A DNA stretch of 64,000 nt from Lama guanicoe (taxonomy: Eukaryota), in NCBI GenBank assembly GCA_013239625.1, contig MU053881.1, positions 8,517,957 through 8,581,956 of the forward strand. Reading direction: 5' to 3'. Numbering within the stretch: position 1 is the first letter of the stretch; every line of letters begins with the position of its first letter. Under the pieces are notes generated by a model. It made no database searches. It saw only the letters and a list, made by a program, of their open reading frames with translations, and had not been told where the DNA came from. Shown here one piece after another: positions 1 through 64,000 of the stretch. The translations under genes were made by a program, and so were the position numbers.

Positions 1-495
1 CTCCAGGCCTCGTCTGCAGCACCTGACTTCCCACTACCCCGTCACCTTCCCAGACGGGCCCTGCCTCCAGAACCCACATTCCTAACCACTCAGCTGCCCT
101 CGGAGCCTTTGGCCCAGTGGGCAGGGCCCAGGCTGCCCACTGGCCCCTCTCCGGTTGTTGGGACAACCGTCCTGAGGAATTTCGGCCTCCCAGTCTTCCC
201 CTGGGTGAGAAGGGGAGAGAGCTGGCAGGGCTGGCAGCCCCCTGGTGAAAGGGGAGGCCGCGAGCTGGATTCCCTACCCCCAGCGGCCTCCATGCCGGAC
301 AGCACACAAACCAGCTCAGCCCCAGAGGGAGGAATGTGCCAAGACATTCTTCAGGGCTGGTAACCCGAGACGCTATTTTGTTCTTCTTGGTGGCTAAGAA
401 ATCACTTTTTGGACTGAAGGACCATTTGACTGACTTCTTTCAAATACAGGGGAATGGGCTGGTAATGCAGGTAAGGAAAAAGCCGACACAAATGG

Positions 496-516
496 GCATG
501 CGCACGCGCGTGCGCG

Positions 517-557
<41 letters not shown>
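496..557. repeat. (CG)n-(CA)n compound microsatellite, uninterrupted purine-pyrimidine alternation (WWC1 intron 1)
   Basis: gcatgcgcacgcgcgtgcgcgcgcgcgcg(ca)n read directly. Confidence 0.95.
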
Positions 558-559
<2 letters not shown>

Positions 560-1278
560 CCAAGGAGTAGATTTTTTTTTTAAGTGATATTTTGTTTTGC
601 AGCATTAACCAAATGCAAAGATGTAACTACCTTGGCAGAATTTATCTCCCCGCCGCCGGACCACCACCCGGGAAGAAATTTGTTTTTAGCTTTTAAGAAA
701 GCCAAACAGGAGACTATTTTTTTTTTAAAGAAAAAGACTGTTTTTAGCTTTAAAATTTTTTCTCCCCCTTACAGCCCCTTCCCCCCCAATTCTGCCTTGG
801 GGTCTGGAGGAGTAAGGAGAGGCAAGGACTCTGAGAAGTCATATTTGAGACTTAGAGACCACCTCATCAACCGTCTTCTCTCGCCGATGGAACACTTGCA
901 TCTCAGAGAGGTCAAGCGATTTGCCTGGGGCCACAGGGGCAGGACGAGAAGGCAGGAATCCCTTCTCGGGTGTGCAAGAGGGAAATTCCAGAGAGCCGTA
1001 AGTGGATGCCCTCTGCTCAGCTCTTCCCCCAAACTTTCAAAGCCGGCCTACCATAACCGTGAGCTCAGAATCCCTCAGCACCTCAGGCTCAGGGGGAGCC
1101 CCACCTCAGCAGGGTGCAGAGAGGATGACCAGAAGACACAAGGCGCAACATTAAAACCAGTGACCTGCAAGGGGAACAAAAGTTAACAGCTCCACTAAGC
1201 ACCAGTATGTTTTTATTTTTTTTGAAAATGTCAGAAATATTTTGTTTTTAATCTCATTTTGTATATTTATTATTATTT

Positions 1279-1535
1279 TTTATTGAAGTATAGTCAGTTT
1301 ACAATGTTGTGCCAATTTCTGGTGTACAGCACAATGCTTCAGTCATCCATGGATGTATACATAGTCATTTTCATATTCTTCTTCACTGTGAGCTACTACA
1401 AGATATTGAATATGTTACCCTGTGCTATACAGTATAAACTTGTTTATCTGTTTCAGATATACCAGTCAGTATCTGCAAATCTTGAACTCCCAGTTTATCC
1501 CTTCCCACCCCTTTCCCGCCTGGCAGCCACAAATC
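1279..1535 (-). mobile_element. L1 3' UTR end (lineage-specific young L1 type), part of a U6/L1 chimera
   Basis: Minus strand reads ...tgtacaccagaaattggcacaacattgtaaactgactatacttcAATAAA, a typical cetartiodactyl L1 3' terminus; related ends occur at 10.4, 40.9 and 63.6 kb. Confidence 0.85.
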
Positions 1536-1643
1536 AAAACTGATGGAACACTTCACAGATTTGCGTATCATCCTTGCACAGGGGCCATGCTAATCCTCTC
1601 TGTATCGTTCCAGTTTTAGTATATGTGCTGCCAAAGCGAGCAC
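1536..1643 (-). pseudogene. Full-length U6 snRNA retropseudogene fused to an L1 3' end
   Basis: Reverse complement GTGCTCGCTTTGGCAGCACATATACTAAAACTGGAACGATACAGAGAGGATTAGCATGGCCCCTGTGCAAGGATGATACGCAAATCTGTGAAGTGTTCCATCAGTTTT is U6 with roughly ten differences, several at CpGs; the TSD abuts its 5' end. Confidence 0.95.
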
Positions 1644-3599
1644 AAGCACCAGTGTGGTTCTCCTTCCTCTCCATTACTTGCCAGTCAACACGGGCCCCGC
1701 AGGCCTGATGCTGGGGCCGTGGACAGGCCACAGGACTGAGCTCAAATATAATGGCACTGGTTTTTTTTTTTCACCTTCACTGTCTTTTTAAAGGCTCCCT
1801 TCTATTTGCGGCAAGAGAGATTACTAATTTCCCATTTGTGAATGTGGCTAAAAATTTTTCAAACTGGGTAAATTTGAAGTCAGTATTAAGTAAGCAATAG
1901 CACAGGTGGATATAGCAAAGAAAAGTGGTCCACATTATATAATACTTAAATCTAGGAAATGATGCTGTGGCCAAGTCAGTTTTCCACGGAAGCTCTACTG
2001 CATTCCCTCTTCCAAGGGTAAAGAATGACTGTTGTTTGAGAAACTTTCTTCAGCAGTGTTAGCCTCTCAGAGCCCCGTGGGAGTTCCTAGATGTATGACC
2101 TGGGGTGAGTTAGCAGTGCCCTCAGTGTTCAACTGCTAATAGCACGGTGGACCCAGGAGCTGCTGGGACCAAAAATGGGGGAGGACACAGAAGTCTGAAC
2201 TTGTGTCATGTTTAGGAGGCCAAGGGACAATGGGCTGCCCAGTTCAACAACATAGTCAGAGTCCCTGGGGCAACTGATCCTGAGTGGGGTATGGGGAAGG
2301 AAAGTGAGTCAGGACCACAAGTTTGGAGGTTAGGACTTCAGAGCTGGTAAAGAACCTGGCTTAAGGCAGAGTGGTGGAAAGGTCAAAACGCTCAAGCAAG
2401 TCACACCTCCGGGCCTCAAAGTTTGTCTTATGTTTGACAGTAGCAATTGGGCTCTGATCTTCTATGTCCTTTCCAACTTTTAAGAGTTCTACTATTACTC
2501 CCCTTTCAAGCAAACCATTTGTTTGACAAATAGGGAAACTAAGGCTCAGAGGTTCAAGCAGCATGCCCAAGGGCCGCTTTTCAACATTAAAAATTTCTCT
2601 TCCGGATTAGATTAATGAGACATTCAGCATAGCACTGAGCACTGAGTAGACACCCAGGCAATGCTGAATAAATGAACCAAAGTGCTCAGAGAAACCACAG
2701 GGAATCTCAGCTCACATTTTCTTTCTGCTTTTTCTTTTTCTTAACCCTCACCTTACTACACACCCCATCTTGGACTTCTGGGACCTCCACCTCAACCCTG
2801 CAAGAGGAAGGGTCAAAAAAATTCACCTTCAATGCTTTACAGGCACCTGATACCCAAGGTCACAGCCATCAAGTGAAAATTCCATATTCCTGAGACACTT
2901 TGACCACAGAGGTGACAGCAAAGGACAACAAATTGGTCCCAGAGGGTGGTCCTCCCCTCCCCTCAGAATATACATAGGGAGGGGGTGCGTGTGTGCAAAG
3001 AAATACCAAGCAGTCGAAACCAGGAGAAAGTCTGGAGGCCAAGAGCCACACCAGCCATCTCACACCACCCGCTTCAGCAAAGAAAAAAATCCGGTGCTCC
3101 AGCAGGCATGGTGCCCACCAAGGTCAGGACGCGCTGGTGCAGGGCTGAGGAGCTGGGGTCCCCAGAGGAGGGGAGGGAGGAGAAAGAGGAGATGGGCATG
3201 GCTTTTCGGAAGCCTCTCACCTGCCTCTATATCCTAACAGCTTCCAAGTTGCTGTGAGATTCCTGGAGAACCAGCCTCCCAGATCAGCCCTCCCCCGCGC
3301 CCTCTTTTCCTTCCCACTCCCGGCCTCCAGGCCCCCATACTGCTCCTGTGCTCTCTCAGAGCCTCCGAGGCACCTGTCAAAAACACACTTGGGGCTGCCT
3401 TCCCCTGCACGCAGTGTCCTTCCTCCAGCAGTCTGCCACTGAACCCTCCGTGCCTCCTACCCGCTCCAAACCAGATGCTTCCCCATCCTCCCTCCTCCCC
3501 CACCCTGTGCTGGGGAAAGCCTCCCCGGGAAGCCCCAGCATCACTCTGCTAGGTCGCTCCCCTGGCCCCCGCCGGACCTAACTAAAGGGGGTGGGGAGG

Positions 3600-4760
<1,161 letters not shown>

Positions 4761-5859
4761 GCACTAGTGGCCCCAAATCTTACAGCTCTCGCTTCTCTCA
4801 CGTAGAATCAGGAGTCAGGCAAGAAGCGGTTAAATGGAAACATTCTTGCAAATCGGGGAACATAAGTTTTCCAAGATCTCTGATCCCCTCCCCCAACACA
4901 CGCACCATCTGTCTCCTTCTTATTCCATTCTTCTCCCCACGTTGTTCCACCCATCCCCCCACCCCTCGCGTTTCTCAGTGTAGCTGACTCTTCCCTGGGT
5001 CCATCAAATTAGGAGTGCGGTGAATCGCCTCCGCCGGGAGGACTTCAAGGCGGTGTTACAGAAGCACTCTGTAAGAGTAATAGTAATGACATTGTTATTG
5101 TTAGTTACATTGAATACTTAACCTGTCCCAGGCTGTGGGCCAGCAGCTTCACATGCGTTCTCCTCTGTGATACTTTATGGAATGTTATGGATTTGGGGGA
5201 AGGGGGTTATGAAAAAGAAGAAAGCAAGCACAGTAAAATTCCATTTTGAAAAATAATTAGAAGAAATTTAAAAATATTTCTTGAGAAATTAAAAATTCGT
5301 AATTATACTTTTTTTTTTTTTGGTGTTTACAAAAAAGAAGGTAGCATGGTTGAGCTAAGGACCAGCTGGCTGGCTGTGTCTCCTGCATACGTCTTTAACC
5401 GTTTTTTTGCCCTGGATATATGGCAGGAAGCTGGACTGGAGGAATGAAGCCCAGCGCGGTGTATCCTTTTGTCTGAGCCCCACAGCCTCCCAGAGGACCC
5501 ACCATCCTCTGCTGTAGGGGCCGGGGTGCACTGAGCAAAGGGGAGAATCCCAAGTCTGTGGTCTCATCTCTTGATAGGGAAGACCAGCCCCTCGCCTCCA
5601 AATGCCTTCGGCGAAGCCAGTTATTTCCCTGAGGCCAGGCCCATGGGCTCAGGGTTTGGCCTTTCCCTCCCTCCCTCATTCCATAGATGCCATGCACTGA
5701 AGTCTTCAGACTGGCTTCAAAACACTCAGAAATAGGAGTTCCCCCTCCTTTTATGGGGAGATTCCCACAGCCCTCTATGCTTCCTCTACTTGGGCCTCGC
5801 CTTCACTGTACATAAAATTCTCCCATTAGTGATGAGGGCGGTAGCTCAAAATTAAAGCC

Positions 5860-6025
5860 AACATGATGCTAGGTGCTTCACATGCACCAGCTCCTTTAAG
5901 CCTCACAACACCACTCCGGAATAAGGAATACTGCTTCTAATACCCATTTCACTGATGAGAAAACCGAGGCTCCAAGATGCAACATTGTTGGCCAGGGACA
6001 CAGAGCTAATAAGTGAACCTGCTTG
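5860..6025 (-). mobile_element. MIR SINE fragment
   Basis: cccatttcactgatgagaaaaccgaggctc...gccagggacacagagctaataagtg is the reverse MIR core. Confidence 0.7.
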
Positions 6026-8989
6026 TGCTCTCCACCACTAACCTATTCTTTCTTTCCTCCTCCCTCCCTCCCTGTCTCCCTTCCTTCCTTCCTTCCTTTC
6101 CTCTGCAACTCCTGGACCTACCCATGGTCTGGATCTAGAATATTATGGATGCTGGTGAATGCTTATCTCTTTAGATCCTTGCTTTGTAATTATTTGGCCA
6201 AGAAGTGGTCTTTTGGGGTCTCAAACCTTCCCTGTCTTCCAGCTGTGTGACTTTGAGTAACTCGCTTCACCAAAGTCTCAATCTTAGGTCTGAAAAACAT
6301 CATAATAATACAAACTCTAATGCAGTAATAATATAGCAGAGCTTGTTGTGAGGGCTGCAGATGAGGAATGCAGAGGCCTGGGCCCTCCTCAGCAAGCCAT
6401 CGTCTCAGGAGCCTCCTTATGGAAAACTCTGGAGCCCCATGCCTGGCATGCAAGCGTGCCCCTGGGAAACAGGAATTGATGAAGCGTTTTCTGTATCAAA
6501 CACAAGCCCCTGTCCTTTCCCCTCCTGAACGTTGCCCGTGGTTGCTGGTGACAGTCTTCCTCATTGCTGATTTCGTTTTTTGTCTTATTTTGCAACCAAG
6601 CCTTCCCACTGACCGGTGTTCCGTTGTGAAGGGAAAACTCCTTCCCGGTGGCCAAATGCAACTTTCATTTTAGCCCAGGTGCCCAAGCCCTGGCATTTCC
6701 AAATGGCTTGTTCCTTGGGATCTTTAGACCTGCGCTGGTAAGCAGGAAGTGGAGACGAGAGCAGGAACTGACTCCTTAAATCCTCCATCTGTCCTTCTTG
6801 CCTCCTCCCTACAGCAGAAGAATCCTAGGTTATCTCCCAGAAGCTGCAAGCAGGGTGAGGTAATAAAATAGATGACTGCCTGCCCCATGTGATGGTGGGT
6901 GAATCATCCGCAGGCATTCTTCGAGGCTGAGGACAAACGTGAAAGGGATTAAAGGTAAAACCGGCTCAGCCATGTGATGGGGCGGATTGGGCGTAATTCT
7001 ACAGGTGAATGAACTGCAGGAATCTGAACCGAAGGCAAGGAGCTCAGCCTCTCCCGGCCGTCCGCCTGGGGCTGTGCCTGGCTGCCCGCGAGCTGGAGGC
7101 CTGGCCAGTATCGGACCCGAGCGCAAGGGACCAGAGGACAAGCCTTTCTTCATTTACTCTCACATCCAGGGGGCCCATAGGAGACACCTGAGCTTGAGAC
7201 AGGTTGTCTTGTTTTTTTAAAAAGACACCCCCCTGAAATCCTTTCCCCCGCTGCAGCAGCAAAGGCGAACACACACGTGTATCAAAGAATTTCAGAGCAG
7301 CAGGGTAACATATTTCATAAAGACGGTAAGGAGGAGAAATTAAGCTTAAAAACAAAAAAAGAAGAAACAGATATGCCAGCAATAGTTTCCTCTTAATGTC
7401 TACATTCTTCAAGGAAATGGAGGCTGTGGAAACCTCTGCAGAGATTTTTCTTCTGAATCCATGACTGTACCTCCTGACTTCATGCCTTCCCTCCCACGCA
7501 TCATGCATCCCACATCCCGGAGGACGCACAGTTACGTTTCTGTGATGGAGCCAGTAGTGCCTCCCTTTCTTTATTTTGTCATGCATCGTGTGCCATTCAT
7601 AATGGGGCCTATGAACTGTTTTCTTCCAATGATAGGAAACATGTCATAAACCGGGGGGGAAATTAGGATGCAAGAAACCTTTGGCAATATGAGAGCTGAG
7701 ACAGAAGAAGTGGTTTTTTAAAATTTATCTCTGGGTCTTCAGTGCTTAATACAGAGCTTAAAAGTAAATTGAAGGAGTCCAGTCCAGCCAACTCCTTTTA
7801 CAAATAGATGGAGTTTCTGTGAATGGTGACTCATTGCCCGTATTCTCATTAGTCCCATTTTACAGATGCATACACTGAGACTCAGAGGCAAAATGATTTT
7901 CCTATAGTGACTTGCTAAGTCATAAAGTCAAGAGGCCAACTCAGCTCCTTCCAAGTGAGTTTTTGCTGCTTAAGTCATAGCGGTGTGGGATCTAGAATGT
8001 AAATGAAGAAGGAACTTCAGGTTATAAACAATCTGGTTGGAAGCGGGTGGAGGAACAGCCAGGAGACCGTCTCTAACTCCTGCTTTCACTTGGATTGCAC
8101 GTCGTCGATTGGAGTGGTTGGAGGTGGGAGAGGGAGGGCTGAAGCCCTAGCTGAGTTTACAATGAGAGGACAGAGTTGAGGTGGGGGTTCTGAAGACAGA
8201 CCAACCTGGTTCTCAACCTCCACCAATGCTGACAGCCAGACCCACCTGTGGGCTAGCCAACGGGATTTAACAGGCTGAGATGTCTCCCTGCCTCCCCACC
8301 ACACTGCCTTTTTTTCTTGCTGATTCATTCATTAACTGAAGTGGACTTCTTCTGGACGGGAGGTTATCCTGGGGCTGGCAGGAGAGGTTTGCACTCTCCC
8401 ATCCAAGAAACCTCTGGGTACTGGGGGCTGGGAGCTGTTGTGTCTTTCACCAGGGAGGAAATGAATTATGCACTGCAGGAGGAGGTGGAGATGAAATCTT
8501 GGTTTCAAGGGTGGGGGTGTAGAGAAGAAAAAAAAAAAAAGAGTGAGCAGAGGGAGGGAGTTCCTGCAAAGCAGTGCTTTCCCCTACTCGCACCCCAAAA
8601 GCAAAAGAGGAGCCCTGGTGGGACACAGGTGGGGGTGCAAACGAGCGCAGTAACCAGCAGGCAGGCTGAAAGAAGCCTCTCTTGGGTATTTATAGCTTTC
8701 GCATCGCCATGGTACCCAGGCGTTTAAATTAAACTCCAGTCTAACCGCTTAGAGACTGGTGGAATGAAATGCTTTTTACCTGTCCTCTGCCCACGGCTTG
8801 ATGCTTCATTCTCAGAATTTTAGGTGAGCAAACTGAGTGAATTTCATTTTACAAGATACTAGCAAGAAGGGTGTAGGGCTGGGGCTTAAGCCCAGATAAT
8901 ACGCCTTCCCAGGGTGGCTGGACGGAGTCGTGGGAAACACCTGGGCAGAAAAAAACATTCATGAATGAAATTGGGCTCTGCATCATGGC

Positions 8990-9130
8990 TGATCGTGTGA
9001 CTCTGGGCATGAGACGGCACCTCTTTGAGCCTCAGTTTCCTCATCTGTGAAGTGAGAGCATTAATACCTGCCTCACTGTCGACTTGTGACAAGTATGTGA
9101 GATGATGTAGATCAAGTGCCAGCTCAGCCC
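8990..9130 (+). mobile_element. MIR SINE fragment
   Basis: gtgtgactctgggc...gagcctcagtttcctcatctgtgaagtgagagcattaatacctgcctca MIR core. Confidence 0.8.
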
Positions 9131-10404
9131 CTGAAACCCAGAGCTGCTTTTAGAGGTGACCCCTTCCCTTCTCAGCTCATTCATCATTTACTCAACAAGA
9201 CTCTTCTCTGTCAACGGTGTACCAGAGAATAGGTCAAGCCCTTGGGACACAGGGTGGTTTCCCATCTTACAGAGAGTACAGTTTAGTAGGGGAGATGCAC
9301 AATATACGAATCAAGAAGTGAGTAAGTAGTCGCATGTTGGGATCAATAACAAGAAGGAAACAGCTTACGATGACAAAATATCGTAGAGTGGGGATGGGTA
9401 GAAAATCTCTTGACTGTCTTTTTTTCTTTTTCACTCAGTTTGAAGTCTTCCTGGCTCCGGTTCTTCGTGTGATGAATGGTTTTGGGCTGAAATCTGGGCA
9501 TTTTTATATTACGTTCTGAAACTCTGGATCTTATATAGATTGGTTTTAGCTGGTTTGCTCTGATACCATTCCAGCAAAGGGATGGGGGGGCACCTCGTTG
9601 CCACCAGCTGAAGGTGGAAGTCCAAGTACACACTTGGCCTTGTTAACACCTCGGGGGGTGGTCCACACTGCTCACTGGCCTTCTCTGACAGCATCCCAGG
9701 GGACTGCTGGGGCGCCTCATTATAACCTCCTGAGGGTGGCAGTTTAGGGCCCCTCCTCAGCCTTTGCTGGTGTGGGTGAAACTGGAGCCACAGGTTTCCC
9801 CCCTGTGGTATTTAGCTAGAGTAGGGTGGTTATTGTCTAAAATTTTTTGTTGCTAGTCTACCCCTTTCCTGAGTCTTGGCTAGAGAGAGCAGGCTTTTGT
9901 TGAACTTTTTTTTTTTTTTTGATCTGGACCATTGACGTTTCTGCATTTCCACTTGTCCAGCACTAGGTCTGGGACGTGAGGCCAAAAGAAAACGCAGAGA
10001 ACTACGCGCCCCATCATCCGATCCTGGGGTCACTAGCCGTCGGCCTCCCTTTCGGCACTTTCAGAATCTTCTTCTGTTTATTTTATATATCATGTCCGAA
10101 GGTCCTCATTTTACTTAGTGGGAGGAATAGGAAGACGTATGCATACTCCATCTTCCTGGAAGCAGAAGTTCTTGGCTCACTCTGAGTCCGCACAACTCAA
10201 TGTGTCTCAGCTGGAATTCACTTTTGCTGCAGCCAGTGTCTCCTCCTGTCGCTCCTCCACCCTCTGCCTCCCTGCCCCATCTCCACATCCGTTCCTTACA
10301 GGTATCTCACATTGAACTGAGGATTCTGCCTTCCTGGACTCTCCTTGTCTCTTCCTTCCTTTGACCTAAGCCCTAGCCCAGACCCTTTTGTCTCATTCTT
10401 GTCT

Positions 10405-10666
10405 TTGTTTGTTTATTGGAGTAGAGTTGATTCACAATGTTGTGATAGTTTCAGGTGTACAGCATAGTAATTCAGTTAGACATATATATATATATTCTTT
10501 TTCATATTATTTTTCATTATAGATTATTACAATATATTGAATGAAGTTCCCCGTGCTATACGTAGGACCTTGTTGTTTATCTGTTTTATATATAGTAGTT
10601 TGTATCTATTAATCCCAAACTCCTAATTTACCCCTCCCCTCCCCTTTTCCCCTTTGGTAATCGTAG
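10405..10666 (-). mobile_element. 5'-truncated L1 (3' UTR only)
   Basis: tttattggagtagagttgattcacaatgttgtgatagtttcaggtgtacagc...; approximate TSD attcttgtc on both sides. Confidence 0.85.
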
Positions 10667-10999
10667 TGATTCTTGTCATTTTAAAGCTTCACTGAACTTC
10701 TGGCTTGTGTTTTGACCAATCTTCACCCCTCCAGTGTACCTCCTCATCTTTCTAAGGCAAGTGTCTATAGTGCATTCCTCAGGGTCAAATTAAAAACCGG
10801 TCTGAGAGCAAATACATTTGGGAAACGTTGGTTTTAATAAAGAGGTTTCTTTACCATGGGACTTCTCAAAGCCCTCCGTGTACCCACATCCAGCATGAGT
10901 AGCCAAGAAAACAGTATAGAATACAGAATTGCCCAAACTTCTTTGACTAAAGTATCTTTTTTCTTCCTGAGGCATCTCTGGAATACAATGTTGATAAAA

Positions 11000-11188
11000 C
11001 AGGAGTTGGCAAACTTTTTCTGTAAAAAACCAGACAGTAAATATTTTGGGCTTCGCCAGCCACATGGTCAGTCTGTGTCAAAACAACTCACCTAGATGGT
11101 ATGTAAACGAATGGTGTGGCTGCGTGCCAATAAAACTTTATTTCCAAAACAGGCCACTGGCCCTCAGGTTTTAATTTGCCCACCCCTG
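11000..11188 (+). mobile_element. hAT-Charlie MITE, MER58A-like
   Basis: caggagttggcaaactttttctgtaaa...gccaataaaactttattt...tttgcccacccctg with terminal inverted repeats. Confidence 0.8.
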
Positions 11189-14100
11189 TTTTAGAGCATC
11201 ATTTTCATGACAGAGACCTAGGTCCCATCCTCAGTTTCTCAGTTTTCTTTACTCCCTGTGAAAATTCTGTCTACAGGAGCCTTGGGTCCTGTCTCCACAG
11301 TACGGGTCTGTTCCCATCCCTCCATCTCCCCTTGCACCATCTTGGATGCGTCCTGGCATCGCCTGTTCCTTGTACAGCTTCCCCCAAACTGGGCTTCCTC
11401 TGCCCACTTGCCCTGTCATTCCTGATGGTGTGCCAGGGCATCTGGTCATGTTACACCCCTCGATGGTGCTTCACTTTGGTCTTAGGACAAAGTCCAGGCA
11501 CCTTACCCTGTGTTGTAAGGCCCACTTTCGGGGAGCCCTTGTCCCCCGGAACAGTCTCCATTTCCCGCCTCCTGCCCTCACACCACACCATTGAGCTTGT
11601 GTACATGGCTTGCCCAGGGTCAGCTTTCCTCCCCTCTGGACAGTCATGCAGCCTGTTTTCCTGCTTAGGACCCTCCTCCTCTGACTTTAGCTAGCAAATT
11701 CTCCGTCTTCTGCTTGTAGCTCAGATGAGCCCTTCTTCCCCCGCCGTCCAGGTTCAGTCCCTCCACTTCATCCATGAGCAGTCCAGCCTCATCACTTGAT
11801 TTCCCTTTCTTCCTCTCTCTCTGTTGCTATTGGTACCTTTCCCAACTAGACCATAAACCCTCTGAGGGCAGGGCTGTTTTTTAATCTTTCCCACGTCTCC
11901 AGTGCCTGGAACGGGCCCAGCACAGATTGACATGGGTGTGTGTTGGAGAACATGGGCTGATCAGGGCCTAAGGCTCCCTGACAGCACCTTGTAACTGCTT
12001 TTTCTCCTCCTGGAGAGCAGATGGCATTAAACTGTTGGAATAATTAGGAGTCCATATGCCCCTCTAAGAAATAATTTGCCCATCTGTGGTGAGGAATGAG
12101 AATTATGCAGCCTCCAAGGGTCCTTATGGAAGGATGTTTCTTTTTAGTTTGAGTCTGAAGGCTCTTTCTCAAAAGTCTTTATTTGAGAGCTCTTTCTCTT
12201 TACAGAGTTCCATATCTATCAAAACATTAGGAAGAAGCCAAGTGCAATGTGTGATCCATGCGTGTGTCCTAGATTACTTTTTTAAAAAAGAGCAAACTGC
12301 ACAGAACATTCTTGGGACAGTCGGATCAATGGGAATATGGAATGTATTTTAAACAACATTGTCACGTCAATGTTAGCGATCTCAGGGCTGGTATTGTAGT
12401 TACCGCAGGGGAATAATCCTTGTTCTTAGGAGATATAAGCTGAAATATTTAGGAGTGAAGTGTCATGATGTCAACAACTTACTTCAAATGGGTCAGTAAC
12501 CATCTGAGCCTTTCAGAGGGAGGGAAGGATGCAGAGAAGGCAATATGGTTAAAAACCAGTAAATAATAAAAAGGTACTGTATTTTATATTTTATTCGACT
12601 CTCACTTATCACAGCGTCTGGCAAGGAACACACCTCGGTAAACGATGGCTGAACTGCAGCAGCAACACTGCTGAGTTCTCTAACCACGTGCATTGCGTTG
12701 CTCAAGAGAATGTGTTGCCTTCCACCCTATGAACTTGTGATACTGGGCTTTGAGCAGCTGTACAACCAAAAGCCCAGCAAACAGCCATCTCTCTCCCGGT
12801 GAGCTGAGCTCCATATAGACTTCACACAGCTTAACATTTTTTATTGTAACAGTTTTTGTAAAGGAAAATAAAGATGGGAGAGAAACTCGCCCACCACATT
12901 CCAAAGAAGGGAAAGGAAATCTGGGTTTGGATGTGACAGTGGGTCACCACGTCTGGCTTGATCCAGATAAGGAGGGTGGAGACACCGGCTCATCTTCCCG
13001 GACAGCTCCCCGGGCGTCCCTCGAAGGGCTTAGCTGCAGGTGGCACGCGGCTCTCTGGTGCCCACCCCGTGATCCAGCTCAAAGACCGAAATTGCCTGAA
13101 AGGCTGAAGACTCGCACCTGCGTGGAATTCACAGGGATTCGGGGGCCTCTTCTGGCCTCAGTCTCCTGGTGTTTTCATTTCATGATGATCAAACATACGG
13201 TCCAGCCCAGAGGAGGAAGACCTCCCCTTTGGCAGCCCTTCATGCAGTGAGATGGGCCTTCAGAGGTTGGCCAGCCCTCTGACGTGGGCCATGGGCCAGA
13301 GGATGGCATGGGAGAGAGCAGACAGATGATGGGTTTGCCCGACATGCAGCTGCCAAGGAGGCTTTTCTCGTAACCAGGGGCTTCTCTGGGGAATGGCAGT
13401 GAGGAGATGTTAGTAATGATAGTGGCCGTCGATGTAGCACATACCCTGTCCCAGGCACCGAGCTGGCATTTCCCACATCCAGCCTCAAAATGTCAGTAAT
13501 CCTGGGGTTCAGACCTAAGCCTGCCTGACATTAAATTCCAGGCTGCAGAGTGTCCCCTACCCCTGGGAATACAGACAATTCCACCAGCTTGTGAGATCTA
13601 GTGTCTGAGTGCTTGGTAAAGTTCTGGATTCATCTGAATGGTAGATGGAATTACTGTTACTCTGAGGACACAAGGACCAAGAAACTCTCCCCTCCATGGT
13701 TCTCATTCGTAGCTCCAGCACCTCAGAAGAGAAGCTCTCTGCAATCAGCAAGTTGACAAGTAACGTGGTTGCCCCCAGTAGTGGCGAGGTTCTCCAGTGC
13801 ACTGTCACTGAGTGCCTGGATCGAACAGAAAAAATCACTGGGGGAGGTGGGGGCAGATTCAGCCTCCATTTGGACCCACCAGCATGGACACAGTCCACTG
13901 CCTGGAGTCTGTTCAGCAGAGCCCTCCTGATGGCAGGGAGGCCAGGAACTCCCTGGTTCCAGGTGGTGCGGAGGCTCTCCATCTGTGCGGCATCCTCTTG
14001 TGGACAGGGAGCCAGGGCTTGCATCACAAAGGGAGCTCCTGAGCCAGAAAGATGGTGAACGGTGGTAAGTCCAGTGAATCTTTGGGGAGTGAATGAATGG

Positions 14101-14711
14101 AGGGTTTTGCAGAGGTGAGTGACATGGGCCAGAGGCTTGGATTCCCCTGTGACCGGGAGCTGATCCCGGAGTCTGATCCTTCAGCTTCACCCCTCGCACG
14201 AAAGGTGAACTGGGCAGAGTTCTTCCCATCTCCCCTCGAGAACCAGGACCTGGAATGTGGGCTGTATGTTTGGCACAGCGTGCATTTTGTGCCTGCAGGT
14301 GGAGAGGATGTGTTTCTGCACGTCCGGATCTCTGTGTGGTCAACAGAGCAGGTGGCTGTTTGCCACAGAGGTCCTGGCTGTTGCTAACCCCAACAGGCAG
14401 GAGATAGTCTTTTGTCTCCCCTGCCCTCCTGTGCCCATCAACAAGGCTGGCAGTCTGGAAAGCAAACAGCAGCTCACACACACACTTCATCATGCTTCTC
14501 CCCTCCTCCCCCCACCCCCATCACACATTGCCTGAAACTCCCCCCAGCAAAACACACTGTGTGGCACCTCTTCCGCGGAAGCACCCTGCGTTGGCTCTGC
14601 AGGTCCCAGGCATGTCCACGCCCATGCATGTCCCCACATGGTAGAGAACCACTGGGGCTGGGTGTTAGCTCTGCTGGGCTGTGGTCTCTTTACAGGGAGA
14701 CGGGCAGGGGG

Positions 14712-15010
14712 TGTCTTAGGTTGAGTTCTCTGGGAAAAAGATTCTGGGCGGGCGATTTGGTGCAGGATGTTTCTTAGTGTGCCAGGAACAGCACCTGGGG
14801 AGGGAGCGAGGGATGCAGGATTGGGTGGAAGGAGAAGCTGGGCCGCAGGACGGTAGCAGCAGTGGCCTCAGCTGATCCCATTGGGGTAATTCTTCAGAGA
14901 GGTCACTCGCCAAGGCAAGCAACCAGGTTTCTGTACCCTTGTATCTACCAGTCGGTGGATGTGGGCTTCTGCCAGTGGTAGGAGGCAGGTGTGACCTTGC
15001 ACGGGGCAGC
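14712..15010. mobile_element. Old ERVL/MaLR LTR fragment
   Basis: tgtcttaggttgagttctctgggaaaaagattctg... resembles MLT1/LTR33-type termini. Confidence 0.5.
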
Positions 15011-15989
15011 TCCCTTCGGAGAGGGGGTTTGTGAAGTCGCCGCAGGCAGCATTCCCAGCCCCAGGGAGAACGAATGACCACTGCAGGGGGTGGTCCACCC
15101 CGTGGTCCAAACCGTCATATTGGGACCTAGCTAAGCACACCCTTAAAATTCGGAAGAATACAGATAACGTTCTTTTGCCGCTTCTACCACAGTTATTATT
15201 CTTAGTGAATTGTTTGTTTATGTAAAAATGGTGCCAGGCCTGAGTTCTTGACCTTTGGGTATCAAAGTGCCTGTATCCTTGAAGCCAACAGAGGAAGCGT
15301 TTCACCCTTGGATATCCTCTCTCTCCCCTCTTAATGGCTCTTTGACATTTTCATTCTCTTTTGTATCCCCCCGCCCCCCCAACCACACCCCAGTCTTGTG
15401 GAAATTGACGGATCCCAGTGGCGTAGGTTCCCCACTCTGGCTCATGCCAAACTCCCAGTGTGACGTCACTGAGCGCCGGGTTGGGAAGAATCACGTGTCA
15501 GTCTCCAGCACATCCCTGAGTGCGGGAGCCTCGGGGAGGGCTGGGGTGGGGGTGGCCTGGCCTCAAGGCCCTGAGGCAGGGGGCTGAGGCCTGCATGTCG
15601 GCAGGGCCAGGCTAGCCTGCTTCCCTCCGTTCTGAGGGCCTGAGCTGGCTTGAGTGTTGAATGGCTTCAGCCTGGTCTCCTTCCTGTTCCCCCCAGTTCT
15701 AGTCCATGCACAGGATGTGCCCTGAATGGGAATCTCATTTCTTTATGAGCTGGCTCCTCAGTCCTTCCCCACTGTCAAGCTTCCTGCAGGAGAGTAACAC
15801 GAGGGCTTCCAGCAGGGGGTGAGGGTTGCAACGAGGTGGGGGGGGCCTTCAGGGCAATGATTCTGCCCTCCGGTAGGACAGCTGAGCCTTTCACCGAGCC
15901 TAGGTGCTCTGCCCCGCGGACATCTTTGAGTTGGTGCTGAGTGATGTCTTCTGTGTCCTACAGTTAACAAGAGCCAACATTTGGGACTC

Positions 15990-16190
15990 TCATCTCTGTG
16001 TAAGCGCTTTACCCGTGGATGTCAGTTAATTCTCATAGTCACCGCAGGAGGCACGTAGCATTATTTCTCCCCACTTTACAGATGAGGAAGCTGAGGCTTA
16101 GGGAGGTTTAGGATTTGTTTCAGGCTGTAGCAAGTATGTGGTCAAGCAGGGTTCAAACTCAAATCATTGATTCCAAAGCTTGTGCTAAAA
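15990..16190 (-). mobile_element. MIR SINE
   Basis: ccccactttacagatgaggaagctgaggcttagggaggtt... reverse MIR core. Confidence 0.8.
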
Positions 16191-17821
16191 TCCTTTTCAC
16201 CAGGTATCCTCTTGGGAGGAAAGACTGTCCATTGTCTGGTCCTACGAGGTGAAAGGAGGGTGGATAAAGTGGCCTTTCTACTGCACTTTCCTATATATAG
16301 TGTATGTCCCGTGCTGAGTGTCACTCCACCTGCACCTCCGATCTCTCCTCGGCGCAGGGAGAAGTGTGTGTGTGTGTGTGTGCGCGCGGTGAAAATGGAG
16401 ATAAACACCTCCACACAGTGCTGCAGTGTTGGTGCGGCTGCTCCTGCACACACAGCCGAGCTCTGCTGTTCTCCCACTGTTCCCGCGTTTCCACAAGTCA
16501 CACCCCGTGCCCTCCCCCCACAATGTATGTCACCATGCCACACACTCTACGACACCTTCACTCAACCCCGGCGTCTTTGGACCTGCACGCAGTCCTTCCC
16601 ACCCCCTTGAAGCCTGCACTGTGCCTTATCCCGGCTCGTGCAGTGTGTCACACACTCACCCACCCATCCACCCACACTGCCCCCCCGCCACGTGCTCCTT
16701 CTCCACGTAGCCCACGCTGGGAATTGTGCCCGCGTGCATAAGCCAGTACTCACCTGGGCACACACCACGTGCTCCCCCGCACACAGGCAGACGCACTGTG
16801 TGCTGCAACTCTACACGCTCCCAGTGCACGGCGCAGCACCTGGTGTGGACCCTGTGCCTGGCGCCCCACCCCTCACAACACAGTCCACAGTACCTGTCCC
16901 GGCTGAAGCTGTAGGATGTGCCCTTCCCTGGCCTGTCCTCTCTCTCTTCACCCCAACGTCACTGGCGTCAGGATGCTCGAACTGCAGGATTCAAGACACA
17001 CCGAACCAGTGGAGGTTCTAACAATGTCAGAAGGGAGGAAAACAGCCTGGCAGATTTGTGCCCCTAAGAACATCCCCTCCTCCAAGCCACCCTGATGGGC
17101 ACAGATGCACATCAACTAATATTTCTTTCTAAAAATGCCACACATTCCATGGCTGCGTGCTCAGGCCCTGCCCAGAGAATGCTGGGTATCGTCAACCAAG
17201 ATGCTCCTTTTCAAGGGGCGATGTGACCCGTGGCACAGGGACAGGGTGGGACGGAGGAAATAAAAGATTCCCCTGTCATCTCGGGCCCTAGCGTCCTGCC
17301 CAGGTCCCCAAGGAAGGCCCTTGAGAGGTCCCAGAGTCCTCTCCACTTGTCACTGTCTCGTTTGGATCACGTTGTTCATTCACACCTGCAGCTGCTCGGT
17401 CTGCAGTGCTCGGCGTTGCTGCCTCCCCCGAGGGGCAGCTCCTCGGGGTGGGGAAGTTGGGAGGAGTGGGGAGAGGCCCTGGGAGGGCTGGGGGCTGGCG
17501 AACAATCAATCAGTTCTCGCCTCCACACTTGTTACATGAACTTGGCTACTGAGTTGTGGCTCCTGAGTGGTGGGACCTGGAAGAGGAGACTCAGGGTGGA
17601 GACTCAGTCCTTAGTTCCAGAACCCCTGGCATGGCCAGGGGTGGAGGTGGGGGTGGGTTGGGGGTCGGAGGTCCCCTGGATGAACGTGGGCGAGTACTGA
17701 TAAATGTCACCTTAGGGGGAATTAACCTGCCTAACTGGAGGGCAGAGGCTTCCCCCTCCCAAAGGCTGGGGTCTGGGGGCAAGGAGAGATGAGGGAGGAG
17801 GGGGCAGAGAAGGCACTAGAA

Positions 17822-18026
17822 CAGCAGTTCTCAACTGAGAGCAGCTTTCTCTCCCCAGAGGACAGCTGGTGATGTCTAGAGGGTTGTCACAGCTGGGCAG
17901 GGGGAGCTACTGGCATCTAGTGCAAAGAGGCCAGAGATGCCGGTGAATACCCCGCCATGCAAACGATGGCCCCACCACAGAGCCACCTGACCCCAAAGGT
18001 CCACGTGCCCAGAAGGGGAACTCCTG
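17822..18026 (+). mobile_element. MER20 hAT-Charlie MITE
   Basis: cagcagttctcaact...ggttgtcacagctggg...gctactggcatctagtg...gaggccagagatgc matches the MER20 consensus as recalled. Confidence 0.85.
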
Positions 18027-18689
18027 GACAGGAGCCGAGGCTGGTCTGATGAGCAGAATGACCTCTGCTGACAGAACGTGGTTGACACTGAGAGGAAGTC
18101 CTGCTCCCCATGCGTGGAGGGAGGGAGTGAGGACCCAGAGTGAAGGAGCAGTGACATCCAGCCCTGCACCACCACCACCCCCTGCCCAGTTCTGTCCAGA
18201 GACAGGTTCTCCAGGCTGGTGTTGGAAAGAGGCTTCCTGCCTTCCCGGAGGCAGGGAAGGCCCCTGGTGTCCTCAGAGGGGCGGGGGTGGGGTGCGCAAG
18301 AACCTGAGCAAGAAGGCTTGATGGGCTGGGTGTCTTCTTGGCTATTAAGTTTCAACCTAGATCTTCCCCATGCACTATCTGTGCCCGTGTGCTTCCTTCC
18401 CAATCCCCACCAAAGCTGAATTACTGCTTCCCCACCCTCTGTGTTCTCGTCATGCCCTGCACGGTTCTCTTCCTGGCATTTTCAAGTCAAATTGCTGTTG
18501 CTGATTTGCTGGTGGCTGTTCCCCATCCGACTGCTCCCGGATGGCTGTGTTTTCTCATCCTTGGCTCCCCAGCACCTGGCTTTATCAACCAAACACCTAA
18601 GATGTATGGGCATGCTGTTGACAGAGTCAACAAATGCATGATCTCAGTGGATATATGAGCAGCTAACACATTTTTGTCTAGACATTTAT

Positions 18690-19040
18690 CTTCCCTGGGG
18701 GAACCACGCAGTCCCTCTCTTTACATGCCTCTCCACCCCTGGAAGGGATGTGGGACAACTCAAGGTCTTCTGTGAGTCAGAGGCAGGAGCTCTCTGCTGT
18801 CTCCTTGAGTGCTGCAAGGATGTAGGTTTGGGGCTGCTAGCAACCATCATTCCCACATGTGGAGAAAGCACATCTGGGAATAAGGCCGTATGCCAAGAGA
18901 AGCAGAACTGGAGGTGGAGCAAAGACATCTTTTGAACCCCTGGATCCAACCATGCCGGAAGTCAGTCATGCCTTTGGACTTCCCAGTTTTTGTTTTCCAT
19001 TGGGAGTTCTGTCACCATCACAAGTGTCCTGATTAACATG
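18690..19040 (+). mobile_element. MLT1 (ERVL-MaLR) solo LTR remnant
   Basis: tttgaacccctggatccaaccatgccggaagtc...tggacttcccagt...ttctgtcaccatcacaagtgtcctgattaaca MLT1 3' motifs. Confidence 0.7.
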
Positions 19041-21291
19041 GTGATGCTGTCTGGCGGCAAAGCCAACCTGTGATCCTCTTCTCACCCCCTCTCAACTCGA
19101 GCCTCTGACAGGACAAATGTTCATGTGGCTGACTTACAGCCAATGGGGCAGAATTCTCAGGCCAGTGGCTCCTGCCTTAGAATAAAACCCACAGGCATTG
19201 GGCCGAGATAACACTAAGATCGGGGGTTGTTGAGGGAGGGGCCTGGCAATGGAAATAATGAGATAGTAGACTGAGAACAGGAGGGGAAGTCCAGCCACAT
19301 AGGAAGGCCTGTCGTGTGACTTTACCTGGTCACTTGGCCTTTCTAAGTCTCAGTTTCTCATCTGCTCCTGAGTGTCTCCTTGAGAGGATGTGAAATTCAA
19401 ATAAAATCAATTAATTTGGGTGAAAGGGTTTGATAACTTTCACAGCCACTGGAATTGGGGCAAAGGGGACCAGGGAGTAGAGCCATTGGAAGGACAAAAG
19501 TGCAATTGGCAAGGGGAAAGGACGGAGGGGAGTGCCCGATGAAGGTGGCCATCCCCATGGAGGACTAAAGGTGGGTGGGGTGGGGGGACAAGAGGAGATT
19601 TGGTCTGTCCTGCTCAGGCCTGGGGACCTTGGAGTCCTGGTGAGGGCCATGGAGCTGGCCAGGAGGTCCTACCTCCATTATTCTCATAACCAAGAACCCA
19701 GGTAAGGGACCCCAGCAAGATGCTCCTGTTTCACTCCTTGGCAGGATGGCCACTGGATCAAACGTTCCTATGGGGTACAGGCGTTGCTTCTTCCCTCCTC
19801 CTGTCCCAGGGCCAGCTAGCCGAGCAAACGCCTATAGCTTTATGTAGTTTACATGGGAGGAGGCTGGAGGGGTCGGTGGGGACCTTTGCTCCTTGACAGA
19901 TCAAGCTGCAGGACTGGGACTATGTCCAGCTAGTCTCAGGACAGGGGCCCAAACTTCAGGCCTCATAGGCCAAGAGTGGTGAATGAATAACCATCCCCAG
20001 GTGCCAGGCCCTAGACAGGACGTTTGTTATAGCAACTCTGTGAGATGGGCTTATCACACCTATTTCCCAGGGGAGGAAACTGAGGCTTCAGAGGTCAGGT
20101 AAAGAACCCAGGCTTAGCTAGAAGGGGAGCAGTTAGAATTTAAAAGCCACTTTTAAAGGAAAATAGTGGAACATTTTTGGGTGATGGGCTTCGGAGTTAA
20201 AAAAAAAACCCAACCCTTTAAATCTGTTTTGCACTTGACAGGCACTTTGCATTTATTATTTTTGTGAGTCTTTTCAAACAATCCTATAAAGTGTTTTTTC
20301 CTCTATTTTACAAATGAGGAAAGTGGGGCTCAGAGAGGGGAAGGTTTGTTTGGAAACTTACCCAGAGAGTAAATGGTGGAGCTGGGCTCAGATACCAGTC
20401 TGGCTGTTCTTAGGGCAGATCTTCTCTGGAATCTTGCTTCCTGGAACCAATTCCAGGGGCCTCTTTCAGAGCCCAGGATTCTCCCTTGGGCCCAGGGCTC
20501 TCATGGGGTATCTTGCATCTCAGTGTCTTATCTGCCTAACATTTATACTAAGCCAGCCTGGGGCGCTCAGGCACGGGAAGATTTTATGGGAAAAGGCTGC
20601 CACCTTGTGGCTAAATAGCAAGCACACCATTTACCAGGAGGACGTGAGGGCTTGGGAAGGTGGGGCTTTGCAAAGAGACGCCAGCTGGAGCAGACTTGCT
20701 TTTGGAGGGCTGCTCCACAGCCAGAGGGCCAGCCTGGGCGTCGGAGGGAGGGTTCGAGGTCCTTAGCTGCCTCAGGATGGAAGTTGGGGGTTGGATGTGG
20801 GCACAGTGGATCAGAACTTTTCTGCAAAGTCCCGACTCCGGCCCGTCAGAAGATTCCTGAAGGTAAGCCTAGGTTTGACTCCTTAAACCCTCCTCCCGAG
20901 GCATTGGTCCTTTTACCTGCGTGGGGGTCGGGAGGGGCCATGTTGATGTATAAGACACTTCCCCTGCAGGCGCCCCAGGACCCTGGGGGACTGGATCCTC
21001 CCACAGTGTTCTACCCTTTACAGACACTGCCCTCAACTCCGACGGAGTTACGGAACCTTGTTCTCACACGTGCAGCTAATCCTGTGTCCTCACCTGGTCT
21101 GTTACATTCGGGCTGTTGCGGTCCCCCTGGTTCCGTTCTCTCTACCCTCTCCACAATCCACTTTGCTAATCGAAGGATTTCCTAACATATTTCTCCCCAC
21201 GGCGTGCAGGGGGCGGCTATCTAGCTGCTCAGCCTGACTCTCGTTCCTGCCACGGCGATCTCAGGCCACGTGCCTCCCGTTTGGCTTCAAT

Positions 21292-21460
21292 CAGTGCTCC
21301 TCAGCCCTGGCTGCACGTTCGAATCACCTGGGGAAGCTCCTACACCAACCCGGGCCAGGCCACGCCCCCTCGAGGCCCCGGGTTGATTTGATTGGCCCGG
21401 GCCCTGGAGGTCATGGTTCAGAAAGCTCCGCACGGGGTTCCGCCGCAGCCGCCGCCATTG
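21292..21460 (+). mobile_element. MER5B-like hAT MITE, strongly GC-shifted, flanked by L2 remnants
   Basis: cagtgctcctcagccctggctgcacgttcgaatcacctggggaagct aligns to recalled MER5B CAGTGGTTCTCAACCCTGGCTGCACATTAGAATCACCTGGGGAGCT. Confidence 0.75.
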
Positions 21461-22264
21461 CTCCGGTCCCTCTGAACGTCTCTCCCCCGCCGCCGGCTTG
21501 CGTGTGTCTTCTCCCCTTGCAGCCCGCGCGCACCCCTCGGTCCAGGCAGCCCTCCCACCTTGTCGCCCCGCGCTCTCCTACCTGTGAGTACCCAGCTCTG
21601 AGGCTCGTGGTCGGAACTCGTGGTCCTGCCCCACCCCGCCGCGCCCTCACGTTTCTGTGCCTCACTTCTGTGCCCCCCGGTGAGCCCTTGGTGTCACCAC
21701 TGGTTGGCTTGTGCGCTTGTCCTCACACCTTAGACTGTGAGATTTTGGACCACGTTTCGTTTCGCTTCGTATTCCCAGCTTCCGACGGTGCCCAGGACAA
21801 CATTGCGCTGGGTGACTTGGGAATGCTGACGGAGGACTGGATGGATGCCTTCTTAGGTAGCCAGTCTTCACATTGCTCAGATGTCCAGCTCCCCCAGTGT
21901 CATCCTTTCTGGAAAGCCCTTGAGGCCGCTGAGCAGCGCTCTTACGCTGAGTGCGCCTGTTCACGTGCCCTGGGGCTGGCGGGGGCAGCGTGGAGCGGGA
22001 TCTGAGGGAAGATCTTCCTCCATCCTCCCCTACGCCTGCAGAAAATCTCTCCCGCACGTCGGATCAGTCATGCGGCGAGTTCCACTCTTAGAAAAATCTG
22101 TGCTTGGAGCAATGGTGTAAAACTCATAAAAACATTTACTGTACTTATGATATGTCCGTGATATATGCACCATCTCATTTAATCATCATCACAGCCCTGT
22201 TCTCACCCGCCCTTATTTCCAGGTGAGGATTCGGAGACTCCGAGACTCAGAGATGTGGAGTTAG

Positions 22265-22678
22265 GTGGCAGAGACTGCTGGGACTCCCCCGTCTCCAGTT
22301 TCTAACTCTTCCTAGATTCATAGTCAGATTACATTTTCCAGTCTCTTTTGCAGTAGGTGGGTCCATGCAGCCCCATGGAATGTGGGTGGAGGTGATATGT
22401 GTCACTGCTAGGTGTGGCCCATTAGAAATACAATAGTTGCACTTGTGATCTTGGATGTCTTTCTCCATCAGCCAGTCGAACGGAGAGGACTTTGAAGCTT
22501 CCTAGGACCTGGAAGAAGGTGGAGCCATGAGATGGAAGGAGCCTGGGGCCCTGAGCTGGAGCAGAGCCTTTCCCATCGCCGATGCACAATGGAGGTGAGT
22601 GGAGTCAGCTTTTTCTGTGTTAACTTACATTGGCTTTATCTCTTATAGTAGCTAATGTCATTTATCGTGATTAATACA
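22265..22678 (+). mobile_element. MLT1H-like solo LTR
   Basis: ttacattttccagtctcttttgcagtaggtg...gccatgagatggaaggagcctggggccctgag...tgattaataca. Confidence 0.75.
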
Positions 22679-25034
22679 TGTCGCCTTCCCAAGTCCTGTG
22701 TTTCATGAGCGGTCGAGGTAGGATCTGTTCCCGTCGGGCTGACTTCAAAGCGCGCAGTCTTAGCCCCTGAGAAGTCTTCCAGGAATTGTCTGTCAATGTG
22801 CAGATACTTCTGGAAGAGGTCAGGCATTGCATCCTTGTCCTTCTAGGACTGGCTTGGGGGGAGGCAGGAGAGGATTTTTTTTTTTTTACTTAAGACTGTC
22901 TCCTCCCATATCATGAGTTTGTGCGTGTGTGTGTGTATCATGAGGGGCTGGGCTGGCCTGGGTATAACAGAACATTCACGGGTAATTCAAAGATGGTTGG
23001 CATGAAGGAGAGTTTCATGTTCAAGGGAAACTCTGGAGACATGTGATTCCCCGAGTGCCGCACCATGCACCCACCCCTTTGGGTCTGCCTGTCCCCTGCC
23101 CCGCCCTCAAAGAGGCTGGATGGGGCAGAGGAGCTCTGGGCTGGGCGCATGCACATTGCCTTCTTGCCTGAGGTCCGCTCCCTGTCTTGGTTGGCCCCAC
23201 TGGCTGCATCCAACCCAGGGAGAAACATCACAGTAGTTAGTCACAGTAGTTAGTCCCCAGGTGGTTCCCACCAAACTGGGATTCAAGCTGGTCTCCCACC
23301 AGCTGGAGGCTTCTGTGAGTGCGTATCCAAGGAGTCCTGACACCAGTTGAATTAAACCAGACCGTGGACCAAAGCACACGGGAGGCGCTGTCTCCTACGT
23401 CCTGTCCTGGAGGGCAACGGCCCCAACTCCCCTGGGGAGAACACGGTATGCACACGTGCTTCCGAGGAGGAAGTTGTCCGGAGTGTGTTTGTTCTCCTGT
23501 TCGCTTTACTAACTCAGAGCTTGCTCTGCTGATTATAGGGCCCATGGGGTCTGACACCGGGTATGAATGAAGCAGGTTAGCCTGGCCTCTCCGCACCTCT
23601 CCTTCCACCTGGGGAAGATACTCCTGGCCTGGAGAGATGACCAGAAGGCAGCGGTGACTCAGAGCACTTGCAGGGTCTCAGGGTGACATGCCACTCAGAC
23701 TTCCTGGAAAGGTTTTGAAATCAGCCACAACTATGTTTGAGTCATTCCACCACTTACAGCTGGGTGATAAGTGGCCTCAGTTTCTTCCTGCAAAGTGAAT
23801 GATACTAGGAGCTTGTCCTTGCAGTCTGTCTACTCAGTTTACTTCCATTTCCTCCTTGAAGGCCACCAGCCTCGTCGTCTCACACAGTTGGCCACATCAG
23901 CCCCTCTACCTGTCTTCCACACTGCATCCAGAGGACTTGTTTATGAAATTAAAGCTGACTCCCTCTTGTTTTTAGTTAGAAAAAAAAATCCAGTCTTTAA
24001 TAGGTGAGTCTTCTGAACCCTGCCAACCTCTTCTGTTTTCCTGCCCAAGTGGCTATGTGACCACAGTCCCTTTGCACATACGGTTCCCTGGGTCTAGGAA
24101 GCATTCCCTTGTCTTCACCTGGTTAACTCCTTAACTTTCAGACCTGTCACTTCCTTTATGTTCTCAGTCTAGGTGACAGCCCCAATTATGTACTTCCATA
24201 GCTTTGTAAATCTCTCCTTCTTGGCACTTAACATCCATGTCATTTTCACTTCTTAGTGTAATTATTTGACTGTTTGCTGTGTGCAGCCCTGACTGTAAGT
24301 CTTATGAGGTGAGGGCCCCTAGTTATGTCTGCTCACCTCCTTTATCCCCAGAACGTAGCACAGGACCTGACACAGGGCAAGCTCTCAAAATAATGTTTTT
24401 GAATGAATTAAAGGTGAGGAAATATTGTGTTTAGAGAACTTAGCACTGTTCTTGGCATGTAGTCAGCATCCATAACTATGAGCTATTAATGATGCTGCTA
24501 TTATTCTGACTGGAAGACTGGTGGGGAAAATTTCATCCAAATCATAAGTGAAGTTCTTACATAGCCCTGAGCGTGCAAGTTTTGGGGTAAAGTGATCTAG
24601 TCTGGAAGGAAATAACACATGTATAGGCACGCCCACACAGAGCCACACGAACGCATGTATGTTTCCCCCGTGTTGTGAGGGTGTTTGCCTTCAGTTTCCC
24701 GCCAGCACCTTCCAGGACTAGAACGTGGCAGCAGGGAGACTGTCCCAGGAGGGCTGGAAAGACCTGTCAGGGAACTGATGGGCCTGAGGGTCCTCATGAC
24801 CCCAGGTCCCCCCCTGCTCCTTCTCACCTCTGCTCCGTGCACAGCAGGGGCTGCAGACGGAGGCAGTGATCAGTCTAGAATGTAGAGCAGTTCAGGGAAC
24901 AGGAGGTGCCTCTGACAAAATCTCCTCCAAACGTTCAAAACTCCATCTCTGCCTGTGCGTCCTGACAGGTCCCCTTTTCTCCCGAAACTTTGACTTTGCC
25001 CTCACCTCAAAGCATTTCCACAGAAGACCAGTGT

Positions 25035-26401
25035 CCACAGGAGTTTTAGAGACTTTATTTATGTATAAACAATTTAAACACTTTGCCATAAATTATCTTT
25101 GCCTGTCCCTAGTCTTTGCTTAGCAGCAAATTAAAATTAATATAAAAACTCGATGAACAATTCATACATGTATATTACAAAAAAGTTCCTGTACCAAAGT
25201 TCTTATTAGACTTTTTTTGTTCTTTTTTTAAACTTTTTTTGTTGTTTTTGTGGGTTTTTAAATTTTTTTTTATTCTCTCTCCTCGTGGTGACTGTCATGT
25301 GATTGTCTCAGTTTCTGGACCAAACAAACACACTAATAATTTAAAATCTCAAACAGTGATTGTGCCTTGAGGCTTATGTATGTACAGGGTGATCTGAAGT
25401 GGTGCCCGTTAGCAAAAGAGTGTCACGATGCCACACCTCTACTGCAACTGATACCCACAAACTACGGAATCTAAACAGACTACACCCTGTAATTGCGTAT
25501 TACTGTCCACAATGGAATCTTCAAAGACAAAAGAGTATGAAATTGATCTGTAGTGAGTATAGCCACCATTGGAATTAAATTTTACACTCTTGCGCTCAAA
25601 TAAATTAGCTCAGGCCGAGACTAAATTGGGACCTGAGAGTTAAGTGCTGAACGGTATTATTTCGCTTTGATTTTCGATATGAATTTCCTTCTTTTTTTTT
25701 TCCCTCGTGTTTTTCTATATATTTTTTTTTCTTTAAAAAGTATTTCCAGTGCTCACTCTTTCACTTTTATCCCCCCCCACCCCAGTCGCTACACACAAAT
25801 CACCCCCAAAGTCGTGGTTTAAATGCACCTGTATTTGTTGAAAGGAAAATGTCTGTAGTTTTTGTCCAACAAGCAGTCTGAATCTGTTCTCAGCTGGTCC
25901 GGTGACGCTGGCCCTCACGGATGGATGTCTGTGCGTCGCTCACGTGTGAATGAGTGAGGTAATAGAACATGAGGCCGTCTCGTCTTCATGTCTTTGTTTT
26001 TCGGTCGGTGTGTTTGTTTTTGTTTTCTGTGTGTGTGTTGTGTGTGTGTGTGTTGTGTTCTTCTGTTCCTTTTGGACACGTCGCGTCTCTTAGCCGTGAA
26101 GACCCAGAACAAGTGGGTCATATCTTAGGGGAACTTGGAACCGTGTCGTGTGTCCGTTCATTCATTCGTGTGTTCTGTTTTCCTCAGGAATTCGCGGCCG
26201 GGCTTGAGTCTACTTCAGGAGGTGGGACTTCTCGCGTGGGCAGTAGCATTTGAACTCAAAAAATGTGAGCCTTCTTGCCACTTGGGTATCCTAAAGCAGC
26301 CCGGCCTTAGTGCCCCTGGTAGGTCTTCATCTCCTTAGGAGAGGAGATAACAGTCACTCCCGCTGAGCCATCCGGACGAGGAATGGCAGCAGGTTATTTT
26401 G
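25035..26401 (-). other. TENM2: TENM2 3' UTR (3' end approximate), with a (CA)n tract at ~26028-26056
   Basis: Sequence with no recognisable interspersed repeats and AU-rich tracts between the TAA stop and an AATAAA at 25059-25054. Confidence 0.75.
25054..25059 (-). terminator. TENM2: Probable TENM2 polyadenylation signal AATAAA
   Basis: Minus strand ttatacataAATAAAgtctctaaaactcc preceded by U-rich elements; a second AATAAA lies at 25274-25269. Confidence 0.65.
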
Positions 26402-27292
<891 letters not shown>

Positions 27293-27637
27293 TCACCCTC
27301 CCTTGGGAGCTGGGGCAGGCTGGCTGGTTTTCCAGTGCTCCGAGGGTGTGGCCTGTCCACCTCGTAACTGTGCCACTCACCGAAGAAGGTGGTGGGGAGG
27401 TTCACCACCTGGCCGGCAACTGCACCCAGGCCTCCCCCCTTACCCCGCCTCTCCGCTGCTGCAGAAAAGCCACTCTGCCTGCTGACGGTTCGGCAGTTGC
27501 CTTACCCACTTCAGAGCCAGGAACACCCCGACCTGGAGGGCAGGGCGTTTACCTGAGGAGCTGTGAACCCCGCTTCTGGGACCTGTGTGTCTTTGCGTCC
27601 AGTGCCCTGGATGTTCATTCACTTCCTGGGGTCAGGA

Positions 27638-27800
27638 CCTTGCTCCTCAGAGTACGGCCAGCAGCTGGGGAGTCCCCGGGCCCCTGTCCCATTAGAAAAG
27701 CGGAATCTCCGGCCTCACTCTTGACCTACTGAGTCAGAAGCTGCATTTCAACAGGCACTTGAGGTGGCTTGTGTGCATATTAATGTCTGGGAAGCACCGG
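27638..27800 (-). mobile_element. MER5A1-like hAT MITE
   Basis: ccttgctcctcagagt...gacctactgagtcagaagctgcatttcaacagg...gtgcatattaatgtctgggaagcacc is reverse MER5A1. Confidence 0.65.
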
Positions 27801-28754
27801 ACTAAGAGATGCTGGCTTGGTGGGCCAGGGGGACTGTCCCTGGGCTTTCTGAGTCATTTGCTCTGGATCCTAGCCCTGCTTCTGCAGAGCGATGAAATCC
27901 CCATTATCTCCTTGGCCTTGAGTTCTCTACTCACAAATTACAACTCATCTCAATTGGTGGTTGGGGGACAGGCTGGGATAATGGAAGAGGCTGTGCTTGG
28001 GAGGTAACGGCACTTAGATAAATGAGCAAAATGATGGCTATTCATCCACTGACTGGTCCCCAAGGGGCAGAGCTGGGAGAGCGCTGTTCTCAATTACCCA
28101 GCAGCTCTTCCTGGCCTCTCTCTAGTCTAGTTACACAGCCTGGACAATTACTCAGAGCAGCTGAGACCTTGCGGACTTTCACTGGGCCGAGTGTGGGTTC
28201 TGCAGCGGGGAGTATCTGAGCAGCGATGTCCAACTGTGGCCGAGGTCTCAGCTGCACCCAAATTGAAACTGACCGCCTCTCGGTCGTTACTGAGACACCC
28301 AAGCACAAATTACGTTCTGAAAACTCAATCTGTACACATTTGGGCCATAAAACGCTGAGGTTTTATGTGAAGCATAAAAATGTTCTTTAATGGGACAGAG
28401 ACTGCAAACCACCATTTTATTACGTCCCATAAAAGCCAAAAGGGTTATGATCTTGGAGTCAGTGCAGATGGTAGGTTGCTGCTGGATTTCTCTGTGCTGT
28501 TGTTAATCAAGGAGCGACTCAAGGGTATATTACTGAACAGATAATGATGCCACAATTAAGGTAATAATTGAGGCTGGGAAGAAATATGTGCTGTGCCAGA
28601 CAGGTGACAGCACGGACTCACTTTCACACGAAGGCACCACGTTTCATGCCCCTTTTATACCCAGCTCCAGTGTTTTCCTCCGCTACTGACGTGCCCTCGG
28701 CTCCCACACGGTTCTGTTTGCCAGCGGGAATGATAACCATCTTCAGGATTCTCA

Positions 28755-29066
<312 letters not shown>

Positions 29067-29129
29067 TTACACGGATTCTAGGAAGCAGACGTCCTTCTGG
29101 ACGTGGTCAGTTGATACCCCCCACGTGGT

Positions 29130-29345
29130 AATTTAGGATGGTGCTGAAGTAAGAGAGATCGACGTTCAAGTCCCCGCGCTGTGTGACCTTGGGCAAGTTC
29201 CTGCCCCTCTCTCAGCCTTGGGTTTCTCAGCAATGAATTGGGATAATAACTGTACTAACCTTACTGGGTTGTTGTGAGGATTGAAGGAGAAAATCCACGT
29301 AAAGGGCTTATCGTAGTGCCTGGCACGTGGGTTGCTCAATAAATG
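29130..29345 (+). mobile_element. MIR SINE, near full length
   Basis: gctgtgtgaccttgggcaagtt...gggttgttgtgaggatt...gtgcctggcacgtgggttgctcaataaatg. Confidence 0.85.
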
Positions 29346-31348
29346 TGAACTTCATTTGGCAAGTATTGAAGGCAGCGTCTATTAAAGGCCGGTCAGTGTG
29401 CTTAGAAGCGCGAGACCCAGTGCTGAGCTCGACGTGATGATGGTGAAGCCAGTGCAGGACCCCTGGGCGGGGCCGGCTGCAGGAGGCCGGCTCGTTACGG
29501 AAGCGGGGTTCCCTGAGCGTGTGGAGTGCAGAGAGTCGTCTGGCTCCTGAGATGCTTTTTTCTCAGGTGCCTGCTCTTCAAGGAGAGGTCAAGAGAGAGC
29601 CCTAGGTGCTCAGAGTAAGACGGCCCTTCTCTGCTAGGGGTCCAGACTGAGTGGGCCCCACTGTTACTCTCACCGCCTCTTTCCCTGAATTCCTTCTTAG
29701 CGATTTCATTATCCAAGCTGTTGATCCTTCCAGCATCCCTGCCTCTTAGGTTTTTGATGATCCTTCCCCCACTAACTCTCCTGCTCATCCTCTGGACCTT
29801 TGTCATCACCAATCAGTTGGATCCCCCGTGATAGTCATTTCCTGTACGTCACCCTCTGACCAGCACCTGGACTCTTTCTAGTTCACTCCCCTTTTGTCAC
29901 CTGACACCCATGTTCCCTGACCTCGGACCTTCAACCTACCCTAAGCTTCTTTTCTGTCCCTCAGCATCTTGGTCTCGCTTCTGCTCTTTCCTAGCACACA
30001 TCCCGTGGTCGATCATTACTCATTCCCTCATGTCTGTTCTCAGAGCCTTGCCCTTTTCTCACTTCAGCACACTTCCTTGCCGAAATCACAATTTTGGTTA
30101 AATCAGAGAAGGCTCTGCCTTTCCGTGTTTGTCCTTGTGTGGCCCAAGGGGGCAGCAGACATGAATGTAACTGTGCCGACTGGCGTCTCTAAATTCCCAA
30201 CCACAATCCCAGTTGTGCCTTCCCGCTTGCCTGGCAATCCGACTCGTCCCGTCCTCCGTTCAGTCCTTGCCCCATTCTGCTGGGTGAGTCTGCCTCTTCT
30301 CATCTCTCCTAAAACCTCCCACACCTGCTTTCCCTGCTTCACTGTAGCAGCTCACCTTCTTTCCTCTTCTCCTAAGAAAACTGGTGAAGCCAGAGGGGAC
30401 TTCCCCTAAACTCTCATCATATTTACCACCATCGGCACCCATACTCCCCACCTCCTTCCCCTCGTTACTCTAGATGAGCTTTCAAATCAAACCTGCACTA
30501 GGTCACGTTCATTTTTGCCCACTCAAGGATGTCACTCCAGCAACCCCCGCCCCCCATCAGTTTACTCCCTCTTCTAATGGATCAGCCCCATCAGCTTACA
30601 AACACGCAACTGAATGTCCACCTTAAAAATTCCTCCCTTGTTCCTGCTTCTCCCTTTAGCCATCACCCGTTTCTCATCCCCTTTACAAGAACTTCTCAAA
30701 CTCACAATAATTCTCTATACTCAGCTGTCTCCCATTCTCCTCTGAACCAGGCTTCGCTCCCAAATGCTCATGAAAACAACTCTCATCAAGGCCACAGATG
30801 ACCTCCATGTTGCTAAGTCCAATGTTGGCTGTGGTCCTCATCTCATTTGACCTGTCAGAAGTATCTGACCAACTGAACGCTCCTGCCCCTCTCTCTTTTT
30901 CTTGGCTTTCTGAACATGACAGTCTCCTATTGTCCCTCTCGTACCTTAGTGGCCACTCCGTGTCCCTCTTTGGTTCCTCCTCATCTCCCTGATCTTAATG
31001 TCAGGATATCCTAGACTCAGTCTATGAACTTTTTCTCCACTCTACCTGCTCTTACAAACATGGTGACCATATCCAGCCTCAGGGCCCTAAATACCATTTA
31101 CATGCTGGTGCCGACTCCAAAGTCTGTATCTCCGTCCAGGACCTCTCCCTAGGCTCCAAACAAACATATCTAACTACACTTTAAACTTCTCTCCAAACCA
31201 GAGTTGAACTCCTCATCTTCCTCCTCACACCTGTTCCACCCAATCTTTTCCATCCCGGGTTAGGGCAACTCCATCCTTCCAGCTACCATCCTTGGCTTCT
31301 TTTTCTTACTCTCCATGTGTAAACCATCAGTAAATATGTCACTTTATA

Positions 31349-31480
31349 GGGCAGAGGGTATATAGCTCAGTGGTAGAACATGTGCTTAGCATGCAGGAGG
31401 TCCTGGGTTCAATCCCAAGTACCTCCATTAAAAAAAAACCTAATAAAATAAACCTAATTACCCCCCCCACCAGAAAAGAA
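31349..31480 (+). mobile_element. Camelid vic-1-type tRNA-derived SINE
   Basis: ggcagagggtatatagctcagtggtagaacatgtgcttagcatgcaggaggtcctgggttcaatcccaagtacctcc with A/B boxes, then aaataaacctaattaccccccc tail. Confidence 0.85.
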
Positions 31481-31494
31481 TACTTTACTTAAAA

Positions 31495-32075
31495 AAAAAT
31501 TAAGGTAGGGCTCACATAATATAAACTTAATCATTTTAAACATTTTAAAGAGTTGAATTCAGTGGCTTCCAGTACATTCCCAGTGTTGGACAACCGTCCT
31601 TTCTCTCAAATTCCAGAACACGTTTGTACCCCCTAGAGAAACCTCGTACCCACTGGCAGTCATTCTGCGTTCCCCTTTCCCTTGGTCCCTGACAGCCACC
31701 ACTGCTTTCTGTCTCTGGATATGCCTGTTCTGGACATTTCCTATAAATGACCTCATCCATGATGTGGCCTTTTGTGTCTGGCTTCTGGCTTCCTTCTCTC
31801 AGCGTAATGTTTTCAAGGTCCATCCATGTTGTAGTCTGTGTCATATTTCATTCCTTTTTATGGCTGAATAATATTCTCCTGTTTGGATATACCGCATTTT
31901 GTTAACTCATCAGTTAGTGGATATTTGGGGTTTACACTTTTTTTTTCACTATTATGAATAACACTATTAGGGACATTCATGTACAGATTGATTTTGAAAA
32001 CCTGCTTTCATTTCTCTTGCATATATATCTGAGTGTGGAATTGCTGGGTCATATGGTTAAATCCTTTATGTTTAT
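31495..32075 (-). mobile_element. Old L1 3' end (L1MB-like)
   Basis: ttcaaggtccatccatgttgtag...tttcattcctttttatggctgaataatattc...ggaattgctgggtcatatgg. Confidence 0.85.
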
Positions 32076-33200
32076 TTTATTATGTTTATTCATTTAATTT
32101 TTTTTTACTTCTACTTTTAAAATAGACCAGAGTGTGTGTCAGCTTCTCGCCACTTGCCCCACCCCCACCACGCCCACCACCCCCACCACCTGCACCCTGG
32201 CCTGTCATCTCTTGCCTGGACTTCTGACCGGCCTCCCCCTTGACCTCTGTGCTCTGCACACTTCGTCAGCCCAGTGGCTGGAATAAGCCTAGAGACACTG
32301 GCCAGACCCTGCCCTGCGTCCGCTTAGCACACCCCAGGGACCCCCATTTCTCTCAGTGAGAAAGTCTGAGTCCTCATGGTCTGCAAGGACCCTTGCCGTG
32401 ATCGCTCTGACCTCATCCTCTCCTGCCCTCTCTCGCTCACCCAGCTCCAGCCTCTGTGCTATTCCTCAAACATGCCAGGTGCACGCTGACCTCGGGGGCC
32501 TTGCCACCAGCCACCCTTCTGCCTGGAGTGCACTTCCCTAAAGGGATCTTCTGACTTTCTCACTGTTTTCCCTTTTTCAAGTTGTATTCAGCTGTTGTCT
32601 CTCCCACAAGGCCCACCTCAGTCACCAAGTTTAAACCCTGCCCATCCCCAGCCCCACAATCCCGAGTCCCCTTCCTCCCCTCAGCCCCCACCCCTACCCC
32701 CAGGGCGGTGGCCACTCTCTTACGTGCTGTCTCATCTGGGTGTTCATTGTATTTACTGTTTGTTGTCTGTCTCCCTCACTGAGAATGTAAGCTCCGCCAG
32801 GACAGGGAGTTAAAAAATCTGTTTTGTTCACTGATGTCTCCCCAGGCAGGCCTGGCACAAAATAGGTGCTCAGTAAGCATCCGTGGAATGGATGAATGAA
32901 CAGACACTGAACAGTTGGGGCAGAAGCTCCCGTGAGCAGTGTGAGTGACAGAGAACTACCTGCATCTGCCTGAGAACGTGCTTCTCAAGGGGTGGAGTGA
33001 GGTCTGCCTCCCTCCTGCCCTGGGACTGCTGTGAGGGATTTAGTGTTGACTGTGCTGCTGGGCATACAGGCTGAGACGAACCCCCTCATGGGAGGGACTC
33101 TGGGATCCATGGCGTATCCACTGGTCTTGGGTCCAGACTAGCTCCTTGAATGACTTGGCAACTGCACGTATTAGTGATAGCCCGTTGAAGAGTCATTTAA

Positions 33201-34060
33201 CATTAATAACCATAAGAGAAGTGCAAACCAAAACCACAGTGAGATACCACCTCACACCTGTCAGAATTGCTGTCATCAAAAAGCCAAGAAACAATAAATG
33301 TTGGTGAGGATGTGGAGAAAAGGGAACACCTGTGCCCTGTTGATGGGAGTGTGAACTGGTGCAGCCACTATGGCAAGCAGTGCGGAGCGGTCCTCAAAAA
33401 CTGAAAACAGAGCTACCATGTGAGCTAGCAATTCCACTCCTGGGTATTTATCCAAAGAAAACACTAATTTGGAAAAAATATATGCACCCCAGTGTTCACT
33501 GCAGCATTATTTACAATAGCCACAATATGGATGCAACCGAAGTGTCCACTGACAGATGAATGAATAAAGAAGATGTGGTGTCTGTCTGTCTGTCTGTCTG
33601 TCTAATCTATCTAATCTATCTATCTATCATGGAATATGACTCAGCTATAAAAAAGAACGAAACCCTGCAATATGTTTTACAACATGGATGGACCTGGGGG
33701 GTATTAGGCTAAGTGAAAAAAGTCAGAGAAAGAGAAGTACTATGTATGTTTTTACTTATATGTGGTATCTAAAAAGCAAAACAAATGAACAAATGTAACA
33801 AAACAGAAACAGATTCACAGATACAGAGAGCAAACATGTGGTTGCCAGAGGGTGGAGGAATGGGCTAGAGAGGTGAAGGAGATGAAGAGGTTATAACTGC
33901 TGGTTATAAAAGAAGTAGGTCAGAGGGATGTAATATACAACACAGGGAATACAGTAGTGTTGTAATAACTTTGGTGCATAATCTATAAACGTACTGAGCC
34001 ACTATGTTGTATACTTGGAACTAATATAATATTGTAAGTCAACTATATTTCAATAAAAAA
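33201..34060 (+). mobile_element. 5'-truncated L1 (ORF2 C-terminus and 3'UTR) with TSD gtcatttaa and an internal (TGTC)n(TATC)n tract
   Basis: gagataccacctcacacctgtcagaat...caactatatttcAATAAA; gtcatttaa at 33192-33200 and 34062-34070. Confidence 0.9.
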
Positions 34061-36255
34061 GGTCATTTAAGAATACAGATTTGAAATTGCCTTCAAAAGT
34101 GTGGCAGCATCAAGCAGAGAGAAGCCTGGCGTTAGTCCAGCAAGGATTGTATGTATCCACGGAGCATCTGTGCAGAGGTAGTGCTGAAGGCGGTGCAGTG
34201 TGGGTTTCCAAACTTTGGATCTTCGTGGTCAGCCTTTGTGATCACCGGTCCTGACTGTTTTGCCATATCCAGGTATCACCTGGACCAGTATTTACTATTT
34301 AATTAAAAATACTTTTTTGCCTTTTCTACTTAAGTAAATCCACTAAACAAAACAAAACAAAAAACTTTGTCACTACATTTATGAGAAAGCAGACTCACTT
34401 GAAAGCAAACAGAAAATAACTAAATTAAAACAAAGCAATGCAATTAAATTGGAGCATGATTTTGTTACCTGCTACTGGGGGAGTCTTAGACCTGCTCTCT
34501 CCATTAAAAAGGGAGATTAGAAGTGTTAACGAGGGTTAAATACATGCCAGCATCCAGAGGAGGATAAAAAGAGCACTGAAAAGAGACTAACTTTCCCCAC
34601 CTTTGTTTCCATGTTATTTAATACCTCACCTGTACAACATATAAAACCATCCCATCTTTCACCAGGGACGTGGAGGGTGTGGAGGGAATCCCAAGAAAGG
34701 CAGGTGAGGTCTTCACCCTTAGACGAGTCTCCCCACCCTGATCTGTTCCCTGTAGGGATCCCTCCCTAGTAGCCAGGAGGCCACGTTAAGAAGCCCCTGC
34801 CTTGGAGACCAGACATTTCAGTGGCAGCTGCCATGAACAGTAATAGCTCATGTCATCTACCTGTTTTTTTTTTTTTTAAAGTTTCTGTCATGGCTTGTTT
34901 TCTGAATTAAACCTATTCTGGAATGTTGCTTGTCTATTTCTGCAAAAGGCACTTCTGGCATCACACAGATGCCCCTCCTCCTTTCAAAGTAATTGGTGTT
35001 ATCTGGTGACAGGCTCCTTAAACACTCTGTCAAGAGGGAGGCCTTGAGGTAGGAGCTGGCGACATGGCCCCTCCTCACAGCTCATCCCCCCCCGCCCCGT
35101 GTCCTTCACGTGCGTGTGCCACTGAAGCACGCGCGCGCTCTGGAAGTCACTGTCAGCCCAGCAGGCGAGGCGCTAAGTGAAGACACAGGAGAGGGTGGGA
35201 AACTGGACCCCAGAGAACCCGACTTCGTGCTCGCGTGTGCCTGGGCTTTGTGGGACCTGCCGGGGAGAAGGGTGGGAGCCAGTCAGTCATCCTGGGTGAC
35301 AGCGAGGAGGTTTGCTTCCCTGGAAATGTAGGGGTTCGGGTTTGCCCGAGCAATGCCACTCAGGGCGGGGCTGGGATCTGTTCCGGGGTCGAGCTGGAGG
35401 CCCCTGGAAACCCTGGAGAGCTACTCAGGTGTGGTGTCCTCACTGCTCACCTACACACTCACGGCTCCGAGCCTGTAGCTGCTTGTGAGTGAACGCGTTC
35501 CTACGCTGACCCCCTTGCGATCAGCACAGTGTTGCCAGTGAAGGCAGTAAGGCTCAGAAAGGTTAAGACATTTGTCCACGTCACACAGCCGGTGACCGGC
35601 AAGGCCAGAATTGGTGTCTGGAGTCGTACTCGGGTTCTAACGGCAGAAGGGACGGGTGGGAAGACAGGCCAGACTTGAGCCAGAGCACAGGTCTTGGTTT
35701 GCCCTGAACCGAGGAGTTTCCCAGGATGCTGACGCTGGAGAAGCCTAGGGCACTGCAGGTTGTTGGTGAGGGGGCCTGTCTCCCAGTCTGTCTTTCATAT
35801 CCTTTCTTCTAATATCTTCATCACAGATACACGAATCATCAATGTATTACTGTAAACAACAACTCTTAAAAAGGGTGCATGCTTAAAGCCCGTGAACGGG
35901 AGAGGGATCCACTCCTTGCCCTCCCTCACCTCTCCTGGCAGCTACACCTCTGTTCCAAGTGTGATTCGTTTTAATTCATTTGAGCTCCTAAGAGGTTTTT
36001 ATTGTGCGCGGCTCTCCTTTGTGCCAGCATTTTGGGGGAGGAAACAGCCCCCTCCAGCCTCAGGAGCTGTCTTTTGCATTCAGAGAGCTCTGTTCCCAAA
36101 CAGCAAAGATTCTTTTGAGCCCCAGAGAGAGAGAGAAGGTTCTGTTGGTCGAGTTCTGGCTGACTATGTCTTAATTACTTCTTCCCCTTAAATTGTGAGC
36201 GACAAGTTCAACCACTCCGTTCCTCTCCTAAGATGCAAATTAAGACTCATTTAGT

Positions 36256-36390
36256 GGGGAGAGCATAGCTCAGCAGTGGAGCGCGTGCCTATAGCATGCA
36301 CGAGGTCCTGGGTTCAATCCCCAGTACCTCCGTTAAAGAGAAATAAATAAAAACCTCATTAATCACCCCCCCAAAAAATTTAAAAAAAAA
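36256..36390 (+). mobile_element. Camelid vic-1-type SINE with TSD
   Basis: ggggagagcatagctcagcagtggagcgcgtgcctatagcatgcacgaggtcctgggttcaatccccagtacctcc; TSD aagactcat(t/g)tag on both sides. Confidence 0.9.
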
Positions 36391-37114
36391 AGACTCATGT
36401 AGATGGGGTTTACAGGTTAGCCAGCGTCGGCGTGCTGGGGGTGGTGCGGTGTTCTCCGCTGGGGTGCAGTCTCCAGGGGACAGCTCGCCGGGTCCTGCTC
36501 TCTCCACCCAGACCCCTTATTCCTGCTTTGACTGCAGACCATCAGCCCTCTGCCTGGGGCTTCTCTAACACTACCTTTTATTTTAGACTCTTTCTAATGG
36601 TTTCTAGATTCAGTTTTGTTGGACCTGGTACAATCTGATTCGATGCCCATTTATTGAGTCTCCATGAAGCAGTGGAATGAGAAGAGCCATCCTGCTATTC
36701 AGAAAACTCTGCTTATTTTTTTTCTCTTGTCTTTTCAGGAGAACCAGGAAAGTTGCTGAGGGGGTCGGTGAGGTTGAATACATTCTGCGAATGGTTTTGT
36801 TTGGGTCTTGGCAGCTATAGGCGTCTGTTCAGTCCACATTAAGGGCTTTCTTTTTATTTGCCTCTGGCCAGTTCATCCCTAAGGTATCAAGTGCCAAGCA
36901 AGGCTCTAGGAAGCACAGTCTTGGGGGTTGGGACCTTTTCCTTTGAGTAAGACAGGCATGGACTGCCTCCCCATTCACATTGCTGCCTTTGTCTGGAACA
37001 GTCTCCCTCTCCCTCCCCACTTCATAGTGGTCTCTGCTTAAATGCCACCTCCCCAACTCCGTGAGCACCCTAAATGAAGGAGACACTAACCATCACTCTC
37101 TTTAATCCCTTATC

Positions 37115-37232
37115 TTTTTTTGGGAGGGGTGAGGTAAATAGGTTTATTTATTGTTACTATTTTTTAATGGAGGTGCTGGGGATTGAACCCAGGACCTTGT
37201 GCATGCTCTACCACTGAGCTCCACCCTCCCCC
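37115..37232 (-). mobile_element. Camelid vic-1-type SINE
   Basis: ggaggtgctggggattgaacccaggaccttgtgcatgctctaccactgagct; approximate TSD ccctta(t/c)ctttt. Confidence 0.85.
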
Positions 37233-38559
37233 ACCACCCCTTACCTTTTAAAGTTATCTTCATAGACCTTATTATTGGAGATTATATACATATGGGTGTG
37301 CATTTTCCTGAGAGGTCCTTCAATTTGAAACTGCAGTGGACTGGGGGACAAAAATCACGCTAAGCCACGGGGAAGGGGGGAAGCCCTGGCAGAGGAGCAG
37401 GGCAGGGCCTCCTGATGAGGTGCATTGGGGAGAACAGGAGGAAACTAGCTTGGCCGTAATTCCTAGACTCCAAAGGTACCAGCTACTTTTGGTTGTGGGG
37501 GAAGGCTAAGTTCAGCTTCAAAGGCTCTGGAACTTGTCAGTGAGGCACAGATCGCCACAAGGTGACGTTGAAGGTCATCTGTTTCTGCAGCATGGGGCAT
37601 GGAGGGCCGTGCTGTGCTCCACGTCGCTGCTGCTTCTGTTCCTGTCTTGGAGATGGATGAGTGCTCCTGGGTCACCTGAGGATAGGGACTCTGGGCTTCA
37701 TGCTTCCCTGGCCCCCAAGAGCTATGAATTTCCTGGAACTTGGGGGGCCTTGGAATTGGGGTCCCCATCATTGCTCCTCTACAGTGCATGGACAGGTGAG
37801 ATGACCCTGGATTCCTTGCTGAAGGTTGGTCTCTTTCCTTCCTTCCTCCCATTCATCCATCCATCCATCCAGATTTCCTTGCTTATTTCCCTAAGGATAA
37901 GGACTTTATCTTGCTCTCCACTGCATCTCGAGTTCTTATATGTCAGATGAAAATATTCGTTGAATAGGTGAATGGATGGATGATTAGGTGGATGGAGAGA
38001 GATGCGGTATATGGATGGATAGGGGCCTCATTTTACCAGTTTCTCACGTATCACGAGGAAGTGGATGATTTGCCCTTCTTGGCTCCTCTATCCACACCCG
38101 TCTCCAAGCTTCCTACGTCCTTTTGACTTTTGCTCATAGTCTTTCTTCAGCCTTGAGCTCAATTCTGCCAACCAAGATCCCCTTCATCCTTCAGGCTCAG
38201 TTTGACGTGGGGCCCTTCTGTGCTAACGTCAGAATGTTCAAATCTGAAGTCATCTGCATGTGTACTATGTACACGCACACACACACTCCTTTGAGAGAAG
38301 AGTGTTTGCCTTGTTTAGCACTGTGTCCCCGGAATGGAGCATGCTGCTGCCCTATAAATGCTTGTTGAATAAGCAGCTTAACAAACGCTTACGTGGTGGC
38401 ACAGACTTCACTCTGCTTCGCATTATCATTGGTTACTTGTATCTCGCCAGCCTGCCTGTGAGGTCAGGAACCGTGTCTCAGTCACCTCAGTCCCTATGCT
38501 AATTCATTGCTTCGCTGGCAGTGATGACGTGAATAACACGGGCAGACAGCCTCTTGTGA

Positions 38560-38740
38560 CGTCTTCTAAGTGCCAGGCACTAGGCTTTACCTACGGAAGT
38601 TCATTTACTTCTTACCATCCCTCTATGGTAAGTGGGCCCTTTTGCAGGGAAGGAAACCAGAGCTCAGAGGCATTGGACAACTAGCCTGAGGTCCTCTGGC
38701 TTATAAACAGAATTTGAACCAGGTATTTCTGAGACCGGAG
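38560..38740 (-). mobile_element. MIR SINE
   Basis: aagtgccaggcactaggctttac...ggaaaccagagctcagagg...agaatttgaaccaggt. Confidence 0.7.
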
Positions 38741-38808
38741 TCCCATTCTTTCCCCCTTCCTAAGGCTGTTTTCCTCTTTGGGGGTAGGAAGGGCTCTTAT
38801 AAAAGCTA

Positions 38809-40707
<1,899 letters not shown>

Positions 40708-40810
40708 TCAATTCAGAAGTCATGAAAGCTGCAGTAGTCTAGACCAGAGATTACAGGTGAGCTGACCTCCTCGGGCAGGCTGCTCTGTGGGGTCACGGTG
40801 ACTACTTAAG

Positions 40811-41242
40811 AGCAATGCTTCCTAAACTTTAACGGGCATGCTAAATACCCAGGGATCTTGTTAAAAGGCAGATTTTTTTTTTAATGGAAGTATAGTGAGT
40901 TTACAATGCATCGATTTCTGGTGTACAGCACAGTAGTTCAGTCATACATGAACACAACGTATATTCATTGTCATAGTCTTTTTCACCGTGGGTTACTACA
41001 AGATATTGAATACAGTTCCCTGTGCTGTACAGTATGAACTTGTTAATTGGATTTTGTGAGAATCCTGTATGTTGGAATGAGACCCTCTGCCAGAGTTCAG
41101 TAGGCATCCCGTGCGATTCAGTGGGTCTGTAGACGTAATTCTTGGTGTATTTGTGGGAGAGGGCGAGCTGTGAGTCCCTCTACTCTGCCATCTTGGCTCC
41201 ACCCTCAAAAGTGTGCTTGGACCGCACTTTGAGTAGTAAGGG
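40811..41242 (+). mobile_element. MER5A1-like MITE split by the mini-L1 (left arm 40811-40874, right arm ~41215-41242)
   Basis: gcaatgcttcctaaactttaacgggcatgc...ggatcttgttaaaaggcagatt and tggaccgcactttgagtagtaagg match the two ends of MER5A1 as recalled. Confidence 0.65.
40873..41206 (-). mobile_element. Bipartite mini-L1: L1 5'UTR start joined directly to an L1 3' end and poly(A)
   Basis: Minus strand gagggtggagccaagatggcagagtagagggactcacagctcgccctctcccacaaatacacc... (L1 5' end), then aacaagttcatactgtacagcacagggaactgtattcaatatcttgtag...ctatacttccattaaaaaaaaaa (L1 3' end). Confidence 0.8.
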
Positions 41243-42236
41243 GTTTGAGGGCCTGAGCTGCGAGGCACTGAGTTTGCCTCCAGGATAACAAGGAATCCTG
41301 AGATTGGTTAGAAAGGACTGCTGCTGGCCCAGCAGGGGACAGATGTGGGACACGTACCATGTTTTGGGCACCCCTGAGTAAATCTAAAGACAAAGCACAC
41401 CCTCCATCTAGAAGCTACTGAAAAGATTCAGTAACCGAGTCATTGATTCTTTGGGGGAAAAAATGGCCTCAAACTTGAGGCCATGGGGAGAGTTGCCTCC
41501 CCTGGTCAACCATCCTAGTATTTTACGGCACAATGAGAACAGTACTGAGGAGGGACCAGAGGGACAGCAGCCCCTCTTAGCAGCTCTGTCTGCAAGTGAC
41601 CGCTGTCACGAGGAGGCAAGAAAGGAAGAAATGGAAATGGCCTTGTGTGGAGGTGAGTCCAGGTGAGGGGCCCAGGCTGAGCAGCCCCTGGCTAAAATGG
41701 CTAGATGACCAGGGCAGCCTTTAAAAGTCTCGGCTTGTACCCCGAAGGGACCTCTTTTTACTGCTGCGCCAACCTGACCTTTTCTACCTGAATGTGATTT
41801 GCAGATGCAGGGAGTTATGCAGAGAGAATCTGCTGGTTGGTTCAGCCAGTAGGCCAAGTAGCAGGGTGTTGCTCTGTGTGCTTGAGTTTTAAGCAGAATT
41901 CCCTACCCTGATGGCTTAATTTCAGGCAAGGCAGAAATGAATCACTGTATTTCCAATTCATAAGGAATGAATAGCTGTCCTGCCAGTGGGATGAGTCTGT
42001 CTGCTTTAATAGCACTGGTTTTTTTTTTTTTTTGGAATCAAATCAGAATTTCCATCCTTTTTGCCATCACTGAGTGGCTAGCATTTTTTTTTTTTTTTTG
42101 CTTTTAATGGTAGTAATGCTTAGCTACAAATAACATTTTCCTTTGGATTTCCCCCCCTCCCAGAGGGTGGGAGCACCTTGGAGGGTCTAAGTAAAGATGT
42201 TAAAATGTCTTACGGCAAAGGCATCAGGTCAGCTTA

Positions 42237-42590
<354 letters not shown>

Positions 42591-42838
42591 CTAGGAAAAC
42601 ACAATGGGCTTGTTTTGAAACACACTGGGGCATGTTAGCTTAGGCTTCTCAGGGACATGGCTGGCACGGCCAGGGCGTGTGTGTGTTAAAAGAAGAAATA
42701 ACCTTGAAGTTACTTTAGTTACTTACTAAACTGTCAATCACATAGAAAATGGTAATACATGTAGAAAATGGCAGTACTTGTAGGGTGCCCTAGAATACAG
42801 AAATGAGGCTGCTTCTGATCGGAGGTGACTGATCTGGG

Positions 42839-42966
42839 CATGGCTGCCATGGGCAGTTGAGTAGGCTGTGCACTGTGCAATTACCAGGTTGCCATCATGT
42901 TGTAGATAGCGTGAATGGTGAAAACTGTGCAGTGCACACATTACATAGCCATACACAATAGCCCTG
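42839..42966. mobile_element. MER91-like palindromic hAT MITE
   Basis: ggctgccatgggcagttgagtaggctgtgcactgtgca...tgtgcagtgcacac...atagccctg, internal inverted symmetry. Confidence 0.65.
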
Positions 42967-44029
42967 GACCCTGGGGTTGACTGTCCTGCCTGGCCACCCC
43001 TGGAGGGCAAGAGAATTTGTATATTTGCACACTTACAACCCTTTTGGGCATGCCATCGGCTAATGAGTAGCTAGTGATCTGTAAGAGTAGTGCCAAGATT
43101 TCTTTAGAAACCTCAAGAAAAAGGAAGATGAGTAGGTCTTAGAAATTTATGTTTTACAAAGACCTGGGAATACAAACCCTCTTTCCAATGTGAAGTCCTT
43201 TACCTCTTCCATCTAGAGAAAAATCTTGCCCTTGTCAAGGATGCAAGACATCAGTGAGGTGATCTCAGCTGGACTGAGGAATTCCAACAAAGTTAGGAAC
43301 TGGTTTCCTTAGATTTGAAAGGAATAATGGAACACAACCAAATATAATTTAATATTTATTTAGAAGTTGATCTGATCAGAGAAGAGAGCCTGTCCCAGAA
43401 GGCAGAACAACTGAGAGACAAGACTCTGGGTTGGGGAAAGGAGATGGGCCCTGGAGATTCAGCCAGCCCCGAGTGGATGGTGGGAAGTGAATGAGATAAG
43501 GCTGATTCAGCCCAGGCTCTCTGAATGTGACTGGCTGCAAATCCAGACATCCCTGGGGAGACTGCTGATGGCAAGGGAAGGTGTGAACATGCAGAAGGAA
43601 GGAATGTGAGAGACAGCTGGTACTTCCTCACTTTACCCTAATAATTTGATAGCACTTAGCAATAGCGATGATGGTGGTGACGATGGTGATGCTGGTAATA
43701 GTAACTAACATGTGCTGAGGGCTAGTCTGTAGGGGCCCTGTGTTAGGCAGTTTGCATCCACTGTGTAAGCTGATGCTCATAAATGAGGGGACTGAACCTG
43801 GAACAGACGTTAAACACTAGCTCAAGGTCACACAGCAATGAGGTGGTAGGGTTGGTCTGCAACTTCGGTCTTCAGACTTTAACCAGTTAGACCAACTAGC
43901 TTTACTGTTTCCTGTGTTGTGTGTGCACTGAGTGCCCTGAGATGTGTCAGACAATGAAGAGGCAGTCAGGCATTGCTGGAGCCCTTGAGGGCTCCACATG
44001 GCCGCTTTAGAGGAGACAGGGAGTAACTC

Positions 44030-44265
44030 TGATGTGACAGAGCGACACCCGTATGCTGGGGAACAGCATCGCACCCTGGCAAAGAACTGCATCTCACAGC
44101 TTCCTCTGGAGACCCGGGTGGCTACAGTGATTTAAGTGGTAGTTGCTGGCTGGGTCTTCTGGGACCTTGGAGAGAGCAGACTCAGCTCAGAGGTAGGAAC
44201 CCTTTTGTTCTTCCCACTTTCCTCTTTTCCTTAGGTGGAATGTGGATGTGAGCACTGGCGCTCCA
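44030..44265 (+). mobile_element. ERVL/MaLR LTR fragment truncated at the L1 junction
   Basis: aaagaactgcatctcacagcttcctctg...tggaatgtggatgtgagcactggcgctcca, LTR16/MLT1-like. Confidence 0.55.
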
Positions 44266-47200
44266 TTTCAAGTTTTACGTGCATGTCCTTAATCCGTTTC
44301 AGGTTACTATTTATGAGTGGTCTGAGGCAGGGGTCTAGGCTTCATTCTTTTACATGTGAATATCCAGTTTTCACAACACCGTTCATTGAAGAGACTGTCT
44401 TTTCTCCACTGAGTACTCTTGGCACCTCTGTCAAGTACAGTTGGCCATATAAGCTTGAACTTACTCCATTCTATTCCATTGATCCATATGGCCAGTGCCA
44501 TACTGTTGTGATGACTTAATAGTATAGCTTGAAACCAGGAAGTGTGATGCCTTCTGTGTTGTTACTCTTTCTTAGGAGTTCTTTGGCCATCAGGGCCTTT
44601 TATGGTTCCATATAAATTTAAAAAAATTTTTGTCTACTTCTATAAAAAATGCCACTGGAATCTTAATAGGGATGGAATTGAATCTATGGATTCAGTTTTG
44701 GTAGTATTGACATTTTAACAATCGTAATTCTTCCAATCCATGAAACTGGGACACCTTTCCGTTTATTTGTCTTCTGTGATTTCTTCTATCAGTGTCTTGT
44801 ATTTTTCAAAGTAGAAATCTTCCACCTCCTTATTAAATTTATTCCTAAGTGTATTAATAGTTTTGGTGCTACTGCAAATAGTATCTTTTTCTCCATTTCT
44901 TTTTCAGATCACCTGTGAGTGTATGTATAGAAACACTGATTTTTGTTTAATGTTAATTCTGTATCCTGCACCCTTACAAAATTTTTTGATTAGATCTAAC
45001 CATTTTCTGGTTGAGTTTTTAGGATTTTCTATGTATACAATCATGTCATCTGCAAAGAGAGACAATTTCATTTCTTCCTTTCCAGTTCTGATATCTTTAT
45101 TTTTCTTGCCTGGCTGCTTGGCTGAAACTTCCAGTACTATGTTGAATAGGAGTGGTGAGAATGGGCACCCTTGTCTTGATCTTGATCTTATGGGAAAAGC
45201 TTTCAACCTTTTACTGTTGATTATGACGTATCTGTGGGCTTGTTATATCATGACCTTTATTATGTTGAGGTATGTTCTGCCTGTACCTAATTTGTTAAGA
45301 GTTTTTATTAAAGACAGGTGTTGAATTCTCTTAAATGCTTTCTCTGCATACACGCTTTTCCTTTCATTCTGTTAACGTGGTGTATCACACTAATTAAATT
45401 ATTCTGCACATGTTGCACCACGCTTGCATCCCAGGGACAAGTCCCACTTGATCATGGTGCGTGGCCCTTTTACTGTGCTGCTGAATCTGCTTTGCCACTG
45501 TTTTACTGAGAATTTCTGCATATATTCATCAGGGATATTGGTCTGTAGTTTTTTTTTGTGTGTTTTTGTTGTTTTTTTGATAGTGTCCTTTTTTTGCTTT
45601 TCATATCAGGGTAATGCTGGCCTTGTGAAAATGAGCTTGGGGGAAGTGTTCCCTCCTATGATTTTTTTTTTTTTTGGAAGAGTTTTAGAAGGATTGGTGT
45701 TAATTCTTCTTAAAATGTTTGGGAAGATACACCAGTGAAGCCATCTGGTCCTGAGATTGTCTTCATTGGGAGGTTTTTGATTACGGATTCACTCTCCTTC
45801 TGAGTAACTGGTCTGTTCAGATTTTCTATTTCTTAGTGATGCGGTCTTGGCAACTTGAATGTTTCTAACAATTCTTCCATTTCTTTTAGGTTATTCAGTC
45901 TGTTGCTGTATGGTTGTTTAGAGGAGCCTCCTACGATTCTTTGTATTTCTGTAGTATAAGTTGTAACTTTTCCTTCTTCATTTATAACTTTGTGGATTTG
46001 GGTCCCTGCTCTTTTTTTTCTTGGTCGGTGTACCTAAGGGTTTGTCAGTTTTGTTGATCTTTTTAAAGAACCAACTATGAGTTTGTTTTATATTACCTAT
46101 TGTTTTCCTGTTCTGTATTTTATTTATTTCTTCTCTTCCCTATTTCCTTCCTTCTGGTAACCTTGGGTTCAGTTTGTTCTTTTTCTAGTTTGTTAAGGCA
46201 TATAGAGTTAGTTTGTTTCTCTGGAATCTTTCTTGCTTCTACTGTAGGTGTTTGTTGCTGTGAACTTCACTCTTAAAACTGCTTTTGCTGCATCCCATGA
46301 GGTTTGGTATATTGTATTTCCATTTCCATTTGTCTCAAGAGACTTTTTAATTTCCTCTTTAATTTGTTTTTGATCCATTGGCTGTTAAGGAGAGTATTTT
46401 AAAATTTCTATGCATTTGTGAATTTTCTGGTTTTCCTCCTGTTACTGCTTTCTAGTTTCAGACCACTGTGGTCAGAGAAGACACCTGCTATGATGTCCGT
46501 CTGCTTGAATTTACTAAGAGTTGTTTAGTGGCTCAGCATATGGTTTATCTTAGAAAACGTTCCATGTGAACTTGAAGAATGTGTATTCTGCTGTTGTCAG
46601 ATAGCACGTTATGTCTATGTCTGTTAGGTCTGTTTTAGCTTTAGTGTTGTTCAAATCTGCTGTCTCCTTATTGATTCTGTGTCTGAATGATCTATCCATT
46701 GTTGACAGTGGGGTATTAAAGTTCCCAGCTACTATTGTATTGCTATTTATTTCTCTTTTTAGCTGTTGTTGTTTTATATATTTAAATGCTTCAGTGTGGG
46801 GTGTGTAAATATTTATGCTTGTTATATCTTTTCAATAGATTGACCAACCTCTTTATCAGTATATGATGATCTTTTTTTTTTTTAAGTATGGCTTTTTGTC
46901 CTTTATTTCAATTTTTGGGGGGTAATTTTTAAATTTATCTTCTTAATAGGGGAACTGGGGATTGAACCCAGGACCTTGTGTGTGCTAGGTACGAACTCTA
47001 CCACTGAGCTATATACCCTTCCCCCATAGTATATGATGATCTTTTGTTTCTTTTTACCATTTTTAGTTTCAAGTCTCTTTCGCTTGATATAATATAACTA
47101 TCCCTGCTTTTTGAGGGGATTACTATTAGCTTGAAATATCTTTTTCCATCCCTTCACTCTCAGGCTATACATATCTTTAAGGCTAAACTGAGTATCATAT

Positions 47201-50200
47201 AAGGCAGCATATTGTTGGATCTTGGTTTTTTTGTTTTTTAAATCCATTCAGCCTTTGTCTTTTAATTGGAGAGTTTAATCTTTACATTTAAAGTAATTAT
47301 CGATAGGTAAGGACTTACTATTGCCATTTTGTTCATCATTTTCTGGCTTTAAAAAAAGATACATTGTTCCTTTTTTCATATCCTGCTGTCTTTTTTCTGT
47401 GTGTTTTGAGGTCATTTGGTACCAGTGTTCTTTGACTTCTTTATCATGTTCTTTTGTGCAGTTACTACAGGTTTTTCCCTTGTGGTTACTATGAGACTTT
47501 CATAAAATACCTTAAAATTATAACATTCTATTTTAAACCCATAACAACTTAACTTTAATATAATTCCTTAATTTATGCTTTTCCTTCTCACACTTTAGAT
47601 ATTGATGTTACAGTTTACATATTTTAGTAATATGTAACTAATAACAGATTATAGTAGTTATGGTTATTTTTATTATGTTTGTTTTTAAACTTACAACTAG
47701 AGTGTAAGTGAATTACGTACCACTCTTATCATAGTACATAATCTAGCTTTGACTATATGTTTACCGTTAAAAGTGAGTTTTATGCTACTTTCTTTGTTTT
47801 TATTATGTTAGTGTCTTTTTACTTCTACTCAAATAATTTTCTTTACCATTCTTTGTAAGGTGGGTCTAATGGTGGTAACGCCCTTCCTTCCGTTTGTTCA
47901 CAAGCCTTTATCCTTCATTTCTGAAGGACAGCTTTCTAGATACAGAATTCTTGGTTTACAGGGTTTTTTTTTTTCTTTTAATATTTTGAATATATCATCC
48001 CATTCTCTCCTGGCCAGAAGAGTTTCTGCTGAGAAACCCTCTGGTAGTCTCAGGGGAGTTACCTTGTATATAACGCTCCTCTTTTGTCCTGGTGCTCTCA
48101 ACTTTATCTTTTGTCATTTGACAATTTTAATTGTATTGTGTCTTGGTGTAGCCTTGTTTGGGTTCAAACTATTTTGGGGTCCTTTGGGCCTCATGGATCT
48201 GGATATCCATTTCTCTTTTCTGGTTTGGGAAGATTTCAGCCATTATTGCTTTAAATATACTTTCTGTTGCTTTTTCTTTCTCTTTGGTATTTCCATAATG
48301 CAAATATTCTTTTTTTTTTTTGATTGTGTCTCTTAAGTGCAATGGCTTTCATCATTGTTTTCCTTTTTTTTTTTCTTTTTTTCCTCCTCTGGATAATTTC
48401 AACTGTCCTATTTTCCAGGTTGCTGGTTTTTAAGTCTGTATTGAGTCTCCTTTTGGAGCTCTATGTTGAATTCTTCAGTTTACTGTTTTTTTCAGCTGTA
48501 GAATTTTTTCGTCGTTTCTATTTTTGTGCAACGTATTATGTTCATGAATTGTTTTCCTAGTTTTGTTTGATTGTCTGTGTGTCCTTGCAGCTCACTGAAG
48601 TTCCTTAAGAGGACTATTTGGCTGACAGTTCATAGATCTTCACTTAAGTAGGATCAGTTATTGAAGACCCTCTGTTTCCTTTGCTGGTGTCATATTTCCC
48701 TGATTTTTCACGATCCTTCATTCCTTACATTGGTGTCTGTGCATTTGAGTAAGTGGTCTCGTAGAATTTACAGGTTTGCTTTGGTAGAGACAGATCTACC
48801 AGTTGGCTCAGTTTTGGCTTCTGGGTGTGTCTGCTGCTAAATTCTACAGAGGGCGGTATTTGTTTTCAGGGTCTATTTTGTGGCAGTGCAACTACCTGAG
48901 CTCTGAGGGCAGGGGTGGGAGGCTGTGCCGCTGGCTGAGAACAGTTGGCTAGGACTGTTGGCTTGGTTCCCTGCCCAAGTGAGGCTGTAGGATGGGCTCC
49001 GTGGTTGCCTGGGTTCGCTGGTCAGGCTTACCAGACTGTTGGGACTGGGTGCTACACTCAGCAGTAGGGAGCTTCCTTGCCCTTGAGGGGCATCAGAATG
49101 GGATCCAGGGCCTGCGTGGTTTGTTGTTCTGGGACTTGAATCTGGGAAGAGTATACAGTGAATTCCCTCAGTCCCCCTGATATGCCAGACAGGGCCACTG
49201 GTTTTGCTCTGCAGAGGGGAGAAGCCTGGACTGTGCTCTCTGGTCAAGTGCTGCTGTGCACAGGGCGGTGGCACGGGATGCTCAGCTCCCCTTGTGCTCT
49301 GGTTAGGCTCCTCGGCTGGGTGGGCTGACGCCCACAGTCAGCAACCAGCGGGGCTGTGAAGTAGCTTCCCTGCTTGGGCGCAGCGGGAGAACTAGCTCCA
49401 GGCTTTGTAAGGCTCTTTGTCTCTGGTCTTGACTCACACCAACCCTTTCCCCAAGTTCCCTGGCCAGGGAGGCCACAGGCTCTGCCTCTGCCTCTGCCGG
49501 CTGTCAGCTCTGCCTGCCCACCTCTCTGCTTGAGCTTGCTGGACCACGTGGCCTTCGGATGCCCCCGCTGGCCCTCCTGGCCTGTCGGGGCGGGGGGCCA
49601 CACTCAGCAGCCACGGGCCTATGGTCGGCAATCCTGCCTGGGTCGGGAGGGGAGGGTCCTCTTGAGGCATCTCCCCAGTTTTCTGAACAGGCTTTGTGGT
49701 TGGGAGGGGCTGAGAGCTACACTTAGTAGCAATGGGGCTGTGAATGAACTCCCCGTCTGGGCACCTCAGGGGAACCCTCCATCCCGGGTGCTGACTCTGC
49801 TCCGGGGGAGATCAGCTCTGCCTGCCCACCTCCTGGCTTGAGCCATCCTGGGCTGCGACTCAGCTCCCAGGCCTTGCAGCGGGGAGTGGGCAGATCAGGC
49901 TCCAGGGCTGGCCAGACTCCTCGTTTGAGGACCTGAGACCGGCAGACTTGCGCCCCGCCCAGTTCCCTGGTCTGATGGACTCAGTTCTGCAGCTGACAAA
50001 AGCTGCCGGTTGCGATTACTCCCTGGGTGCTGCAGGGAGGAGCTCCGTCTGCCGAGATCTGAGTGCTGCTTACAAGCCCCGCTCCCTTTCTCCATCACAA
50101 TCAGATTCCCAGTGGTTGAGTCCCATGGATTTCCCCTGCAGTCCCTGCGGGGCGACAGAGGAGTAGCAGCCCTCACGAAGCCACCCACAATGCTGGGGCT

Positions 50201-50468
50201 GGGGTGGGGGGCTCCAGACATCCCCCCTGAGCTCTCTTCCCACTGGTGGGCTGTGCCGGCCTGGGGCAGGGGCAGTGCGATCAGTGACCACCCTTCTGGT
50301 GGGATCTGTCTCGATCTCTGTGGTGCGGGGTGGGGGTCACGGCAGCCTCACCCCCCTGTTCTAGGAGTCTCTCAGGAGCGCCTTGTCCACGAAGAGTTGT
50401 TATTTGTGCTCGTGAGGGTGGCGCAAACTCAGGAGTGGCCTATGTTCCCATCTTGCTGATGTCACTCA
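44266..50468 (-). mobile_element. Degenerate ~6.2 kb L1 retaining the 5'UTR, ORF1 and most of ORF2, lacking the 3' end
   Basis: 5' end gagtgacatcagcaagatgg; ORF1p remnant FSAETLLARREWDDIFKILKEK (47898-48101); RT remnant RQGCPFSPLLFNIVLEV...LSLFADDMIVYIENPK (44904-45206); many stops and frameshifts. Confidence 0.93.
46876..47027 (-). mobile_element. Camelid vic-1-type SINE nested in the L1, with a perfect 18-bp TSD
   Basis: ggggattgaacccaggaccttgtgtgtgctagg...ctaccactgagctatataccc; agtatatgatgatctttt at 46858-46875 and 47028-47045. Confidence 0.9.
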
Positions 50469-51550
50469 GTTAACTTCTGAAATGTGTGATTTCTATAAAA
50501 ATGCCCAATCCTTCTAATAATTAAATATGATAAATTCACTGGAAGCTGAGTTAAGGAGTTCAGGCCAGTCATGTAATCTCATTAAATATCTTTAATTGTG
50601 AGGGTGCCTGGACTGGAGAGGAGGTGCTTCGGCTGTGGGGTGGGAGGTCTGGGAGGGTCTGACAGGCGTGCCCACCCCCCCCCCCACTTTACTGGGTGCA
50701 GGAGCTTTAATTTAGCCTCACTGTTCTCTTATTCCGAATTAAATTACCCATCTAACAATATTTAAATTAACCTCGAGGCTTCCTGGAGAACATAAAAGTT
50801 ATTTTGAATTATTTTCACTGCCAGGAGCGGCACAGTTCCCTTCCCAGCCAGCTCGGTAGGTGTTCAGTGATAGAGAAGCCCGTTGTTAAATTAATACAAT
50901 TTTGTGTTTGTAAGGAAGCCATTATTTTTAATTATCGGGCATTTTCCTCAGCCTGGCTTCCCCAGTTAATAAAACTCAGCTACTTAGCATGGTTTTTATT
51001 TTTGCGGAGGGCAGACTTTGGGAAGTACTTTCCCCTGTGGCATCTCCCTCCAGAATGTTTTGGTCTCACAAAGCACACGCCTGTCACAGGGAGGCTCGTA
51101 AAAAGCCCCGAGAAAAGGAAACGCTGTCGTCAAAATGGCCCTGCTGGGCCTTTGACTGGTGACTCTAGCATAGCCTGGGAGGCAGTGCCAGGAGCTGGTG
51201 AAGTGAGGAAATTAACACTGGGCTGGATCCCCTCCTGGAAATGGCACTGTGGCACAGCAGGAGAGACTCCAGTTAGACTTACAGCAGAACCCTTTGCCCA
51301 TACCGCTCTGAGTCTGGGAAACCCAGGCGAGATTAGGAAGGGAGGGCAAAAGATTCTCCCCAGATGTCTGGCAGTGTTAACAAGTAGAACTCCTGCCTTG
51401 GAGAACTGAGTTAATTTACCCACCCGGAGGAGAAGCCTGGCCTGGGTGTCATCTTCATTTCCTCTCTGGGTCTGTCCTCTGGGATGTAAAAAAGCAGCTC
51501 TCCCCAGTCCCCATGTAACAAGACCCCATGCTATGCTGGGATCAGTGCTA

Positions 51551-51710
51551 GTGCAGACAGAACAACTCGCTATAAATTTAATATTAGCTTAAATAATGCA
51601 TAATTAGAAGGGTAAGCCTCTGCAAACACATTAAATAATGTATTCCCCAGGCAAACATTACTTTTGGATGACTTGCTGTTTTGGGTGGCGGCGAGGTGGG
51701 AAGGTAGAAA
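51551..51710 (+). repeat. Arm 1 of a ~160-bp diverged inverted repeat (partner 53071-53223)
   Basis: Roughly 80% identity by eye with the reverse complement of 53071-53223; identical core attagaagggtaagcctctgcaaacac. Confidence 0.9.
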
Positions 51711-52719
51711 GCCCCGAATCTCAGCTGCGGTTTTGCCGCTGATTAGCTTTGTTGTCACAGAGCAGCGCCATCACCGGTCATCCCCACGGTTCCTTATCTG
51801 TAATGGCCCGTGAGCTTCTGGTGGGCAGAGGCTTTACCTTCCTTTTCTTAGTATCGCTGTTATTTTGGAAAAGTGCTTGGTGCTCAGCAGACATTTGGGA
51901 ATAAGGGGGTTGAGTAAGACCGAGTATAAGAACCCTGGCAGCTCTGATGAGTAAGGCGCTAACGTAAAAATTACCGAGAGGAGAAAATGGGAGCCGGACC
52001 CCCCATATCCGACAGGCTTCCTTTTTCCCAAAAAGTAATTTGGATCATTCTGGGAGGGCTCTCGAGAGCTGGAATTAGCAGAGGTCAGAGGGAGCGGATT
52101 TTAAAAATCACATTCATTCATTCATTCAACGTTGAGCACCTACTGTGTGCTCGTGACTATGATCAGCACATAAAATAGAGCAGGACAGTTGGGGCTCCTG
52201 CTCTCAGGAACTTGCGGGTCAGAGGAGGATAAAGACACAGGAACCAACAATGACAATCACGAGTGTGGTCGTGAGAGTCGACACAGGGAAGGCACTGTGG
52301 GATTGGAGGAGGGACAAGGAACCAGAGCTGGGCCGACAAGGATAGTTTGCCAGAGGAAGTGCTGCCTCACCGGGGTGCAGTGTCTGAGACTTCAGAGGTG
52401 AAGGCAGGGGACAAGGCAGGGAGAACATTCCGGTGGGGTGGTAACAAAGGCCCTGTGCAGGCAGAGAGCATCCCTTTGGATGCTGTGGGCTAGTCTAGTG
52501 GAGGCAGGTGGTCCGTTGGTCAGGATGTGGCAGGGAGGACAGGGGTCTGCTATGGAGGCTCCACCCAGATGACCGGAACGGTCAAGTATGTTGCATGTCT
52601 GCTAAGCTCTAAAAAGAAAGGAAGACAGTTCCATCCTGCAGACGAATGCTCCACTGCATTCAACGTGGGTAAATCCGGGGAGGACTTTTTTTTTTTTTTT
52701 TTTTCCCCACACCAATAAG

Positions 52720-53320
52720 GCCCTGATCCCTTGACCTTACCACCCCCAGCTAGTTTGCTCCAGCCACACTGGCTAGCCTTCTGCTCAGGATATAAGCAAC
52801 AGTTTCTTCTGCCTCAGGGCCTTTGCGTATGCTGGAACCCTAGCACAGAAGGCTTTCCTCCCGTTCCTTGCCTGGAAAATTCCTACTCTTCATTCAGTTC
52901 TCAGCCCAAATGTCATTATCTTAGCACAGCCTAACCTAGATCAGATATTCCTTGCTATCTCAGCTGCATTTTTTTCCTTCAGAGCACCCATCGCAATCTC
53001 TTTATATTATTTGTGGTTTATTTGATTATTAACTATTTCCCCTTGCTACAGCACAAGCTCCATGAGGGTCTTTCCACTTTTCCACTGCACCATCAAAACA
53101 GCACGTCATCCAAAAATCACATGTGCTTGGGGGATACGTTGCTGAACGTGTTTGCAGAGGCTTACCCTTCTAATGACATATTATTTAAGGTAATATTAAA
53201 TTTGTAGCAAGTTCTGCCTGCACAGGCCCTTCTCGTAATTCAGTGTCTTGTCTTCTCACGACTAGACCCTCAGTGCCTAGTACAGTGCCAGGAACATAAT
53301 AGGTGTTTGAAAAAATGAAA
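52720..53320 (+). mobile_element. L2 3' end, interrupted at ~53070-53240 by the inverted copy
   Basis: ctccagccacactggctagcctt...gcctcagggcctttgc...aagctccatgaggg [insert] tgtcttgtcttctcac...gtgcctagtacagtgccaggaacataataggtg. Confidence 0.8.
53071..53223 (-). repeat. Arm 2 of the inverted repeat
   Basis: Two ORF-track entries on opposite strands end in near-identical peptides (…NVFAEAYPSN…LFK.ILNL). Confidence 0.9.
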
Positions 53321-56300
53321 TATCAGTTGGTGCGGAATGAATGTGTGTGGCAGGCAGGGCTGATAGAATTCAGGCTTTTGTGATGACTGCTTCTGCGAAC
53401 AGACAGACTTGAGTGGGCCCCGTGCAGAACTGAGTTCACGTGCGTGTGTTCGCAGGCACACAGGCACGTCTGCCTCCCACCTTGCTGCTGTGTCACTGTC
53501 ATTTGCCACAAAAGTAAGAGTAACACAAGCCAACGTGTAATTGCAATGTCATATTAATTATATGGAAACCAAAACAAAATTACTAACTCCCACTTCTTCT
53601 CAGAATACTAATAACACTAATACCAATATCATGATGGAGGATTATCTTGGAAGCAATTTTTCTTTTGTTCTGCTACCTACACATGTAGCTGTTTCTTGCT
53701 TTTGCAACCTCTGTGTGCATCATAATTGGGAGGAAATGCCCCAGAGGGTGGCTGTATGCCTTCTTCAGCAGAGAGAATCGTGCACTAAACCCACTTTAGG
53801 AAAGAGCAGGAGTTTTAAATCTGAATAGGAGGAGTTGATTTCAGTTCTCTCTTCAAAAAGTCTAGAAAAAAGCCTTGCTGGAGGGGAGGGGGCATGAATG
53901 CAGTAACAGAACCTCAGGGCTAGAGATTTGCTTTGTGATTAAATTAGGCTTTTGGAGGGATGGACTGTGAAGAATATGTCTGGGGGTGTGTGTGTGTGAG
54001 TGATTTAACCATCTCTTCCTTCTTGGGGTGCAGCACCCCCTTTCTCTAAGGTGTCCCCATCTAGGCAGTCTTACTGAGATATCCATCACAAGACACATGC
54101 ATCCATATGGGACCCAGCCAATGACCGGCCTGGGGATGGGAGTGCCACTCCATCTGTACCAGGTCACTCATAGTTCTTCCAAGGGATTTTACTTTTGAAT
54201 TCTGCAGGCGAGCCCTCCCTCTTCCCTCTGGGCTCACTAAGCTGAACTGGTAGCAACCTGGAGTCATCTTTAGCCAAGTCTGCCTGACTCCGCCTGACTC
54301 CCCAGGGTGAGGAGGTCACCAGTCGAACATAGGAGTAAATTAGGCTAAGAGTCAAGAGGAACATTGCTAAGAGATGGACGGGGCCTGAGAGGAAGATGTC
54401 GACCCGATGATACCATCCAAGCCTGTGAAGTTCCCAGGGCTGGCTCCTCTCTCGCGGGCCCGCTCGGCAAAGACAATGCATAGCCTTTTTATTGAGCTAA
54501 TTTGAGTGTACTTTCTGTCTCTTGCAGGGGAAAGATTCCTGACAGACACAAAGGCATTTTTGCCCTAAGCACTTTCCAAGGGGAATCCTTCTGAGGGGCC
54601 ACGGTTGGCGTATCCTCCTTTGTCACCCGCTGTCTGAGCGCCCATCACATGGCACCATCACCAGGGAGAAGCAGTGAGACGGAACTTGCGCTCCTGGAGC
54701 TTCCAGGTACCCTACTGCAGCAGCTTCATGACGCTTGTGAAGGGCAGAGTGGGAGGTGTCAGGGCAGGAAGGAGGAAGACTTTCAAACGCGATTCCTTGA
54801 GAAATCCCTGGGAGGCACACTGCACTGAAAACCTTGCCCACAGTGACTATGGGCAGGGACAGTCACTCCAGATTTTGCCCAAGCATCATGAAGCTTTTTG
54901 GTGGAAGAGGGTGGCTGTGGTCCATCTATCCACCGTCTCACATTTCACCAGCCTTTAGCTAAGAGCTGCTGACAAGTTCCTTGCCTAAGAGGTGCCCCCG
55001 GCTGGGTTGATGGAAGAAGGAGGACCGAGGTGGGTTAGCATTTCACTGGGCACTGTTCTGCTGGGATAGCGCCACTGGGGTTTCTGGTCCTCTCTGAACT
55101 CCAGGGCTGCTCCCAGGACTTTGCTAGTCCCCGGGAAAAGTCAGGTATTTGCTTCAATGCGTGAAACCCTCAGTTACTGCATCATAGAGCTCTCCAAATC
55201 CCCTGCCAGCCACTGGGCGGGGGTGGGGGCGGTGAGCAACATGGTTCCGGCTCAGTGGTCGCACTTTAAAATTCATCCCATTTCTTCCCCATTCCAAGAG
55301 GCAGGGCTAGGGCCTCCGGAATCTCACATCTCTGTGTTGGTGTTCAGTTTCCAGCCTCTCTCCTTCACAGAGCCCAGCAGGCCAGCCCCTGAAGTCCAGA
55401 GGGCTCCTTGGCTTCCCAGTCTGTATGCTCACAGAAAGGGCTCCTTAAAAAGGGGGGCATGACACAGCAACCCTGCTAACTGCCGTTAACTGTGTGGGCT
55501 CAGTAGCTCTCAGACCTCCCTCTCTGCTCGCGCTTTAGTTTCTTGTTTGGCTTCCTGCCACAGCCCCCGTGCCGTCCCTCCCCTCCTGTCCCCTTCTGAG
55601 CTACCTCCTCTACACCCGAGAGCTCGTTCCAACATAACAAACCCCAGCACGTCACTCTACTAATTGAACCCTGGAACAGCTAGCCGTCCCCACCGTCCTC
55701 AGGATGAACACCGGCCTCGTAAAATTCCCTTCCAGGTGCTGCCCTGACCAGCTTGCTCCTCCTCTGTCTGATCGCCCTTCGCCGATAGCTTTGCCTGGCC
55801 AATCCCTACTGCTCTGTACAACCGATGCCAACTCTTCTGTGAAGCAACCCTCAGCCCCGATCCAGATGGCAGAGTCCCTGCTCCGGGGTCACCAGATCTC
55901 CTTGCAGGTAAGTTGGAGCCACCCCCTTGTGTTCTCCCCGGGGGAATGGCCATGATGCCTGCCACGGCCAGTCGTGCTCACCGCGCCCCTGATTTCGGGG
56001 CTTATTTGTTAACATCTGTTCACCTATCACAGCCCACCCTCTCCTGACTGACACCGGGACGCACCCCTTCCCCTGGGATCTTGGCCACTGTTACAGCTCA
56101 CAGCACACACCTTACATGTCTTCTCCACTGGACTGTCAGCTCCTCTCTGGCTCGGAATTAGTTTTCATTCCCTCCCTTGAACCTGCTCATTCCACACTGC
56201 TTGACATACAGTTGGCACTTAGAAAACATCTTTTTTTTTTTAATGTGAAATATTGGTTTAATTTGCAGCCCCCATACAGAAGAGACGTAAACCGAAGAGA

Positions 56301-57659
56301 AAATAAAACTAGACAGCACACGGGGAAGCCAACACTTACAAAAAGGTAAGGGTCCCCAGAGAGTCCATTCCAGTGAGTATCTTTTGAATAAATGAAAAAT
56401 TTCAGGCCCCATGTGACAGTACGCCCGACGGCCACCTTCGGTTTAGGGGCTGCAACGTCCCCGCCATGAGCTCAGGAAGCAGCTGACGGAAAGGATGCGC
56501 CCCGGGTGACTGAACCCACGTGACACCGCACTGCCCCTTCCTCCAACTGCGCCCCTGCAATTTCCAGGAGGTACTTTTATTTCATTCACTAAACAATTTA
56601 TGAATTGAATTAAAAGAAATGAGATGCAAATAAATTCCAGGCTTTCTCCCTCATTTTCAAATTACATTTTCAGTCCACTCAACCTGTTATAATCTCATAG
56701 TGATTTTCATTTAAGAGAGCTAAATGGATATGTGATTATTGTTACAGGAACTAACAGCAGACAATTAAATGTTGAGGTGTTGATAGATAAAGCTGTGTTT
56801 CGATTTGCATAAACACGATGCCAGCAAATCTAACCCTGGCAGAAATTCAGTTATGAGACGTGCCTGCCTAACTTCTGCTAATTGCCACAAGTACCATTAT
56901 TAAGATTTTTTAATATTCAGAGTTGGGATGGTAGCCATTTTATTTGAGGGCCACATTTATCTTTATTTTGAAAACTTAGTCAAAAAAGGCACGGCTGCTA
57001 CTTAATAATCAAGTTGCACCGTGCAGTGTATCAAAAATCAATTACGCAGCCCTGAAATCCACTCATTAAGGATCTAGCTGCTAATCTCATTTCATTTTTG
57101 TCTTTAGGAAGACACTGCAGTTTGCAAACTTCGCAGATACCAGCAGAGGAAGAAAAACACGCGAGACTGCTGATAACCTCATGTGGAGCATTAAACTCCA
57201 ACTAGACAGACAAAGGCGGAATCGGAATACGGAGTGGCCTGGCTCTGCATGGAGGGCACCCGGGCTGGATTCCAGTCCAGTGCCACGGCGGAAGTTCTGT
57301 TGACGGTAAGCCTTCTAGTCTCGGGGATGCCAAAGGATTTTGTTAAACCCTGCCGTATTCCTGGTGACCATCTCAATGATTTTATTAATTTACTGATTAT
57401 TGGCTGCTGCCCCTCCCCGCCCCGCCCCGCCCGCTAAACAGCAGGCGGGCAGGGATGCTGTTTGGCGCACCTTGTAGCTCCAGTGCATTGCACAGCATCT
57501 GGATCCTCGGAGGGAGCTAGCTGGTCATCAGATGGGTGCTGAGTCTGATGAAGACCGGGAGCCCTAGGATCCTCCCCTGGGGCACGGGTTAGCATGGCGG
57601 TAAGACTCGCAGCCCCTCTCGGCGCCACACGGACGACCGTCGATCTAATCAGGGAGGTG

Positions 57660-57890
57660 TGAGGGCTGGTGGTTAAGAATCCTGGTCAGCGAGCCTGACA
57701 GGAAGATGGAACTGGTGCTGAGTCCTGGCTTTGCCACTTTGCCACTTTGCCCCCGAGCAGGTTAGTTATTTAGCTCCTCAGAGACTCTGTTTCCTCAACT
57801 GAACGACGGAGCTACGAATGCCTACCCCCACAGGGCTGCTGAAGGTAAGATGATACAAGAAAAGCACGGAACACAGTGCTTGCATCATAA
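57660..57890 (+). mobile_element. MIR SINE
   Basis: gtggttaagaatcctgg...ctggctttgccactt...ctctgtttcctcaactg...cagggctgctgaagg. Confidence 0.7.
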
Positions 57891-58493
57891 ACGTTATATA
57901 TTGGTTTTGAAAGATGTCACTTCACTTGTGGGGAAGTGACCTAGTCTGGGAAAGCTAGGGTTGGTTAAAACGTCCTGCTGCAGCTTGCTTGCTGCGTCCT
58001 CCTGGGAAGCCTTCCCTGACCCCCGCAGGCTGGATGAGGGCCCCTCTTCTGGGATGCCGTCAAGCCCTGGGTGTTCCTCTATCTTCTCACTGAACCCATT
58101 GGATTGGCCTGAGTTTACAGCCTCTCCTGGACTGTCTGTCAACACCTTGAGTGTGTGAGTGTGAAGAGCACATTATAAAACTCTCATTCGTCTAGTATCC
58201 AGCAAGTCGCCCAGCACACAGTAGGCACGGGCACCCACTGATTGGCCAAGCTGGTCAAACAGTGCAGGCTGAGGGAGATGGTACGCGTGAAAGGAAGACC
58301 AAAGGGCGCTCTAGTTAGAGTTGAAGGTAGATCCCCACTTTTTCTGGTCCTCGGAAATGGAGAACGTCTTCCCCGAGGTCTGAGTCCCAGAGGGACAGGA
58401 CTCCCGTGTCTCCTCCCGGGAAGAAAGGCGCGGTGGCGGCTCGGGAACCGGGCGGTTTCCTCAGCGCCTGAGGAAAGCGTGTGGCCCCTCCTA

Positions 58494-58817
<324 letters not shown>

Positions 58818-59751
58818 TCATAAGAGAACAGAGCCCCTATTTTTGTAGGTTTCCATGGTGCTCTGCAGCTGTCAGTCTAAGGCTGCCTTCAATTAGCACA
58901 CGTACAATGTTAAGGTGTGTAGCAGAGATGCTACTGATCCGTGGAAAGAAAAACATTATTAATATGTGGCACTCCAGAAATAATTATGCTGTGATATTTT
59001 TCTTTTACTCACTGAAGACTATTAATAGTGCATTTAAACAGATAAAGATGTCTGCTGCCTACACAGTTTGTGTCAATCAAATCTCTGATTTTTAACATAT
59101 AGACGTTTTAGCTGAACTGGGGGGGAAAAAAAGAAAACTACTTAATATTAGTTTTTCCCTCTTGCCCACCATCTAACCTGCGGTTGATGGTCTCCCACAG
59201 GTCAGATCCACTGCAAATCCAGTCTTGGTTGGGTTCTTCAAGAAAAGAAACGGAAAAAGCAACCTTCCTGCCCGTCATGTGTCTGTCTCTACGAGGATGC
59301 CCCCTCCACTCAAGAGAAGCACGAGGTAGACTGAGCCAGTGGGCGCTGATAACATGTGCTTATCTTCCCAAATGGACTCTACAGTAGTCGGTCAGACTTC
59401 TGACCTTTTTTTCCCTTTATCGAAAAGTTCCAGGAAGCAAATGTGAGGCAGAGACGCCTGTGCCTGTTACAGGTAGGCTGCGTCCTGCTCAGGCAAAGGC
59501 GCCCAGCTGGTCTGGCCCCGGACTTGCTGGCTTTTGGAGTTGTGAGCCCGTGTGTACCTGTCACTCCTGCGACTGCAGCCGCCGTGCAGAAAGACAAACA
59601 TCTACATCATTAATCATCTGGCAGAGCAGAAATAGAGTCATTGAAACAGGCTCTGTCGTGGGATAACAGTCCAGAAATGTCACCATTTATCTACTGAGAG
59701 GACGCTTTTAGCCTCTGACGATGGGCTGGCCCACTGACATTCTATCTTAAT

Positions 59752-60522
<771 letters not shown>

Positions 60523-62529
60523 TTAGCAGCAGCTACTAACCCTCAGCGCCACACGTGGGACAGACTCACAGGGCCACAGAAAGAGAAGCACTGGGAGGTG
60601 GCAGCACGCCGAGGCTCCTGTCAGTCACAGGCACCAAAACCTCCACCTGGGGAATGTAAATGGATGCAGCCACTACGGAGATTCATTAAAAGGCAAAAAT
60701 TGAGTTCCCACATGATGGAGAGCCCCTCTCAATGCACACGGTACCACCACTGACAACAGGAAACCGGGAAACAAGCTGCGTGTCCACCGGCAGATGACAG
60801 AGGGAGAGTATCTGTATTCCCGAGTCACTGTGCTGTACACCTGACGTTAACACAACACTGTACATCAACTACACTTCAGTACCAAAACCCCTCTAAGCTG
60901 CCCAGAGAAACGGCGATCCTCTTTACCACCCCCTCAGGCAGGGTGTACTTAATTACACTTTGCCAAGTCGGTGAGAGCAAGCGACTTTACGCTGGTCACT
61001 TCACGTATGTGTTCCACGGAGCCACGAAGTTAAACTTCCTAAAAATGATCGCTTTCCTTATGTCGCTTCTCTGCAGAAGTAACTGTACCGTTTCCCCAGT
61101 GGTTGCTCAATCAAATGAAAACCTGGCATTTGAGACTACCCATGCTCTCGGTCTTCCACACTCACTCAGCCTGGGCCAAATGCCACCTCCGTGCCATGGA
61201 GCAAGCTCAGCAGCCTGGCCGCCTGTAACCATTCCTCAGGTCCCGTGCTCTGAGCAGCCGTCGCTGAGCGTTTTCCTAAGTCCTCAGCAGCCAGGTCTCA
61301 GTACACACCAGTGGTGAGTTCTGCAGCCTGCGAGCAGGCCCTCCTTTCTGTAGCAGTGTCATCTTTACTCTGACAGGGCGTGGGTTTATTTTTTCCACCT
61401 CCTTTAGCAAGAAGCCCTCCCGTTCCTCTTGCTGGAACATGTCTGCACCCTGGAAGATGCTTTGGATTCAGAAGCCTGGCCCTCCTTCTGCCCTAGGAAA
61501 GAGAAGGAGACTCGCTCCAAGGTCTGCGTGTGGAGGACCTTGAGCGTGACCAGGTGAGACTTGTTACTGGAGAAGGGAGGCCAGCAGAGCGAGGAACGCG
61601 TTTTGCTTTCAGGGTTAGAAAGGAGGAAAAGCTGCTCAACGTCTGGCGTGTGACCTCCCCCCGCCCCAAGTCTGCGCAGGGACAAGGCTGGCAGGTTTGG
61701 AGCGATGAAGACTTCAGAAGCCTGTACCGGATGCGAGGGTAGAGAGGTTTCTGTGACCAGAACTGCTGGACTTTGTCACTCAGTGCCCAGGACAACAAAA
61801 GCAAATGTGCAGGGTGTGTGGGAAGTGTTTCTGGAATAAAGGACTGCAGACCTGGCTCAGGACTTTCAGCGATGGGAGGAGAGTTGCTCCTGAGGTGAAC
61901 TGGAAAGAGCTGAGCTCTGCAGATCAGATCTGGAGTCTGAGAGTGGAACTACAGTAAGCTGAGAAGCCAGTTGGGCAAAGGCAGTGGGGAAGGGGAGCCA
62001 AGTGTGAGCAGGAAACCCAGCAAGCTCAGGGGCCCGGCTCTGCCCCCCCCCCCGCCCCATCAGCTGCCCAGGCAGTAAACCTTGGTGGTGGTACCACTAG
62101 CAACACAGACAAGACACAGGCCCCACCGCCCAGTCAAAGGGGCTCCCCCATGCCTTCTTCACTGTTAAACTACCTCGCAAACAGCAGTGTCATGATGTTA
62201 CTTACAAATACAAATCAGAAGCACCGAAAGGCTCACTGACCAAAGATTCAGTAAGCGACGATTTATGCATCGAGCAGAAACCTACGAAGCCGTCCAAACT
62301 GATGGCGTGGATTGCTAAGTACTGGCCTGAAAAAAATTCATATATTGTTGAGTCGAAAGTGTACTTTCGGTAGGGCTAAAAATATGAGTATATGAAGAAG
62401 AAACGGACAATACAGACGTCCCAACGTTAAGGGTGGTTTTCCTGCGTTTTTGGTATGTTCCTGTATCTTAAGAATTATTTGTACCCAATATGCCTTACTT
62501 TCCTGTTTTATAACCAAAAACAAAAGTAT

Positions 62530-64000
62530 TTAAAAATGAGAACAGATGAAGCCCAAAATTAAGAGAAGGAAGAGCACTTAAGTAAATTAAATAAAACTGA
62601 AAAAAAAATAGCAAAGAGTCACTGAAACCAAGAGCTGGTCAATTGACAAACCCTTAGCTAGACTTAACAAGAAAAACAAAATCTGAAATGAAAGGGAAAA
62701 AAATCACAATTGCGACCCACAAAAATATAAAAGATCGTAAGGGTGCTATGAACAATCAGGTACCAGCACATGGACGGCAGGGAAGAAGTGGCTCAATGTC
62801 TAGAAACACACAACATACCAGGATTGAGTAAGGAACAAATGAAAAAATCTGAACAGACTAATCACTAGGAGGAAGACCGAACCGGTAATCAATCAAAAAG
62901 CTCCCACCGAACAAAAGTCCAGGATCACCCGGCTTCACTGGCAAATTCTACTAAGTAACATTCAAGGAAGAATTAATACCAACCCTTCCGAAAAATAAAG
63001 AGGAGGAAATACTCTAAAGTCATTTTACAAGGCCAGCATTACCCTTATACCAAAACCAGACAAGGACACCACAAGAAAAAAAAAATTAAAAGCCAGTATC
63101 TCTCCACATAAATCAAAAATCCTCAACAAAATATTAGCAGACTAAATTCAACAGTACGTTAAAAGGCACATACACCATGATCAAGGGAGGGTTCATTCCA
63201 GGGACGCAAGGTGGTTCCCATCTGCCAGCCAGTCAGCGTGAAACACCACAGGAATAAAAGGGAGGAGACAAACCACGTGATCCTGCCAAGAGATGCAGAA
63301 AAAGCATCTGACAGAACTCAACGTCCATTTATGAGAAAAACACTCAACAAAGTGCGTGTAGAGGGAACATACCTTGACATAATAAAGGCCATATATGACA
63401 GGCCCACAGCTAACATCATACTCAATGGTAAAAGGCTGAAAAATGTCCCTCTAAGACCAGAAACAAGACAAAGGATGCCACCTTTTTCAACAAAGTATTC
63501 GAAGTCCAACCCAGAGCAACTGGGCAAGAAAAAAAGGCATCTAAATTTAAAAAGGTAGAAGTTAAACTGTCACTATATATAAAAATAGATTTAAAATAAT
63601 TTCTTCTGTATAGCACATGGAACCATATTTAATATCTTGTAATAACTTCTTTTAATGAAAAAATATGAAAACAAATATACGTATGTATATGCATGACTGG
63701 GACATTGTGCTGTGCACCAGAAATCAACACACTGTAACTGACTGTACTTCAACTGAAAAAAAAAAAGTTAAACTGTCATTATTTGTAGATGACATCATAG
63801 GTACATAAAACTCTAAAAACACCACCAAAAAAACCCTGTCAGAACTAATAAACAAATTCAGTACAGTTGCAGGATACAAAATCAATATACAAAAAAAAAA
63901 TCTGTTGCTTTTCTATATATATTAATAACCAACAACCAGAAACAAATTTTAAAAAATTTATAATTGCATCAAAAGAATAAGACACTAGGTATAAATTTAA
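62530..64000 (+). mobile_element. Degenerate L1 ORF2 region, running off the window
   Basis: aaagtccaggatcacccggcttcactggcaaattcta...; remnant DAEKASDRTQRPFMRKTLNK...YLDIIKAIYDRPTANIILNG. Confidence 0.92.
63576..63764 (+). mobile_element. Younger L1 3'-end fragment nested within the older L1, with a 17-bp TSD
   Basis: ctgtatagcacatggaacc...ctgtacttcaactgaaaaaaaaaa flanked by aagttaaactgtca(c/t)ta at 63559-63575 and 63765-63781. Confidence 0.88.

Follow-up and report, generated by a model that had tools for sequence, protein, structure and literature searches.

Of 6,609 full-length primate L1s, 131 are spliced L1 retrocopies (SpIREs; Larson et al. 2018, PMC5860796). As described in that text they form two classes, in which splicing takes place either within the 5'UTR or from the 5'UTR into ORF1, and ORF2 is kept. 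SpIREs generally, if not universally, carry target site duplications (TSDs) of 6-25 bp, and in human SpIREs most promoter activity is lost when no more than the first 97 nt of the leader remain. The same paper treats it as established that L1 proteins mobilise non-coding and spliced RNAs in trans. LINE derivatives that consist of the two ends of their parent and carry no ORF are, in the accessible portion of another survey (Kojima 2018, PMC5786205), reported only from the RTE, Ingi, Vingi and R2 clades, and are ascribed to internal deletion. Examples include Bov-A, RTESINE1/2, WALLSI3, RIME, NARTc and the Vingi-1_EE derivatives. In addition, non-classical, endonuclease-independent L1 insertions have been described that are accompanied by the loss of target DNA and by a few extra letters at the flanks (Sen et al. 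2007, PMC1920257).

The element described here, referred to as the mini-L1, lies in an intron of TENM2, in sense orientation to the gene, within a window of 64 kb (the whole stretch of 64,000 nucleotides that was analysed). It is an insert of 334 nt on the minus strand (41206-40873), in which an L1 5' head of 159 nt is followed in the same orientation, with no gap between them, by an L1 3' tail of 175 nt (Table 1). The insert contains no L1 ORF, and stops interrupt all three frames. This agrees with an earlier note on this DNA, which had recognised a bipartite L1 of about 335 nt with promoter end and tail only and with both ORFs absent. The note had also placed the insert sense to TENM2, about 255 bp upstream of a large exon, and this position was confirmed, as the exon ending at 40617 encodes teneurin-2 on the minus strand (E 2e-178) and is 255 nt away from the L1 tail. 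The ATTAAA of the tail lies in TENM2 sense, 260 nt before this exon, and is a candidate signal for premature polyadenylation. No Rfam match falls on 40873-41206, the five Rfam matches of the window lying elsewhere, which leaves the insert with no tRNA, 7SL or 5S head; judged by its sequence, the mini-L1 is not a Pol III SINE. Within the 64-kb window, the gapped head-plus-tail pattern found no second match, and no second L1 head is present.

Table 1. Features of the mini-L1 locus, in coordinates of the 64-kb window
Feature	Positions	Strand	Remarks
L1 5'UTR head	41048..41206	-	159 nt; runs from the start of the element to the putative splice donor; placed by contig alignments and, by eye, from pig L1 starts
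Head/tail joint, inferred exon-exon junction	41047..41048	-	donor side +/-1 nt; tail homology begins after AG; contigs bridge
L1 3'UTR tail	40873..41047	-	175 nt; ATTAAA 40885-40880; 10 A 40882-40873
Left MITE arm (MER5A-like)	41214..41241	-	aligns to 27638-27663
7 nt between left MITE arm and L1 head	41207..41213	-	no significant TSD
Right MITE arm	40816..40872	-	aligns to 27738-27796; about 67-74 nt of the MITE middle missing
TENM2 large exon: splice acceptor (40620-40618) and translated part	39802..40620	-	protein match

The mini-L1 resembles the published SpIREs in that an internal part of the L1 RNA appears to have been removed at a recurrent joint, in its poly(A) end (ATTAAA, then 10 A), and in a putative donor near the start of the 5'UTR, at nt 97 in human and at about nt 160 in the mini-L1. 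Like the 5'UTR/ORF1 class of SpIREs (PMC5860796), it would depend on protein supplied in trans. It differs from SpIREs, which keep ORF2, in that its acceptor lies in the 3'UTR and neither ORF is left in its 334 nt; moreover, this copy has no TSD and its parent is a non-primate L1. The mini-L1 thus probably works like a SpIRE and belongs to neither of the SpIRE classes described in that text; a GT at the place of the putative donor is seen in pig L1 heads only. With the bipartite LINEs it shares the presence of LINE 5' and 3' ends alone without an ORF, the retention of the extreme 5' end, a putative Pol II origin and putative mobilisation in trans, whereas its descent from L1 and its splice-like borders set it apart from them, and it is no more than a candidate for self-propagation. 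HAL1 (PMC5786205) is similarly an internally reduced, non-autonomous derivative of a mammalian L1, but it retains ORF1, while the mini-L1 has no ORF. The likeness to non-classical L1 insertions, consisting of the loss of target DNA, the few extra nucleotides at the flank and also the missing TSD, concerns only the insertion site of the TENM2 copy, which differs in keeping its poly(A). The part covered here of a survey of transposable elements in Camelus (PMC8605555) mentions no such element, although its supplements may include a consensus of this kind, and the available part of PMC13174262 contains no camelid case. A literature search, with most subscription papers and the Repbase and Dfam entries outside its scope, found no paper on a spliced camelid L1 or on an L1 spliced from the 5'UTR to the 3'UTR.

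The joint between head and tail was followed in four of 24 public sequencing runs, aligned at 80% likeness. Organisms A and B contributed DNA-like contigs, organism E a run that may be RNA, and the fourth run is RNA. For A as well as B, the joint is spanned by a 130-nt contig that has one gap and no other letter, and an assembly artefact is therefore rejected. The contigs listed are the longest 32 of 31,709 pieces, a choice that favours long alignments and does not represent a frequency, and bridging was counted by a 31-nt rule. Two more of these 32 contigs bridge by this rule: one from run X15 (record 11), with 51 nt on the tail side, 119 on the head side, 22 other letters and 7 gaps, and one from run X8 (record 26), with 33 and 111 nt, 21 other letters and 8 gaps. 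Both represent other loci, since they are too diverged for the TENM2 copy, whose own contigs show no other letter. Two weaker contigs of run X15 extend no more than 26 nt (record 12) and 8 nt (record 13) beyond the joint; runs X1 and X16 contributed no bridging contig from another locus to the pieces listed. An L1 start and a tail also occur on one contig, in the right order, at four further joints (41031>41174, 41045>41142, 41045>41148 and 41051>41135; the letters between were not read). The alignments thus support a recurrence of the same joint at other loci, with at least two firm and at least two weaker contigs among the 32 listed, as the earlier note had thought possible. The contigs reveal neither RNA starts nor strand, and neither they nor the small word shares of RNA runs were counted as expression. 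The only hit of the head-plus-tail pattern in metagenomes (L001) is a chance match without L1 sequence. That pattern gave no match in viral contigs, a collection with little host DNA; the L1-head pattern gave none in prokaryote genomes or viral contigs, and with so little host DNA in these collections the blanks say nothing.

On the donor side, the head is high-copy in all four runs, where contig pieces reach 41203-41210, and by eye it resembles the starts of pig L1 consensus sequences (PMC6501411 supplement). Its homology ends sharply. Among the 32 pieces listed, nine unjoined heads continue for 7-306 unaligned letters, and these stop matching at 41048 (five), 41049 (one) or 41051 (three) and none lower; two of the nine may be one locus in two organisms. 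Seven other listed heads stop at 41063-41080, and two end with their contig and are hence uninformative. In four of the five pig heads shown in the supplement (L1B1, L1B3, L1B4 and L1C1), the 11 nt that correspond to the end of the mini-L1 head are directly followed by GT; L1A7 has AT at this place. The GT comes after nt 161 in L1B4, against 159 nt in the mini-L1 head, in an alignment made by eye that may be shifted by one base and in which pig stands in for the camelid parent L1. The insert (40873-41206) was also compared with the letter that most other copies have; 33 rows were taken, of which 26 are majority rows, and 69 further rows were left out. Of its changes, 19 run from weak to strong and 4 from strong to weak (p 0.003), an excess that fits GC-biased gene conversion or subfamily differences. 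The changes on the sense strand have no strand bias (9 A>G, 7 T>C), which rules out ADAR editing of this copy. The four T before the head are too few to be used as a 5' poly(T) (PMC2837659).

On the acceptor side, the tail matches three further L1 3' ends in the window at 74-80% identity (E 4e-38, 6e-23 and 6e-23). When anchored at the joint, the closest of these matches 27/30 letters after the joint and 11/30 before it; the other two match 15/30 and 12/30 letters downstream without gaps, and carry small indels or changes in this part. The homology is directly preceded by CAG, CAG and TAG in these three tails, and the consensus of loose ends at 41044 (368-383 contigs in two DNA runs) has the same AG context. 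Judged against the branch-point consensus, a CTGAC in the closest tail, with its A at -19, is branch-point-like. The acceptor lacks a pyrimidine tract, and the branch-like motif is missing from the older-type tail of the window. In the pig L1 tails shown in the PMC6501411 supplement, GG stands where the acceptor AG is expected, and so this AG may be lineage-specific.

Other L1 material in the window includes a short L1 3' end (63559-63779, plus strand) with a perfect 14-bp TSD, nested in an older ORF2 fragment and 5'-truncated only 16 nt before the acceptor point of the mini-L1 tail. Two ORF2 fragments of older L1s, in opposite orientations (44922-45885 and 62783-63921), are 66-72% alike. A U6/L1 chimeric retrocopy of a known kind (1255-1659, minus strand) consists of U6 (model positions 1-105 at 1643-1537, 100.6 bits) fused to about 260 nt of an L1 3' end, with a 16-bp TSD (14/16 letters); it served as a tail reference and TSD control. 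The window further contains four related tRNA-headed SINE copies (31345-31477, 36259-36388, 37116-37228 and 46902-47028), which presumably are copies of the camelid SINE Vic-1. In the part of PMC8605555 covered, camelid SINEs are listed as almost only MIR. A 232-bp tandem duplication at 59752-60215 (96% alike) is either recent or an assembly error, and an inverted repeat pair (51551-51683 and 53094-53223) is 82% alike over 133 nt at a distance of 1.4 kb.

The mini-L1 is probably a retrocopy of an L1 RNA that was spliced from the 5'UTR to the 3'UTR and mobilised in trans, and would represent a SpIRE-like class that has lost both ORFs. A full-length camelid L1 would be transcribed from its own promoter. 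In its RNA, the spliceosome would use a donor some 160 nt from the start of the 5'UTR and an AG acceptor that precedes the poly(A) by some 165 nt, and everything between them, including the remaining leader and both ORF1 and ORF2, would leave as one intron. The resulting polyadenylated, protein-less RNA of 0.3 kb would then be copied by the ORF1p and ORF2p of another L1, in the manner of a processed pseudogene. Splicing and copying would have happened more than once, producing several copies that share one joint and are perhaps dead ends, and the TENM2 copy would have landed in a MITE, of which about 70 bp were lost then or later. Points that count in favour of splicing are the AG before all three window tails and the loose ends at 41044, the CTGAC, the sharp end of the head, the pig GT, the joints at other loci, the four additional start-to-tail joints and the SpIRE precedent. 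Counted against it are a GT taken from pig, where L1A7 has AT, the lack of a pyrimidine tract, the older tail without a branch motif, and AAAAT near the joint on both sides, which would allow a microhomology jump, as well as the missing TSD and the fact that only two other-locus contigs among the 32 listed satisfy the 31-nt rule. On balance, the spliced-L1 option offered in the earlier note gains support from the AG at the tail start, the sharp head end, the pig GT and the recurrence.

A further-reaching proposal, akin to the SINE-like element with a Pol II promoter in the earlier note and considered rather unlikely here, is that of a self-propagating non-autonomous family. One or a few founders, made by splicing or deletion and endowed with a promoter-active head of 159 nt, would themselves have been the masters, as for Bov-A and RTESINE with respect to RTE LINEs. 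On this proposal, a donor conserved in cetartiodactyls and a lineage-specific camelid acceptor would cause L1 to shed its coding body as an intron, and some of the 0.3-kb copies would have become masters of the first ORF-less, bipartite, Pol II SINE-like family in the L1 clade, a family arising from splicing whose copies would not be dead on arrival. The joint does recur at other loci, the extreme 5' end is kept as in the bipartite non-autonomous LINEs (PMC5786205), and one human SpIRE is described as having regained activity through a host promoter (PMC13174262, in the part available). However, the promoter activity of spliced human leaders is strongly reduced and PMC5860796 speaks of them as dead ends, and the ORF-less bipartite LINEs reported in the accessible part of PMC5786205 all come from the four clades named above. 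Moreover, the summed depth at 41071, the most subfamily-specific part of the head, amounts to only about 37-51 single-copy depths, a value that is not a copy number and that combines joined and unjoined heads at 80% likeness. The insert also has no special RNA fold (z -0.14, with 40 of 100 shuffles equally good).

It is more improbable still that splicing played no part, and that the joint instead reflects a jump of ORF2p along the L1 RNA at the AAAAT microhomology or a DNA deletion in a full-length L1, its recurrence being due to a preferred breakpoint or to duplication. The head has AAAAT immediately ahead of the joint, ordinary tails have it immediately ahead of the AG, the insertion is already atypical in having no TSD and in its target loss, and the donor GT is known from pig, not from a camelid. 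Nevertheless, six of the nine unjoined heads among the 32 pieces listed match to 41048-41049, past the AAAAT, indicating that these letters are derived from the head. Furthermore, the tail starts exactly after the AG, other loci share the joint, and a random break that fits both AG and GT, with one shift allowed, is expected by arithmetic in about 1 in 100 cases. Of the two kinds of border that the earlier note had set against each other, GT...AG is borne out in its AG, present before 3/3 tails of the window; a GT stands at the matching place in 4/5 of the pig heads shown, and AAAAT also lies near the joint.

The insertion site is itself unusual. A single paralogous MITE aligns with the two flanks in the same order, with scores of 26 and 30, as compared with a 99th percentile of 22 and 27 and maxima of 31 and 30 for about 1000 random pieces. 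This paralogue (27635-27800, plus strand), an intact, diverged MITE of the same kind, served as the reference. Between its arms there are 74 nt, where the mini-L1 locus has 7 unassigned nt, and about 70 bp of the MITE are therefore missing, in keeping with the split MER5A1-like MITE of the earlier note. We take the interrupted element to be MER5A1 (MER5A-like). The note had seen no clear TSD, and none was found: the best candidate, a degenerate 12-bp repeat with 8/12 letters in agreement, is equalled by 160 of 400 random flanks and is thus attributed to chance. The missing TSD is not simply a matter of age, since two other L1 tails of the window retain clear ones (14/16 and 14/14 letters). That some 70 bp of target DNA were lost on insertion, as in the target-site deletion of the earlier note, is compatible with the flanks, and a later deletion would fit them equally well. 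In the organisms of runs X15 and X16, a flank contig that is 95% alike stops at 40871, beside the tail; the flank 40640-40825 has no cover in X1 and X8, for which a filter may be responsible. An alternative is that two L1s inserted into the MITE at a distance of 70 bp and that a later deletion fused them, taking away the body of the first, the middle of the MITE and the beginning of the second. This would account at once for the missing MITE middle and the missing TSD, but is very improbable, as it explains neither the same joint elsewhere nor the AG boundary. As a variant of this reading, recombination of a spliced copy with a nearby tail is a possible source of the deletion alone. The TENM2 copy is old and damaged in its flanks, and is a weak example of its class.

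A splice origin of the mini-L1 would extend L1 splicing beyond the primate classes to the removal of both ORFs. If true, such splicing would act as a brake on L1 activity and, at the same time, as a direct route to ORF-less bipartite elements, which were so far placed in four other LINE clades only. With these copies it becomes testable how a non-coding RNA that has the ends of L1 alone competes in trans for L1 proteins, and whether spliced L1 copies are always dead ends.
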